Source: an uncultured Gemmatimonadales bacterium
Lineage (GTDB): Bacteria > Gemmatimonadota > Gemmatimonadetes > Gemmatimonadales > Gemmatimonadaceae
Direction: 5' to 3'
DNA: 64,000 nucleotides
Assembly: GCA_963701965.1 (NCBI GenBank)
Contig: OY969695.1
Coordinates: forward strand, 3,808,001-3,872,000
Part shown: positions 1 to 64,000 of the stretch, one piece after another
Position numbering within the stretch: the stretch's first letter is position 1
Layout: every line of letters starts with the position of its first letter
Made by a program: the position numbers and the translations under genes
The notes under the pieces: generated by a model
Told to the model about the DNA's origin: nothing
Databases searched by the model: none
What the model saw: the letters and a program-made list of their open reading frames with translations, nothing else

Positions 1-2260
1 ACCATCTCGTCGACCGGATTGGTGACTGGTGTGACGACGGGAACCGTGACCATCTCGGCGTCGAGCGGCGGACGGACCGGCACCGCGCAGGTGACGGTGT
101 CGCCCGTACCGGTCGCGTCGGTCGTCGTCACACCCGGCTCGGCAAACCTGAGCCTCGGACAGACGCTCCAGTTGACGGGCACCGTCGAAGACGCGGGGGG
201 GAATCCGTTGGGCGGCCAGACCATCGCGTGGAGCAGCAGTAACAGCAGCGTGCTGACGGTCTCTTCGAGCGGTCTCGTGACCGCCGTCGCCACCGGCGAC
301 GCGACGGTGTCGGCGACCACGAGCGGTAAGACGGGCAGTGCGTCGATCACGGTGATTCCGCCACCGGTCAGCAAGGTGATCGTGGCGCCCGCGACGGACA
401 CCTTGTCCGCGGGCCAGACCGTGCAGCTCACGGCGACGCCGAAAGACGGGAATAACAATCCGCTGGCCGGAGAACCTCCCGGCACGTGGACCAGCTCGAA
501 TACCAATGTGGCGACGGTGTCGTCCAGCGGGTTGGTCACCGCCGTGGCCACCGGATCGGCGACGATCACGGTCGAGGTCAATGGCAAGTTCGCGAACGCG
601 ACCGTCGTAGTGGCACCCATCGCGGTCGCGCAGGTCCTGGTCGCTCCGGCGACCGTGTCCGTCACCGCGGGGCAGACCGCGCAGTTGACGGCGACCGCGA
701 AGGACGCGGGCGGCAACGTGCTTTCCGGCCGGGCTGCGACGTGGAGCAGCGCGAACACGGGCGTGGCGACCATCTCGACCTCCGGGCTCGTTACGGGAGT
801 CGGCGCCGGTTCCGCCACGGTCACGGTGACGATCGGCGGAAAGAGCGCCAACGCCGCGATTACCGTCACGGCAGCAGCGCCCGTGGTGGGGACGGTGACG
901 GTCACGCCGGCATCATCCAGCCTCGCGGCCGGTCAGACCGCGCAGTTGACGGCGACCGACAAGACGTCGGGCGGCACCGTGGTCACCGGTCAAAGCGTGA
1001 CGTGGTCGTCGTCGAATACTGGAGTGGCGACGGTCGGCTCGAGTGGGCTCGTCACCGCGGTGAGCGCGGGCGCCGCGACGATCACGGCGACGAGCGCCGG
1101 GAAAACGGGCACGGCATCGATGACGGTGACGGCGTCGGGAGGAACGGTAGCGACGGTGACGGTCACGCCGGCGTCGTCCAGCCTCACGACCGGCAATCAG
1201 AATGCAGTTGACCGCCACCGACAAGACGTCGGGCGGGACCGTGGTGACCGGTCAATCCGTGACGTGGTCGTCGTCGAATCTCGCGGTGGCGACCGTCGCC
1301 CCGAATGGGATCGTGACCGCGCTGATCGCGGGCGGTGCGACGATCACGGCGACCAGCGCCGGGCATTCGGGCACGGCATCGATCACGGTGAACGCCGGCG
1401 CGGGAACGGGTCCGTTCCACGAACCCGCGGGCATGAACACGCAGATCAACACCGGCAACATGGCGACCGCGCCGGCGATTAGTTATCCGGCGAACACGTG
1501 GACCGAGGGTGGAACGACCTTCACGAACTATTCGCCGACGACGATGTCGGGCACCGGCGAATTCTCGGGCAACCTTTCGGCCGTGCCCGGCGGCACCGGC
1601 CTCCGCGTGACGTACAACAACACGCTGGCGGGCGGCAATAGTCCGGTGCGATTCGGCGCCAACATCGCCAACCACGGCACCGGCTATCTCTACATTCGTT
1701 GGAAGTTCCGTCTCTCGCCGAACTGGACGTTGAGCACGGCCTCCGGCCTCAAGATCATGGAGCCGCGCACCGTCAACTCGACCGAGAACCATGTGTTGGG
1801 CGCGGGAGCCGATGGGCAAGCGACGGACGGCAGCAACATGTGGTTTGGCGCGCTGCTGCAGTTCCAAACGCCGAGCGGGACGACCGGCATCAACATTCCC
1901 GGAAACTCGTCAGGCCAAGCGCCGGTCCCGTCGCAGGTCTTCACGTCGACGGTGGCCAATGTCGGTGGTGCCGCGCGCGGGGCGTGGCACACCATGGAAG
2001 CGTATTACCAGCCGGAGTCGCCCGCGGGGGCGGGGAACGGTCAGCTCACGTTGTGGGTCGACGGGACGCAGGTCTTTCAAACGGGATCTGGGGTCGCGGG
2101 CTCGCCTCCGGGCGGCACGCACTTCTTCCTGAGCGGCGAGTCGATGGGTTGGAACTTCTTGATGTTCGATCCGACGTACGGCGGCGATGCATCCAGCGAC
2201 CATCCGCCGTCGGCAGGGATCTACTGGGATATCGACGACTTGTACGTCAGTACGAAGTAG
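1..2260 (+). CDS. Big_2 (bacterial Ig-like) repeat protein with C-terminal beta-sandwich polysaccharide lyase/lectin-like domain; 5' truncated by window; apparent +1 frameshift at ~1201
   Basis: Frame is open from base 1. At least five V..V.V.P...QL.AT...W.SSN..VATV...GLVT repeats. ORF 19..1482 turns to nonsense after 1200 while ORF 1202..2260 continues the same Ig repeat; removing one A from CAGAATG (1198-1204) joins them. Confidence 0.85.
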
Positions 2261-2331
2261 CCGCAGGTCGGGGCGGCCCGGGTGATGCGCCTTCCGCTGG
2301 CGTGCGCCCGGGTCGTCGCCCATTCTTCGAT

Positions 2332-2922
2332 GTGACTGCGACCCATTCCTTCGTTCGCGTCGCACGTGAGCCTGGCCGTGCGTGGTCTGTTGGCCTCGCG
2401 ATCCTGCGAGGATGGTGGTACAAGGTGAGCTATCCCGCGCGGGGGATTCGCTTTTCCGCGGGCCGCGGGTTTCGCGTGCAAGGCCGGCTGATCGTGCGGG
2501 GACCGGGTCGCGTCCGATTTGGGGACGATGTGCGCGTCGGGATGACGGTGACGCCGTGGACGCACACGGCGGATGCCCTGATCGACGTGGGCCACGAGAC
2601 GTTCCTCAACGGCACGCGATTTGGCTGCGCGCGATCCATCAGCATTGGGCGCCGGTGCATCCTCGCCGACGTCTCGATCCTCGACACGAACTTCCATAGT
2701 ACGCGCGCCGACCGCCACGATCCCGCTGCGCCCGTCAAGGTGGCCGCAGTCGCGCTGGACGACAACGTGTGGGTCGCGTCGGGTGCGGGTCTGCTACCCG
2801 GTACGCGTATCGGTCGCAACTCCGTCGTCGGATTTGGCGCCGTGGTCTCCGGCGATTTCCCCGCGGACGTCATCATCGCGGGAAATCCCGCGGTGGTGGT
2901 CGGCCCCATCCCTCAACTTTGA
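2332..2922 (+). CDS. Hexapeptide-repeat (LbH) sugar O-acetyltransferase
   Basis: C-terminal part of ORF 1699..2922: IGRRCIL..V.ILD..FH, V.L.DNVWV...A.LLPG..IG.NSVVG.GAVV....P...IIAGNPA. GTG start at 2332 is inferred. Confidence 0.85.
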   Translation: MTATHSFVRVAREPGRAWSVGLAILRGWWYKVSYPARGIRFSAGRGFRVQGRLIVRGPGRVRFGDDVRVGMTVTPWTHTADALIDVGHETFLNGTRFGCARSISIGRRCILADVSILDTNFHSTRADRHDPAAPVKVAAVALDDNVWVASGAGLLPGTRIGRNSVVGFGAVVSGDFPADVIIAGNPAVVVGPIPQL

Positions 2923-3092
2923 GTGATGGCATGAATGCGCGCTCACGGAATTAATGCGCGATAACATGGTCAAGAAATAGGTACAAAAAAATTCGCGAAA
3001 AAGTTCCGCGATGGTCTTGCATCACATTTGGTCTGGCGTCATTGTACGTGCACAATAGCAGTCGCGCAGGCTGAGCAGTTTGCTTGGGCCCC

Positions 3093-3190
3093 GCGACAAA
3101 GGCAAACTCGCGGAAACGCGGGGACGCAAAGCTCTGGAGGCTACCGTAGCCGATCTCTGATCGGTTGCCACGCCAGTCCGGCTACCGAAC
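3093..3190 (+). ncRNA. c-di-GMP-I (GEMM) riboswitch
   Basis: AAAGGCAAAC-TCGCG-GAAA-CGCGG-GGACGCAAAGC-T...GGCTACCGAA matches the class I consensus: GGCAAAC, GNRA-capped P2, GACGCAAAGC and 3' RCTACCG. It ends about 20 nt before the ATG at 3212. Confidence 0.9.
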
Positions 3191-3211
3191 GGACACCTCA
3201 AGAGGTCAGCC

Positions 3212-4519
3212 ATGCGTCCCGTGTTCGCCCGGGGCCGCGCGAGCGCGCGGCATCACATCAAGCACGTCCCTATCACGCTACTCTCCCTAGCCGTCGCCGC
3301 CGCGCTCAGTGCTTGTGGCGACTCCGCTACCGCTCCCGCCTCCGCGTCGTCGGGCACATTGGCGATGGAGTCCGTCGCCTTTACCGTCGCCGGCGTCACG
3401 TACCCGACGGTCACGGTGCAGGGCCTTTCGGGGAATCTCGCCGTTGGCGGCCACGCCACCCTGACGGCCGCGCTGGCGACGCCAACCGCGAAGTGGCTCG
3501 GGGCGCAAGTGACCTGGAAGAGCTCCAACACCGGCGTCGTGTCGATCCAGACGCAGAACTGGGGCTCGGCCAAGGGTGACAACGCAGTCCTCACCGGTGT
3601 GGCCAACGGAACGGCCATCATCACCGGAACGACCCAGAGTGGCACGAGCGGGAGCATCACCGTCACGGTTGGAAGCGCCGGTACGGCGCCGGTCAGCAGT
3701 GGCGGGTTCCACGAACCGTCGGGCATGCACACCCAGATCAACACCGGGGCCATGACCACGGCACCGGCCACGAGCTACCCGGCCGACACGTGGACCGAGG
3801 GCGGCACCACGTTCACGAACTACTCGCCGACGTCGATGTCCAGCACGGGCGAGTGGTCGAAGAACCTCTCGGCGGTTCCGGGGGGCGGCGTGCGCGTCAC
3901 GTACAACCCCTCGCTCGCCGGCGGCAATAGCCCGGTGCGATTCGGCGCGACAATTCCCAGCACGGGCTCCGGGTATCTCTACGTGCGCTGGAAGTTCCGC
4001 CTGTCATCGAACTGGACCCTCAGCAACGCTTCCGGTCTCAAGGTGATGGAGCCGCGCACCGTGAACTCCTCGGAGAATCACGTGCTGGGCGTGGGCGCCG
4101 ATGGCCAGTCGACGAATGGCAGCAACATGTGGATCGGTGCGCTCCTGCAATTCGCGACCTCGAGCGGGACATCCGGGATCAACGTGCCCGGGAACTCCTC
4201 GGGACAGTCGCCGGTGCCGTCGCAGGTCTTCTCGTCGACCGTCGCCAATGTCGGTGGCGCGGCGCGCGGATCGTGGCACACGATGGAGGCGTCCTTCCAG
4301 CCTGAGTCCTCGGCGGGAACGAAGAACGCTGTCATCACGTTCTGGGTCGACGGCGTCCAAGTCAACCAGTCGGGCGGTCTGCACTTGTTCCTGAGCGGCG
4401 AGCGCATGGGGTGGAACTTCCTCATGTTCGACCCGACGTACGGTGGTGATGCCTCCAGCGATCACCCGCCCGCTTCGATCTACTGGGATATCGACCAGCT
4501 GTACGTCAGCACGAAGTAA
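3212..4519 (+). CDS. Lipoprotein with one Big_2 domain and a C-terminal domain paralogous to that of the 1..2260 protein
   Basis: AGAGG RBS; hydrophobic stretch ending in lipobox LSAC; WKSSNTGVVSI Ig motif; FHEP.GM.TQINTG...WDID.LYVSTK is shared with the upstream gene. Confidence 0.85.
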   Translation: MRPVFARGRASARHHIKHVPITLLSLAVAAALSACGDSATAPASASSGTLAMESVAFTVAGVTYPTVTVQGLSGNLAVGGHATLTAALATPTAKWLGAQVTWKSSNTGVVSIQTQNWGSAKGDNAVLTGVANGTAIITGTTQSGTSGSITVTVGSAGTAPVSSGGFHEPSGMHTQINTGAMTTAPATSYPADTWTEGGTTFTNYSPTSMSSTGEWSKNLSAVPGGGVRVTYNPSLAGGNSPVRFGATIPSTGSGYLYVRWKFRLSSNWTLSNASGLKVMEPRTVNSSENHVLGVGADGQSTNGSNMWIGALLQFATSSGTSGINVPGNSSGQSPVPSQVFSSTVANVGGAARGSWHTMEASFQPESSAGTKNAVITFWVDGVQVNQSGGLHLFLSGERMGWNFLMFDPTYGGDASSDHPPASIYWDIDQLYVSTK

Positions 4520-4540
4520 GATCTGGCACCTGCGCCGGCG

Positions 4541-4578
4541 TTGACACGGCGGAGCCTACGTTCGTAGGCTTCGCCGTG
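4541..4578 (+). promoter_or_regulatory. Long inverted repeat overlapping a putative sigma70 promoter and the GTG start
   Basis: CACGGCGGAGCCTACG (4545-4560) / CGTAGGCTTCGCCGTG (4563-4578), one G-T mismatch. TTGACA at 4541 and TAGGCT at 4565. Confidence 0.55.
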
Positions 4579-5799
4579 ATCACCCGGCCGCTCCTGGTTC
4601 TCTCGCATTGGCTGCCATTCCCGCCGCACAACGGCGCCGCGCTGCGCTCGTTCAACATGCTGCGGTTGCTGTCCCGGGATTTCGAGATCACGGGCCTCTG
4701 CTTCGATCGCCACGATAGCGCGACGGCCCACCTGGGAGTGGAGCGCCGTCTGGAAGGGCTCCGTCCCCTCGGGCATTTCGAGGCCTTTCCCATCCCCCAG
4801 CAAGAGACTCGGGCGCGCATGGTCTGGGACCATGCGCGCAGTGTCGTCACCGGCCACCCGTATACCTGGTACGCGCACGAGTCGGCGCCGTTCCTCCGCC
4901 GGCTGCGCACGCTCCTCCGCGAGCGGCGATTCGACGTGGTCCACGTGGACAGCCTCGATCTCGTGCGCCTGCTGCCGCTCCTACAAGACCATCACGTCGT
5001 GTGTACGCATCACAACGTGGAGTCCTCCCTGTTGCGCCGCCGGGCAGTCGCCGAGCCCGCCGCTGCGGGCGCCTACTTGCGACTTCAGGCGCATCGATTG
5101 GAGCGCGCCGAGCGGCACTGGCTACCACGCGTAGCCTTGAACGTCGCGGTGTCGCCGGACGACGAGGCCGCCCTGCGCGCGCTCTCCCCGGGGGCCCGTG
5201 TGGCGACCGTGCCCAATGGCGTCGACGTCGCGTACTTCGCGCCGATCGAGGGACCGCAAGCGGGGTGTGTATTTGTCGGGGGCACCAGCTGGCATCCGAA
5301 TCGCGATGCCCTTCGATGGTTCGCCGGCGATATCGTCCCCCGGCTGCGGGAGCGCGGCGTGCCGGTCGACGTCACGTGGGTCGGTCGGGCGACCGACGCC
5401 GAACGCCGCGAGTTCGCGGGGGTCCCTGGGCTCCGCTTGACCGGTTACGTCGACGATGTGCGTCCCTACATCGCGCGCGCCGCGTGCTACATCGCGCCGC
5501 TGCGCGTGGGCGGAGGCACGCGCCTCAAGCTGCTCGACGCCTGGGCCATGGGCAAAGCCATCGTGTCGACATCGATCGGCGCCGAGGGGTTGGGCGCTCG
5601 CGATGGCGAGGACATGTTCATCGCCGACGACGCCGGTGCCTTTGCCTCACGCATCGCCACGCTGCTGCGCGACGAGGCGCTGCGCCACCGGATGGCCCGG
5701 GAGGCGCGGCGGGTCGCCGAGACGCGATTCAGCTGGGATGTCATCGGCGACACGGTGCGCCGTCTCTATCAGGACGTCGCCGAGGGGAGCGCGGGATAG
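4576..5799 (+). CDS. GT4 glycosyltransferase (resembles PEP-CTERM/EPS-locus sugar transferases)
   Basis: P.PP..G..LR.FN N-terminus, HNVES, VPNGVD..YF, APLRVGGGTRLKLLDAWAMGK. Confidence 0.9.
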   Translation: MITRPLLVLSHWLPFPPHNGAALRSFNMLRLLSRDFEITGLCFDRHDSATAHLGVERRLEGLRPLGHFEAFPIPQQETRARMVWDHARSVVTGHPYTWYAHESAPFLRRLRTLLRERRFDVVHVDSLDLVRLLPLLQDHHVVCTHHNVESSLLRRRAVAEPAAAGAYLRLQAHRLERAERHWLPRVALNVAVSPDDEAALRALSPGARVATVPNGVDVAYFAPIEGPQAGCVFVGGTSWHPNRDALRWFAGDIVPRLRERGVPVDVTWVGRATDAERREFAGVPGLRLTGYVDDVRPYIARAACYIAPLRVGGGTRLKLLDAWAMGKAIVSTSIGAEGLGARDGEDMFIADDAGAFASRIATLLRDEALRHRMAREARRVAETRFSWDVIGDTVRRLYQDVAEGSAG

Positions 5800-6719
5800 T
5801 CTCGCGGTGCAGCGCGGGGAAGCGCCAACCGGAGCATCAGCTTCCACCGCCGCAGTCCCTTGCCCATGGAAAAGCGCGGCAGCGGTGCCTCCCGCGCGAC
5901 GCCGCGCAGCGAGCGATTCATGAGCGTCAGGGATGTCATCATTCCGGCCTGGCGCGCCACTGGCGCGGTGCGCGCGTCGTACAGGCCGAAGGGGATCGCC
6001 AATACGGCGACGGCTTTGGGGATGCGCTCCCGGATCGTGCGGTACGCGTCGCGCACTTCGGCGACCGCCGCGTCATCGTCCAAGAGGGGCAGCACGGGGT
6101 GCGTGACGGTATGGACGCCGACGTCGATGAGCTCCGGGTTGGCGAATGCGACGACTTCCTCCCAGGTCATCGCCCGATGCGGCGTGACGAACTGGTGCTC
6201 CTGTTCCAAGGCCGCGAGCGGGCCTTCGAGCGCCGCTGGCCAGCGCCCTTGGTGCGTCGCCAGCACCCACTGCCGGAGCGGCCGGAGCGGACCGAGGTCC
6301 GCCGGCTGTCCCGCGCGGAACGCCGGCGTGATCCCGATCTCTTGTTCGAACGCTCGCCACCGTTCGCGCGAAACGCGCGGAAAGAGGTCATCCGTGCGGT
6401 CCCACCAGAATCGGGCGCCGCTCTGCGTCGCCGTGGTCGTGACGAAGATGGTGACCGGCACCTGCGCGCGGCGCACGTCGGCATCGATGAGCAGGGGCAG
6501 CGCCGCGTACGCGTCGTCGAACGTCACGGCGGCCAGGCCGCCCGTGGGTCGCCCCGCGTTGTGCCGCTCGACGAGCACGCGCAGGGGGACGATTTCGGCC
6601 ATCGAGCGCACCAGTTCGATGGCGGCGAGCAGCTCCGACCGCGGCACGTTCATCCCGCTGGCTGACGGAAGCGTGTCCGAGGTCACACTGTGGTAGCACA
6701 GAATGGCGGCGGGCGGCAT
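5769..6719 (-). CDS. Polysaccharide deacetylase (CE4/NodB fold)
   Basis: ILCYHSV, AVTFDDAY, FWWD, GVHTVTHP, AIPFG, LPRF motifs. Confidence 0.9.
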   Translation of the reverse strand: MPPAAILCYHSVTSDTLPSASGMNVPRSELLAAIELVRSMAEIVPLRVLVERHNAGRPTGGLAAVTFDDAYAALPLLIDADVRRAQVPVTIFVTTTATQSGARFWWDRTDDLFPRVSRERWRAFEQEIGITPAFRAGQPADLGPLRPLRQWVLATHQGRWPAALEGPLAALEQEHQFVTPHRAMTWEEVVAFANPELIDVGVHTVTHPVLPLLDDDAAVAEVRDAYRTIRERIPKAVAVLAIPFGLYDARTAPVARQAGMMTSLTLMNRSLRGVAREAPLPRFSMGKGLRRWKLMLRLALPRAAPRDYPALPSATS

Positions 6720-6740
6720 AGTCGTGGGAAGCTACACGAC

Positions 6741-6853
6741 TGTTGCGTCTTTGCAACAGCAAACGATAGCGCGCGCCGGCCAACGCTCTATATTGCTAAG
6801 CCATAAGGGTTTGGCCATCCGGTGCAAGCGCGGCTCCGGGCAGCGTCCTTGCA
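6741..6853 (+). promoter_or_regulatory. Putative sigma54 promoter (6838-6853) with upstream palindromic enhancer (6741-6758)
   Basis: GGGCAG-cgtcc-TTGCA fits GG-N10-GC; palindrome TGTTGC-gtcttt-GCAACA lies about 80 bp upstream. Confidence 0.6.
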
Positions 6854-6866
6854 AGAGAATCGATCC

Positions 6867-8273
6867 ATGGCGGAGCAAAAGCTCGTTGCGGCACGCGATC
6901 CGTTCCGGATCGCCTTGTTTATGCTCACGGTGCTCACCGTGAGTCGGATTCATGAACAATACAAATGGATGTCGGTGCTCCGGCCGGCACTCGTCGCGAC
7001 GGCGCTCGCCGCGATCTATGCGTACATGCGTCCGGATGTCGTCTCCAGTCGACCGTTGCTCAAGACGTGGCCGGCGAAGGTCATCGCGGGGTTCGCGCTC
7101 TGGGCCGTCTTGAGCGGGTTCTTCGGCATCTCGTTGGGGAGTACCGCCTCGTTCATCCTCAACGTCTACGTCAAGACGCTGGTCTTCGCCTATCTGCTCA
7201 TCGCGGCGATCCGATCCACCGAAGACCTCAAGACATTTATCTGGGCGTACGTGATCGCCACAGGCTTGCTGTGCTACACGACGTTGTTCGTGTTTTCGTT
7301 GCATCACTATGGCTCGGGCGCGGGGTACGATCGCCTGGCCAACGCCGACACGTACGACGCGAACGACCTGGGGCTCGTGCTCGACGTCGGGCTCGCGCTC
7401 ACGTTGTTGGCGTTCACCACGTCGGGCATCAAGGGCAAGCTGTTCTGCGTCGTGGTGCTGTGCCTCACGGGCGCGGGGATCGCCAAGACGGGCTCGCGCG
7501 GCGCGTTCGTCGGCTTGCTGGCCCTCGGGGCCGGCCTGCTCCTCCTCCTCGATCGCGTGCCGATTTACCAACGCGTGCTGTTCATCATCGTGACGATCGC
7601 CGGCATCTCGATGTTCGCGCCGCCGGGATACTGGCAGCAAATGCAGACCATCCAGGATCCCAAGGCGGACTACAACTGGAGCTCGGTCAACGGTCGCCGG
7701 CAGGTCGCGATCCGCGGCATGGGCTACATGATGAGCTATCCGGTGTTCGGCGTGGGTCTGCACAATTTTCCCAAGGCCGAATGTACGATCTCGGAGAAAG
7801 CGCAGAACTACCAGGTCGGGACCGGTATTCGGTGTACGCCGCCGCACAACGCGTACATTGAGGCCGGCGCCGAGTTGGGGCTGCCGGGCATGGCGTTGTG
7901 GTTGTTCATCATTCCGGGCGGCGTCATCCACCTCGTGTTGCTGCGGGCGCGGCTGCCGCGGGCCTGGGCGCGCGGCGACCCGGAGCAACGATTCTTGTAC
8001 TGCGCGGTGGTGTACTTCGCGGTCGCGCTCATGGGATACACCTTCGGGTCGTTTTTCCTCTCGTTCGCGTGGACCGACATCAGCTACTACCTGATGGCGA
8101 TGCTCGCCGGGGTCTGGATCTGCGTCGAGGACCGCCTGGCGCGGGAGCGCGCCGGCGCGCGCAGTGGGCCGGCCGCGGGCGTTGCCGCCGTGCCCACGGG
8201 TCGCCGGCCCGGGTGGCGGGCCGCCGCATTGGAGGCAGCCGTCGCGCGGCAGCGGCTCATGGGTGGCCGCTGA
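6867..8273 (+). CDS. O-antigen ligase/Wzy-like polymerase family membrane protein
   Basis: Many TM segments, D.NDL, TGSRGAF, R...W-like segment then P.FGVG..NF, HN.YI....ELG. ATG at 6867 chosen. Confidence 0.85.
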   Translation: MAEQKLVAARDPFRIALFMLTVLTVSRIHEQYKWMSVLRPALVATALAAIYAYMRPDVVSSRPLLKTWPAKVIAGFALWAVLSGFFGISLGSTASFILNVYVKTLVFAYLLIAAIRSTEDLKTFIWAYVIATGLLCYTTLFVFSLHHYGSGAGYDRLANADTYDANDLGLVLDVGLALTLLAFTTSGIKGKLFCVVVLCLTGAGIAKTGSRGAFVGLLALGAGLLLLLDRVPIYQRVLFIIVTIAGISMFAPPGYWQQMQTIQDPKADYNWSSVNGRRQVAIRGMGYMMSYPVFGVGLHNFPKAECTISEKAQNYQVGTGIRCTPPHNAYIEAGAELGLPGMALWLFIIPGGVIHLVLLRARLPRAWARGDPEQRFLYCAVVYFAVALMGYTFGSFFLSFAWTDISYYLMAMLAGVWICVEDRLARERAGARSGPAAGVAAVPTGRRPGWRAAALEAAVARQRLMGGR

Positions 8274-9457
8274 CCGCCGTTCTGGTGACGGACGGGGAAC
8301 AGCGCGGCACGCTCGCCGTCGTCCGATCCCTGGGCGCCGCGGGGTACCGTGTGCACGTCGCCGCCCGGCGCCCGCGGTCCCTCGCCGGCGCCTCGCGCGC
8401 GGCCCGCGCGCGGCTCGTGACGCCGGACGCGCTCCTCGACCCGTCGGGGTTTGTCGAGAGCGTTGCGGCGTACGTCGCGGCGCATGATATCGCGGTGGTG
8501 ATCCCCATGACCGAGGCGGCGGCGCTGGCTGTGCTCGGGGCGCGCGACCGGCTCCGACCCGCGGTCGTCCCGATGGGGGATCTGCAGACGTTCCTGGCGG
8601 CGTCCGACAAGGCGGCCCTCGCGGTGCAGGCGGCGCAGACGGGGATCGCGTTCCCGGCGCAGCGCGAGGCACGGGACGCGGGCGAGGCGCTGCGGTTGGC
8701 GGGTGATCTGGCGTATCCGATCGTCGTGAAGCCCAGCCGGACGGTCGGCGAGGCCAACGGCCGCCGCACCAAGATGGGGGTGACGCATGCCGCGCATGCC
8801 GCCGAGCTCGAGGCGCGCATTCGCGCGCTCCCGGAAGCGGCCTACCCGGTACTCCTGCAGCAGCGCGTGGTGGGCCCCGGCATTGGCGTGTTTCTCTTGA
8901 TGTGGGATGGCGAGCGCGTCGCCACCTTCACCCATCGGCGCTTGCGCGAGAAGCCGCCGAGCGGTGGGGTCAGTGTCTACGCCGAGAGCACCGCGCCCGA
9001 TGCCGCGTTGGTCGATCGAGCGACGCGGCTCCTGCGGGCGCTCCGGTGGCAAGGCGTGGCCATGGTCGAGCTCAAGGTCGACGCGCGGACCGGCACGCCG
9101 TATCTGATGGAGATCAACGGGCGATTCTGGGGTTCGCTGCAACTGGCGATCGATGCCGGTGTGGACTTTCCCGCCCTGCTCGTCGGGCGCGCGCTCGGCG
9201 GCGGGGCGTGCGGACCCGAGCGCTGGCCCGCGGGTGTCCGCGGACGTTGGTGGTGGGGCGAGGTCGACCATCTGCTCGCCCGGCTCCGGCGTTCCGCCAC
9301 CGACCTGTCGTTGCCGCCCGACGCGCCGGGACGCGGACGGGCCATCGGCGATTTTCTCGCGGCTTGTGTTCGTCCGGCGCGTGACCAGGTTTTTCGATTC
9401 ACGGATCCCATGCCCTTTCTGTTCGAGAGCGCCCGATGGCTGACGCGATCGGCGTAA
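8270..9457 (+). CDS. ATP-grasp domain protein
   Basis: VLVTDG..R.TLAVVRSLG, YPIVVKP, LLQQRV.G.G, AMVELK, YLMEINGRFWGS. CTG start overlapping the upstream TGA is inferred. Confidence 0.85.
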   Translation: MTAVLVTDGEQRGTLAVVRSLGAAGYRVHVAARRPRSLAGASRAARARLVTPDALLDPSGFVESVAAYVAAHDIAVVIPMTEAAALAVLGARDRLRPAVVPMGDLQTFLAASDKAALAVQAAQTGIAFPAQREARDAGEALRLAGDLAYPIVVKPSRTVGEANGRRTKMGVTHAAHAAELEARIRALPEAAYPVLLQQRVVGPGIGVFLLMWDGERVATFTHRRLREKPPSGGVSVYAESTAPDAALVDRATRLLRALRWQGVAMVELKVDARTGTPYLMEINGRFWGSLQLAIDAGVDFPALLVGRALGGGACGPERWPAGVRGRWWWGEVDHLLARLRRSATDLSLPPDAPGRGRAIGDFLAACVRPARDQVFRFTDPMPFLFESARWLTRSA

Positions 9458-10207
9458 TCCACGTGCACAGCGCCTACTCGCACGACGGGCGCGACGCGTT
9501 GCCGGCCCTGCGCGCGTTCGCGCTGGCGCGCGGCCTCAAGTTCGTGGGCCTGACCGACCACGCGGAAGATTTCGACGCAGCGCGGTATGCCGCGATGCGG
9601 GCGGAGTGCGCCGCCCTTTCCGACGCCCAAGTGACGTTGATTCCCGGCCTCGAGTTCCGGTTTGCCGGTCACACGGGCCTGCATCTCCTGGCGCTCGGAC
9701 TGACCCGCTGGATCGCGCCCACCACCCCGATCGAGTTCATCGCGCTGGCCAAGGGCGTCGCCGGACTGACCATCGCGGCCCATCCCGCCTTGTTCAAGTA
9801 TCGGGCGCCGGCCAATGTGTGGCGTGGGATCGATGCGGTGGAGATCTGGAACGCCAAATACAATACCCGCTATCTCCCCGACCCGCGGGCGATCCGCCTG
9901 TTGCACGAAGTGCGTCGGACGCGTCCGGAAGTGGTGGGCACCGTGGGACTGGACCAACACGATGCGGCCAACGACCGCCGGACCCGTGTCGTCGTCGACG
10001 ACGCGGCCCGCGATCCGTTGGCGGAAATCCGCGCCGGACGTTTTCGGAATCGCGGCATGGGCGTCACCTTTGGGCCGGCGCTCGACTGGCCACCAGGCGG
10101 TCTTCCGGTGCTCGAGGCCACGCGCTTCTTCTTCGATCGCGTCGAGCGGGCGCAAGAGCGCTGGGCCAAGCGCGCGGCTGTCAAGAAACGCGCGGCGACA
10201 CCATCAG
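9436..10207 (+). CDS. PHP-family metallophosphoesterase; no stop codon at the expected end (frame runs on to 12369)
   Basis: HVHS.YSHDG, LTDH, PGLE, H, AHP, VEIWN, DQH motifs. Protein-like sequence ends at about 10200. Confidence 0.75.
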
Positions 10208-11344
10208 ATGCGCGCGACTGTCCTCGGGCTCGTCTTGGTCCTCGTCGGTGCGTTGGCGCTGGAGATCACCTGCCGGATCGACAATGCCATCCGGTTCGGC
10301 ACGCCGCTGCTCTCGCGCGTGGAAACCGAGAGCGATCTCTTGATGCGCAATGCGGCCGGCGAGCACGGTCGGCCCGACGCCCGCTATCAAAAGTGGGTGA
10401 TCAACAACATCGGCATGCGCGGTCCCCATGCCGATTCGGTCAAGGCCCCCGGCATGCTGCGCGTGGTCACGGCCGGAGCCTCGGAGACGTTCGGGTTGTA
10501 CGAATCGCCCGGCCGGGAGTTTCCGCGTCAACTCGAGGACTCGCTCCGGACCCGGTTGGCCGACGGGCACTGCCCCACGGCGGTCCGCGGGGTCGAGGTG
10601 CTCAACGCCGCGATCTTCGGCATGACGCTCCCCACGCTCGAACAGGACCTGCGCCTGCGCGTGCGGGCGTTGCATCCCAATGTCGTCGTCTTGTATCCCA
10701 CGCCGGTGCAGTATCTGAACGAGGATGTGCCGACACCCGCCGAGCCGGACTCCACGCCAATGCCACTGCCCGCGTCCGCCGAACTGTATCCGCGCGCGCT
10801 CGACCGGTTGCGCAAGCAAGCCAAGGAGCTGTTGCCGGGGTGGATTGCCACCAAGATCCGGGAGCGGGATATCGCGCGCGATCTGCGCGATCATCCGAGT
10901 GGCTGGCGCTTCACGGGCGTGCCATCGGACCGGCTGGCCGCCTACGATCGCGATCTCCGACGTGTCGTCGGGACGATCCGGAGCATCGGGGCGGCGCCGG
11001 TGCTGGCCACGCACACCAATGTCTTCGTGGGCGACAGGGCTCCCGACCCCGCCATGCTGGTGACCTGGGAGAACCAGTATCATCGGGCGACCGGCGACGC
11101 TCTGGTCGCCTTCAATGCGGCGGCCGCGCGCGAGACGGCGCTCGCCGCCCGCGATTCGGCCGTGCCCATCGTCGACATCCGCCGCCTGCGGGGCGCCCAC
11201 CTCTTCGCCGACTACGCGCATTTCACCGACGCGGGGGCGGCACGGGTCGCCGCGGCATTGACCCCGGCGGTCTTGGCTGCCGCCGGCTTGCCGGCGGACT
11301 GCGCCGCGCCCACGCTCGACGTGCGCGCCGCCTCGCAGCCATGA
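10208..11344 (+). CDS. Membrane-anchored SGNH/GDSL-like protein (polysaccharide O-acetylation/esterase)
   Basis: N-terminal TM ending in LE, IN..GMRG, GASETFG, VEVLNAA..G, DYAHFT..G. Stop overlaps the next ATG (ATGA). Confidence 0.8.
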   Translation: MRATVLGLVLVLVGALALEITCRIDNAIRFGTPLLSRVETESDLLMRNAAGEHGRPDARYQKWVINNIGMRGPHADSVKAPGMLRVVTAGASETFGLYESPGREFPRQLEDSLRTRLADGHCPTAVRGVEVLNAAIFGMTLPTLEQDLRLRVRALHPNVVVLYPTPVQYLNEDVPTPAEPDSTPMPLPASAELYPRALDRLRKQAKELLPGWIATKIRERDIARDLRDHPSGWRFTGVPSDRLAAYDRDLRRVVGTIRSIGAAPVLATHTNVFVGDRAPDPAMLVTWENQYHRATGDALVAFNAAAARETALAARDSAVPIVDIRRLRGAHLFADYAHFTDAGAARVAAALTPAVLAAAGLPADCAAPTLDVRAASQP

Positions 11345-12369
11345 CCGGGCGTCCGATCACCGTCGTCATCCCGACGTACAATCGCGCGGCCCTGCTGCGG
11401 CGGGCCGTCGTGTCGGCGCTGGCGCAGACGCTGGCGCCGCTCGAGATCCTCGTCATCGACGACGGATCGACGGACGAGACGGCCGCCGTCTGCGCCGAGT
11501 GGGGGCCGCCCGTGCGCGCCATCGCGACGCCGAATGGCGGTGTCGCCCGGGCCCGCAACATCGGCGTCGGCGAGGCGCGGGGCGAGTGGATCGCGTTTCT
11601 GGATTCGGACGACGAGTGGGAGCCACAAAAGCTGGCGGTGCAAAGCGCGGTGCTGGACGCGGTGCCCGATGCCCGTTGGAGTGTCACGGGCTGCGAATTG
11701 ATCGACGGCGATGGCCGCTCGCGTCCGGGACGCCAAGGATACGAGGCGGCTTTCCCCGTCTTCTCCGAACGCCAAGAGAGTGCCGACACCCATTTCGGGC
11801 GGCGGTTGCGGCGCGTGACGGTCGACGGCCACACGGTGTACGCCGGCGATCTCTACGAGACACTGTTTTTCGGGAATGTCGTCCTCCCGTCATCGGCACT
11901 CGTGCATCGGTCGGTGTTCGAGCGCGTGGGCGTGTTCGATCCCGCGTTCCGCTATGCCGAAGAGACCGAATTCTTTCACCGGGTCGCCGCGGCGGCGCCG
12001 GTGGCGATCGTCTTGTCCCGCCTCGTGCGCTACCGCGTCGCGCAGGCCGGGTCGTTGACGTCGTCGGGGAACGCGCAAAAACTGATCGTCAATGCCCTCA
12101 AGAGTCTCGACCAGGCGGCGCGTCTCCGTGATCCGCTGCCGACGACCGCCGTGCGGGCGCTCCGCGAAGGTCGAACGGGGCTGCTCATGCGTCTCGCCTA
12201 CACGCGTCTGTCGGAGCTCGACACCCGCGGCGCCCGCGACGCGGCGATGCAGGCCGTAGCCGCCGGGGGCTGGATGATGCCCCGGGCCTGGGGTATCGTC
12301 GCCTTGGGTCTTCTGCCACCGCCCGTGCTGCGCGGCATGCACGGCCTCAAGAAAATGGCGCGTCGATGA
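11341..12369 (+). CDS. GT2 glycosyltransferase
   Basis: TVVIPTYNRA, VIDDGSTD, NGG..RARN.G, AFLDSDD. Confidence 0.9.
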   Translation: MTGRPITVVIPTYNRAALLRRAVVSALAQTLAPLEILVIDDGSTDETAAVCAEWGPPVRAIATPNGGVARARNIGVGEARGEWIAFLDSDDEWEPQKLAVQSAVLDAVPDARWSVTGCELIDGDGRSRPGRQGYEAAFPVFSERQESADTHFGRRLRRVTVDGHTVYAGDLYETLFFGNVVLPSSALVHRSVFERVGVFDPAFRYAEETEFFHRVAAAAPVAIVLSRLVRYRVAQAGSLTSSGNAQKLIVNALKSLDQAARLRDPLPTTAVRALREGRTGLLMRLAYTRLSELDTRGARDAAMQAVAAGGWMMPRAWGIVALGLLPPPVLRGMHGLKKMARR

Positions 12370-13490
12370 CAAAACCGCTGGTCGTCGCCGAGATGCTCGA
12401 GTCCGACGGGCCGGGCGGCGCCGAGCTCGTGGAGCTCCGGCTCGCCCTGGCCCTGCGGGACCGGGGACACACCATCGTTCCGGTGGGGCCGGCCGCGGGC
12501 TGTGGGTGGCTGGCGGGCCAGTTCCGGGACGCCGGATTTGATCCCCAGACCTTCACGTTGCGCCGTCCGCTGGATTGGCGTTGCCTGAGCGGCATGGTCG
12601 ATCTCCTGCGCCGGCATCGCGTCGACATCGTGCATAGCCACGAGTTCACGATGGCCGTCTACGGCGCGGCGGCCGCGCGCTGGCTCGGCGTGCCGCACGT
12701 CATCACCATGCACGGCAGCCAGTACGTCACGGCGAGATGGCGCCGCCAGGTGCTGCTCCGCTGGGCATTTCGGTCGAGCGCCGCGACGATCGCGGTGTCC
12801 GATGATACCAAGCGGCATCTGGAGGATGAGCTGCGTCTGTCGCGCACGGCGTTGCGCGTCGTGCGGAACGGGGTGCCGCGCCGGGCCGGCGACCGCGCCA
12901 CTGTGCGGCGCGAGCTGGGCGTCCCCGATGATCACCTGCTGTTGCTGGCCCTTGGCAGCCTCGTGCCGCGCAAGGGACACGCGGTGCTGATCGAAGCGCT
13001 GTCGACGATCGGCGCCGGCCCGTGGATGCTCGCCATCGGCGGTGGCGGCGTGGAGCGCGATCGATTGGCGGCGCTGGCCGACGCGCGGGGACTGGGGCAA
13101 CACGTGCGGTTGTTGGGCCATCGTGAAGATGTGCCAGACCTGTTGGCCGCCGCGGACGTGTTCGTGATGCCCTCGCTGTGGGAGGGGTTGCCGCTCGCGC
13201 TGCTCGAGGCGATGCTCGCCGGCAAGCCCGTCGTGGCGTCGCGGACATCGGGGATTCCCGAGGCCGTCCACGACGGGGTCGATGGCCTGCTCACGCCGCC
13301 GGGCAATGTCGCCGCCCTGGCCCGGGCATTGGCGACGGTGCTGGGCGATCCGGAACGGCGGAAGGCGCTTGCCGCCGCCGCCTACAGTCGGGCATCGTCG
13401 GCGTTCACGCTCGACGCGATGGCCGACGGGTACGAAGCCGTGTTCCGCGACTCGCTCCGCGCCTTAGGCGGGGCCAACGGCCGGCCGTAG
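12366..13490 (+). CDS. GT4 glycosyltransferase
   Basis: GGAE, DIVHSH, T.HG, RKGH, DVFVMPSLWEGLPLALLEAM. Confidence 0.9.
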   Translation: MTKPLVVAEMLESDGPGGAELVELRLALALRDRGHTIVPVGPAAGCGWLAGQFRDAGFDPQTFTLRRPLDWRCLSGMVDLLRRHRVDIVHSHEFTMAVYGAAAARWLGVPHVITMHGSQYVTARWRRQVLLRWAFRSSAATIAVSDDTKRHLEDELRLSRTALRVVRNGVPRRAGDRATVRRELGVPDDHLLLLALGSLVPRKGHAVLIEALSTIGAGPWMLAIGGGGVERDRLAALADARGLGQHVRLLGHREDVPDLLAAADVFVMPSLWEGLPLALLEAMLAGKPVVASRTSGIPEAVHDGVDGLLTPPGNVAALARALATVLGDPERRKALAAAAYSRASSAFTLDAMADGYEAVFRDSLRALGGANGRP

Positions 13491-15053
13491 GCGCTCACGC
13501 GCCTTGGCCGCCAGCGTGGTCGGCAGCTGGAGCAGGGCCCGCTTGTCGGTCTCGGTCAAAATCGGCAGGGACCAGAGTAGCGCCGCAAAGATGATGTACT
13601 CGCTGACGCGGGCGGCCAGCGCCAACACCATGGAATGCACCGTGATCAGTTCGCTCGCCACCACGGTGGCCACCGAGAGCGCAATGAGGATGCGCACCGG
13701 TTTCCAGTTGTATTTGACGGGCCACAGCCGCTGGGAAAACGTGTACGTCAACGCCCAGCGCACCGAGTAGGCGAGCGCGGTCGCGATGGCCGCACCCCAG
13801 CCGGCGAACCGCGGGATCAGCGCCAGGTAGGCGACGACCACGACGGCGGCCGCCGTCCAGTTGGCGATCGCAATGTACTTGGTCTGCTCGCTGATGGCGA
13901 TGCCGACGTCTTGCGCCCCGGTCCACGCCTGGAAGATGATCGCGATCAGCAGCACCGGCACGACGTCGGCCGCCCCGTAGAATGGAGGGGTGGCCATGAT
14001 CCGCAGCACGCCGTGGACGAACAACGACATGCCGACCGCCAAGACGAACAACGTGACGTTTTGGTAGACGAACACGCGCGCATAGATCGTATCCCGGTCC
14101 GGTCGCCGGGCCACTTCGTATTTCTTGGGCTCCCACACGAGATCGAACGGCGCTTGGGCCAGGGTCGCCAGCAGGAACGCGAACTGGTAGGCCATCGTGT
14201 AGCGGCCGACCGACGCGAGGTCGGACGCCAGGCGCAGGACCGGACGATCGCCGAACGTGAGCACGAACGTCGCGAACTGCGTCACGATCAGTGGTCCGCC
14301 ATACCGGTAGAGATCGCGGGCCACGACCCGGTCGTACCCAAATCCCACTTCCCGGAACACCATCGCCGACATGATGCTGCCAATGACGAGGTTCACGATC
14401 AACGTGCTCAGGAAGATGGACTTGGGGCCGTAATGAAAATGCACGAGAAAGATCGCGTTCATCGACACCTGCATGGCCAGGCGCACGATGTTGATCGCGA
14501 TCAAGGTCGGAAACCGGCCCTTGAGCCGGAGAAAGACGGGTGGCACGAAGTACGGCGCGACGACGGCCATGTTCACCGCCGCCAACCGGATCAACGGCGT
14601 ATACTTGACGTCCCCGATGACGAGGCGCGCGAACAAGGGCGCCAAGAAAAATGCCGCCACGGCGGCGACCGCATACCCGCCGTAGATCGTGAGCATGGCG
14701 GTGGAGACCACGCGCCGCCGTGTCGTCGCGTCGTCCGTCTTGTAGTAGAACCGGAACACGCCGGCGAGCAGCCGGGACCCGGCGACGATTTGCAGGACAT
14801 CGAGGCTGATCTCAATGAGCTCGATGACGCCATAGTCCGCGGCCGTGAGATACCGCGTGTACAGCGGCAGCATGAAGAACCCGACGCCTTTGCTGACCAG
14901 CGTGACGGCGGCGAACAGCATGGCGTAGCTGCCGAGCGACTGGAGGCGCAGCGGCGGCGCGCCCGGCGGGACTGGCGAGTCACCGGGAAGGAGCGGGTCG
15001 TCTGCGGCGTATGGGGAGACGGAACCGAGGCCGTCTTCCGACTCGTCTGTCAC
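13464..15053 (-). CDS. wzx: Wzx-type polysaccharide flippase
   Basis: LPLYTRYL...DYG, about 12-14 TM segments, DR.VL......VGRY, LIPRF..WGAAIAT. Confidence 0.85.
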   Translation of the reverse strand: MTDESEDGLGSVSPYAADDPLLPGDSPVPPGAPPLRLQSLGSYAMLFAAVTLVSKGVGFFMLPLYTRYLTAADYGVIELIEISLDVLQIVAGSRLLAGVFRFYYKTDDATTRRRVVSTAMLTIYGGYAVAAVAAFFLAPLFARLVIGDVKYTPLIRLAAVNMAVVAPYFVPPVFLRLKGRFPTLIAINIVRLAMQVSMNAIFLVHFHYGPKSIFLSTLIVNLVIGSIMSAMVFREVGFGYDRVVARDLYRYGGPLIVTQFATFVLTFGDRPVLRLASDLASVGRYTMAYQFAFLLATLAQAPFDLVWEPKKYEVARRPDRDTIYARVFVYQNVTLFVLAVGMSLFVHGVLRIMATPPFYGAADVVPVLLIAIIFQAWTGAQDVGIAISEQTKYIAIANWTAAAVVVVAYLALIPRFAGWGAAIATALAYSVRWALTYTFSQRLWPVKYNWKPVRILIALSVATVVASELITVHSMVLALAARVSEYIIFAALLWSLPILTETDKRALLQLPTTLAAKARERLRPAVGPA

Positions 15054-16045
15054 CGACGCGGAGGCTCGGGTGCGCGAGAGAGGAGCGGCACAAACGGCGA
15101 GACCGGCAATGCGGCCAGGTGCTTGAGCGCGTTGAGGCGCGAGCCAGGCATTGCGAAAGCCCGGAGATAGGCCGCGGTGGCCAGGCGCGCGTCGCCGCGC
15201 CAGAAATGATGATGGCCCAGCGAAAGCCAGGCCCGACCGAGCCGACGGCGGATCGCGTCGCGCTGGGCCGCCGAACGCACCTCGCGCGACACGCGGGTCA
15301 AAGCATCAATGTCGGGCCGCAGCTTTTCCTCGGGCGTACGATAGCTGTTCGAGGCGTGGCGCCTGACCTCGACCAGTGGCTCAGCAATGTACGCGGCCCG
15401 CGCCCGGGCATAGATCCGCAGCATGTAACAGTAGTCCTGACTCAACCGCATGTCTTCAGGAAACTCGATCCCTTGCGTGCATTCCGCGCGCATGAGCACG
15501 GTTTGGATCCAGGCGGGAAATTGGTGGGTCGCGACCAAACTCACCAGCGAGTCCCCTTCGATCACGCGCGCCTGTCCGTCCCGGCTCTCGCGCTGCGGGA
15601 GCCGTGCCAATTCGGGGATATGATCGAACTGTGTGCTCTTGTGGGGCCCATTCTCATCGAACCGGACAAAGTTCGTGAAGACGAACCCGATCTCCGGCTC
15701 GGCGCACAGCGTGGCGATCTCGGCCGCCAGCTTGCCGGGTCGCCAGCGGTCGTCGGCATCGAGAAAAGCAATGAACCGGCCGCGCGCCAGCCGCAATCCG
15801 TGGTTTCTGGCGGCCCCGACCCCGACCTTTTTCAAGTACTCGACGCGGAGGCGCGGATCGACGATCGAGGAGAGACGCTCCCGGGTATCGTCGGTCGACG
15901 CGTCGTCCACGACGATCAGCTCCAGATCCGCAATGTCTTGCGACAGGACGCTGGTGACGGCCTCCACGATGTATCGCCCGAAATTATGACTGGCGATGAT
16001 GACGCTGACCAGCATGCTGGCGCCCTCGTGCTCCGGCGGCTGCAT
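15050..16045 (-). CDS. GT2 glycosyltransferase
   Basis: VSVII..HN, VVDDASTD, ARN.G, AFLDADD. Confidence 0.9.
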   Translation of the reverse strand: MQPPEHEGASMLVSVIIASHNFGRYIVEAVTSVLSQDIADLELIVVDDASTDDTRERLSSIVDPRLRVEYLKKVGVGAARNHGLRLARGRFIAFLDADDRWRPGKLAAEIATLCAEPEIGFVFTNFVRFDENGPHKSTQFDHIPELARLPQRESRDGQARVIEGDSLVSLVATHQFPAWIQTVLMRAECTQGIEFPEDMRLSQDYCYMLRIYARARAAYIAEPLVEVRRHASNSYRTPEEKLRPDIDALTRVSREVRSAAQRDAIRRRLGRAWLSLGHHHFWRGDARLATAAYLRAFAMPGSRLNALKHLAALPVSPFVPLLSRAPEPPRR

Positions 16046-17562
16046 TAGGACGCCGCCGCCACGGATCCGTCACGCGGCTCGAGATGCCGCACCACGACCC
16101 CGCGAAACCGGACGGGAGCCCCGACCCGGTAATGCCGCGCCACATATCCGTTGATCACCGCGACGCTCGGCTGAAGCCCCGGCTCGAGCCGGACGGCCTC
16201 GACGAGCCACAGGTTGCCGGCGCCCGCGGCGCCCAGGCGGGTCGACAGGACCGTTGTATCACTGATCGCGTACTCGTTGGGCCCGTAATGCTCCAAGTCC
16301 GCGTCGGTCGGCAAGCCGACCACCGCGGCCCGGCCCGCGAGGTAGTACTCCAGCGGCAGCGCGCGGTCGGGATCGAAGACCACAATGCGATCGCCCGGGG
16401 CCGCGCGCTGCGCCAGATAGTCTGCCACCTGACGCCAATCCTCGGGATACTGGGGATACCGCTCGAAGCTCGCCAGCAGCCCCACGAGCAGCACGGCGAC
16501 CGCGGCCACCGACCCGGCGCGGGCCACGCCGGTTTTCGTCCGCGCCAGCCACAGGGAGACCAGCGTGACGGAAACCGGAATCAGCAGGATGAAGTGTCGG
16601 TGTCGGACCGGCACGATCTTGAGGTACACGAGGAGCAGCAACGATACCAACGGCACGAGCGTCGACAGGGCCAGCACCCATTCGTCCGTGTCCACCGGCG
16701 CACGAGACGCGACCAGGCGGACGACGGGGATCAGCACCAGGACCGCCCAGATGATCACGATCGCGTGCGGCAGGTAGAGCGCTTCCGTGTCCGTGAGAAA
16801 CGCCTTGATCGGAACACCCGCCGTGACGAAGACACGGCGGGGCACGGACGCCGCCACTTCGCTGGCCGGGATCTCGATCGGATGCGTCGCCCGCTGCGAG
16901 AGGATCGTCGGCGTCCAGGGGAGCAACCCCAGTCCGACGAACGCCATGGCGAGCGTGACCGCCCGTGGCCGCTGTCCTGTCGCCAGCGCCGCGATCCACT
17001 GCCCGAGCAGGAGAAAGCCGTTGTAATAGAAGACGAGCACCGAGAGGTAGGCGACGATCGCGTAGATCACCGCCGCGCGTCTCACCTTCTCCGGCGGGCT
17101 CCTGAGGAGCCGGAGAAAGCAATACAACGTGACGCTCGCCAGAAAGAGCGACAAGGCGTAGACCCGCGCTTCGGCCGCGGCCCAGATGAGGCCCGGCGTC
17201 ACGGCGGCCAGCGTGGCCGGCGCCAGCCATCCGCGGAAGCCGAGGAGCCGGCCAATGGCCACCAGGGTCCCCACGGTCCCGAGTGCGCAGGCCAGCGACA
17301 GCAGCCGGGCAAACTCGATGCCGGCGTGCAGTCTCAACCACCCGTTGAGGAGGACGAAGTACACGGGCGGCTGCAGCTCGAAATGCAAGGCTTGGTGAAT
17401 CGTGCCCGCCAGGGGACGCATCGCCGTGTTCAGCGAATACGCTTCGTCCGTCCACATGCTCTTGTGGGCGGAGTTCCAGAGGACAATGGCGGCCATCACC
17501 GCCATCAGGACCGCCGGCAACCAGGGCGCGCGCGCGGCGCGGGGCAAAGACATCGACCTCAT
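16045..17562 (-). CDS. GT-C fold (PMT/ArnT-like) membrane glycosyltransferase
   Basis: S.WTDEAYS, QPPVYF.LL, RL.SL, EAR.YAL, multiple TMs, C-terminal EDWR.V..YL periplasmic domain. Confidence 0.8.
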   Translation of the reverse strand: MRSMSLPRAARAPWLPAVLMAVMAAIVLWNSAHKSMWTDEAYSLNTAMRPLAGTIHQALHFELQPPVYFVLLNGWLRLHAGIEFARLLSLACALGTVGTLVAIGRLLGFRGWLAPATLAAVTPGLIWAAAEARVYALSLFLASVTLYCFLRLLRSPPEKVRRAAVIYAIVAYLSVLVFYYNGFLLLGQWIAALATGQRPRAVTLAMAFVGLGLLPWTPTILSQRATHPIEIPASEVAASVPRRVFVTAGVPIKAFLTDTEALYLPHAIVIIWAVLVLIPVVRLVASRAPVDTDEWVLALSTLVPLVSLLLLVYLKIVPVRHRHFILLIPVSVTLVSLWLARTKTGVARAGSVAAVAVLLVGLLASFERYPQYPEDWRQVADYLAQRAAPGDRIVVFDPDRALPLEYYLAGRAAVVGLPTDADLEHYGPNEYAISDTTVLSTRLGAAGAGNLWLVEAVRLEPGLQPSVAVINGYVARHYRVGAPVRFRGVVVRHLEPRDGSVAAAS

Positions 17563-19106
17563 TGGCGATACTGATACAGGTAACGCGGAAACTCGTGGTC
17601 ATACCGCTTGGGCAGCCCGCGTAGCGCCGCGAAGCGCGTGCCAAAGTCGCAGACGAGCGCGTACCGATCCTTGAGCAACGACACCGGCGCGGTCATCGAG
17701 TCCAGCGGAGTGCTCGTCAGCAGGTACGCCGTCCCCGCCGGATGGAGCGCGGGTTCGAGTAGCGCATAGGCGCGCGCGTGGTCCGCCGGTGTGTGCCCGG
17801 GACCCCGCGCCATGTCCTCGACCGCCACCCAATGCGCGCCCGGGAAGAACAGCGCCGGGCCGCCGAACTCCCCGATGTCGGGCGCGTACACGGGGCCGGA
17901 CAGCTGCCGGACAGTGTCGACGAGATCGGCGAACGCGGCGGGCGCGTGCCGGGAGAGGATCACGGTCTGCGGCGCGTAGGTCAACGGCGTGAACGCCACG
18001 GCGATTGCCAACGCCTGCATCGCGCGCGGCTTGAGCTCGGCCAACCCGAACGTGCCGAGGACGATGACGAACGCACCGAAGAGAATGAAGACGTTATCCG
18101 ACGATCCCCAATCGAGGGAGCCCATGACCGCACTGGCGACGCCGACGAAAAACTGCACGTGCCAGACCGTGAATGGCTCGCGCCCGCGCGCCGCCCGTAC
18201 GAAGGGCACGCCAGCGGCGACCAGCAGGGGAAGATAGTTGTTCGTGGCGAACCGGAAGACCCGGTCGAACGTCTCACCGTTGACGCGCGACCAGCCGCGC
18301 GGGACGTACCAGGTGAAGTAGTGGAAGTCCGCGCCGAATGGCCACTGGGTCGCCAGCAGGTAGGGCAACGGACCGAGCGCGACGGCCACGGCCCAGTACG
18401 GCCAATATCGCGACGGCCGCCGCCATCCTTCGAGCCACGTCAGGTAGGCGACGCCGCCGATCGCGAACAGCGCGCCGTGCTGCTTGAACCAGAACGAGAG
18501 CACGAGCAACACGACGCCGCCCAGGCGACCGGCGCGCGTGGTGGCGCGCTGGATGACGTAGGTGCCGGCCAGCGCCGCGGCCAAGAGCCAGGAGTCGGAG
18601 TGCGCGTTGTCGAGGTACGCGTCCATCACCCGATACGCCGTGGCATAGAGACCGACGCCGATCAGACCCCACCATGCCGAGCCGGTCCGGTCGCGCACCG
18701 CGAGATAGATGATCACGCCGGCGAGAGCCATGCCGGCGATCGCCGCGAGGCGGAGCGCCGGAAGGTCCAGCCCGAACGCCCATGTGAACGGCACGCTCAG
18801 GTAGTAGTAGAGCGGGTTGTAGGCCAGTGGGACGTAGGCGGGCGTGGGCACGGGATACACCGGCAGTCCATGGGCCGCCTGCGCGACGTGCTGGAGGATC
18901 ACCCCTTCCATCAGGTCGAGCTGCCCGGGAAACCCGACGTGGTCATACCACAGGTAGACCACGAACAGGATCATGAGGGCGGCCCACGCGCCCAGCGCGA
19001 CCCGCGCGCGGCGGGACGTATCGTCGCGACGCCGGGCATCGAGCCAGACGGCCCCGGCGACCACGGCCAGGAATGCAATGCGCAGGATGGTCAGGCGGCC
19101 AGTCAC
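17559..19106 (-). CDS. GT-C-like integral membrane protein
   Basis: EG acidic loop after an early TM, Y.PLYY, R, D, FKQ motif, multiple TMs. GTG start overlaps the upstream stop. Confidence 0.7.
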   Translation of the reverse strand: MTGRLTILRIAFLAVVAGAVWLDARRRDDTSRRARVALGAWAALMILFVVYLWYDHVGFPGQLDLMEGVILQHVAQAAHGLPVYPVPTPAYVPLAYNPLYYYLSVPFTWAFGLDLPALRLAAIAGMALAGVIIYLAVRDRTGSAWWGLIGVGLYATAYRVMDAYLDNAHSDSWLLAAALAGTYVIQRATTRAGRLGGVVLLVLSFWFKQHGALFAIGGVAYLTWLEGWRRPSRYWPYWAVAVALGPLPYLLATQWPFGADFHYFTWYVPRGWSRVNGETFDRVFRFATNNYLPLLVAAGVPFVRAARGREPFTVWHVQFFVGVASAVMGSLDWGSSDNVFILFGAFVIVLGTFGLAELKPRAMQALAIAVAFTPLTYAPQTVILSRHAPAAFADLVDTVRQLSGPVYAPDIGEFGGPALFFPGAHWVAVEDMARGPGHTPADHARAYALLEPALHPAGTAYLLTSTPLDSMTAPVSLLKDRYALVCDFGTRFAALRGLPKRYDHEFPRYLYQYRQ

Positions 19107-21679
19107 AGCGCGCACTCCCGGTCAATGATCCCTCGCGTCTGGAGCGTCCCCAGGATCGCCGCCGCCGCGGCCCGGTGTCCCTCGGCCGTCCAATGCCAGG
19201 CGTTGGGATAGTAGGTCGGTTGCGGCTGGTGCGACGTCAACGGTCCGGCGAGATCGATCAGCGGGACGCCGAGCGAATCCGTGATGTGCTGGAGCGCGGT
19301 GTAGGGGCGAAGCATGTCGTAGTGCTCCCGATCACTCAGCGGGATGCCCGACCGCGGGAGATAGGCGATCTGGTCGCGGGGGAGCACGCTGACGCCGGCC
19401 GGCGTGTAGAAAAGGAGCAGCGGCGCGCCGATCCGCTGGGCTTGGTCCCGGAATGCGGCGACGAACTGCGCCATGCGCGCCATGTTGGCCGAATCGTAGA
19501 ATGCGTTGTCGCCGCGGCGAAAGTACGGCAGCATGAGCTTCCACGCCTGGTCGGCCGATGGCTGTCCGGTGGCCGCGGCGACCACGGCGTCGTACCCGCC
19601 GCGCAGGTTCGCCGCGAGCTGCGAGCGATCGCGCAAGCTCCCGCGGACCGTGCCGCCGCCGCCGACGAGACCAATGCCGCGGCGCCGCTGATCCGCCTGA
19701 ATCGTGATGTCCTGCCAGTCGTTCACGAAGAACTCGTGGACCACCACGTTCGGCGTGAACAGCGGGCCCAGCTCGCGAAACTGCGGCAGCTCTTCGAGCG
19801 GGCCGTAGCCCGTCACCCCGGCGTTGATCACCTCGACGGGCCGGGGCGCCAGGCACCGGGACAGCGCGGTCTGGAGCAGCGCGGGATACGACTCCTCGTA
19901 GGGCAACGCCTCGGGCATCGTGAACGCGTCGCCCATCGTCAGGACGCGAAACGTGTTGGCGTCGGCGCGCACCGGCGGGACCTCGGGGCTCGCCAGCCCG
20001 AACGAGTTCGTCCGGACCGTGTAGTCGTACTCGTTGTACCGGAGGTGGGTGACCTTGTTGGGGATGAGCGCGAACGCGCGCGTGGGATGGATGGCCAACG
20101 CGGGACGTTCCCCCCAGCCGCCGACCTCGCGCGGCGCGACGCGCCCCGCCGCCAGCTCCGCGGCCGCGAGCACCGCGGCCGCGCCAAGGCCTCCCACGAG
20201 CCACGGCCGGCGGGCGCGCATCGCGTCGGCGACCCCCACGGCCCCGGCGACGACCAGCGCGATGACCGCCGCGAGATAGCCGGAGCCGGCGGGAACCACG
20301 AACAGGGCCAGGAGCGAGGCGAGCGCCGCTGCGCGGCGCGCTTCGCGGCGCGCCATCGGCGCGCCCGCGTCGGCAATCTCGAGCCAAATCAAGGCGATGG
20401 CGTCGACGGCGAGGAGCCAGCAGAGCGCGCGTTGCCAGCGGCCATCGGGGGTGAGCTGCGGCTCGAAGGCGATCAGCACCGGGAGCACGAATGCCGCACT
20501 GAGCCACGAGAGCGGTGCGGCGACGCGACGGAGCGTAGCGACGCCGTCGCGTTGGATCGCGCGGACCGCCCGTTCGATACCAACCGCTATCGGCCAGGAC
20601 AGGACGAGCACGCCGGCGGCGGCGAGCATGTGGGCCGTGCAATGATCGCCGAGCCAGGCGGCCGTCCACTTGAGCGGCGGCTGATGGAGCAGGAAGATCG
20701 CGTAGGAGGCCGCGCCGAGCCGCTGCCACGGCGCCGCGCGCGCGGTGGAGCGCGCAACCGCGTAGAACACGCCCGTCATTCCCAACGTGACGAGCAAGTT
20801 GGACACGACCACTGTGGGTAAAAAGCAGGACGCGGCGAGTCCGGCAATGTAGCAGAGGATAGCGGCGGGCAACACGCGGGCCACCGGGGGCTCGTGGGCT
20901 CCGCGCGCCAGCCACCACGCCACGACCATGCCGGCGGCGAATTCCGCGAGGCGGCTGCCGAAGAAAAGGCCGGTCAACCAGTAGTACCGTATCGACGGCA
21001 GGAAAAGGCCTACGCTCCGCGAGACCACCGTCAGCGCGACGGCCACGGCGAAAAAACGCCAGGGCCCCAGGCGGTTGAGGCCCCGCAGCAGCAGCGGGTA
21101 GACAAGATAGAGCTGCAGGACGAGCCAGACGAACCACCACGCGGGCGAGATATAGAAGAAGAGGCCCCGCGTGAAGCGCAGGCCGGCGACGCTCAACAGG
21201 GTCGCCGGCGATCCGAACGACAGCGTGTTCCCCGGCACGAGCAGCGCGCCCGCCAGCACCACCACGTGCATGGCGATGTATAGGGGATACAAGCGCAGCA
21301 GCCGCCGGCGGTAGAACGCGCCGCGGTCGCGATCGCGGTCGCGATCGCGGTCGGGGTGTTGGAGTGCCGACAGCGTGAGTCCGACGCCGCTGGCAAAGAT
21401 GAAGACCCCCGGAGCCGCGTCGCCGAGCCAACCCAAGAGGCGCACCGCGCGCCAGAACGGCGACGGGTCGTGCGGGACGAGCGTCGCCAACCGGGTCGAC
21501 AGGGCCGGCCAGTTGGCGCTGGGGTTCGTGAACCAGGGACCGGGGCCGAATTCCTCGACGAAATGGTTGAGGAGGATCCCCAGAATGGCGAATGCCTTGA
21601 TGGGATCGAGCCAATCGAGACGCCGTTCCGGAGCCGCGGCGGCGGGTCGTGCATCGCGCACCGCGCTCGCGATGGTCAC
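19103..21679 (-). CDS. Acyltransferase-3 fused to an SGNH-like domain
   Basis: RLDWLD..K.FAI..ILLNH, F..ASG.GL, FY.RR..RL.P.Y, WFV.L..QLY, SY..FL.H; C-terminal TNSFG, GDAFT, VEVINAGV.GY, HWT.EGH. Confidence 0.85.
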   Translation of the reverse strand: MTIASAVRDARPAAAAPERRLDWLDPIKAFAILGILLNHFVEEFGPGPWFTNPSANWPALSTRLATLVPHDPSPFWRAVRLLGWLGDAAPGVFIFASGVGLTLSALQHPDRDRDRDRDRGAFYRRRLLRLYPLYIAMHVVVLAGALLVPGNTLSFGSPATLLSVAGLRFTRGLFFYISPAWWFVWLVLQLYLVYPLLLRGLNRLGPWRFFAVAVALTVVSRSVGLFLPSIRYYWLTGLFFGSRLAEFAAGMVVAWWLARGAHEPPVARVLPAAILCYIAGLAASCFLPTVVVSNLLVTLGMTGVFYAVARSTARAAPWQRLGAASYAIFLLHQPPLKWTAAWLGDHCTAHMLAAAGVLVLSWPIAVGIERAVRAIQRDGVATLRRVAAPLSWLSAAFVLPVLIAFEPQLTPDGRWQRALCWLLAVDAIALIWLEIADAGAPMARREARRAAALASLLALFVVPAGSGYLAAVIALVVAGAVGVADAMRARRPWLVGGLGAAAVLAAAELAAGRVAPREVGGWGERPALAIHPTRAFALIPNKVTHLRYNEYDYTVRTNSFGLASPEVPPVRADANTFRVLTMGDAFTMPEALPYEESYPALLQTALSRCLAPRPVEVINAGVTGYGPLEELPQFRELGPLFTPNVVVHEFFVNDWQDITIQADQRRRGIGLVGGGGTVRGSLRDRSQLAANLRGGYDAVVAAATGQPSADQAWKLMLPYFRRGDNAFYDSANMARMAQFVAAFRDQAQRIGAPLLLFYTPAGVSVLPRDQIAYLPRSGIPLSDREHYDMLRPYTALQHITDSLGVPLIDLAGPLTSHQPQPTYYPNAWHWTAEGHRAAAAAILGTLQTRGIIDRECAL

Positions 21680-23421
21680 GGCGTGGCGATCGCCGACGCT
21701 CCCGCGCCGCCGAGGGCCCGCTCCACCAACGCGCTCCGAAACGGCACGACGCCCGCCGGCGCGCGCACTGCGCCTGGGTCGGTGATGGCGCAGCCGGTGA
21801 CGCACGTCCCGGCGAGCCGCTGCACCTCGACGAACCGGACCTGATTGAACACATCCGGCGCGTAGCGGCCGTTGAGAAACTCGATCGTGTCCAGCACCTC
21901 GTTGGCCAGGCCCCGCTCCATCATCCGGAATCCGGCGTACACGCTCTCCACGAGTTTGGGCGACGGCACCGTGGTGCCGCGTCCGATTCCCGTGTAGACG
22001 AGCTTCCCGCCGATCTCACCGGGCTTGTAGAGATTGCACCCATCGATGAGCGCGCGCGCCTTCGGCGCGGCGCGCAGCATGGCGTCGCGTCCCGCGGCCA
22101 GATAGTCGCGGTGCGCCGTGCACATGATCAGCACATCGGCATCGCGGACCGCGGCGGCCAGGTCGTTCGTGAAATACGGCGTCAGAGAAAACTTGGCCAA
22201 ATTCTGGTCGTCGCCTTTCACGTAGGGATCGTGGATCGTCACCGTGCACCCGCGGTCGAGCAGCAGCCGGGCGAGCGACAGCGTCGGCGAGTTGCGCGTA
22301 TCCTCGGAGTTGAACCGGTAGGCGGCGCCGAGCAGGGCCACCGACCGTCCGTCGATGGCACCGACCTTCTTCTCGGCGAGCCGCACGGTCTCCGCGGGGG
22401 ACGCGTCGTTGATCTTGCGCGCCTCGAGGATGAGGCTCCGCTCGGTGTCGGCGCCGCTCTCGATGCGCCGCCACCAGAACAGAATGCCGTCCTTTGGCAA
22501 GCAGTGCCCCCCGACCCCGATCGTGGGAATGAGCAACCCGCCACTGGGGACGGCGTTGGGATCGAGCGACGCGTTGTCGGCTTGGGCCAGCCGCGTGTTG
22601 ACCTGGTCGCGGACGGCGTAGAAGTCCACGTCGACCTCGTCGCAGGCCCGGGCCACTTCCGCCGAGTAGGCGATCCGGACGTCGCGGTAGGCGTTCTCCA
22701 GCGTCTTGACCGCTTCCGCGGTCATGCTGTTGGTGGGATACAAGGTCCCGCCGGTGACGATCCGGGCATACAGCCGGCGAATCAGCTCCGGCGTCGCCGG
22801 GTGCAGTCCGGCCACGAGCTTGTCGCTAGCGGCGACGCGCTCGACCAGGCGCCCAGGCATGACGCGATTGGGGCTGTTCCCGAGCAGCACGTCACGCCCT
22901 TCGATGAGCCCGTACGTGGCGAAATGCTCGCGCACCAGCGTGGTCATCGACGAGGGCGCGAGGGTCGACTCGAATACGATGAGCGGGATGTTCCCTTTGG
23001 GTCGTTGGCGCAGCTGCTCGCCGACGTGTCCCAGGGCCTCGAACAGTGGCCCGTAGTCGGGGCCGAAGCCTTTCTTGTCGGTCTGGACGCACACGAGAAT
23101 CACGTCCGCGTCCCGGAGTCCGGCGGGGTCGGACGTCGCCGACAGGAAACCGGCGGCGACCGACTCGGCGACGATCCGGTCGAGATCCGGCTCCACGCCG
23201 CCGATCGGCGAACGGCCCGCGTTGATGGCGTCGACCTTCCAACCCAATGTCGGTGAGGCGCGCTGCACGACCAACACGCGGGCCGGTTCCTGGCTTCCCT
23301 CGCGAATGCGGGCGTGGGCGAGGAGGGCGGCCATCGGCATCCCGACGATCCCGGGGCCGATGACGGCGATTTTCTTGACGTGCCAATCGCGAACGCGATC
23401 GTGATCCAGTGTCAGAGGCAT
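21676..23421 (-). CDS. UDP-glucose/GDP-mannose dehydrogenase family protein with C-terminal extension
   Basis: IAVIGPGIVG.P, EST, AE.VK..ENAYRDV.IA, GVGGHCLPKD, LG.AY....D.RNSP. Confidence 0.9.
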   Translation of the reverse strand: MPLTLDHDRVRDWHVKKIAVIGPGIVGMPMAALLAHARIREGSQEPARVLVVQRASPTLGWKVDAINAGRSPIGGVEPDLDRIVAESVAAGFLSATSDPAGLRDADVILVCVQTDKKGFGPDYGPLFEALGHVGEQLRQRPKGNIPLIVFESTLAPSSMTTLVREHFATYGLIEGRDVLLGNSPNRVMPGRLVERVAASDKLVAGLHPATPELIRRLYARIVTGGTLYPTNSMTAEAVKTLENAYRDVRIAYSAEVARACDEVDVDFYAVRDQVNTRLAQADNASLDPNAVPSGGLLIPTIGVGGHCLPKDGILFWWRRIESGADTERSLILEARKINDASPAETVRLAEKKVGAIDGRSVALLGAAYRFNSEDTRNSPTLSLARLLLDRGCTVTIHDPYVKGDDQNLAKFSLTPYFTNDLAAAVRDADVLIMCTAHRDYLAAGRDAMLRAAPKARALIDGCNLYKPGEIGGKLVYTGIGRGTTVPSPKLVESVYAGFRMMERGLANEVLDTIEFLNGRYAPDVFNQVRFVEVQRLAGTCVTGCAITDPGAVRAPAGVVPFRSALVERALGGAGASAIATP

Positions 23422-23428
23422 TTGGTCT

Positions 23429-25310
23429 CTAGGCGTCGATGAACTGTCGGTACCACAACTCGAGATTGAGCAGACCCCACAAGCGGCGTCCGAACGCCGC
23501 TTCGTCCCGCATGAGCTTCTCCACTTCCCCCACGTCGAAGATCCCGCGCTCGCGGGCCCGCGACGACAGCAGCACATCGGCGAAGAAATCGCGGGAGGCG
23601 CCCTTGGCCCACAGGTGCAGCGGGACGGGGAACCCCATCTTGTCCTTGCGCTCCATGATCGAACGCGGCAGCAGCTGGGACGTGGCGCGTTTCAGGATGT
23701 ATTTCAATTCGCCGCCCCGGAACTTCATGCGCGGCGGCATGCTGGTCACCAATTCGGTGAGACGATAGTCGAGGAGCGGCACGCGCGACTCCAGTGACGC
23801 CGCCATGCTGACGCGATCCTCCACGTGCAGCAGCGCCGGCAGATTCGTCACCAGGTCGAAGTGCGTCATCTTGTTGTAGTACGACTGCGTCTCGGGGTGG
23901 TTGAACACCCGCTGGAACCGCGCGAACAGATCCTCCGGGTCGTACGTCGAGCGAAAATCGCCGCTGAAGAGACCCAGCGCGCCGCCGCTCCGGTCGATGA
24001 GGCGGAAGTACCGCCGATCCATCGGCTCGAAGAGATCCTGCCGCCAGAATTGCTGCATCATCGGCGCGTACTGGCGCAGCGATGGCAAATTCGGGATGAT
24101 CGACTTGAGGGAGACGATGTGCTCGGCTTCCTCGGTCGTCTCGAACATCGCGCCCTTGATGGCTTGCTCGAGGTAGGCCACGAGATAGCGCGCGTAGCCG
24201 CCGAAGATCTCGTCGCCTCCCTGGCCGCCCAACACGACCTTCACGTGTTGCGCGGCACACCGGGCCACCATGAACTGGGGGAAGAGACCGGGACCGGCCA
24301 CCGGCTCGTCCATTCTGGTAGACCATGCGCGGCATGAGGTCGACGAACTGCCGCTCAGTGGGGATGATCTCGTGCACCCGGGCGCCGCAGGCCCGCGCCA
24401 CTTCGTTCGCGTACCGCCGCTCGTCGAACTCGGGTCCCTCGGCGAACGCGCCCGTGAACGTCTGCAGCGGCTCGCCCACCAGCGGCGCCGCGAGCATCGA
24501 CACGATGCTCGAATCCATGCCCCCGCTGAGATAGGCGCCGACCGGGACGTCGCTCCGAAGCTGCAGCCGGATGGCGTCATCGAGCAGCCGCCGGACTTCG
24601 ACGACGAAGTATTCCTCGGTGTGGTACGGATCGATCGAAAACCGCGGCTCCCAGAACTGCTCCGTGCGCACCTGGCCCGAGGCCAGATCGATGATCTGGT
24701 AATAGCCCGGTTGCAGCTTCCGGATCCGGTCGAACAGCGTGCGGTCGCCCGTGACGAACTGGAACGTCACGTACTCGCGCAGCGAGTCGTGGTCGACGGC
24801 CCGGGGCACGTCCGGATGCCGGAACAGCGCCTTGATCTCCGAGGCGAAGACGAACTGCCGCTCGTCCGCGTAGTAATAGAACGGCTTGATCCCAAAGTGA
24901 TCGCGCGCCGTGAACACCACCTGGCGTTCCCGGTCATGGATCGCGAAGGCGAACATGCCGTTGAGCAGCTTCACGCACTCGGGGCCGTGGACGGCGTACA
25001 TCGCCAGGATGACTTCGGTGTCCGACGTCGTCCGAAAACACCATCCGCGCGCGGCCAGTTCGGCGCGCAGCTCGATATAGTTGTAGATCTCGCCGTTGAA
25101 GACGATCGTGAGCGGCCCCGCCGTCATCGGCTGGTGGCCGGTGGTCAGGTCAATGATCGCCAGCCGCTTGAAGTGAAAGCCCAGTGCGCCATCGACGAAG
25201 TTGCCCTCGTCGTCGGGACCGCGATGCTTGATGGCATCGCCCATGGCATCGAGCAGGGCTGGACTCACGGCCCGCCCGTCGAAGTTGATGATGCCGGCGA
25301 TGCCGCACAT
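23429..25310 (-). CDS. asnB: Asparagine synthase (glutamine-hydrolysing)-like amidotransferase; apparent frameshift at ~24314
   Basis: MCGIAG, HRGPD, NGEIYN, SGGMDSS in one frame; DEP, GQGGDEIFGGY, DR.SMA.SLE.RVP, K.GF..P in the next. Deleting one base of CATTCTG (24311-24317) restores VYQMDEP. Confidence 0.85.
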
Positions 25311-25313
25311 GGG

Positions 25314-26300
25314 TCAGGCCGCCACCGGCAGCGCCGGTCGTGCGGGAATGGCCGCGCGGGCGGCGATCGCGCGCGCGTGGGTGCTCATGTTCACCAGCTG
25401 GAAATGCCGGCCCAGCGCGCCCATCACGCGGGCGAACACCTGCGCCTTGCGGCGGCCGGTGATGTCCATGCCGGGAAAGAAGCGGAGCGCCGGCGCCTGG
25501 TCCCCGCCCAGCAGATCGAGGGGATGCAGCAGGAAGCTGGGCTCGGTCCCCGTGAGGCGGCAGGCGGCAATGGCGGTCTGCAGGTACGCCATCATCAGGC
25601 TGTCGGAGATCCGGCTCAGATAGAGCAGGTAGCTCAGGTGAAACGGGGTCTTGATGCCGGGTATGGTGGTGACGGGAATCTCCAACAACGACCGTCCCGA
25701 CGGCAGCTGCCACCGGTACGGGGTGACCGGCCGCATTCCGTCGCGCCACGTGCCGAAGAGGGCGCCGCGCTCGGCGCGCTGCTCGGGCGTGAGCTTGGCC
25801 GTGCGGAAGTAATAGGCGCGGGCCAGCGGCCCCAAATACGTGGGGAGGGTCGACGCGTCGTAGAGATAGCCGCGATCGGTCAGGATCTCGAGCAGCGTGG
25901 GACTCCAGCTGAACCCCGGTCCCCGAAATCCCACGGGCCGCTGGCCGGTCGCCGCGACGATGCTGTCCTCCGCGGTCGCGATCTCGGCGCGCAGCTGCTC
26001 CACCGTGTAGCGGTGGAGCCAAGGCTCGTGCTCGTGCGAGTGATTCCCGACTTCGTGGCCGGCTCCCACCGCCGCGCGCAGCGCGCCGTGGTTGGCCGGC
26101 GATGCGGCGTCGATGCCGACGATCATGAACGTGATCTTGGGGCGGCCCTCCAGCTTGTCGAGGGCCTCGAGCGCGGCCGAGAAGAAGATGTCGTAATACG
26201 ACGGGCGGGACTCCCAGCCGGGATCCCCGTGCGTCTTCATGTACGACCACAGGTTATCGACGTCGAGCGAAACGCTCGCCAGAGGGCGTGGGTCGGGCAT
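25314..26300 (-). CDS. Polysaccharide deacetylase
   Basis: SVSLDVD, TF.IVG, GHEVGNHS..H, GFRGPG, YDAS, EIPVT, LHP.D. Confidence 0.85.
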   Translation of the reverse strand: MPDPRPLASVSLDVDNLWSYMKTHGDPGWESRPSYYDIFFSAALEALDKLEGRPKITFMIVGIDAASPANHGALRAAVGAGHEVGNHSHEHEPWLHRYTVEQLRAEIATAEDSIVAATGQRPVGFRGPGFSWSPTLLEILTDRGYLYDASTLPTYLGPLARAYYFRTAKLTPEQRAERGALFGTWRDGMRPVTPYRWQLPSGRSLLEIPVTTIPGIKTPFHLSYLLYLSRISDSLMMAYLQTAIAACRLTGTEPSFLLHPLDLLGGDQAPALRFFPGMDITGRRKAQVFARVMGALGRHFQLVNMSTHARAIAARAAIPARPALPVAA

Positions 26301-26317
26301 AGGACCGAGTGGACCGG

Positions 26318-27673
26318 TCAGGCGGCGGCCGGCACGGGTGCTACCGTGCCGAGCACAGGGGCCAGAGCCGCCGCCTGCCGGTGTGCCAAGGCCAACGTCT
26401 CGTTCACGTTCAACGTGCCGTTGGCGATCTGTGCCGAGTTGACGATGAACACCCGGTCAATGGACGTGCGAAGCGGAGGAAGCAACGTGCGGGAATAGTC
26501 GAGGGTCGAGACGGCGAGCACCTCGCGCACGCGCGCGGTCTGCGTCGCCACGACCTGGGAGCGATTGAAGTGGGGGTACATCCGTTCCAGCGTACCAATG
26601 GACTCTTCGAGGATCTCGGCGTCGGACCGGCCCCAGTCGGCCGCATCCTGCGCCAGATAGCGCGGGAGGTACACGAGCGACCGCCCGCCGAACGTCGACC
26701 GGTCGACCAATGCCGTCATCTCGATCACGGCCGTGAACGGCACCCAGCTCTCGGTGATGTTGGTGACGTAGTACTCGGCCAGCGGCTTTTCGAGCAACAG
26801 CGACGGGCAGATGATGCCCTGGTACGTGACGTTGCTCAGCCGCTGCTTCTCGCCGTCCGTCAATTGGGGGCACAGCGCCGCCACCCGACCGCACGGCACC
26901 GTCAGGATGACCGCGTCGAATTCCCGGGTCTCGCCTTCGGCGAAACTCAGGGTTGCGCCGTCCGGCGCACCCTCGACGCTCGTGACCGGTGATCCCGTCA
27001 CGATCGTGACGCCCTGGGATTCGAGGTACGTCCGGAGGCGTTTCAGCACCGTGTCGTAACCACCGGCGACATAGCCGAACATCTCCTGCTTGAGCCCCGA
27101 ACGACGCGCGGCGTACATCCGGGCGATGATGGCCCAAATAAACGAGGCGCTCGCCTTGGCGTAGTTCGCGCCGAGTTTCGCGCGCAGCAACGGCAGCCAC
27201 ACGCGCTCGGTGGTACGGCGTCCGGACAGACGAGTGAGCCAATCCACGACTGGAATCTGCTCCAGGGGCTCACCTTCGGTGATCCGCGACGCCCGTAGGA
27301 TGGTGAGACCGAGACGAAGCTTGTCGATCAGCGACAGGGGCGGGAACCGCAGAAAATCGAGACTGCTCGACATCGAGTAGAGCTGCCCGTCGGTGTAGAA
27401 CCCGGTGCGCGTCGTCCGCCACTGGATGGTGTCGCCCAGCCCCAGGCGGTCCACCACGTCCCGGAGCGAGCGATCGGACAGCAGGGTGACGTGGTAGAAG
27501 CGATCCCACGTCACGTCGCCGATCTCGTGCGCCAATGCCAAGCCGCCGACGCGGGGCGCGCTCTCGAACACGGTGACGTCGTGTCCTTGCTCGCGCAGGT
27601 CCAGGGCCAGTCCCAGCCCCAGCATACCCCCGCCCACAATGCCGACGCGCCGCACGCGGTTTGGTGCGATCAC
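26318..27673 (-). CDS. FAD-dependent oxidoreductase (protoporphyrinogen/amine oxidase-like), type common in glycan loci
   Basis: VGIVGGG.LGL, V.VFE....GGLA, DRFYH. GTG start overlaps the upstream stop. Confidence 0.85.
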   Translation of the reverse strand: MIAPNRVRRVGIVGGGMLGLGLALDLREQGHDVTVFESAPRVGGLALAHEIGDVTWDRFYHVTLLSDRSLRDVVDRLGLGDTIQWRTTRTGFYTDGQLYSMSSSLDFLRFPPLSLIDKLRLGLTILRASRITEGEPLEQIPVVDWLTRLSGRRTTERVWLPLLRAKLGANYAKASASFIWAIIARMYAARRSGLKQEMFGYVAGGYDTVLKRLRTYLESQGVTIVTGSPVTSVEGAPDGATLSFAEGETREFDAVILTVPCGRVAALCPQLTDGEKQRLSNVTYQGIICPSLLLEKPLAEYYVTNITESWVPFTAVIEMTALVDRSTFGGRSLVYLPRYLAQDAADWGRSDAEILEESIGTLERMYPHFNRSQVVATQTARVREVLAVSTLDYSRTLLPPLRTSIDRVFIVNSAQIANGTLNVNETLALAHRQAAALAPVLGTVAPVPAAA

Positions 27674-29340
27674 GACGTGCCCCGGAGCCGCAGGAGCGCC
27701 AGTCGGATCAGCAAGCCGACGTGGCCGCCGATCGTCCGCAGCACTTTCATCTTGGACCGCCCGATCATGCGCACTTCCAGCGTCGCCGGATACTCGACGA
27801 TCTTGGAACCCGAGAGATCGAGCCGTCCCAGCATCTCGGCCACGCCGAGGAAGCCGGTATTGGCGATCTGCACGTGCTCCAGGGCCGAACGCCGATACAC
27901 GCGGAAGCAGCTCGTGTACGTCGCCAGCTTCTGATGCAGCACCATCCGGTACAGGCGCGACAAGGTCTTGGACAAACCCAAGCGCCAACCGGGCACGTTC
28001 CGCACGGCGCCGGCGGCGTGATACGGCGACGCGGTCACCATGTCGACGCCCTCGGCCAGCAGCGGAATCATCTTGCCCAGCTCGTGCGGATCGTACGTGC
28101 AGTCGCAATCCATCGAGCAGACGACTTCCGTCGACGACCGGGTGATACCGGTCATGATGCCCGCCGCCACGCCTCGATTGTGCGCGTGGCGCACCATCAC
28201 GCAGTTCGGGCGCTCCCCGAAGATGCGGTGCAGGGCCTGCCACGTGCCGTCGGTGCTGTGATCATCGACGAACATGAACGTCATCTCGTATTGCGGCAGC
28301 TGCTTCTCGACGCTGTCCAACGTGTTGGCCAGGTACGGCAGGATCAGCTCTTCGTTGTAGCATGGAATGACGATCGTGACCGGCGTCCGTGTCGCCGGGA
28401 GCGCCAACGGCGTGGTCACGGCGGCCGTGGCGCCCGACGTGCGGGTGTGTAACTGCAGCGATGCTGGCGGCAGTTGCGCCGGCGCCAACTCGGCGCGCAG
28501 CGGCGCCGGATGCACCCCAATGTAGTCCGCCGCGTTGGTAAACCGGTACCGGCTCAGGTAGTAGCGCAGGTAGTCGGCCATGTGCGACAGATTGCGGTAC
28601 TGCCGCACCCGTTGCATCCACGGCGCCGAGTTGATCTTCGGCTGATCCGGATCCAGCTCCCACGTGTGGAAGTACATGACGAACGGCGCCGAGAAGCTCC
28701 GCGTCCAGTGTGCCACGCCGCGCCGGACCAGCGCGTGTGGGAACTGCCGGAAGTAGTTCCCGCCGGCAATGGGCACCAGGAAGCCGAGGACGTCGGCCGT
28801 CGAGATCGGCAACTCCCACAAGGTGCGCTCGCCGTACCGGTGCAAATGGGCGAAGCGACGCCACGGCTCGGCCGCGTACGACCGCAAGATCGGGCCGATA
28901 CTGGAATCGTACTCGTAGCCCTCTTCCGCCAGGACGTCCAACGCCCACAGATCTGCCGGCCGGAACCACTTGTCGGCCACGCGGTACCCGACGACGCGCT
29001 GCCCGCCCGCGCGCTCAATGGCCTCGCGCGAACGCGCCAGGTCATCCCGAAACTCGGCCGGCGTGAGCTGTTGGATCTCGCGGTGATAGTAGCCCTTGCT
29101 GGCGATCTCGTGGCCGCGCGCCGCCACCGCCCGCACCAGCTCCGGGAGCGTGTCGGCGACCCAGCCCAGCACGAAGAACGTCGCCTTGACGCCGTACTCG
29201 TCCAGCAGGTCGATCGTGCGCTCGGTCGACTGCTGGAGCCGCCGCTCGAAGCGATACCACTGCCCGCGCTGAATGAGACGGTTGAACGCGCCGACGTGGA
29301 AATAATCCTCGAGCGCCACCGTGAGGATGTGCGTCCCCAT
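27670..29340 (-). CDS. Fusion: polysaccharide deacetylase (PEP-CTERM-locus type) + polyprenol-phosphate GT2 (DPM1-like)
   Basis: LTV.LEDYFH, KATFFVLGWVA, YDSS, GG.YFR, YFH.WELDP.QP, then a Pro/Ala linker, then IVIPCYNEE, VDD.STD, H..NRG, MDCD.TYDP, TSCFRVYRR. GAGG RBS before ATG 29340. Confidence 0.85.
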   Translation of the reverse strand: MGTHILTVALEDYFHVGAFNRLIQRGQWYRFERRLQQSTERTIDLLDEYGVKATFFVLGWVADTLPELVRAVAARGHEIASKGYYHREIQQLTPAEFRDDLARSREAIERAGGQRVVGYRVADKWFRPADLWALDVLAEEGYEYDSSIGPILRSYAAEPWRRFAHLHRYGERTLWELPISTADVLGFLVPIAGGNYFRQFPHALVRRGVAHWTRSFSAPFVMYFHTWELDPDQPKINSAPWMQRVRQYRNLSHMADYLRYYLSRYRFTNAADYIGVHPAPLRAELAPAQLPPASLQLHTRTSGATAAVTTPLALPATRTPVTIVIPCYNEELILPYLANTLDSVEKQLPQYEMTFMFVDDHSTDGTWQALHRIFGERPNCVMVRHAHNRGVAAGIMTGITRSSTEVVCSMDCDCTYDPHELGKMIPLLAEGVDMVTASPYHAAGAVRNVPGWRLGLSKTLSRLYRMVLHQKLATYTSCFRVYRRSALEHVQIANTGFLGVAEMLGRLDLSGSKIVEYPATLEVRMIGRSKMKVLRTIGGHVGLLIRLALLRLRGTS

Positions 29341-29478
29341 GTCGGCGCCCGCCACCTCACTGGAGGAGCGCCGCACCGCCAGGGTGCTACCGGGGGATGT
29401 CAATCCGAGCCGCCGTACCGGAGGGGTCAAGGACCTGCTCAGCCGAAGGGGAAACCGTGATGTCACGCCTATCCTGGT

Positions 29479-29630
29479 AGCAAACCGACGGCCATAAAAC
29501 GGGTGCCCAAAATCAACTTTTCGCACCCGTGTGACTTTCGGTAAGAACCGACGTGGTCTAAGTTTACGCGCTTGGTTGCGGGCCGGTGTGACGCCGATCA
29601 CGCGCTAGCGAGTGTTGCGTCGAAACCACA
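29479..29630 (-). promoter_or_regulatory. Putative sigma54 promoter (29479-29494) with IHF-like site and upstream TGT-N12-ACA element (29613-29630)
   Basis: Minus strand TGGCCG-tcggt-TTGCT; AATCAA-cttt-TCG at 29511; TGTTGCGTCgaaaccACA shares its first 9 nt with the 6741 palindrome. Confidence 0.65.
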
Positions 29631-29648
29631 GTGTGCTTTGCACAGGAC

Positions 29649-30749
29649 ATGCCGCCAGCGCGCATCCTGCACGTCGTTGCACCTGCGGAGGTTGGAGGGC
29701 TCGAAAGCGTGGTGCGCACGTTGACCGCCGGCCAGTTGGCCCAAGGTCACGATGTGCACGTCGCCGCGGTCCTGGACCGTCCGCGGCCATCCCGCCACAC
29801 GTTTCTCGACGCGCTGGACCGGAATGGCGTCGCCACGACGGTCCTGACCGTGTCCGGCCGTGCCTATGCGCGCGAACGGGCGGCGGTGTCGGCGCTGTGC
29901 GGGCAATGGCGCCCCAATGTGGTGCATACGCATGGGTATCGGCCGGATGTCGTGGATGCGGGAGCGGCGCGGCGCGCCGGGGTGCCGGTCGTCACGACCG
30001 TGCATGGGTTCACGGGTGCCGGGTGGCGTGGGCGCCTGTATGAGTGGCTCCAACGCCGGGCCTTCCGGTCGTTCGATGCCGTGGTCGTCGTGTCGCGCCC
30101 CCTGGCCGATCGTCTGGCAGCGGATGGCGTCTCTCCCCAGCGGCTGCATCTTATTCGCAATGCGTTCGCGGCCGAAGGATGCGCCGATCGGACCGAGGCC
30201 CGGCGGGCACTCGGCCTCGGCGGTGACGGGTTCGTCGCCGGTTGGGTTGGGCGCGTCTCCCGCGAAAAAGCGGCGGACGTGTTTCTCGACGCGCTCGCGA
30301 TCCTCGACGGATCGATCGGCGCGGCGATCATCGGAGACGGCCGCGAGCGGGCCGCGTTGGCGGCGCGCACCGGCGATCGCCTTGGCGATCGCGTCCAGTG
30401 GCTCGGGCAAGTGGCCGGCGCCGCGCGGCTCATCTCGGCGTTCAATGTGCTCGTCTTGAGCTCCCGCACCGAGGGGACGCCCATCGTGCTGTTCGAGGCG
30501 ATGGCGGCCGGCGTGCCGGTCGTGGCCACGGCGGTGGGCGGCGTCCCGGATGTGGTCTCACCGGCCGAGGCGCTACTCGTGCCCAGCGAAGATCCGGCGG
30601 CGCTGGCGCGGGCGATCGCGACCGTGCGGGACGACCCCGCCGCCGCGCGCCGGCGCGCCGACGCGGCGCGGGCGCGCCTCGCCGCCGACTTCGCGCCCGA
30701 AGCCTGGGTCGAGCGCTACACCGCGGTCTACGACGCAATCCGCCGATGA
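29649..30749 (+). CDS. GT4 glycosyltransferase
   Basis: RILHV....GG.E, VVHTHG, T.HG, EK, LSSRTEGTP.VLFEAMA. Confidence 0.9.
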   Translation: MPPARILHVVAPAEVGGLESVVRTLTAGQLAQGHDVHVAAVLDRPRPSRHTFLDALDRNGVATTVLTVSGRAYARERAAVSALCGQWRPNVVHTHGYRPDVVDAGAARRAGVPVVTTVHGFTGAGWRGRLYEWLQRRAFRSFDAVVVVSRPLADRLAADGVSPQRLHLIRNAFAAEGCADRTEARRALGLGGDGFVAGWVGRVSREKAADVFLDALAILDGSIGAAIIGDGRERAALAARTGDRLGDRVQWLGQVAGAARLISAFNVLVLSSRTEGTPIVLFEAMAAGVPVVATAVGGVPDVVSPAEALLVPSEDPAALARAIATVRDDPAAARRRADAARARLAADFAPEAWVERYTAVYDAIRR

Positions 30750-31900
30750 CGATGCTGGCGTTGGCGCTCGCCGCGCTGCCGTTCGCTCTCGCGGGTTACG
30801 CCTATGTGGTGTATCCCGTGCTGCTGCGTCTTCTGGCGCGCCAGGGGACCCGACCACCGGAGCCCGAGCCGGGCGCTTGGCCGTTCATCAGCATCACGGT
30901 GCCGGCCTACAATGAAGCCCGGGCGATCGGGCCGACGCTCGACAACCTGTTGGCGGCCGACTATCCCGCTGACCGGCGCGAGATCATCGTCGTCTCCGAC
31001 GCCTCGACCGACGGGACCAATGACATCGTGCGCGGCTACGCGGCGCGCGGAGTATCGCTCGTGCGACTCCCGCAGCGGGGCGGCAAGACCGCCGCCGAGA
31101 ACGCCGCCGCCGCGGCAGTGCGCGGGGATATCGTGGTCAATACCGACGCGTCGGTCCGCATCCGGCCCGACGCGTTGAAACCCCTGATCCGGGCCTTCGG
31201 GGATCCCACGGTCGGGGTGGCGTCGGGGCGCGACGTCAGCGTGGGCGACGTCGCCGCCGAGGCCAGCGCCGGCGAATCCGGGTATGTCGGGTACGAGATG
31301 TCGCTGCGGGCCCTGGAGACGCGCGTGGGCTCGATCATTGGCGCCAGCGGGTGCTTCTACGCGTTCCGGAAAAGCGTGTACGACATGCGCTTTCCTGAAG
31401 CGCTGAGCCGGGATTTCGCCAGTGTTCTGATCGCCCGTGAGCAGGGGTTCCGGTCCGTGTCCGTGGACGACGCGGTCTGTGCCGTGCCGCGTACCGTCTC
31501 GCTCGACGCCGAATTCCGGCGCAAGATCCGCACGATGGCGCGCGGGCTGGCGACGCTCTGGTACAAGCGCGCCCTCCTCGACCCGTTTCGCTACGGCGCG
31601 TTCGCGTTCATGCTGTTCAGCCACAAACTGGCGCGGTGGCTGGTGTACGCGGCCATGCCCTTCGCTGCGCTCGGGCTCCTGATGCTCGGGTTCACGAGTC
31701 CGGTCGGCGCATGGGTGCTTGGCGCGGCCGTTCTGGGCGTGGCCATCGGTGTCGTTGGGATGCGGTGGCGCGAAGCGCCCCGCCTCGTGCGGGTGGCGGG
31801 CTTTGCGTTGGCCAGCGTGATCGCGGGTATGCTGGCGTGGCGCGACGCCCTGGCCCGCAAGCGCCGGCCGATCTGGGAGCCTACGAGACGACCAGTCTGA
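30746..31900 (+). CDS. GT2 glycosyltransferase (membrane-anchored, PgaC/IcaA-like subgroup)
   Basis: Y.YV.YP, PAYNE, SD.STD, RGGK..A.N, TDA, EF.RK.R, SHKL.RW. Confidence 0.9.
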   Translation: MTMLALALAALPFALAGYAYVVYPVLLRLLARQGTRPPEPEPGAWPFISITVPAYNEARAIGPTLDNLLAADYPADRREIIVVSDASTDGTNDIVRGYAARGVSLVRLPQRGGKTAAENAAAAAVRGDIVVNTDASVRIRPDALKPLIRAFGDPTVGVASGRDVSVGDVAAEASAGESGYVGYEMSLRALETRVGSIIGASGCFYAFRKSVYDMRFPEALSRDFASVLIAREQGFRSVSVDDAVCAVPRTVSLDAEFRRKIRTMARGLATLWYKRALLDPFRYGAFAFMLFSHKLARWLVYAAMPFAALGLLMLGFTSPVGAWVLGAAVLGVAIGVVGMRWREAPRLVRVAGFALASVIAGMLAWRDALARKRRPIWEPTRRPV

Positions 31901-32768
31901 GGCGCCAGATGACGACGGCCGCCCACAAGAACACCGTCAGCATGAGCGGGACGTCCGACCACACCGCGTCCGTCGGCGATTCGCCGCGTCCGCCCGATTC
32001 GACGATGTACCAGTAGCGGAAGAGGCCGAACAGCACGAACGGCAGCGTCACGTTCAGCTTCGGTCGCACCGTGACCACAAAGAGTCCATAGAACACGACG
32101 GCGCTCAGGGCGGCCGTCTCGGCATAGCGATCGAGCAGGTTCAGCGTGTAATGGCGCAGCACGGACCGCGCGGTATCGCCGCTCCGGGCCAACTCGTCGC
32201 GGCGCTTGATCGCGGCGAGGTAGAGGGCCAGCGACAGCGTCGTGATGAGCATCCAGCTGGAGACCGGGACGTTCAGCGCCACGGCGCCCGCATAGATCCG
32301 CAGGACGAAGCCGCCGGCGAGCGAGAACATGTCGACGACGGGCACGTGCTTCAACTTGACCGTGTACGCCAGGTTGAGCGCGATGTAGCACACGGCGACG
32401 GCGGCCGTCGGCGGGCTCCACAGAAACCCCGCGAGGACGATCGCGTATAGGGCGCCGAGGATACCCCGGGCCGTCGAGGGCTGAATGGCGCCGGACGCGA
32501 TCGGCCGCGTGCGGGATTTCACGGGGTGCGCGGCGTCGGCCTCGCGGTCGATCAGATCGTTGAAGACGTACGTGGCCGAGGACGCCGCGCAGAACAGCAG
32601 GAACGCCAGCATCGCTTCAATGACGGCCGACTGATGCCGGAACTCGCCCGAGAAGATCAGTGGGGCGAGGACGAAGCCGTTCTTGATCCACTGCCGCGGG
32701 CGCAGCAGTCGGATCGCTGCGCCCAGCCCCCGCGGCACGGAAGCGGACCGTGCCGCGATGTCGGTCAC
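31881..32768 (-). CDS. UbiA-family decaprenyl-phosphate phosphoribosyltransferase-like protein
   Basis: LRPRQWIKN, Y.FND..D...D..HP.K..RPIASG, Y...LKH, KR..E, SPT. Confidence 0.9.
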   Translation of the reverse strand: MTDIAARSASVPRGLGAAIRLLRPRQWIKNGFVLAPLIFSGEFRHQSAVIEAMLAFLLFCAASSATYVFNDLIDREADAAHPVKSRTRPIASGAIQPSTARGILGALYAIVLAGFLWSPPTAAVAVCYIALNLAYTVKLKHVPVVDMFSLAGGFVLRIYAGAVALNVPVSSWMLITTLSLALYLAAIKRRDELARSGDTARSVLRHYTLNLLDRYAETAALSAVVFYGLFVVTVRPKLNVTLPFVLFGLFRYWYIVESGGRGESPTDAVWSDVPLMLTVFLWAAVVIWRLRLVVS

Positions 32769-33559
32769 CAGCCGCCGCGCTTGAACAGCATCACGGGGAC
32801 GGTGCGGAGCATGATACGGACGTCCTCATACACGCTCTGGCGACGCAGGTACTCGAGGTCGAGGTCGACCTTCTTGCGGACGTCTTCGATGGTGCTGTCG
32901 TAGGCGAGATTGATCTGCGCCCACCCGGTGATCCCCGGCTTGGCCCGCTGGCGCAACGGATACTCGGTGATGTCCTCGCGGAGGCGGGCGAAGATGCTCG
33001 GCCGCTCGGGGCGCGGACCCACGATGTTCATGTCGCCCCGGAGGACGTTGAACAACTGCGGCAGCTCGTCGAGCCGCGTCTTCCGGAGGAAGCCGCCGAT
33101 CGGCGTTACGCGCGGGTCGTTCTTGGTGGCCCACACGGCGCCGCTTTTCTCGGCGTCGCAGTACATTGAGCGGAACTTGTAGATCGTGAAGACCGAGCCG
33201 CCGTGATCGCTGCCCCGGCGGTCGTAGAGCGCCAGCGCGCGGCGGGCGCGGCGATCGATGCCGACGCGCGTCTGCGTGTACAGGATCGGCCCCGGCGAGG
33301 TTAGCCAGACCGCGATAGCGACGATCAGGTACACCGGGAGCAGAATGACGATCGCGATCGACGCGATCACCACGTTGATCACGCGGTTGGCGCGTTCCGA
33401 GCGCGTGCGGGGGACCGTCGGTACGCTCGACGGGGTCAACGCCGCCGCGACCGCCGGCGTCGCTGTCAGATCGAAGCTGATCGCTCGCAGCGACGCGCCC
33501 GATGTACGCAGGGCACGGCGTTCGCCGGAGACGCGGGGCAGGACCACCGGTTGTGGCAT
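32765..33559 (-). CDS. Priming sugar (phosphoglycosyl) transferase, Bac_transf family
   Basis: [57 protein letters not shown]. Confidence 0.92.
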
Positions 33560-34362
33560 TAGTGTCGCGTGATGAGGATGACGCCCGTCGCGATGCCGAC
33601 TATGGCGCCGGTCACGGGCAGAATGAGCGTCAGGAACATGTTGGAGCCCTTCGTTCCAACAGCGATCTGGTCGCCGGGGCGCAGACTCATCTGGTCGAGG
33701 GTCGCGCCATTGCGGATCGCGTTGGCCACGTCCTTCTCCTGCCATACGATGGTGCCGCCCCTCGACACCGTCGTGCGCGAGACGTCGGCATTGTTGCCGA
33801 GACCGCCCGCGTGCATGATCGCGTCACTGATCAACATGTCGGCCGGCACCGCGTAGAACCCCGGCCGAGTCACGCTACCGAGCACGGAGATTCGTACCAA
33901 GGAACCCGTGTGCACGACGGGATCACGCAGATACTTGCTCACCGCGGCATACACCTGACCTTGCAGCTCCGACCGCAGGACGCCGTGCAAGGAAACGTCG
34001 CCCAAGTTGGCCAGGTGCAAGATTTGTCCCTCGCGTACCGTCATCGTGTCGGTTAGCGTGGGCTGGCCTTGGACGGACACGTAGACGCGGTCGCCAACCG
34101 AGAAATCGCCGTTGGTCAGGCGGTCGCGCAGGTTGCTAATGTTGCGCAGTCGACGGTCTTGATCTTCCGCCGACCCTTGAGTGGAATCATGTTGTGCTGC
34201 GGCCAGCATGGCTTCGAGCTCCGGCCGGGACGCTTCCGCGCTACGCGTCGTTGGATTCTGGGGCTGCTGACCCTGTGCCGGCTTCGCCGCGCTCACTGTG
34301 ACGAGCGCCCCGAGCCCCAGGGCAAACGACATATAGCGGGCCGTCCTCACCATGATCATCAT
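33559..34362 (-). CDS. Polysaccharide export protein (Wza-like, Poly_export + SLBB)
   Basis: Signal peptide, GD.V.V.V, V...G.I.L..LG.V.L.G, I.VLG.V..PG.Y, AI..AGG, LRPGD.I.V, C-terminal helix. Confidence 0.8.
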   Translation of the reverse strand: MMIMVRTARYMSFALGLGALVTVSAAKPAQGQQPQNPTTRSAEASRPELEAMLAAAQHDSTQGSAEDQDRRLRNISNLRDRLTNGDFSVGDRVYVSVQGQPTLTDTMTVREGQILHLANLGDVSLHGVLRSELQGQVYAAVSKYLRDPVVHTGSLVRISVLGSVTRPGFYAVPADMLISDAIMHAGGLGNNADVSRTTVSRGGTIVWQEKDVANAIRNGATLDQMSLRPGDQIAVGTKGSNMFLTLILPVTGAIVGIATGVILITRH

Positions 34363-34772
34363 GCGCCGTTATGTACGCACCTGCCGTGCTAACGCGCACC
34401 CGGGAAGCCCTAGGACCTATGTGCATGTGAGCGCATGAGTTGGCATCAGCGATGGAGTGTGCGCTGGCTCACAACGTGCCTGGACTGTGGGATTGCGGCT
34501 ACACAAATCCGGCGGCCCCTCCACAAGCCGTGGTTTCCGGGAAAATGCTACCGACCCGACGCGGCTTCGCCGTGTCGCGACACGGGAGGCGTGCCGCCGT
34601 TACATCGAACCTGTGGTATGCATGCGTCAGCCTGGTCAGAAGGCTGAGTGCGTCGTGGCGAGTTAACTCCCACAGGCAGGGCGAGTTACAAAAATTCCAG
34701 CGTACTGCACGGGACATGCATGGGGACACCGGCACCGTCAGGCATTTCCCCAAGATCCTTCAGTTGCGAGCC

Positions 34773-35723
34773 ATGGGCGCTACCGCCGTCAACAAACCAC
34801 ACTCCGAGCGCATGCGAGAGAGCGAACGTCCTGCGCGTCCGCCGTTGGTCCTGATCGCCAATGATCAGGAATGGTCCGCGCGATCGTTGGAAACGATCTT
34901 GGGACCGCGCGGCTATGGCGTCCTGCGCGCGTACAACGGGCGGCAGACGTTGGAGATGGCGCGCAGTGTCCAACCGGACGCGGTGATCCTCGATGTGCGT
35001 CTCCCCGACGCTGATGGGTTCGAGATCTGCCAGGCGTTGTACGCGGAGCACCATCTGGTGTCCGGCACGCCCGTGCTGATGACGACCTCCGACCCGGTGA
35101 ATCGGGCGCAGCAGCTGGCGGCGCTGCGCGTGGGGGCGTGGGACTTCATGATGCAGCCGCTCGACGGCGACATGTTGATGCTCAAGCTCGACACCTACGT
35201 GCGCTCGAAACGCGAGGCGGATGCCTTGCGGGAGGCCGGGCTGCTGGATCCGCCGACGGGCCTCTACAACTCGCGGGGTCTGGTGCGCCGGGCGCGCGAG
35301 ATCGGTGCCGAAGCGATGCGCCGGCGTCATCCGTTGGCGTGCATCGCATTCGCGCCGGAGACGACGACGGATGATGCCGGCGCCAGGATCGCCGAACATC
35401 TGGGCGAGATCCTGGGCCGCACCGCGCGCGTGTCCGATGCGATCGGCCGTCTGGGCCAGTCCGAGTTCGCGATCGTGGCGCCGGCGACCGAGTCGGCCGG
35501 CGCCGTGCGCCTCGCCGAACGCGTGCAACAAGTGGTCGCCGCCTCACCGCTGGAGCGCGTGCGCGCCGGCTACTGTGCGGTCGCGGATTTCGCCGCGTCC
35601 GCCGTCGATGCCGTCGAGATGCTGGTACGGGCGGCGTCGGCACTCCGCCAAGGCGCGGCCGCCGGTCAACCGTCGTCGGTCATTCAGGCGTTCGACGAGC
35701 CGCCGAGCCGCTTCGCGAGCTGA
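34773..35723 (+). CDS. Response regulator receiver + degenerate GGDEF domain
   Basis: VILDVRLPD.DGFE receiver; D..TGLYN.R; RVSD-AIGRL-GQSEF. Start at 34773 or 34812. Confidence 0.85.
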   Translation: MGATAVNKPHSERMRESERPARPPLVLIANDQEWSARSLETILGPRGYGVLRAYNGRQTLEMARSVQPDAVILDVRLPDADGFEICQALYAEHHLVSGTPVLMTTSDPVNRAQQLAALRVGAWDFMMQPLDGDMLMLKLDTYVRSKREADALREAGLLDPPTGLYNSRGLVRRAREIGAEAMRRRHPLACIAFAPETTTDDAGARIAEHLGEILGRTARVSDAIGRLGQSEFAIVAPATESAGAVRLAERVQQVVAASPLERVRAGYCAVADFAASAVDAVEMLVRAASALRQGAAAGQPSSVIQAFDEPPSRFAS

Positions 35724-35730
35724 AGTCGGC

Positions 35731-38190
35731 TCACTCCTTCCCGATCAAGCCGCCGACCTGCGACGGGATCTGCGCCCGCAGCTCCCCATCGTCCAGCCGG
35801 TACCCGTACAGGTACGAGTAGTACCGATACGCCCCGGCTGCCCGGACGTCGTTCAGGATAGACCCGAGTTGCCGGACGCGGACATAGCGGTCCATCGTCT
35901 CGAGCCGCGCCTGCGCCATGTTGCGGTCGCTGCGTCCAACGCGGAGGACGACGATGAGGCTCCCGGTCGCCTTGGCCAACGCGAACGGATCGATGCCGGC
36001 GCCCAGCGGCGGGCTATCGACGATGATCGTGTCGTAGAACGGTCGGACGGACGCGATGAAGTTGTTGAGCGCGCTGGACTGGAGGAGCTCCGGACCGCGG
36101 TGGCGGCGCGTCCCGCACGTAACGAGCGTCAGTCGTTCGTAATCCGTGTCCTGGAGGACCTCATCGAGCGACGCCTGATTGAGCAGGAAGTCGAGGAGGC
36201 CGGGGGCCTGCCGCAGGCCAAACGTGTCGTGCAGCTGCCCACGACGAATGTCGCCGTCGACCAGCAGCGTGCGCCGACCCCCTTCCGCGAATGACATCGC
36301 CAGGTTCGAGGCGATGAGGGATTTCCCTTCGCCGGCGCCCGGACTCGTCATCGTGAACATGATCGGCTCGCCGGGCGGGAACAGCTCCCCGATGTGGAGA
36401 CGGATCGTGCGAAACGCTTCGACGACCTGCGCCCCGATCTCCGGATCGGCCTTGCGTTGCTTCGCGGTGGGCAGGGACGGCACCGTGCCGATGATCGGCA
36501 ACCCGAGTTCGTCGGTCGCCTGTTCCGGATAGCGGAACCGGTGGTCCAGCCGGTCGAGGAGGAGCGCCAGCCCGATGCCGGCGCCGAGCCCGCCAAAGAT
36601 CGCCATCAGGAGCGTGCGCGGGGCGGTGTTGCGGGATGGCGCTTGCGGGGGATCGGCCCGGTCCAGGATCTGGACGTCCGGGATCGCGCTCGCCTCCGCC
36701 AGCTTGGAATCCTCGAAGGACTTCGACAGGCTCGTGAACAGCTCGGACGCCGAGCCCACTTCGCGCTGCAACCGCATCAGGTCGATCGTCCGCGCCGGGA
36801 CGTTTTGCACGACCCGTTGACTCTCCGACAACTGTTGCGTGTAGATGTTGTCCTGCGCCACGAGTCGCTTGAGCGCCTGCTGTGCCAGGAGGGGAATCGA
36901 CTGCGTGTCGAGCGCGTCGAGCGCCTTCTTGGCATCCTGCACGTCTTTGAAGGCGTCCGTGTACGTGCGACGCAGCTCGCGCAGCGCCTGATCCTTGGCA
37001 TTGTGCTCGGCGATCGACGCTCGGAGGTTGTCGGCGCCGACCATGAGCGACGGCACAGCCAGCAACGCATCGGGCGTGGCCTTGCCCGCCTTCATGTCGG
37101 CCAGAATTCCCGTGACCGATTGGATATCCCGGCTCAGATTGTCGTGTTGAATCTTGAGGCTGAGGTAGGCGGTAACGGTAGGATCGCCGCCCATCGCCTG
37201 CATGCCGGGGGATGCGGGGGCCATGGCCACGGCCGTGCTTTGCTGGATATTCGTCTGCTCGAAGTTTTGGAGCGCCGCCTCGGCCTTCGTCAGCCGGTCA
37301 CGCGCGATGTTCAACTGGTTGCCAACGGTCTGCGTGAGCTGCGTGTTCTTGCGCTTCTTGAGCTCCTCGGCGACCGCGATGAACTGGTCGAGCCACGCAT
37401 TGAGGGTCGAGGACGCCTCGTTCGCGTTCCAACTATCGAGCGAGATGCGTACGAGGTTGCTCATGTCGGGCAGCACCAACGTGGCGCGCGCGGCCAACCC
37501 GTTGGACGCGTCCGAGAGCGATGAGACGCTGAACGGGACCTTGCGGGCCAGATGGAACGCGGCGGGCGGCGGCGCCCAGCGCATCCCGAGGTTGCGGCCG
37601 ATCGAGTCGCCGGCCACGCCATGCTCCAGCACCGTGCCCTTTTTCGTCGTCAGCGTGTACCGGCGGCCCGTCGCATCGACGATGAGGACGAAGTCACCCG
37701 GCTGGTAGACATCGGCCAGGGCGAAGTGCGGAAAGAAATCCGAATCTTTTTGCGCATTGTAGTGGAGATACAAGCCGAGCTTGACGACGACCGGCTGCAC
37801 GACGCGGTACGCCTTGAAGAGATCGACCCAGGCCGCCGTTTGCAGGAGTTCGCCGGACGAAATCGGCCCTCCCGAGCCGCCGCCGCTGCCACGTCCCTCA
37901 TCGGCGATCCAGATCGTGGCGTGGGCCTCGTACTCCGGCGCGATCCGCCGGGTGACCACAAAACCGCCGGCCGCGCCCATCAGCAGACACGTCGCGATCA
38001 GCCACCGAAAACGGATGAGGGCGGCAATGTAGCGGTGCCACGGAGTTTTCTTCTCCTCGGCGGCCTGCCCCTGCGACGGATCAATCGGTGGCCCCCACTG
38101 CTGAAGCGGCGCCGGAAGCTCCCCGTTCTGTGGGGCAGGCGTCAGGGCCGTCGACGGCAGTGGCGTGGGCGGGAGAGACATTCGGCTCAT
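35731..38190 (-). CDS. wzc: Wzc-type polysaccharide co-polymerase / tyrosine autokinase
   Basis: Two TMs around a coiled coil, EAFRTIR, Walker A SPGAGEGKS, LLVDGDIR, IIVDSPP, Tyr cluster YRYYSYLYGY. Confidence 0.92.
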   Translation of the reverse strand: MSRMSLPPTPLPSTALTPAPQNGELPAPLQQWGPPIDPSQGQAAEEKKTPWHRYIAALIRFRWLIATCLLMGAAGGFVVTRRIAPEYEAHATIWIADEGRGSGGGSGGPISSGELLQTAAWVDLFKAYRVVQPVVVKLGLYLHYNAQKDSDFFPHFALADVYQPGDFVLIVDATGRRYTLTTKKGTVLEHGVAGDSIGRNLGMRWAPPPAAFHLARKVPFSVSSLSDASNGLAARATLVLPDMSNLVRISLDSWNANEASSTLNAWLDQFIAVAEELKKRKNTQLTQTVGNQLNIARDRLTKAEAALQNFEQTNIQQSTAVAMAPASPGMQAMGGDPTVTAYLSLKIQHDNLSRDIQSVTGILADMKAGKATPDALLAVPSLMVGADNLRASIAEHNAKDQALRELRRTYTDAFKDVQDAKKALDALDTQSIPLLAQQALKRLVAQDNIYTQQLSESQRVVQNVPARTIDLMRLQREVGSASELFTSLSKSFEDSKLAEASAIPDVQILDRADPPQAPSRNTAPRTLLMAIFGGLGAGIGLALLLDRLDHRFRYPEQATDELGLPIIGTVPSLPTAKQRKADPEIGAQVVEAFRTIRLHIGELFPPGEPIMFTMTSPGAGEGKSLIASNLAMSFAEGGRRTLLVDGDIRRGQLHDTFGLRQAPGLLDFLLNQASLDEVLQDTDYERLTLVTCGTRRHRGPELLQSSALNNFIASVRPFYDTIIVDSPPLGAGIDPFALAKATGSLIVVLRVGRSDRNMAQARLETMDRYVRVRQLGSILNDVRAAGAYRYYSYLYGYRLDDGELRAQIPSQVGGLIGKE

Positions 38191-38226
38191 GGAAAGTTAT
38201 TCGGGTCGACGATTCAACTGAAATGT

Positions 38227-38427
38227 CGCAAGATCGGGCCCATGGCTCACGACACGGCCGGGAGTGGTCCAACCGACAGACGATCCCACGCCAGACACGT
38301 CGCGACGGCTATTCGCGGCGTCCACACCACGACAACGCATGTATGTTGACAGATTACGACACATTTGTTGATGCGTGTGCACATCGCTGTAACACAAATC
38401 CTACGAAATCTGTTGACAGATGCAACA
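38227..38427. promoter_or_regulatory. Divergent wzc / regulator control region: sigma54-like promoter (38227-38242, minus) and clustered TGT-N11/12-ACA sites
   Basis: Minus strand TGGGCC-cgatc-TTGCG; TGTTGACAGATTACGACA (38344-38361), TGTTGATGCGTGTGCACA (38366-38383), TGTTGACAGATGCAACA (38411-38427). Confidence 0.65.
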
Positions 38428-38482
38428 GTTGGTGCTTAAATAGATACCGTTCAGTGAGCGGTCTCTTATTCCTGGAGTGCCC

Positions 38483-40048
38483 ATGTCGTCGGCTTTTGCC
38501 GCGCGGTCGGATGGTGCGGGTAACGGTGATCTGCCAATGAGTGAGGCGTCTTCGGCGCCGGCCGCGGGTAGCGGTCGGGAGACGCTGACCATCGCCCCCG
38601 AGGTCAAGGCGAGTCTCCGCCTCCTCCTCGTGGACGATGACCGCACCTTGCGAGAAGGGTGCCTCAGCGTCCTGCAGATCGACGGGTACAACGTCACGGC
38701 TACCGGGCGGGGGGACGAGGCCATCGATCTGGTCAAACGCCGCCGGTTCGACATCATCCTCGTCGACCTGTATCTGACGCCCCTCTCCGGTCTCGACATC
38801 CTGGCGGCGGCGCTGGAAGCCCACAAGGACACGATCGTCATCGTCATGACGGGCAATCCCAGCGTCACGTCGAGCATCGAGGCGCTGCGGGCCGGCGCCT
38901 GGGACTACCTCCCCAAGCCGTTCTCGGCGTCCCACCTGCAGATTCTCATCGGGCGCGCGTCCCATGCCGTCGCCGTCGCCCGCGAGACGCGCGATCTGCG
39001 CGCCAAGCTGGTCGAGCAGAGCAGCAACTCCGACCGCATCACGTTGCTGGGGATTTCGCCCGCGTTCCGCCAGGCGGTCGATCTGGCGCGCCGCGTCGCC
39101 GCCACCGATGCCTCGGTCATGATCAGCGGCGAGTCGGGCACGGGCAAGGAGCTGATCGCCCAGTTCATTCACCGGCACAGCCGCCGGGCCAGCCGCAAGC
39201 TGGTGCCGATCAACTGCGCCGCCCTCCCCGAACCGCTGCTCGAGTCGGAGATGTTCGGCCATCGCAAGGGATCGTTCACGGGGGCGGACCGCGACAAGCC
39301 GGGGCTCCTGGAGACGGCCAACGGCGGCACGCTCTTTCTCGACGAGCTGACGGAGATGTCGCATCCGCTCCAAGCCAAGCTGCTCCGCGTCCTGCAGGAC
39401 GGCGTCGTGCGCCGCGTGGGCAGCGAGCAACAGGATGCGGTCGTCGACGTCCGCTTCATCTCGGCGACCAACCGGGAGCCGCAGGACGCGGTCAACGCCG
39501 GCATCCTCCGCGAGGATCTCTTCTATCGCCTCCGCGTCGTGCCGATCAAGTTGCCCCCGCTGCGGAAGCGCCTCGAGGACATCCCGTTGCTGGCGAACCA
39601 CTTCCTCACCCATTACTGGGAGCGGCACCGCGAGCAGGGCGAGCCGATGCCCAAGCTCACGGAGGCGGCGGTCGAGCTGCTGCGTTCCCGGCCGTGGCGG
39701 GGGAACGTGCGCGAGCTGCAAAACGTCATCGAGCACGTTGCGGTCATCATCGAGCCGGGCAAGCCGATCCGGGCCGAGGACATTCCCTTGCTGGATGAAT
39801 CCGCGACGGCCGCCGGGCCCGTATCCGACGGCGGGATGCCCCCGGCCATCATGACGGATGCCTATCATCTGGCCAAGGAAAAGTTGGTGGCCCATTTCGA
39901 GAAGGAGTACTTGCAGCGGCTCGTGGTGCGCGCCGGCGGCAACATGTCGCGCGCGGCGCGCCTGGCGAGCATTGACCGCACGACGCTGTATCGCCTGATG
40001 GAAAAGCACGGGTTCCGCCGGGATGAGTTGGCTGGAACGCTCGAGTGA
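38483..40048 (+). CDS. Sigma54-dependent NtrC-family response regulator (REC-AAA+-Fis HTH)
   Basis: LLVDDD, GESGTGKE, ESEMFGH.KGSFTGA, LFLDE, WRGNVRELQN, GN.S.AARL..IDR.TLYRL. GGAG RBS before ATG 38483. Confidence 0.93.
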   Translation: MSSAFAARSDGAGNGDLPMSEASSAPAAGSGRETLTIAPEVKASLRLLLVDDDRTLREGCLSVLQIDGYNVTATGRGDEAIDLVKRRRFDIILVDLYLTPLSGLDILAAALEAHKDTIVIVMTGNPSVTSSIEALRAGAWDYLPKPFSASHLQILIGRASHAVAVARETRDLRAKLVEQSSNSDRITLLGISPAFRQAVDLARRVAATDASVMISGESGTGKELIAQFIHRHSRRASRKLVPINCAALPEPLLESEMFGHRKGSFTGADRDKPGLLETANGGTLFLDELTEMSHPLQAKLLRVLQDGVVRRVGSEQQDAVVDVRFISATNREPQDAVNAGILREDLFYRLRVVPIKLPPLRKRLEDIPLLANHFLTHYWERHREQGEPMPKLTEAAVELLRSRPWRGNVRELQNVIEHVAVIIEPGKPIRAEDIPLLDESATAAGPVSDGGMPPAIMTDAYHLAKEKLVAHFEKEYLQRLVVRAGGNMSRAARLASIDRTTLYRLMEKHGFRRDELAGTLE

Positions 40049-41118
40049 CGGTGATGGCGTCGCTTCGTGACACCGCGCCTTCGGTTGGCGGCATCCTTGC
40101 GCAAGCAGCCGAGCGCGCTGCGGCGGCCTGGGTCCCGCGCGACGAGGACGGCGGCGTCACGGCCGAGGAGCTCCGGTCGCCGCTGCGCATCCTGTGCGAC
40201 GCGGCGGAGCGCGTGGCTGTGGGAGGGGGCGAGCGCGTCGGCGCCCTGCCGACGACCGTGCCGGCGCGCCGGCTGCTGGAATGCCTCCGCCGGTGCCTGC
40301 TCGAGGGTGCGGCCGCGGGCGATTGGTCGCCGGAGGACGCCGTGGCGGCCTGCCTCGCCGTGGAGCGCGTCCAGGCGCTGATCGATGCCGATGCCGCCCA
40401 GAAGTTCGCCGACCGGCTGACCGGCGCCGACGCGTTGCCGTTGGTCGTGGAAGTCGCGCACGACATGCGGTCGCCGCTGGCCTCGATCCTCTTTCTGGCC
40501 GAGCGGTTGCGGAACGACCAGAGCGGGCCGCTGACGCCGATCCAGGAGCGCCAGCTTGGTCTCATCTATAGCGCGGCGTTCGGACTGAGCGCGCTGGCTG
40601 GGGACGTCATCGAGCTGGCCCGGGGCGGCGACTGGCTCATGGACCAGGATCCGATTCCGTTCTCGGTCGCCGACATCCTGCGCTCCGTGGGCGCCATCGT
40701 CCAGCCGATCGCCGAAGAGAAGAAGCTGGACGTGCGCCTCAAGTCGCCGGATGCCGACGCCCGCGTCGGCTATCCCGCCGCGCTCAATCGCGTGCTGCTC
40801 AATCTGACGACGAACGCGCTCAAGTTCACCGCCGAGGGCTTCGTCGAGGTGACGGCACGACCGCGTTCGCGCACGCGCCTGGAGTTCTCCGTGCAGGACT
40901 CCGGCCGCGGCATTCCGCCGCAGGTCATGGACACGCTGTTCGACGCGTTCCGTCGCCGGCAGCGCCCGGGCGATTACACGTTCTCCAGCGCCGGGTTGGG
41001 TCTCGCCATCTGCCGCAAGTTGGTGGACGCCATGGACGGTGAGCTCGCCGTCGAGACATCGGACAAGGGCACCCGGTTCTACTTCGAGCTCGACCTCCCT
41101 TTCGCCTCCAAGATGTGA
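40045..41118 (+). CDS. Cytoplasmic histidine kinase (HisKA + HATPase)
   Basis: AHDMRSPL H-box, NL.TNALKFT N-box, DSG.GI G1, GLGLAIC G2; no TM segment. Confidence 0.9.
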   Translation: MTVMASLRDTAPSVGGILAQAAERAAAAWVPRDEDGGVTAEELRSPLRILCDAAERVAVGGGERVGALPTTVPARRLLECLRRCLLEGAAAGDWSPEDAVAACLAVERVQALIDADAAQKFADRLTGADALPLVVEVAHDMRSPLASILFLAERLRNDQSGPLTPIQERQLGLIYSAAFGLSALAGDVIELARGGDWLMDQDPIPFSVADILRSVGAIVQPIAEEKKLDVRLKSPDADARVGYPAALNRVLLNLTTNALKFTAEGFVEVTARPRSRTRLEFSVQDSGRGIPPQVMDTLFDAFRRRQRPGDYTFSSAGLGLAICRKLVDAMDGELAVETSDKGTRFYFELDLPFASKM

Positions 41119-41579
41119 AATACTGGCTCTTCAAGTCCGAGCCCTCCGCGTTCTCCTGGGACGATCTGTGGCGGGCACCGCGCCGGACCACCTCGTGGGA
41201 GGGCGTGCGCAATTTCACCGCGCGGAACTTCCTGCGCGACGAGATCCAAGTTGGGGATCCGGTGTTCTTTTACCATTCCAGCGCCGACCCCACGGCCATC
41301 GTCGGCATCTGCGAAGTGGTCCGCGCCGGGTACCCGGACGCGACGGCCTTCGACCCGAAGGACGATCACTACGATCCCAAGAGCCGCCGCGAGGCGCCGA
41401 CGTGGTACACGGTCGACATCCGGGCGGAGCGGCCCGCGGACCGGCCGATTCCGCTGGCCGAGCTCCGGACCGTCAAGGGATTGGCCGGGATGGTGCTGCT
41501 CCAGAAAGGCAGCCGGCTCTCCGTGCAACCGGTCACAAAGGGTGAGTGGGCGACCATCGGCCGGTTAGGTTTCCGATAG
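41115..41579 (+). CDS. EVE domain protein
   Basis: YWLFKSEP..FSWDDL, WEGVRN..ARN, FFYHS, SRLSVQPV. Confidence 0.92.
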   Translation: MKYWLFKSEPSAFSWDDLWRAPRRTTSWEGVRNFTARNFLRDEIQVGDPVFFYHSSADPTAIVGICEVVRAGYPDATAFDPKDDHYDPKSRREAPTWYTVDIRAERPADRPIPLAELRTVKGLAGMVLLQKGSRLSVQPVTKGEWATIGRLGFR

Positions 41580-41601
41580 GCTTTCACGAGAGATCCGAGC
41601 A

Positions 41602-42876
41602 ATGACTGAAACCAAAACGGCCGCGGCCGAACTGGACGTGACGGATACCCGCACCGGGACCGCGTACGCCCTCAAGATCACCGACAGCGCCATTCGGGCG
41701 ACGGACCTCAAAGGCGGCCTCGTCAGCTACGACCCGGCGTTCCTCAACACCGCGGCGTGCCGCAGCGCGATCACCTATATCGACGGCGAGAAGGGCATTC
41801 TCCGCTATCGGGGCTATCCGATCGAGCAACTCGCCGAAAAGGCGAGCTTTCTGGAAGTCGCCTGGCTCCTGAGAAACGGAGAGCTGCCGACCCAGGCCGA
41901 ATACAATACGTTCGTGCACGACGTCACCTATCACACGATGGTGCACGAGAATCTCCGCACGTTCCTGCAGGGATTCCGCTACGACGCGCACCCCATGTCG
42001 ATGCTGTGCAGCGCCGTGGCCGCGCTGTCGTCGTTCTATCCGGAATCGAAGGAGATCTTCGATCCGCAGCAGCGCTACATGTCGATGATCCGTTTGATCG
42101 CCAAGGTTCCGACGATCGCGGCCTTCATCTATCGGCACATGAAAGGGCTGCCCTACGTCTATCCGGACAACGACCTCTCGTACAGCGAGAACTTCCTGTC
42201 GATGGTCGCCCGCATGAGCGAGTCCAAGTATCAGTCGAAGCCGGAGTTCACGCGGGCCATCGAGATCCTGTTCATCCTGCACGCGGACCACGAGCAGAAC
42301 TGCTCCACGAACGCCGTGCGCGCCGTCGGCTCGTCGCACGTCGATCCGTTCTCGGCCCTGTCCGCGGGTATCGCGGCGTTGTATGGCCCGCTGCATGGCG
42401 GCGCCAATGAAGCCGTGCTGCGGATGATCGAGGAGATCGGCGACATCAAGAACGTCCCGGCGTTCATCGAGAACGTGAAGAAAGGCTCGGGACGGCTCAT
42501 GGGCTTTGGCCATCGCGTCTACAAGAGCTACGACCCGCGGGCCAAGATCGTGAAGAAGCTCGCCGACGAAGTGCTGGCGTCGGTCGGCGTCGACAAGGAT
42601 ATGGCCATCGCGATGGAGCTGGAGCGCATCGCGCTCCAGGACGACTACTTCGTCTCCCGCAAGCTGTATCCCAACGTCGATTTCTACACGGGACTGATCT
42701 ATCGGGCGATGAAGTTCCCGACGTCGTTCTTCACCGTGTTGTTCGCGATCGCCCGCACGACGGGCTGGCTGGCGCAGTGGGAAGAGGGCTTGCTGGACAA
42801 GGAGCAGAAGATCGCGCGACCCAAGCAGATCTACACGGGCTACGCTGAGCGTCAGTATGCGAGGAAGGTCAAGTAA
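41602..42876 (+). CDS. gltA: Citrate synthase
   Basis: YDP.F.NTA.C.S.ITYIDG.KG.L.YRGY, HADHEQNCST, GPLHGGANE, LMGFGHRVYK, YPNVDFY. Confidence 0.96.
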   Translation: MTETKTAAAELDVTDTRTGTAYALKITDSAIRATDLKGGLVSYDPAFLNTAACRSAITYIDGEKGILRYRGYPIEQLAEKASFLEVAWLLRNGELPTQAEYNTFVHDVTYHTMVHENLRTFLQGFRYDAHPMSMLCSAVAALSSFYPESKEIFDPQQRYMSMIRLIAKVPTIAAFIYRHMKGLPYVYPDNDLSYSENFLSMVARMSESKYQSKPEFTRAIEILFILHADHEQNCSTNAVRAVGSSHVDPFSALSAGIAALYGPLHGGANEAVLRMIEEIGDIKNVPAFIENVKKGSGRLMGFGHRVYKSYDPRAKIVKKLADEVLASVGVDKDMAIAMELERIALQDDYFVSRKLYPNVDFYTGLIYRAMKFPTSFFTVLFAIARTTGWLAQWEEGLLDKEQKIARPKQIYTGYAERQYARKVK

Positions 42877-43819
42877 CGGTCCGTGACTCTCCCGTAAATC
42901 CCAAGCGTTCCTGGACGACGTACAAGGGCCGGCGTTTGACTTCACCGTAAATCCGGCCCACGTACTCGCCAATCATGCCCACGGAGATGAGCTGGATGCC
43001 GCCGACGAACAGGATCGCCACGAAGGTGGCGGCCCAGCCGGCGACCCAGTGTCGCGTCAGCAGCCGGACGCCGATCGCGTAGGCGATCCCGCCCAGGGCG
43101 ATCACCGACGAGGCGAATCCCAGCAGCGTCGCCAGCCGGAGTGGACGAATCGAAAACGACGTGATGCCGTCGATCGCGAATCGCATCATCTTCCACAGCG
43201 GGTACTTGCTCTCGCCGGCCTCGCGCGGCGCCCGGGCATAGGTCACGGCGACCTGGCGAAACCCGACCCAGCTCACCATGCCGCGGACGAACCGGTCGCG
43301 CTCGGGCATCGCCCGCAACGCCTCGACGACCCGGCGATCCATCAGGCGAAAATCGCCGGTATCGATGGGGATTTCCGTGTCGGTGAGCTGATTCAGTAAC
43401 CGATAGAACACGGCGGCGGTCCAGCGCTTGAACGCCGTCTCCCCGTCGCGCCACTGACGCACCCCGTAGGCGACGTGATATCCCTCGCGCCATTGGGCCA
43501 GCATCTCGGTCATGACCTCCGGCGGATCCTGCAGATCCGCATCGATCACGACGACGACGTCGCCCAGCGCCTCCTCGACGCCGGCGGTCACCGCCATCTG
43601 GTGGCCGAAATTGCGCGAGAACCGGAGCACGCGGACCCGCGGATCGTCGCGCTGGATCTCCCGCAAGACCTCGAGCGTGCGGTCGCGGCTGCCATCATCG
43701 ACGTAGATGATCTCGCTTTCCAACCCCTCGAGTCCGTCAACGACGGCGCGCAGTCGTTGGTGCGTTCTCGGCAGTACGTCTTGTTCGTTGAACGCGGGGA
43801 CCACGATCGAGAGCAGCAT
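42869..43819 (-). CDS. GtrB/ArnC-like polyprenol-phosphate glycosyltransferase (GT2)
   Basis: SIVVP.FNE, FSRNFGHQ.A, DADLQDPPE, GDFRLMDR, two C-terminal TMs, GEYVGRIY.EVK.RP.Y. Confidence 0.92.
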   Translation of the reverse strand: MLLSIVVPAFNEQDVLPRTHQRLRAVVDGLEGLESEIIYVDDGSRDRTLEVLREIQRDDPRVRVLRFSRNFGHQMAVTAGVEEALGDVVVVIDADLQDPPEVMTEMLAQWREGYHVAYGVRQWRDGETAFKRWTAAVFYRLLNQLTDTEIPIDTGDFRLMDRRVVEALRAMPERDRFVRGMVSWVGFRQVAVTYARAPREAGESKYPLWKMMRFAIDGITSFSIRPLRLATLLGFASSVIALGGIAYAIGVRLLTRHWVAGWAATFVAILFVGGIQLISVGMIGEYVGRIYGEVKRRPLYVVQERLGFTGESRTVT

Positions 43820-43896
43820 TGTCACTCCAGTGTATCGCCAATGTGGCAATGGCTCAACAGTGGCAATGTCTCGCCGCCGGTACGATCGTTCATCGA

Positions 43897-45465
43897 ATGT
43901 CATCGCCCGTCCCGTCGATGTCATTGGCGGCAGCGCCGAGGCGTCTGCTTGGCTTTGCCGCGCTGCTCGCGCTCCTGCTATTGCTACCCACGCTGAGCTA
44001 TGGCCTCGGCTTCGACCACGGGTTCATGCAATACATTGGGCGCGGCATTCTGCGTGGCGAATGGCCCTACGCCAACGCGTTCGACACATTGTTTCCCGCG
44101 ATCTATCTGCTGCACATGACGGTGATCGCGATCGGCGGCCAGTCCGTGCTCGCGCTCCGCGTCGCCGATCTCCTCATCCAGATCGCCAACGCGCTGCTGC
44201 TGTTCACGCTCGCGCGCCGCATTGGCGGCGCCCGCGCCGGTTTCGTCGCCGTGGCGATCTACACGATCGCCTACACCAACGGTACCTACTACCATACGGC
44301 CGAGCGCGACAGTTTTCTCACGCCGTTGCTGCTGGCCGCGGTGTGGGGAGTGTGGCGCTTTCTCGAGACGCCGGCGCGCCGCGGGCCCCTGATCTGGGGC
44401 GCCGCCTGTGCCGGACTGGCTTGCCTCTTTCGCCCGACGTACGCGCTGGTGGTGGCCCTGGCCGCGCTCGCGCTCCTGCGGCGACAGCCCCGGAAAAGCG
44501 ACGCGGTCACTTTCGCGGGGGTCGCCGCGGTCCCGATTCTCGCTTTTCTCATCGTGTATCTGGTTTCGGGTCATCGCCAAGCCCTCGCCGATCTCTTCAC
44601 CTACCTGACCACGGTCTACGTCCTGGTCGAACGCAAGACAAAGACCGTCGTGCTCATGGCACTCTGGCGAAACGTGCCCCTCGTGGCGTGGATCGGCACC
44701 GCGCTCGCCGTGGTCGGGGCGTGGAGCGGCGCCTGGCGGACGCGCCGGCGCGAGCTGTGGACGATCGTGGGCCTCTTCCTCGCCTGCGTACTGGTGCGGC
44801 TGTGGGAGTCCAAGGGCTACCGGTACCAGTATTGGCCGTGTGTCGCGTCGCTCAGCATCGTCGCCGCGCTGGGATGGGACTGGGCCGTCACGGTGCCGCC
44901 GCGGGTCGCCGCGGCCGCCGTGCTCGTCGGGGTCCTCGCCGCGGAAATGGGGCGCACCGGTCTCGCGCGCTACGCCACGATGTGGCCCGACGTCGCTCCG
45001 ACCGGCTCCGCGGCGTTCACCCACATGGTCTCCGACAGCCGCGACCAAGCGGCGCTGGCCGAGTATTTGACCGCGCACACCGGACCGGATGACCGTATTC
45101 AGATGTGGGGCCCGGAGACGATTGCGCTCTTCGCCACTGGACGCACCTCCGCGACGCGATTCATCGACTCGTTCATGTTCGTGTGTCAAGATCCCAAGGA
45201 CTCGCACCACATGCTCCTGTTCACCGACTGTGGTCCGGGGTGGAACAAACCCGTGCAAGTGGCGTTCCGCCGCGAGCTCATGGAGCAGTTGAACGCGCGC
45301 CCGCCGCTCTACATCGGCGCCCATTACGCCGATGGCACCATGGCCATTGACACGACGTACAGCATCGCGCCGGACTTGCCCGAATTGCGCGCGCTGATCG
45401 ACCAGCGCTACGTGCGCGAGGCCACGTTCGGCCCCTGGTCGGCATTCCGCCGCACGGACCGCTAG
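43897..45465 (+). CDS. GT-C fold (ArnT-like) membrane glycosyltransferase
   Basis: D...Y.G..IL.G..PY...FD...P, multiple TMs, C-terminal soluble domain with PP.YI. Start uncertain. Confidence 0.75.
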   Translation: MSSPVPSMSLAAAPRRLLGFAALLALLLLLPTLSYGLGFDHGFMQYIGRGILRGEWPYANAFDTLFPAIYLLHMTVIAIGGQSVLALRVADLLIQIANALLLFTLARRIGGARAGFVAVAIYTIAYTNGTYYHTAERDSFLTPLLLAAVWGVWRFLETPARRGPLIWGAACAGLACLFRPTYALVVALAALALLRRQPRKSDAVTFAGVAAVPILAFLIVYLVSGHRQALADLFTYLTTVYVLVERKTKTVVLMALWRNVPLVAWIGTALAVVGAWSGAWRTRRRELWTIVGLFLACVLVRLWESKGYRYQYWPCVASLSIVAALGWDWAVTVPPRVAAAAVLVGVLAAEMGRTGLARYATMWPDVAPTGSAAFTHMVSDSRDQAALAEYLTAHTGPDDRIQMWGPETIALFATGRTSATRFIDSFMFVCQDPKDSHHMLLFTDCGPGWNKPVQVAFRRELMEQLNARPPLYIGAHYADGTMAIDTTYSIAPDLPELRALIDQRYVREATFGPWSAFRRTDR

Positions 45466-47099
45466 TGCGCCGCCTCTCGCTCGGCGTCATCCTGTCTTTG
45501 CTGGCGCTGGGCGCCGCCGTCGACGCCATCGATCTGTGGCGGCCGATCGATGGCTCGTCGCGGGAATTGTTTCGCGAATGCGACATGGGCGGGATCGCGC
45601 GCAACTATGCCCGCGAAGGCATGCACTTGCTCTATCCGCGGATCGACTGGCGGGGTGACGGGCCAGGATACGTGGAGATGGAGTTCCCGATCTACCCGTA
45701 CGCGATCGCGATCGGGTACCGCGCGCTGGGGATTCACGCGCAAATCGGCCGGGTGATCACGTACGCCGTGTCGCTGGTGACCCTCGGGCTCTTCATCGCG
45801 CTCGCGACGTACCTGCTGCCGCCCGTGGGCGCGGTCACGGCCACGCTGTTCTTCATCATCGATCCGTTGACCGTGCGGTTGGCGAACGCGATCCAGCCCG
45901 AGCCGCTCATGCTGCTCGGCTACATCGGTGCCGTCTACACGTACCTCCGATGGCTCGACGAGGATACCTGGTGGTGGTACGGGTGGGCGCTGTTCCTGAC
46001 GTCGCTCGCGGTGCTGGCCAAAGCGCCCGCGGCCCACGTGGGACTCGTGTTTCTGGCGCTGACGGTCTGGCGACGGGGATGGCGCGCCTTCCTGCGCCCA
46101 CGCCTCTGGATCTTGGGAATCGCGGCGCTGGTTCCGCCCGCCCTCTGGTACTGGCACGCCCACCAGTTCTATCTCACCTACGGCAATTCGCTGGGCGCAT
46201 CGAACCACCAACACTTCACGGGGCTCAAAGTGCTCACCGAGTCCCGCTACGTCACCGGCATCGCGCGGATCGAGATGTCGCTGGTGTGGATGTCGTCGGG
46301 TTTGCTGGCCGTGGCGATGGCGTTGGCGCTCGGTCTCCGGTCACGCGCTTTCACGTGTGGACTCCTGTGGTACGCCGCGATCCTGATCTACTACCTGCTG
46401 ATCGCGGGCACGAGCGCCGAGACGTGGGCATCGTACTATCACATCGTGTCCGTGCCGCCCGCCGCGCTCCTCATCGGCGCCGCGGCCGCGGCCGTGGTCG
46501 AGCGCCTGCGGAGTCGCCAAGCGCCGCGCCTCGCCGTCCCCCGCCTGGCCTGGGCGATGGTCGTGCTCCTCTGCGTCGCGGCCGTCCAGCAGGTGCTTCG
46601 TCCCGGCACGCCAATCGCGCCGTTGGGAGTCGCCGCGCTGGTTGGAGCGCTGGTTCTGATTGCGCGGCGCGCCGCGGGCGCTGCCGCGCTGGCCGCCCTG
46701 GCCTGCCTGACGATGCTGGCGCCGGTGTCCGCGTTGCGCCAAACAGTGAGCGAGATCCATCCCCACCGATTCGAGCCGCAATACGAGACCGCGAAGGCAT
46801 TTGCGCCGCTCATTCCGCCGGGCGTCCTCATCGCCGTGAGTGGAGAGGCCTGCGTGAGCAAAGACGAGTCGGCGTACAACAGCCCGTGGTATCTGTACTG
46901 GACGGACCACAAGGGCTTCACGCCCTGCGTGCAGGATCACACGATCCCCGTCGTCCGCGCGCTCGAGGCGCGCGGCGCCCGCTATTTCATCGCGGACCGT
47001 GCCGCGCTCGCCGCCCAGCCGGGATTCGAGGCCGAGATGCGGCGGGCATTCACGGTGGAATCGGAGACGAGCGAGGCGGTGCTGTTCAAGTTGGACTGA
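45465..47099 (+). CDS. GT-C fold (PMT_2/ArnT-like) membrane glycosyltransferase
   Basis: R..D...IARNY......LLYP.IDW.G, EFP.Y, R, PE, L.K motifs, multiple TMs. Confidence 0.8.
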   Translation: MRRLSLGVILSLLALGAAVDAIDLWRPIDGSSRELFRECDMGGIARNYAREGMHLLYPRIDWRGDGPGYVEMEFPIYPYAIAIGYRALGIHAQIGRVITYAVSLVTLGLFIALATYLLPPVGAVTATLFFIIDPLTVRLANAIQPEPLMLLGYIGAVYTYLRWLDEDTWWWYGWALFLTSLAVLAKAPAAHVGLVFLALTVWRRGWRAFLRPRLWILGIAALVPPALWYWHAHQFYLTYGNSLGASNHQHFTGLKVLTESRYVTGIARIEMSLVWMSSGLLAVAMALALGLRSRAFTCGLLWYAAILIYYLLIAGTSAETWASYYHIVSVPPAALLIGAAAAAVVERLRSRQAPRLAVPRLAWAMVVLLCVAAVQQVLRPGTPIAPLGVAALVGALVLIARRAAGAAALAALACLTMLAPVSALRQTVSEIHPHRFEPQYETAKAFAPLIPPGVLIAVSGEACVSKDESAYNSPWYLYWTDHKGFTPCVQDHTIPVVRALEARGARYFIADRAALAAQPGFEAEMRRAFTVESETSEAVLFKLD

Positions 47100-47742
47100 C
47101 CGCGTACGTCGCGCAGACGCCCCGCACGGGGCAGCGAGGGCAGTGGCGGACGCGCGCCGTGCAGACGAGGGCGCCCAGCTCCATGAGCGCTTGATTGTGC
47201 GTGTAGGCGACGCGGCCGCTTCGCGGCAGCGTCGCTGTCGCGAGCCCCCAGGCGGCCCGGCGGCCGGCGGCACTCCGCGGGTCCAACCGGGGCCGAAAGA
47301 CACGCAGCAGGACGCGGGCGACGTTGGTGTCCACGAGGGGTGCCGGGCGCTCGTAGGCGAACAATGCCACGGCGCCGGCCGTGTAGGCCCCGATCCCCGG
47401 CAATGCTGCCAGCGCCCGCGGATCGTCCGGCAGGGGGCCGTCGATCTGGCGGGCCAGCTTGTGGAGATTGCGGGCGCGGGCATAGTACCCGAGACCCTGC
47501 CACGCTTCGGCGACCGCCCGCGGCGTGGCCTTGGCGACGCTGGCGAGCGTCGGATAGCGCGTCAGAAAAACCGGGTAGTAGAGCAGGACGCGGGCGACCT
47601 GCGTCTGCTGGAGCATCAGTTCGGAGACGAGCACCTGATAGGGATCGCGGGTCCGACGCCACGGCAAGTCCCGCCCGACCCGCCGGTACCATGCCCGCAG
47701 TCGCCGTCCAAAGACGCGGGCGTGTGTCGCGTCGAATTTCAT
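47086..47742 (-). CDS. mutY: A/G-specific adenine glycosylase, short form without C-terminal NUDIX-like domain
   Basis: RDLPWR, VSE.MLQQTQV, W.GLGYY.RARNL, LPGIG.YTA, VDTNV.R, C-x6-C-x2-C-x5-C. Confidence 0.9.
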   Translation of the reverse strand: MKFDATHARVFGRRLRAWYRRVGRDLPWRRTRDPYQVLVSELMLQQTQVARVLLYYPVFLTRYPTLASVAKATPRAVAEAWQGLGYYARARNLHKLARQIDGPLPDDPRALAALPGIGAYTAGAVALFAYERPAPLVDTNVARVLLRVFRPRLDPRSAAGRRAAWGLATATLPRSGRVAYTHNQALMELGALVCTARVRHCPRCPVRGVCATYAVSPT

Positions 47743-47786
47743 AGTCGTCTCTCGAATAGCTATATACTTATCGCGGCCAAAACCTA

Positions 47787-49184
47787 ATGCTCTTCAACAG
47801 TTTCGTCTTCCTCGTCCTGTTCCTGCCGGTCACCTATACGGTGTTCTGGCTGCTCCGGAACGCTGCGCAGCGCTACGTCTGGCTGACGGTCACGGGGTAC
47901 GTGTTCTACGGGTATTGGAACCCGAAGTTCTGCCTCCTGATGGCGTTCTCCACGATCGTCAGCTACGCGGCCGGGCGCGGGTTCCTCGAGTGGCCGGACG
48001 ACCCGCGCCGTCGCAAGCTCTGTTTGGTGGTCCCGATCACGGTCGACCTCCTGCTGTTGGGATTCTTCAAGTACGCCAACTTCGCCCTCCGGTCGATCGG
48101 CGACCTCTCGGCCTTCGCGGGGCACCCGATCCCGGTGGCGCACTTCGACATCGTACTCCCCATCGGGATCTCGTTCTACACGTTCCACACGATCAGCTAC
48201 ATCGTCGACAGCTACCGGGGCGTGATCCGGCCGACGCGGAATTTCTTCGAGTTCGCCGCGTATGTCTCGCTGTTCTCCCAGTTGATCGCCGGGCCGATCG
48301 TCCGCTTCCGCCAGATCGAGACTGATCTCGAGGCGCTCGGACAGGCCGACCGCCACCGCTGGCTGGCCCGCGGCGTCCGGTTTTTCATCATCGGGTTGGT
48401 CCAGAAGGTGTTGGTCGCCGACACCCTGGCGGCGATCGTCGATCCCGCGTTGGCGCACTACGCCCAGCTGTCGACCGCCGACGCCTGGGTCGCCGTCCTC
48501 GGCTACACGTTCCAGCTCTACTTCGACTTCGATGGCTACAGCACGATGGCGGTGGGCCTCGGGTACCTCTTTGGCCTCCGGATCCCGCAGAACTTCAATT
48601 CACCGTACAAGTCCCTGGACCCGTCCGATTTCTGGCAACGCTGGCACATCTCGCTGTCGACGTGCCTCAGGGACTACGTCTACATCCCGTTCGGTGGCAA
48701 TCGCCAGGGCACGCTCAAGACGTATCGCAACCTGATGCTCACGATGCTGATCGGCGGCTTGTGGCACGGCGCGAACTGGACCTTCGTGGTCTGGGGCGCC
48801 TACCACGGCATTCTGCTGGGTGCCCATCGCGTGACCGCGCGGCGTTGGGATGCCGCGCCGGCGCTCGCGCGCCGGACCAGCATGTTCTTCTTCGTGGTCA
48901 TCGGCTGGGTGTTCTTCCGGTCCACGGACTTTCACATGGCCGCCGTGCTGCTCGGTCGGATGTTCGCCTACACGCCCGGATCGTCCGGCGTCGTGACGCC
49001 GGGCGTCGTGGCGTTGCTGCTGGGCGCCGCCCTCTGGAGCATGGTGGGGCCCAACGCGTTCGATATCGACGCGCGGTGGGTGCCGCGGCGCCGGCACGCG
49101 TTCGCGCTGGCCGCGGCGTTCGGCGCGTGCCTGGCGATCATCGCCGGCACGGGGTCGTCGCCCTTTCTGTATTTCCAGTTCTAG
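47787..49184 (+). CDS. MBOAT O-acyltransferase (AlgI/DltB-like)
   Basis: MLFNS..F, LPIGISFYTF, YFDF.GYS, NFN.PY, FWQRWHISLS, GLWHGANWTF, FLYFQF. Confidence 0.92.
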   Translation: MLFNSFVFLVLFLPVTYTVFWLLRNAAQRYVWLTVTGYVFYGYWNPKFCLLMAFSTIVSYAAGRGFLEWPDDPRRRKLCLVVPITVDLLLLGFFKYANFALRSIGDLSAFAGHPIPVAHFDIVLPIGISFYTFHTISYIVDSYRGVIRPTRNFFEFAAYVSLFSQLIAGPIVRFRQIETDLEALGQADRHRWLARGVRFFIIGLVQKVLVADTLAAIVDPALAHYAQLSTADAWVAVLGYTFQLYFDFDGYSTMAVGLGYLFGLRIPQNFNSPYKSLDPSDFWQRWHISLSTCLRDYVYIPFGGNRQGTLKTYRNLMLTMLIGGLWHGANWTFVVWGAYHGILLGAHRVTARRWDAAPALARRTSMFFFVVIGWVFFRSTDFHMAAVLLGRMFAYTPGSSGVVTPGVVALLLGAALWSMVGPNAFDIDARWVPRRRHAFALAAAFGACLAIIAGTGSSPFLYFQF

Positions 49185-49231
49185 CAGGGTGCTGAAGAAC
49201 GCCCCCCTGCGAGAACCGGGTCGGTTGAACT

Positions 49232-49252
49232 GAGCTCCGCTGTGCGGAGCTC
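49232..49252. terminator. GC hairpin between convergent genes
   Basis: GAGCTCCGC-tgt-GCGGAGCTC, perfect 9-bp stem; no clear U-tract. Confidence 0.45.
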
Positions 49253-49926
49253 TAAGCGCCATTTCTCGCGACGGTCACGTACTGCGCGCCGAGTGGACAC
49301 CAGCACAGGGCCGGCTCGAGCGGGCGCAACCACTCCAGCAGCCGCGGGAAGAACACGATGTAGTCGCGCCGGACCACGCGGAGTCCGGCGTCGGTGAGCC
49401 ACTGGCTGGTGTCGCGCGTCGGCACCAGCACCACGCCATCATCGAACGGACACCGGGATACGGCCCAACGCGTCAACGGGTTGATGGGATTGTGCTCGAA
49501 TACGACCAGAGTGCCGCCCGAGGCCAAGCGCGCGCTGACATCGCGAATGGCGCCCGCCCGCTCGGTCGGGTCAATGTGGTGCAGCACGTTGGCCAGCACC
49601 GCGACGTCGTAATTGCGACCCAGGTCCTGGGGATCGCTGGTGAAGGTGCCCCGGCCGGCGACCCCGGGATCGATGCGGCGCACGCTGTCCGGCGACGGAT
49701 CGAATCCGTCGATGCGCATACCGGAGAGGCGGGAGGCGATCTGCCGCGCCAGCGCCCCGACGCCGCAACCGTAGTCCAACAGGGCGCCGCCGGGCGGCGG
49801 CGCCACGACGCGCGCCAGATACGCGGCCTTGTACGCGGCGAAATAGTCGGAGGTCTCTCCCGTGATCCGGACGTTCTCGTCGACCAGTTTCTGATAGTCT
49901 CTCGCGAACGCATCGAATTCGGACAA
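49252..49926 (-). CDS. Class I SAM-dependent methyltransferase
   Basis: EFD.FA..Y, LLDYGCG.G, VLHHI, FEHNP.NPLTR, GAQY. GGAGG precedes the TTG at 49926. Confidence 0.85.
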   Translation of the reverse strand: MSEFDAFARDYQKLVDENVRITGETSDYFAAYKAAYLARVVAPPPGGALLDYGCGVGALARQIASRLSGMRIDGFDPSPDSVRRIDPGVAGRGTFTSDPQDLGRNYDVAVLANVLHHIDPTERAGAIRDVSARLASGGTLVVFEHNPINPLTRWAVSRCPFDDGVVLVPTRDTSQWLTDAGLRVVRRDYIVFFPRLLEWLRPLEPALCWCPLGAQYVTVARNGA

Positions 49927-49943
49927 GCCACCTCCCGCGCAGA

Positions 49944-51116
49944 TCAGTACTTCGGCACCTCCGGGTCGACGTCGTCGCTCCACCGCGTGATGCCGCCGGT
50001 GAGATTCCACACGTTGCGAAATCCGGCGGCGACGAGCGCCTGGGCGGCTTTGGCACTCCGGCCGCCGACCTTGCACTGCACGACGATCTCGCGCGAGGGG
50101 TCGAGGTGCGACACGGCCCCCGGGAACGTGCTCAGTGGCAAGAGTCGCGCCCCCTCGATCCGCGCGATGTCCCACTCGTAGGACTCGCGCACATCGATCA
50201 GATCGAAATCGTCGCCCCGTGCCAACTTGTCAGCCAAGGCACGCGGCGTGATCTCTCGCACGCCGACGGGTTCCGGTGCTGGCGCGCCCGCACCGCAGAA
50301 TGCGTCGTAGTCGATCAATTCCCGAATCTCGTGTGTCCCACAAGCAGGACAGGTGGGGTCGCGCCGGATCTTCACTGTGCGGAACCCGGCCCTCAGGGCG
50401 TCGATCAGGAGCAACCGGCCAATGAGCGGTTCGCCGATCCCGAGAATGAGTTTAATCGTTTCGTTCGCCTGAATCGTGCCCACCAGACCTGGCAATACCC
50501 CGAGTACGCCGCCCTCGGCGCAACTCGGCACCAAGCCTGGCGGAGGGGGCTCACGGAACAAACACCGATAACAGGGGCCGTCCAATGTGGCAAGCACCAA
50601 TGCTTGGCCCTCGAACCGGAAAATACTGCCGTAGACGTTCGGCTTCCCCGTGAGGACGCACGCATCATTCACCAAATACCGGGTGGCGAAATTATCCGTG
50701 CCATCGACGACAATGTCGAAGTTTCTGAAAATGTCGAGTGCGTTGGCGGATGTGAGTTTGGTCTCGAATGTCTCGACCGCCACGTGGGGATTGATCTCGC
50801 GCACGCGGTCGGCCGCTGACGCCAGCTTCGACCGCCCTACGTCGGATGTGCCGTGGAGGATCTGACGCTGCAGGTTCGTGACATCGACGACGTCGAAATC
50901 GACAATGCCCAAATGGCCGATCCCCGCGGCGCCGAGGTACAACGCGAGCGGCGAGCCGAGGCCGCCGGCGCCGACGAGCAGCACGCGCGCCGCTTTGAGC
51001 CGCCGCTGGCCGTCGACTCCCACATCGGGGAGAATCAAATGCCGGCTGTAGCGGAGCACCTCGTCACGGGTCAGCTCCGGCAGCTCGCGATCGACCAATG
51101 TCATCGTCACTGTCAT
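49944..51116 (-). CDS. moeB: MoeB/MoeZ-type sulfur-carrier adenylyltransferase with C-terminal rhodanese
   Basis: RYSRHL, GAGGLGSP, DFD.VD..NLQRQ, CYRC, CPAC, then LIDVRE..E and C..G.RS rhodanese motif. Confidence 0.92.
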   Translation of the reverse strand: MTVTMTLVDRELPELTRDEVLRYSRHLILPDVGVDGQRRLKAARVLLVGAGGLGSPLALYLGAAGIGHLGIVDFDVVDVTNLQRQILHGTSDVGRSKLASAADRVREINPHVAVETFETKLTSANALDIFRNFDIVVDGTDNFATRYLVNDACVLTGKPNVYGSIFRFEGQALVLATLDGPCYRCLFREPPPPGLVPSCAEGGVLGVLPGLVGTIQANETIKLILGIGEPLIGRLLLIDALRAGFRTVKIRRDPTCPACGTHEIRELIDYDAFCGAGAPAPEPVGVREITPRALADKLARGDDFDLIDVRESYEWDIARIEGARLLPLSTFPGAVSHLDPSREIVVQCKVGGRSAKAAQALVAAGFRNVWNLTGGITRWSDDVDPEVPKY

Positions 51117-51388
51117 CCTCCCGCGACTGCGGGGACGATCGTCACCTCGTCTCCATCGCGGATCGCGGCCCCAAAGCCGCCCGCGAAGCGGACGTCTTCA
51201 TCATTCAGATAGTACGTGACGAAAGGATAGGGGTTCCCCGCGTCATCGGTCAGGCGGGGCTTGAGCGCCGGAAAGCGCCGCGACACGTCGGCGACCGCGT
51301 CGCCGAGCGTGGGGCCGCTCGCTTCCAGGGCGCGCTGGCCGTCGGCCAGCTTGGACAACACATTGGGCAGATGGATCGTGATCGACAT
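51113..51388 (-). CDS. MoaD/ThiS/CysO-family ubiquitin-like sulfur carrier protein (91 aa)
   Basis: I.LP..L, TL......L...FP.L..RL, Y.N.EDVRF, IVPAVAGG C-terminal di-Gly. Confidence 0.92.
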   Translation of the reverse strand: MSITIHLPNVLSKLADGQRALEASGPTLGDAVADVSRRFPALKPRLTDDAGNPYPFVTYYLNDEDVRFAGGFGAAIRDGDEVTIVPAVAGG

Positions 51389-51404
51389 GGGATATTCCTT
51401 ACGA

Positions 51405-52679
51405 TTAAGATAATTCGACGAGTGCCGAAACTTCGCGCAGTTTCGGCGCGATGACCGGCGCGTCGGGCAGGGCGCCCGCGAGCGCTTCCACGGTCTTGAG
51501 TCCGTTGCCGGTGATGCAGAGGACGACTTCGTCGTCATTGGCGAAGTGTCCGGTCTGGGCCAGCTGAAGGGCCGCCGCGACGGTGGCGCCGCCCGCCGTC
51601 TCGGTGAAGATGCCGGTCGTCTCGGCCAAGAGACGAATGCCCCGCACAATGGCCGCATCGTCGACGGCCGCGCCCCACCCACCGGTGTCGCGCAGCGCCC
51701 GCACGGCGGAGGAGCCGTCGGCGGGATTGCCGATGGCAATCGATCGGGCGATCGTCCGCGGCACTTCGGGCACCAGGACATCGCCTCCGGACTCCAAAAG
51801 GCGCACGATCGGCGCGCACCCGCTCGCCTGCGCGCCGTAGAGGCGGGGCGCCGCGCCGCTGACCAGCCCGGCCTCCGAGAACTCGCGGAATCCCTTGCGC
51901 AGTTTCGTGACCAGCGAGCCACCGGCCATGGGCGCGACGACGGCCGTCGGGGTGCGCCAGCCGAGTTGCTCGATGATCTCGAACGCCATGGTCTTCGACC
52001 CCTCGCCGTAGTATCCGCGCAGATTGACGTTGACGACGCCCCAACCGAAGCGGTCGGCGACCTGCGCGCACAACCGGTTGACATCGTCGTAGGTGCCGCG
52101 AACGCGGACCAGCTTTGGTCCGTAGACCAGTGTGCCGACGATCTTGCCGAGCTCGAGATCGTCGGGCACGAAGATCCACGCCGTGAGCCCGGCGCGCGCC
52201 GCGTGCGCGGCGACGGCGTTGGCCAGATTGCCGGTCGATGCGCACCCAATGGTGTCGAGCCCGAACGCCGCCGCGGCGTTGATGGCCGAGGCGACCACGC
52301 GATCCTTGAACGAGAGCGTCGGATGCGAGACCGCATCGTTCTTGACCCATAGGCGCTCGACACCGAGCGCCCGCGCCAGCGCGGGGGCCTCCACGAGCGG
52401 GGTGAATCCGGAGTCGAGCGATCGGGTGGGCTGGCCGGTGAACGGCAGCCACTCCCGATAGCGCCACAGCGAGGGTTCGCGCGCTCCGATGATCGCCCGG
52501 TCGGGAATGATGCGCGGTCCGTCGAGATCGTACGCGGGCTCGAGCGGACCCAGGCAGTGTTCGCAGATCGCAATGGGTGCCGGATCGAACACGGCGCGGC
52601 AGTGCACGCAGATCTGGGGGAGCGCCTTCAGCGAGGCCGCGGCGGCCTCGGGAAAGGGGAATGTGACTGATGCGGTCAT
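51405..52679 (-). CDS. Threonine synthase-like PLP enzyme (possible O-phosphohomoserine sulfhydrylase)
   Basis: N-terminal CxxC..CxxC, G.TPL, PTLSFKDR (PLP Lys), ASTGNLA, EGSKT, ITGNGLK. Confidence 0.9.
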   Translation of the reverse strand: MTASVTFPFPEAAAASLKALPQICVHCRAVFDPAPIAICEHCLGPLEPAYDLDGPRIIPDRAIIGAREPSLWRYREWLPFTGQPTRSLDSGFTPLVEAPALARALGVERLWVKNDAVSHPTLSFKDRVVASAINAAAAFGLDTIGCASTGNLANAVAAHAARAGLTAWIFVPDDLELGKIVGTLVYGPKLVRVRGTYDDVNRLCAQVADRFGWGVVNVNLRGYYGEGSKTMAFEIIEQLGWRTPTAVVAPMAGGSLVTKLRKGFREFSEAGLVSGAAPRLYGAQASGCAPIVRLLESGGDVLVPEVPRTIARSIAIGNPADGSSAVRALRDTGGWGAAVDDAAIVRGIRLLAETTGIFTETAGGATVAAALQLAQTGHFANDDEVVLCITGNGLKTVEALAGALPDAPVIAPKLREVSALVELS

Positions 52680-52745
52680 ACTGGAGTTCTCCCGCCCCGC
52701 TGACCGAAGCTTTTCGGCGCCGGGAAAAGAAAACGTCCCCGGCGC

Positions 52746-52775
52746 AAAAAAGGCCGCAGGACGCGGGGGCTTTTT
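52746..52775 (-). terminator. Putative riboswitch expression platform: hairpin + U-tract
   Basis: Minus strand AAAAAG-CCC-CCGCG-tcc-TGCGG-C-CTTTTTT overlaps the aptamer 3' end; a second 8-bp stem (GCGCCGGG/CCCGGCGC) spans 52717-52745. Confidence 0.55.
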
Positions 52776-52821
52776 AGCGACTTGTTTAACGTGGCTGCAA
52801 TACGCCGTAACTCACCACGTG
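52770..52821 (-). ncRNA. SAM-II (SAM_alpha) riboswitch
   Basis: Minus strand ACGTGG-TGAGTTA-CGGC-GTATTGCAG-CCACGT-TAAACAA-GTCG-CTAAAAAG. P1 is ACGTGG/CCACGT; the pseudoknot pairs CGGC/GTCG; the TTGCAGCCACGTTAAACAAGTCGCTAAA consensus is present. Confidence 0.88.
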
Positions 52822-52886
52822 CGGACAATTGTGCAGCTAGTGTAATCACACCGGAGCACCGCGCGCAAGGGGTTAGCTTTCTCGAT

Positions 52887-53840
52887 ATGCCGCGCATCGA
52901 TGCATCGATCGGACGGACGCCCATGGTGCGACTCGAGCGTGTGGTCGAGCCGGGCATGGGCGATGTGTGGGTCAAGCTCGAGGGCATGAACCCGGGCGGC
53001 TCGATCAAGGACCGCACAGCGCTGGGCATGGTGCGCGACGCCGAAGCGCGCGGCCTGCTGGAGCCGGGCGGCCGCATCGTCGAGCCGACGTCCGGCAACA
53101 CCGGCATTGGGCTGGCGCAGGTGGCATCGGCGCGCGGCTATGCGCTCACGCTCTGTATCCCATCCTCCATGAGCGAGGAGCGGCTGCGCACGCTGCAGGC
53201 CTACGGTGCCGAGATCGTCCTCACCGACCCCGAGCGACGCATGCTCGCGGCCATCGAAGAGGCGGAGAAGATCCGGGACATCACGGGCGCGTGGATGCCG
53301 AACCAGTTCGCGAATCCGGCGAATCCGCGCATCCACTATGAGACCACGGGCCCCGAGATCTGGGACCAAATGGACACCGCCGTCAATGCGTTCGTCTACG
53401 GATCGGGGACCGGGGGCACGATCAGCGGGGTCGGGCGCTTTCTCAAGGAGCGCCGCCCCGGTGCCATCGTCATCGCGGTGGAGCCGGCGCGCTCGCCGGT
53501 GCTGTCGGGCGGCCAGCGGGGCAAGCACCAATTCCAGGGGATGGGGCCGGGATTCGTGCCGCCCAACTTCGACCGTCGGGTGGTGGATCGCGTCATCCGC
53601 GTGTGGGAGGAGGACGCCTTTCCGCTGGCCCGCCGCCTGGCCCGCGAAGAGGGGGTGTTCGTCGGGATGTCCAGCGGCGCCATCATCTGGGCCGCCATTC
53701 AGGTGGCGCGCGAGCTCGGTCCGCGCGCCCGCGTCGCCTGCATCGCGCCGGACTCGGGCGCGCGCTACTTGACGACGGCGCTCTTCGAGCCGGTCACGAC
53801 ACTTTCCGAGTCTTTTTGCGTAGGAAGTCCATCAGAATGA
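52887..53840 (+). CDS. cysK: Cysteine synthase (CysK/CysM family)
   Basis: IG.TPMV.L, KLE..NPGGSIKDR, EPTSGNTGIG, QF.NPANP, G.GTGGT, QG.G.GF, G.SSGA, PDSG.RY. Confidence 0.92.
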   Translation: MPRIDASIGRTPMVRLERVVEPGMGDVWVKLEGMNPGGSIKDRTALGMVRDAEARGLLEPGGRIVEPTSGNTGIGLAQVASARGYALTLCIPSSMSEERLRTLQAYGAEIVLTDPERRMLAAIEEAEKIRDITGAWMPNQFANPANPRIHYETTGPEIWDQMDTAVNAFVYGSGTGGTISGVGRFLKERRPGAIVIAVEPARSPVLSGGQRGKHQFQGMGPGFVPPNFDRRVVDRVIRVWEEDAFPLARRLAREEGVFVGMSSGAIIWAAIQVARELGPRARVACIAPDSGARYLTTALFEPVTTLSESFCVGSPSE

Positions 53841-55074
53841 ATTGGCCCAGGGTCATCGTGTTCGTGAAGTAGGCTTTGCCGCGCGAGATCTCGGACACGC
53901 GCTTCACGAAATCGACCAATGCCCGGTCGCGGGCCAACATGAACGTGTTGATCATCACGCCGGCTTTCCGGCACAGCGCCACTTCCTTGAGCGTGTGGGC
54001 GATGACCGTCGCGTCGAGCCCCATCGAATTCTTGTAGATCTGCCCATTGGGCATCGTGAGCGCGCTGGGCTTGCCGTCGGTGATCATGACGATCTGCCGC
54101 ATGTCCTTCTTCTGCGACAAGAGCAGCCGCCGCGCGAGCTTGAACCCCTCGGCGGTGTTCGTGTGATAGGGTCCGACCTGGGCGTGCGCCAGGCGCGCCA
54201 GCGGGATCTCCTCGGCCGAGTCATGAAACAGAATGACCCGGATGGTATCGCCGGGGAACTGCGTCCGAATGAGATGCGTCAGCGCCAACGCGACTTTCTT
54301 GGCCGGCGTGAACCGGTCTTCGCCGTAGAGGATCATCGAGTGCGATGTGTCGAGCATCAACACGGTCGCGCACGACGAGCGATACTCGGCCTGGCGCACC
54401 ATGAGATCGCCGTAGTCCAGGTCCATGGGGACCTCGATCCGGCCGGTGCGGGCCAGCGAGCGCTTCAACGTTTCGTTGACGTCAATGTTGAGCACGTCGC
54501 CGAACTCATACGGCTTGCTGAAGCCGTCGGCTTCGATGCCCGTCGCCAGGTACGGCGTCTCGTGACTTCCGAAACTCGACTTGCCGAGCGATCCCAGAAT
54601 GCCGCGCAACGTCTTGTAGCCCAGGAAGTCGATGCCCTTCTCGGTCAGATTGAACTGCACGTCCTTGGACGCGGCGTGGGCCAAGCCACCCTTGCCGGTC
54701 ACGGGCTGCTGCGTCCCCGGCATCTGCGGCGGCGCGTCGATATTCAGATAGCCCTCGGCCGCCATCCGCTGCACAAGATCATCCAGCAGCTGGGCCAGCT
54801 TGGCCTGGGACTCCTCGTCGCCCTCGCCCCGCAGGGCCTCCAGCATCTCCGGCGTGAACTGGCCGCTCTCCACGAGCGCATTCAGGATCGCTTCCTTGAG
54901 CGCGTCCAGCGAGCGGTCCGCCTCGTCGCCGAAGTCGCCCCAGTAGGGGCTCGACTGGCGGCCGCCGGCGAAACCGGACTGCAGGAGGAAATCGGCCAAC
55001 TTGTCGAGCAACGCCTGCAGGTCAATGGCGTCGGCGGATTCGGGACTGAATTTCTGGTACGTGTGAAAGCGCAT
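53794..55074 (-). CDS. VWA domain protein
   Basis: MIDAS DTSHS, TN...G..LA, ITDGKP. Confidence 0.88.
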
Positions 55075-55111
55075 CGTATCTGTCCCCCCAACTCAATATA
55101 ATCATGGCGTC

Positions 55112-56341
55112 ATGGTCTCGACTGCCCGGTCCCTGAATCCGTTTCGCACGCTGATCGCCCATCGCAATTTCCGGATTTTCTGGATCGGGCAGACGCTGTC
55201 GCTCATGGGCACCTGGATGCAGACCATGGCCCAGGGGTGGCTGGCGCTCCAGCTGTCGAACAGCGCCTTCATCGTCGGCCTGGTCAGCGCCATCGGCTCC
55301 CTGCCGATCCTGGTCCTCTCCCTGCCGGCGGGCGTCGTGACCGACCGCGTACGCAAGCTGACGCTGGTCACGATCTGCCAGTCGCTGCTGCTGGTCGAGG
55401 CCACGTTGTTGTGGGCCTTTACGGCGACCAATCGCATTACGATCGCCCTGCTCCTGACCCTCGCCGCCTTCAACGGCATCGCCAGCGCCTTTGAGATCCC
55501 GGCCCGCCAAAGCCTGATGATCGACCTGGTGGGCCGGGACGACCTGCACGACGCCATCGCGCTCAACTCCAGCGGGTTCAATCTCGCCCGCATCATCGGC
55601 CCGGCCCTGGGCGCGCTCGTCTTGGCGGCGTTCGGGATCCAATGGTGCTTTCTCCTGAACGCCGTGAGTTACTTGGCGGTCTTGGCCGGCCTGTTCATGA
55701 TCCGGCTCCCCAAGTGGGTGACGCCGGCGTCGCTCCCGTCGCCGCTCGCCGGCCTGCGCGAGGGCCTGGAGTACATGGTCCACACGCCCGAGATCGCCAA
55801 GCTGATGCAGATCGTCACCGTTTACGCCATCTGCGGCATCCCCTATCTGACTCTCATGCCGGTCGTGGCCCGCGATCTCCTTCGCGCCGGGGCCGGCGGC
55901 TACGGGCTGCTGCTGGCCTGCGTCGGCATTGGTGGCCTGGCGGGCGCGCTGTTTCTGGCGGCGGTGGGGCAGCGATACCGCCGCGGCCGCCTGCTCGAAG
56001 TCTCGAGTTACGGCTACGCGATCCTGTTGATCGCGTTCTCGCTGTCGCGCTCGGAGTGGCTCTCGCGGGCCCTCCTCCTCGGCGTCGGTTTCGCGATGAT
56101 CATGAACGGGGCGCTCGCCAACGGGCTGCTGCAGTCCCTGGTCCCTGATGCCCTCCGCGGCCGCCTCATGTCCGTGTACTCGCTCATCGCCGTAGGCGTC
56201 GCCCAGGTCGTGGGCTCGTTCGTCGCGGGATCCGTGGCCCATGCCGTGGGGGTCGACTGGGCGATCGGCGGCGCGGCTGCCCTGATGCTCGTCTACGCGA
56301 TCTACGCCTTCGGCAAGTCGCCGGAGATGCGCCGGTTGTAG
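55112..56341 (+). CDS. MFS transporter (MFS_3-like)
   Basis: RNFR.FW.GQ..S..GTWMQ, G...DR..K, PARQS, AIALNS..FN.ARI.GP, RGR.MS.Y; 12 TMs. Confidence 0.9.
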   Translation: MVSTARSLNPFRTLIAHRNFRIFWIGQTLSLMGTWMQTMAQGWLALQLSNSAFIVGLVSAIGSLPILVLSLPAGVVTDRVRKLTLVTICQSLLLVEATLLWAFTATNRITIALLLTLAAFNGIASAFEIPARQSLMIDLVGRDDLHDAIALNSSGFNLARIIGPALGALVLAAFGIQWCFLLNAVSYLAVLAGLFMIRLPKWVTPASLPSPLAGLREGLEYMVHTPEIAKLMQIVTVYAICGIPYLTLMPVVARDLLRAGAGGYGLLLACVGIGGLAGALFLAAVGQRYRRGRLLEVSSYGYAILLIAFSLSRSEWLSRALLLGVGFAMIMNGALANGLLQSLVPDALRGRLMSVYSLIAVGVAQVVGSFVAGSVAHAVGVDWAIGGAAALMLVYAIYAFGKSPEMRRL

Positions 56342-56988
56342 ACGGGCGTCAGCCGGTCCGGCGTGAGCGAGGGGAACTGCAAGCGGGCCGCCCGGGCGAT
56401 CATCTGGGCGGCGCCCTCGACGCCGAGCCACTCCGTGTTCAAGCACATGTGGTAGTTCTCGGGGGCCCGCCAGTCGCGATTGTAGAATCGCTTGATCGAC
56501 TGCGCCCGCTGATGATTCACGGTATCGACCCGCCGCTCGGCCTCGACCGTCGTCAGGCCTTCGCGCGCGATGACGCGCCGCACCAGGGCGCCCCGGGGAG
56601 CATAGCAGAACACGTGGATGGCGTCTTCCCGCTCGGCCAGCGTCACTTGGGCGCCCCGCCCGACGACCACTACGGGTCCCTTCGCCACCGAATCCTCGAT
56701 GACGCGGCGCGTCACCGCGATCAGCCGCTCCGATACCGGCAACACGTACTCGCCCGTGACCGACTGCACTTCGGGTGCGCTCATCGCCAGGGCATCGCTC
56801 ACCCGCGCCGTGAGCGAAGGGACGCGTTCCTCCCGGGCCCGGACCTCGTCGACCGGAATCCCCAGACGCTGCGCGACCAGATTGACCAGGTCGTCGTCGA
56901 GCAGCGTCCATCCCAAGAGCGCCGCCGTGCGCGCCGCGACGTCGGAACCGCCCGATCCGAAGAGCCGGGATATCGTGACGATAGGCAT
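56302..56988 (-). CDS. Cytidylate kinase-like family protein
   Basis: IVTISR.FGSGG, VVVGRG, R......Y..DW.....YH...NT. Confidence 0.85.
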   Translation of the reverse strand: MPIVTISRLFGSGGSDVAARTAALLGWTLLDDDLVNLVAQRLGIPVDEVRAREERVPSLTARVSDALAMSAPEVQSVTGEYVLPVSERLIAVTRRVIEDSVAKGPVVVVGRGAQVTLAEREDAIHVFCYAPRGALVRRVIAREGLTTVEAERRVDTVNHQRAQSIKRFYNRDWRAPENYHMCLNTEWLGVEGAAQMIARAARLQFPSLTPDRLTPVYNRRISGDLPKA

Positions 56989-56993
56989 GGTGC

Positions 56994-57464
56994 TCAGCGC
57001 TTGACCGGCCGTACGCGCAAATGCTCGACGACCTCGAATCCCAGTGCATCCCAGGCGCGGTTGGCGGCATCGCCGTCGGCGACACTATGCAATCGAAACT
57101 CCTCGAGCCCGGTCTCTCGGGCCCACGCCTCGGCGCGCTCGATCAGGGCCGAGAGCACGCCCGTGCGCCGTTCCGCGGGCAGGACGTAGACGGAGGAGAC
57201 GTACGCATAGTGCTCGGGCATGAGGAGCGGCGATCCCGACGACTCGACGCACCGCAGAATGCCGACCGCCTGACCGTCCCGCTCGGCCAGGAAGGTGATC
57301 TCACCCGGTGAGTCCAATTGCCGCGCGAACAGCTTCCGCGCCCGCGCCGTCAGGTCGGGCGCTACCTGCCGGTAGATCGGGTTCGACCCGTGCTCGCGGA
57401 GGAGCGCCAGGCGGAGCGCGACCACCGCGTCCAGATCGCCCAGCGTCGCGGGGCGGACGCCCAA
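56994..57464 (-). CDS. GNAT N-acetyltransferase
   Basis: VRPAT..D, FLAE.DG..VG, YV.P..RRTGV..AL, A...W..LGF. Start uncertain (TTG 57464). Confidence 0.8.
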   Translation of the reverse strand: MGVRPATLGDLDAVVALRLALLREHGSNPIYRQVAPDLTARARKLFARQLDSPGEITFLAERDGQAVGILRCVESSGSPLLMPEHYAYVSSVYVLPAERRTGVLSALIERAEAWARETGLEEFRLHSVADGDAANRAWDALGFEVVEHLRVRPVKR

Positions 57465-57498
57465 GAGGGGTCTGGGGAGCGTCGCCCCAGTCCCCTCC

Positions 57499-58968
57499 CT
57501 ACGCCGAGAGGCCACCGCCGAACATGTCCTGGCCGGGCCGCCGCCGCTGTTCCTGCACGGCGCGGCCGTACTGTCCGGCGTCCGACCGCGAGATCTTCCG
57601 GCGGGCGACCAACGCTTCCAATACCAACTCGCCGGCCGCTGTCGCGAACGGTAGATCGCCGCGCGACGCGAGGCCGCTGTCGCGCACCACGCGCAACAAC
57701 CCCGGCACGGTCTCGAATCCCTTGTGGATCGTCTCCGTGGACACGTCATCCGAGACTTGGAGCGCGCCGCCGGCGTCGAACCACATTACGATCTCGTCGG
57801 TATTGATGCCGCCCGCGCGTTCTTTGAACGTCGCGTCCGACGCGCGCCGAATCAGCTCGCGCGCGATCGCCTGTCCGCCCACCAGCTCGCCCTCGTATTC
57901 CAACTCGATCTTGCCGGTGATGGCGGGGAGCGCGGCGTAAATGTCGGCGATCCGGGGCACGATCTCGTCCTCCCCGGCCTCCAAGGCCCGCCGCTCGGCG
58001 TTGGACACCACGTTCTCCAGTACCGAGATCGGGAGCCGTTGCGAGACGCCCGAGCGCCGGTCGATGCGCTTGTCGGACCGGGCCTCGAACGCGATCCGTT
58101 CGATTACCTCGGCGATGAAATCCGGAATCCGGACCCGCGCACCGCGAGCGGTCCACGCTTCTTGGGCCGTGATGGTGACACCGAGCGCGACCGTCTCCGG
58201 ATAGTGCGTGATGATCTCGCTGCCGATCCGATCCTTGAGCGGCGTGATGATCTTGCCGCGCGCCGTGTAGTCCTCGGGGTTGGCCGTGAAACAGAGCTCG
58301 ACATCCAGTGGCAGGCGCACCGGGTAGCCTTTGATCTGGACATCGCCCTCCTGCATGATGTTGAACAGGCCAACCTGGACTTTGCCCGCCAGATCGGGCA
58401 ACTCATTGAGGGCGAAGATCGCGCGATTGGCGCGGGGCAGCATCCCGTAGTGAATCGTGAGCTCGTCGGACAGCAGGTGTCCGCCGCGCGCGGCCTTGAT
58501 CGGATCGAGGTCGCCGATGATGTCGGCGATCGTGACGTCCGGCGTGGCCAGTTTCTCCACGTACCGCGACGACCGGTCGAGCCAGGCGACGGGCGTGTCG
58601 TCGCCCGCCTCGGTCAACAAGGCGCGGGCGTATTTCGAGATCGGCGCGAACGGATTGTCGTTCACTTCGCTGCCGGCCACGATGGGCATGGCGTCGTCCA
58701 GCAACGTGGTCAGCGCCCGCAGGATGCGCGATTTGGCCTGACCGCGGAGACCCAGCAAAATGAAGTTGTGCCGGGAGAGGATGGCGTTGACCATCTGCGG
58801 CATGACGGTTTCTTCGTAGCCGATCACGCCGGGGAAAAGCGGCCCGCGGCAGGCGAGCCGGGCGAGCAGATTTTGGCGCAGCTCGTCCTTGACCGATCGG
58901 CGGGCTCGTTCGGGAGTGCCGAACGGCGACGCCTTGAGTGCGCCGAGCGTTTCGGGCAATGGCGACAA
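57499..58968 (-). CDS. Mg-chelatase ChlI-like AAA+ ATPase
   Basis: GLRGQAKS Walker A variant, EKLATPD, NELPDL, TANPEDYT.RG.IITPLKDR. Confidence 0.88.
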   Translation of the reverse strand: MSPLPETLGALKASPFGTPERARRSVKDELRQNLLARLACRGPLFPGVIGYEETVMPQMVNAILSRHNFILLGLRGQAKSRILRALTTLLDDAMPIVAGSEVNDNPFAPISKYARALLTEAGDDTPVAWLDRSSRYVEKLATPDVTIADIIGDLDPIKAARGGHLLSDELTIHYGMLPRANRAIFALNELPDLAGKVQVGLFNIMQEGDVQIKGYPVRLPLDVELCFTANPEDYTARGKIITPLKDRIGSEIITHYPETVALGVTITAQEAWTARGARVRIPDFIAEVIERIAFEARSDKRIDRRSGVSQRLPISVLENVVSNAERRALEAGEDEIVPRIADIYAALPAITGKIELEYEGELVGGQAIARELIRRASDATFKERAGGINTDEIVMWFDAGGALQVSDDVSTETIHKGFETVPGLLRVVRDSGLASRGDLPFATAAGELVLEALVARRKISRSDAGQYGRAVQEQRRRPGQDMFGGGLSA

Positions 58969-59031
58969 GTCAAATCTCCAGAGAATGACGAGAGTCTTCT
59001 ATCGGTACAACACCGGCGCCAGGGCGGAAGT

Positions 59032-61098
59032 TCAGCCCGCCGGTGAGACCTCGACCAGGTTGTCGTAGAATACCGGCCCGTGCCCGAGATCGGTCTCCAA
59101 TTGTGATGTTGTCGCGTTCGCGTTCTGCCCATCGCTGGTGTACTTGCCCCACCACACCGACGGTGCCCACACCACGCCGGGTCGCACGCTCTCCACGACT
59201 TTGGCCCGCGCGGTGAACTGGCCGCGGTCATTGTGGACGACCACGAGGTCGCCATCGGCGATGGCCCGTGGCGCCGCGTCCGTGGGGTGCACGTGGCATT
59301 CCGGTTCCGCGTTCCGCCGGAGCGTCGGCACGTTGACGAACGATGAATTCAGGAACTGGTGCCGCGGTGAAGAGATGAGCGTGAGCGGAAAGCGGGCCGC
59401 CAACGCCGGCGACCGCTCCACCGATTCGCGCGGCGGCGTGTACGTCGGCACGGGATCGAGGCCCAGCGCGGCCATGCGCTCCGAATACAGCTCGCACTTC
59501 CCGCTGGGGCTCGGAAACCCTCCTTCGGCGTACGGCAGATATGGCCGCGGTACATCGAGCCGCACCCAGCCCCGCTCCATGAGGGTCTCAAAGGTTACCG
59601 TCGCCATGCGCGGATTGGCCGAAGCCAACGCCTGGCGAATGATGGTCAGGTCGTCGTCGGCCAGCGCTGGGTGCGTCAACCCCATACGGGACGCGATCAG
59701 GCGGAAGATCTCGCTGTTCGGCTTGCTCTCGCCCAGGGGAGCGATCGCCGGACGGTTGAGCGACGCGTAGAAATGGCCGTAGGCGTAGTGAAGGTCCCAG
59801 TGTTCCAGCTGGGTAGTCGCCGGCAACACCACATCCGCATAGTCCGCGGTATCGGTCTGGAAGTGTTCCAGCACGACCGTAAAGAGATCGTCGCGCCGGA
59901 GCCCCGCGAGGACGGCGTTGCGATCCGGATTGACCGAGCCAGGATTGCAGTTGTACACGATCAAGGCCCGGACCGGCGGTCCGCCTACCCCCGCGTCCGG
60001 GCTGGTCAACGCCTCCCCGAGGTGCGTCATGTTGATCGTTCGCACCGGTGGGGAGAGATCCGGGCGCTCCAGCGCCGCGCGGTTGAACGCGAACGCGCCG
60101 CTCGTCGAGAGTTGGACGCCGCCACCGGGGCGGCGCCAGTGCCCGGTGACCGCCGGCAGGCAGGCAATGGTCCGGACCGCCATCCCGCCGCCCGCATGCC
60201 GTTGGAGGCCGTAATTCACCCGGATGAAGGCCGCCCGGGCCTGTCCATATCGCCTGCCCAACGCGACGATCTGCTCCGGCGCGAGCCCCGTATGCCGCGC
60301 CACGATCTCCGGCGGGTACTCCTGGGCACGCGCGCGCAGCGCCCCGGCGCCGATCGTGTAGCGATCCAGGTAGTCCGCGTCCTCCAGGTGCTCGGCGAAG
60401 ATCACGTGCATCATCCCGAGCGCCAGGGCGGCATCGGCGCCGGGACGGATCGGCAGCCACTCGTCGCACTGGGCGGCCGTGCGCGTGCGGAGCGGGTCGA
60501 TGCAAATGATCGGCGCGCCCCGCCGCCGCGCTTCCAGCACGAACGGCCAGAGGTGGGGATTGGACGTCAGCGTGTTGGTCCCCCACAACAGCACGAGATC
60601 GCTGTCGGGGATCCCTTCGGAATCGGCGCCAAGGTTGGCGCCGAGGGTCATTTTCATGGCCTGCGCGCCGGCCTCGGAGCAAATCGTGCGGTCCAGTTTG
60701 GACGCGCCCAGCAGATGGAAAAAGCGGTGGTCCATGGCGCTCCCCTGGACCAGCCCCATGGTGCCGGCATACGAGTAGGGAAGGATCGCCTGCGGTCCGT
60801 CACTGGATCGCGCGATGGCCGTCAGTCGCCCGGCGATCTCGTCCAGGGCGTCATCCCACGTGATCGGGGTGAACGTCCCGGTGCCCTTTGGCCCGGTGCG
60901 CCGGAGGGGCGTCCGGAGGCGTCCATCATCGTACGTGCGCTCCACATACCGATTCACCTTGGCGCATAAAAAGCCCTGGGTGAACGGGTGGCTTGGATCG
61001 CCCGCGATAGACACGGCCCGACCGTCTACGACCGTGGTCAGTGTCGCGCACGTGTCCGGGCAGTCGTGGGGGCACGCGCCACGAACGATCGTCGTCAT
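59032..61098 (-). CDS. Molybdopterin oxidoreductase (DMSO reductase superfamily, N-terminal 4Fe-4S)
   Basis: CPHDCPDTC, G.LCAK, ITWDDALD, TDTA.YAD.VLPA, HP.DA..R.I.DGD. No Tat signal. Confidence 0.9.
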   Translation of the reverse strand: MTTIVRGACPHDCPDTCATLTTVVDGRAVSIAGDPSHPFTQGFLCAKVNRYVERTYDDGRLRTPLRRTGPKGTGTFTPITWDDALDEIAGRLTAIARSSDGPQAILPYSYAGTMGLVQGSAMDHRFFHLLGASKLDRTICSEAGAQAMKMTLGANLGADSEGIPDSDLVLLWGTNTLTSNPHLWPFVLEARRRGAPIICIDPLRTRTAAQCDEWLPIRPGADAALALGMMHVIFAEHLEDADYLDRYTIGAGALRARAQEYPPEIVARHTGLAPEQIVALGRRYGQARAAFIRVNYGLQRHAGGGMAVRTIACLPAVTGHWRRPGGGVQLSTSGAFAFNRAALERPDLSPPVRTINMTHLGEALTSPDAGVGGPPVRALIVYNCNPGSVNPDRNAVLAGLRRDDLFTVVLEHFQTDTADYADVVLPATTQLEHWDLHYAYGHFYASLNRPAIAPLGESKPNSEIFRLIASRMGLTHPALADDDLTIIRQALASANPRMATVTFETLMERGWVRLDVPRPYLPYAEGGFPSPSGKCELYSERMAALGLDPVPTYTPPRESVERSPALAARFPLTLISSPRHQFLNSSFVNVPTLRRNAEPECHVHPTDAAPRAIADGDLVVVHNDRGQFTARAKVVESVRPGVVWAPSVWWGKYTSDGQNANATTSQLETDLGHGPVFYDNLVEVSPAG

Positions 61099-61264
61099 TA
61101 CCCTCGAAACTAGCCTCCGGCCGGCACTTGGCGCCAGCGGACTGGTCTTGACACTGACATTGTAGCCTGTAACTTCCTGCCGATTCCGAGCATTTTGCAC
61201 AACGGAATGCGGATGCGTGCACGGACCACGCCCATACTTCCGACCCCTGATCAGGAGATTGTAA

Positions 61265-61519
61265 ATGAAGCGTCTGGCCCTTGTCGCTGCCGCACTCACG
61301 ATCGTCGCATGTAAGGCGAAGGACACCAACTCGACGCCCGCTGCCGATAGCACCGCTGCGGCCGCGCCCGCGATGGCGCCTGCGCCGGCGGCCGACACGA
61401 GCATGAAGAAGGACACGTCCATGAAGTCGATGTCCGCCGACACCGGCATGAAGAAAGACACCGCCATGAAGGGCATGGCGATGGACTCGACCAAGAAAAA
61501 GCACAAGCCGAAGAATTGA
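61265..61519 (+). CDS. Small Met/Lys/Asp-rich lipoprotein (MXKDX-repeat-like)
   Basis: AGGAG RBS, signal peptide ending IVAC, repeats DTSMKK/DTSMKS/DTGMKK/DTAMKG; TTGACA-16-TAACTT at 61148-61175. Confidence 0.8.
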   Translation: MKRLALVAAALTIVACKAKDTNSTPAADSTAAAAPAMAPAPAADTSMKKDTSMKSMSADTGMKKDTAMKGMAMDSTKKKHKPKN

Positions 61520-61544
61520 TGTTCGGCGTGGGACGCGATGTCAC

Positions 61545-61572
61545 GAGGGGCGCGGTATAGACCGCGCCCCTC
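61545..61572. terminator. Perfect 12-bp hairpin between convergent genes
   Basis: GAGGGGCGCGGT-atag-ACCGCGCCCCTC. Confidence 0.7.
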
Positions 61573-61578
61573 TGTGCA

Positions 61579-62214
61579 TTACACCCAGTCGGATGACGAG
61601 AGCCACGGGGGCGGCGCGTCCGACGGCGACGGACGGTCTTTTCGCAGGACCGCCAGGAGCGCCGACAGGCGCCGCTCAAACTCCTCTTCCGGCAGCACGG
61701 GCTCGACGTCGCGATAATCGGCGCCGTCATCCAGCTCGACCCAGGACACACAACCCGCGTACCGCGGCGCCTCGGGAACGATGACCGGCTTCCGCAGCCG
61801 CTCGACCCGCAGTGTGATGAACTGCGCGCCGGGATCCCGGTAGTAGAACCGCTTCTCGATGGCCTTCCACGAGATCCCCAGCTCGTGCTGCGCCTCCCGG
61901 ATCGTTTCCAAGTTGCGGATGCGCCAGATGATAGCGGGTTGAGCCAGATATTCGAGGCGCACCTGTCCGGGCACGCCGTGCCGCTCCATCGCGGGGCCGA
62001 CGGTCGCCGCGAACCGGGGCGCCACCAGGCCGGTTTGTCCGTGAAAGAGGGTCGGATAGAGCCAGAACCGATCTTCCTTCATCCGGAAGCCGCGGCGCTG
62101 ATCGCGGATACCCCCAGACCGGAGAATGCCAATGATATCGCCGCGGCCCAGTGCGTCGGCGACCACCGCCCATTCCTTGAGCGCGGTGCGCTCGGGCCGG
62201 GGAAAGTCTACCAT
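61579..62214 (-). CDS. DUF1802-like protein
   Basis: ALKEWA....AL..G...ILR.GGI, F.LYPT..H, Y.GC.SWV.L. Confidence 0.8.
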   Translation of the reverse strand: MVDFPRPERTALKEWAVVADALGRGDIIGILRSGGIRDQRRGFRMKEDRFWLYPTLFHGQTGLVAPRFAATVGPAMERHGVPGQVRLEYLAQPAIIWRIRNLETIREAQHELGISWKAIEKRFYYRDPGAQFITLRVERLRKPVIVPEAPRYAGCVSWVELDDGADYRDVEPVLPEEEFERRLSALLAVLRKDRPSPSDAPPPWLSSSDWV

Positions 62215-63224
62215 GCCTCGGGAAACGGTAAGGTCGTGACCGTGGCGTCCGTCTCGCCGGATTCCCACCGCGCCGACACGCTCGTGCCGGGGGCGATCTC
62301 CCGCCGCACGATGGCCAACGCAATGTCGCCGAGCCGCGGACTGCGCACGGCGGATCGCACATCCCCGACTTCCTTGCCGGCGGCGTTCACCAGCGGCGCC
62401 CGCATTGGCGGCAGCGCGCCCAGTTTGAGCCCGCGCAGGTGCCGATTCACGTGCCCGCGAAAATGGATGCGGGCCACGGTCTCCTGGCCGGTGTAGCAGC
62501 CCTTCGTGTAGGAGATCGCGCCCAGCTCGTCCAGGTTCGCTTCCTGGGGGATGGTGGTCTCGTCGATGTCGATGCCCCACTCGAGCCGCCCGGCCTCGAC
62601 GCGGACGATTTCCCAGGTGGCCTGGGAGCACGCCACCGCACCCGCCGCGATGAGCCGCCGCCACAGACTGTCGCGGGTGTCGGCATTGGCGATCAGCTCG
62701 AATCCCTCGCCATCGGGCGAGGGGACCCGTAGCGCGATGACGTCCTGGGCAGTGATGTGCCCATACGCCGGCAACGCCTGCACGGTCTGGGGATCGGCCG
62801 CCAGCGCCGCGGCAACCACCTGCGCGCCTCGCACGCCCAGCACGCCAATGGCGCACGTCGCGGGCGTTTCGTCCGCGTACGGCGTCGACCGCGGATTCAC
62901 GTACTTGCGGACCACGTCGGCGAATCCGGGGGCGGCGAGCGCCGGGACATCGACCAGCAGCGAGTCGGCGAACCGCAGAATGCGCACGTCGGCGACGATC
63001 TTGCCTTTGGGCGTCAGCACGGCCGCGTACTGACCCTGGCCCGGGACCAGCGCCAGCACATCGTTGGTCACCAGCCCGGTCAGCGTATCCGCGGCCCGCG
63101 CGCCGCGAAATCGCCACCGCGCCCGCCCGGGTCGATCGATCGCCGCCGCGCCCGCGCGAATCGCCGCGTATTCGCCGGCGGGATCGCCATGCAGAAAGCC
63201 GGACTCGACGCCCACCGAGGTCAT
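62208..63224 (-). CDS. ygfZ: YgfZ/GcvT-family folate-binding protein
   Basis: L.GL.TND, L.PKGK, R.EAG, KGCYTGQE signature. Confidence 0.88.
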   Translation of the reverse strand: MTSVGVESGFLHGDPAGEYAAIRAGAAAIDRPGRARWRFRGARAADTLTGLVTNDVLALVPGQGQYAAVLTPKGKIVADVRILRFADSLLVDVPALAAPGFADVVRKYVNPRSTPYADETPATCAIGVLGVRGAQVVAAALAADPQTVQALPAYGHITAQDVIALRVPSPDGEGFELIANADTRDSLWRRLIAAGAVACSQATWEIVRVEAGRLEWGIDIDETTIPQEANLDELGAISYTKGCYTGQETVARIHFRGHVNRHLRGLKLGALPPMRAPLVNAAGKEVGDVRSAVRSPRLGDIALAIVRREIAPGTSVSARWESGETDATVTTLPFPEAW

Positions 63225-63228
63225 GATC

Positions 63229-64000
63229 TCAAGTAAACCGGTCGCCGCGAGCGGCGTAAGAGGCGTCGAGGAGCTCGACCGGATGGACCGCGTGCACGGG
63301 CGCGCCCGTGCGCCGCAGGCCCCCGCCAATCTGCATGAGACACCCCGGATTGCCCGTCGCGACCCACGCCGCGCCTGATTCGGCGATACGCTGGAGCTTG
63401 GGCGCCAGCACGCGTCCGGCGAGCGCGGGCTCCAGGAGGTTGTAGATGCCGGCGCTGCCACAGCACTGGTCGGCATCGCCGAGGGGCACCAACGCGATAC
63501 CCGGGATCGCGCGCAGCAGCGCCAGAGGCGCGTCGGTCACGCGCTGCGCATGATGCAGAATGACAGGGCGCGTCGTACGTCACAGTGCCCGCGAGCGGGC
63601 CGCCCGATTTCGGACCCGCGGCGGCGAGCAGTTCGCTCACATCGCGCGCCCGCGACGCGACGGCCTCGGCGCGGGCGGCCCATGCCGGATCGTCGGCCAG
63701 CAAATGTCCGTACTCCTTCACCATGGCGCCGCACCCCGCGGCATTGATGGCGATCCAATCGGCGCCAGCGCGCTCGAACGCCGCGACGTTCACGCGGGCC
63801 AGCGCCGCGGCCGTCCGCAGATCGCCGGCGTGGGCGTGCAGGGCGCCGCAGCAGCGCTGCCCGGCGGCGGGCACGACGCGATAGTCGTTGACGGTCAGCG
63901 TCCGCGCGGTAGCGTCGTTCGTGTCTTTGAACAGGCCATGCATGACACATCCGCGCAGCACCGCTACGGTGCCGCGCGATCCGTCGATTGGAACAGTGTA
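63229..64000 (-). CDS. glcF: GlcF-like CCG-domain Fe-S protein; 5' truncated; apparent frameshift at ~63559
   Basis: GCV, CCGALH.HAG, N.AGCG..VKEY, TYDAPCH | CCGSAGIYN, T.NPGC.MQI, HPVELL. Deleting one base at 63556-63562 restores APCHLHHAQ. Confidence 0.8.

Follow-up and report, generated by a model that had tools for sequence, protein, structure and literature searches.

A c-di-GMP-type riboswitch directly ahead of a lipoprotein gene inside an EPS locus of an uncultured Gemmatimonadales bacterium raises three linked questions, namely which ligand the element senses, in which direction it controls the gene, and what kind of protein is controlled. Gemmatimonadota are common in soil, and to our knowledge little regulatory biology is on record for the phylum. 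The original prediction, drawn from the letters of the window (the whole stretch of 64,000 nt analysed here), was that a consensus GEMM aptamer switches an Ig-domain, matrix-associated lipoprotein directly with c-di-GMP at the level of translation, separately from a long paralog upstream.

Riboswitch identity and ligand

A cmscan check placed a full-length RF01051 (c-di-GMP-I) match, covering model positions 1-87, at 3091-3189 of the forward strand with 63.0 bits against a gathering cut-off of 35 bits (E 5.6e-10), which bore out the aptamer just before the ribosome-binding site; its originally given start at 3093 lies 2 nt inside the match, the position otherwise being right. This copy was assigned to RF01051; RF03167 (c-di-GMP-I-GGC) was the best model for two distinct related elements. 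The P1/P2/P3 junction was present, and the tetraloop receptor in P3 appeared as an internal loop at the expected place that was kept within the subtype while departing from the Rfam consensus. In the RF01051 alignment and the sequence, the binding residues fall at 3101 (G), 3128 (A) and 3185 (C), which we take to be G20, A47 and C92 in the Vc2 numbering. According to the available text of PMC6140456, G20 and C92 are the two bases that contact the ligand, and A20 is the mark of the c-AMP-GMP class.

All seven riboswitch copies in the source genome carried G20 and C92, with A20, the GEMM-Ib criterion, absent from every one. The genome held 13 GGDEF matches, seven of them intact and all seven with Asp at the specificity position, along with eight EAL matches over the cut-off. 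Neither a Hypr-type GGDEF pattern nor a SMODS cyclase was found in this genome (G000), which is 95% complete, and the Hypr pattern was also found in none of five genus relatives; Ser or Thr at the specificity position denotes Hypr enzymes in the accessible part of PMC6456294. On sequence criteria, the element is a real member of the c-di-GMP-I class in a host predicted to make and break c-di-GMP, and the combination of G20, Asp-type cyclases and no detected Hypr or SMODS enzyme makes c-di-GMP the likely ligand, in agreement with the earlier reading of position 20. It is highly improbable that the ligand is instead c-AMP-GMP or that the aptamer is bispecific, although G20 is described as a selectivity factor and not a hard filter in the portion of PMC9262584 available, the P3 receptor does not follow the Rfam consensus, and A20 versions with Hypr-like cyclases occur within the same order; set against these are the G20 of all seven own copies, the absence of both enzyme types from the 95%-complete genome, and the binding of c-GAMP by wild-type Vc2 (G20) at 10 uM versus picomolar for c-di-GMP (available text of PMC6140456).

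The proposed AGAGG ribosome-binding site was confirmed by its pairing with the genome's own 16S tail (Table 1). It lies 11 nt past the aptamer and ends 5 nt ahead of the ATG at 3212, leaving 22 nt from aptamer to ATG, and the terminator scan found no forward-strand terminator between the aptamer and the start codon. The lack of a terminator together with the closeness of the start supports translational control, as had been predicted. The promoter-like pair recurred in eight of 10 orthologs by pattern, 17 nt apart with varying sequence in between, and in the other two it fits by eye with a variant -35, while scoring under the threshold of a generic sigma-70 scan in the window. From this conserved pair ahead of it, the short gene is probably its own transcript, with a putative transcription start near 3052. 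An RNA-library contig spanned 3066-3294 with one mismatch, being a single low-depth contig and hence weak support. No sequencing run held half of the region; the runs X1 and X2 covered small shares of it (0.15 and 0.11) and consist of contigs, so that start site, strand, level and habitat are not readable from them.

Table 1. Positions of the riboswitch, leader and protein features; numbers without a prefix refer to the window
Feature	Position	Strand	Remarks
Promoter-like -35 (3017-3022) and -10 (3040-3045)	3017..3045	+	17-nt spacer; A-rich tract upstream
Anti-P1 strand	3061..3066	+	pairs with 3092-3097 (P1 5' strand) in the minimum-energy fold without ligand
Anti-start strand	3064..3074	+	pairs with 3206-3217 (SD end, spacer, AUG) in the ligand-bound fold
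c-di-GMP-I aptamer	3091..3192	+	RF01051; P1 = 3091-3095 with 3186-3192
Aptamer P2, GAAA (GNRA) loop	3113-3116	+	RF01051 alignment
Aptamer P3	3130-3183	+	
Shine-Dalgarno (SD) AGAGGU	3201..3206	+	complementary to the 16S 3' tail of this genome, -7.0 kcal/mol
Short paralog, predicted lipoprotein	3212..4519	+	435 aa; lipobox LSAC, Cys35 at 3314-3316
Divergent Ig-like beta-sandwich, residues 67-153	3410..3670	+	AlphaFold model
Beta-jelly-roll domain, residues 167-435	3710..4516	+	model pLDDT 94.9; polysaccharide-lyase-like
Long paralog, 3' part: Ig repeats and C-terminal domain shared with short paralog	1..2260	+	C-terminal domain 81% identical
Long paralog, start	G000:C1:3807206		behind its own riboswitch, G000:C1:3807089-3807188

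Predicted switching through the leader

In the folding model, P2 and P3 were held folded and the ligand-bound state was represented by an enforced P1. Under these constraints the ligand-free minimum-energy fold used the anti-P1 pairing and the P1-enforced fold used the anti-start pairing, the two being mutually exclusive and the second corresponding to a predicted helix that encloses the aptamer once P1 forms. Among 10 orthologs, the anti-P1 pairing was present in 60 of 60 alignment cells (two as G-U) and the anti-start helix in 96% of cells; four pairs of the latter varied on one side only and no two-sided compensatory change in it was found among the 10, its 3' strand being constrained regardless as SD and start codon. 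Alignment A2 omits the loci L147 and L148, which duplicate rows it already contains. This conservation bears on the possibility that the element regulates nothing and is a decayed or constitutive leftover from when the long paralog was duplicated; some ground for this is offered by the finding, in the accessible part of PMC6366702, that only 11 of 16 c-di-GMP riboswitches were functional in Clostridioides difficile. Such a leftover is very unlikely: in 10 orthologs, whose proteins go down to 38% identity, core, leader and promoter-like elements persist amid varying loops and spacer, and the leaders of short and long genes follow one logic despite having no sequence relationship.

Of 72 parameter settings applied to the window copy, 70 made the start region 1.1-8.8 kcal/mol more costly to open under the binding constraint and two changed nothing (0.0); none lowered the cost. 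The effect was also positive in nine of nine valid short-gene ortholog leaders with a short coding tail and in eight of nine with a long one, the short leader of L144 having been excluded from this set, and all eight long-gene leaders became harder to open by 4.4-7.0 kcal/mol. The penalty of the binding-competent fold was about 5 kcal/mol, which in the model would be small enough for the ligand to pay. When the window copy was folded without constraints (partition function), the sign reversed, with an opening cost of 10.5 free versus 5.0 bound, because P2 was dismantled and paired with the coding sequence; it was set aside for the model with P2 and P3 held but still weighed as evidence against repression, since the predicted direction depends on both helices being held folded. 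Two other candidate mechanisms were rejected, namely a local SD hairpin at 3192-3207, which lacked conservation in the orthologs and specificity across the family, and intrinsic termination, there being no terminator here and an aptamer-overlapping terminator in none of 80 elements of the window's subtype.

At the level of the order, c-di-GMP-I matches over the cut-off occurred in 44 of 61 genomes, counting in the source genome and the unpublished G012; the latter enters only tallies such as this one, and no claim depends on it. The 136 elements classified, which comprise the seven own copies and 129 of 136 hits in relatives that are kin and not independent, fell into 82 AG elements (G20, window-type P3), 17 AA elements (same P3, A20), two groups of 18 and 14 with another P3 type, and five unclassified; the seven remaining hits (three A20, four G20) were left out of the statistics. 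Leaders of AG elements paired with their own start region at -18.1 kcal/mol (n=78), versus -12.0 for upstream, -13.4 for shuffled and -15.1 for swapped controls, and no excess was found in the other three subtypes. The bound state was harder to open by more than 1 kcal/mol in 51 of the 78 and easier in one, versus harder in 0/12, 1/13 and 1/10 of the other subtypes. When reduced to 57 non-redundant AG elements from 26 genomes, own leaders gave 34 harder and one easier, versus 15 and seven with shuffled leaders, 12 and 16 with the leader removed, and 27 (by more than 1 kcal/mol) and 13 with unrelated far-upstream leaders. Ranked against swapped leaders, own leaders were in the best half for 40 of 57 and the best decile for 17 of 57 on the start region, and for 42 and 19 on the extension of P1, while the local 3' hairpin, tested with own versus swapped SD, reached 32 and 10, which was not significant. 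Bases exactly complementary to the 5' side of P1 occurred in 34/57 own leaders versus 15/57 controls. On this modelling, a 5' anti-SD platform appears to recur across Gemmatimonadales.

A conserved 12-mer was also found 10-21 nt before the aptamer in 33 of the 57 AG leaders (for example at L058, L062 and L116). As its 3' end is complementary to P1, it is read as the anti-P1 strand of the window. Its reading as a -10 box was rejected because the conserved -35/-10 pair in the window sits further upstream; the 5' part of the 12-mer could be promoter or RNA.

The targets of AG elements, 62 of 79 of which were scanned over their first 480 residues, included 28 Big_2 or Big-like proteins, seven with ricin lectin domains, three each with GH39, beta-helix and subtilase domains, and one each with an alginate lyase, PL14 or GH30 match. 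This dominance of Ig-repeat (28/62) and ricin-lectin (7/62) proteins, the position of the gene inside an EPS locus, the easier opening on binding in unconstrained folding, and the existence of adhesin ON switches (Vc1-gbpA and Bc2-cap, as far as the available sources describe them) would all suit a switch that turns translation of a matrix adhesin or lectin ON, in which the start region is trapped by coding sequence or the freed P1 3' strand and released on binding, so that the protein is made together with the EPS. Such a switch is nevertheless unlikely, since the 3' segment did no better with its own SD than with swapped ones (32/57, not significant) whereas the 5' leader did, and since, once P2 and P3 were held folded, only 1/78 elements became easier to open. 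About 0 effect was seen in five of the seven own-genome copies (genome median 0.1), and this lack of predicted change in start-site access, along with the control of RNA stability by Vc2 described in the accessible portion of bioRxiv 10.1101/617340, is compatible with c-di-GMP being bound but acting through RNA stability or Rho-dependent termination, any effect on translation being secondary and the leader helices giving static 5' protection. That route, too, is improbable: each leader specifically complements the SD and start codon of its own element, and AG elements have a median of only 23 nt between aptamer and start codon.

The reading preferred here is that c-di-GMP, once bound, probably, though by no means certainly, switches the lipoprotein OFF at the level of translation by way of a leader strand upstream of the aptamer. 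Starting from the aptamer with its G20, A47 and C92, the SD, the missing terminator, the seven copies and the Asp-type cyclases, all present in the genome, transcription from about 3052 would first yield the leader hairpin 3061-3066/3092-3097, which would block P1 and hide the anti-start strand, so that ribosomes could load. With c-di-GMP bound, P1 would be stabilised and 3064-3074 set free to pair with 3206-3217, in a helix that would surround the aptamer and cover the AUG. Counting against this reading are the reversed sign in unconstrained folding, the five own copies with no predicted effect, the gains seen with far-upstream leaders and the lack of two-sided compensatory changes among orthologs; in addition, p-values are overstated because the elements come from kin.

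The same aptamer class and binding residues are found in the Vc2-tfoY riboswitch of Vibrio cholerae, which in the available parts of bioRxiv 10.1101/617340 and PMC9262584 is a translational OFF switch where formation of P1 leads to masking of the RBS by an anti-RBS downstream. In comparison with that arrangement, as far as those sources describe it, the predicted anti-start strand of the window lies upstream of the aptamer, is first hidden in a hairpin that blocks P1 and would form an OFF helix around the whole aptamer, with the start codon only 22 nt away and the P3 receptor off consensus; an anti-RBS of the Vc2 type was not found downstream, there being 11 nt between aptamer and SD and no specific 3' pairing. 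Class I switches in C. difficile turn genes OFF by termination, including zmpI (PPEP-1), which encodes an adhesin-releasing protease (accessible part of PMC6366702). This parallels the window, on what is available of that source, in class I repression of a secreted anti-adherence enzyme at high c-di-GMP and in a multi-copy regulon, and differs from it in using transcription termination and a protease target instead of predicted translational control of a carbohydrate-active-like lipoprotein. The modelled element would share the direction of the Vc2 and C. difficile OFF switches in another architecture.

The lipoprotein, its long paralog and the EPS locus

The lipoprotein assignment was upheld by the lipobox rule, the LSAC lipobox with Cys35 having counterparts of the LSAC type in close homologs. 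The description as an Ig-domain protein held in part: one beta-sandwich was modelled and PF02368 was found in 21 of 40 homologs, but the protein's own copy matched no Pfam family at E<=0.01, and its larger part, residues 167-435, has a different fold. The best Foldseek matches for that part were PL36, PL14 and PL20 lyases (E 7e-9 to 6e-7, TM about 0.5) at 10-15% identity, with GH16 and lectin folds close behind in the ranking. No PL14 or PL36 family profile scored above the cut-off for the window protein, the long paralog scored 20.9 against PF14099 versus a cut-off of 29.9, and a PDB sequence/profile search gave nothing significant (best E 0.084). The family comprises at least 166 clusters at E<=0.001, and among 78 aligned members 13 matched PF14099 and 10 matched PF21294; K277 was conserved in 76 of these, Q313 in 74, E359 in 73 and N289 in 68, and the motif DPTYGG was also conserved.

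The PL36 enzyme Aly36B, PL14 enzymes (vAL-1, Aplysia) and PL20 glucuronan lyase share with this family the beta-jelly roll, and the near-invariant K277 aligns, by sequence alignment only, with the Lys of a PL14-like member. Catalytic residues of Aly36B are K143, R169 and Y185 in the available text of PMC8286568. The window protein differs from these lyases in its lipid anchor and Ig stalk, and the PL36 Arg and Tyr are apparently not conserved, appearing as Asn/His and Gln in the family alignment (again sequence alignment only). On the structural model, residues 167-435 are predicted to form something like a surface-tethered carbohydrate-active or carbohydrate-binding module, with cleavage and mere binding of polysaccharide at about even odds.

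The long-short pair, with a riboswitch before each gene, recurred in three relatives (G003, G004 and G005) and at the loci L144, L145 and L147. In the source genome, a second copy had been suggested as worth seeking before the long paralog and was found there, 17 nt before the gene. The short gene would therefore be switched separately in cis only, by its own promoter-like pair and aptamer, and not in its signal, since the long paralog carries its own riboswitch with the same predicted direction and both genes would answer to the same ligand. Orthologs of the long paralog were intact at 917-931 aa, and an RNA contig was identical to the window over 1126-1266 except for one letter missing at 1201, which makes an error of assembly the probable cause of the frame break near 1201. 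Frame breaks also occurred at G000:C1:3273686 onward, in a peroxidase-like gene, and at G000:C1:2811141-2811630, in a GGDEF-EAL gene; the three suggest scattered indel errors in the single-contig assembly. A hexapeptide acetyltransferase gene lies between the paralogs in the window (2330-2922, forward strand, start uncertain), after the short gene in G003, G004, G005 and L145, and after the long gene at L153, where there is no short gene.

The targets of the seven copies included the long paralog, the window gene, a receiver protein and a 247-aa protein of no assigned family. Two riboswitch-led lipoproteins had weak XynC (GH30-like) matches below the cut-off, and a frame-broken one, in our reading of its sequence, appears to resemble di-haem peroxidases. 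At L007 (G000:C1:2081766-2083610), a GGDEF-EAL gene runs divergently from a neighbouring riboswitch of the seven, whose target is GH30-like. A receiver and GGDEF domain pair was also found behind a riboswitch in G016 (L044).

A Wzx/Wzy-type gene set was found around the lipoprotein gene, as predicted for an EPS locus. It contains genes for a Wzx-like flippase, a Wzy/O-antigen-ligase-like protein, GT2/GT4 glycosyltransferases and deacetylases, with a nucleotide-sugar dehydrogenase and priming-transferase-like, Wza-like and Wzc-like genes downstream and an XrtA/PEP-CTERM-type deacetylase and FemAB genes upstream. The dehydrogenase makes a uronic-acid polymer a plausible substrate. With OFF predicted for both leaders, both paralogs would be expressed at low c-di-GMP and silenced in the biofilm state, the surface-anchored, lyase-like protein being predicted to act on the polysaccharide of its own locus; the least certain step is whether its jelly-roll domain cleaves, as opposed to only binds, that polysaccharide. 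The earlier label of the protein as matrix-associated gives way here, since the predicted OFF direction and the lyase-like main domain point to a matrix-processing or non-biofilm-state protein and not to an induced matrix component.

Several further observations were made in the window. At 34440-35723 (forward strand), inside the EPS locus, lies a gene for a protein with a receiver and a degenerate GGDEF domain, which may serve as a c-di-GMP receptor. The start codon of the GT4 gene is overlapped, at 4545-4578, by a strong 34-nt inverted repeat that lacks a U-tract and has one weak look-alike elsewhere in the genome. On the reverse strand, 52753-52828 matched SAM_alpha, a riboswitch family described from alpha-proteobacteria, at 45.9 bits versus a cut-off of 36; the gene behind it resembles threonine synthases in our reading and is followed by one for a ThiS-family domain, whose neighbour is presumably MoeB/ThiF-like.

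A possible second signal in related families and the meaning of the platform

The AA elements, which carry A20, had a U-tract in 12 of 17 cases, and an exact terminator strand overlapping the aptamer 3' end was found in 7/17 of them versus 0/80 AG elements; such an overlap implies switching of the ON type. Seven of eight AA targets scanned were Big_2 proteins. Ser-type GGDEF proteins were found in exactly those five of 12 genomes of the sister family f2 that carry AA elements (L159 in G039, L160 in G041, L161 in G037, L162 in G057 and L163 in G059), and this co-occurrence resembles the Geobacter system of GEMM-Ib riboswitches with the Hypr GGDEF enzyme GacA. The window copy shares with the latter its RNA fold and a regulon of surface proteins, and differs in its G20, its lack of a terminator and the absence of any Hypr enzyme found in its genome. 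The link between enzyme and AA element was not exclusive, as three genomes of family f1 had AA elements with no Hypr pattern match, six of family f3 had a Ser-type enzyme with no riboswitch match, and several genomes had the other A20 subtype without the enzyme. In these five f2 genomes, A20 terminator-type riboswitches precede Ig-repeat lipoproteins, some of them in tandem arrays (G039). A near-identical A20 element with the other P3 type was also seen at L122, L125, L126, L132 and L134, in five f2 genomes without the Hypr pattern, and the Ser-type GGDEF proteins of family f3, in six of its 12 genomes, are at further loci (L168-L173).

A candidate c-AMP-GMP system in Gemmatimonadales is suggested by these sequences, and two signals acting oppositely on one class of protein would fit the OFF reading, though only indirectly. 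Taken jointly, and only tentatively since the whole is rather doubtful, the results may describe riboswitches that answer to two signals and form one network over surface lipoproteins with an Ig stalk and a carbohydrate-active tip, in which c-di-GMP would silence the class by a wrap-around platform (a 5' anti-SD strand enclosing the aptamer), Hypr-made c-AMP-GMP would switch the same class ON via terminators in the sister family, and the window gene would found a lyase-like family that remodels or releases its own EPS as c-di-GMP falls.

In the open-access literature, no relevant paper was found tying Gemmatimonadota to c-di-GMP, riboswitches or cGAMP, though supplements may list Rfam hits, and nothing was found in open-access full texts on an upstream anti-SD platform in c-di-GMP riboswitches; the expression platform and regulon appear to be lineage-specific, with no description found. 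For the genus, the analysis would name a regulon, with five to seven member genes in each genome, whose direction of control can be tested. The platform would be a compact one for class I, with about 165 nt from transcription start to AUG and its anti-SD, unlike that of Vc2, upstream of the aptamer, and it could serve as a sensor part. Beyond the genus, the survey leads to a candidate c-AMP-GMP system, for which no description was found in this phylum, and to a lyase-like family that is uncharacterised and comprises at least 166 clusters.
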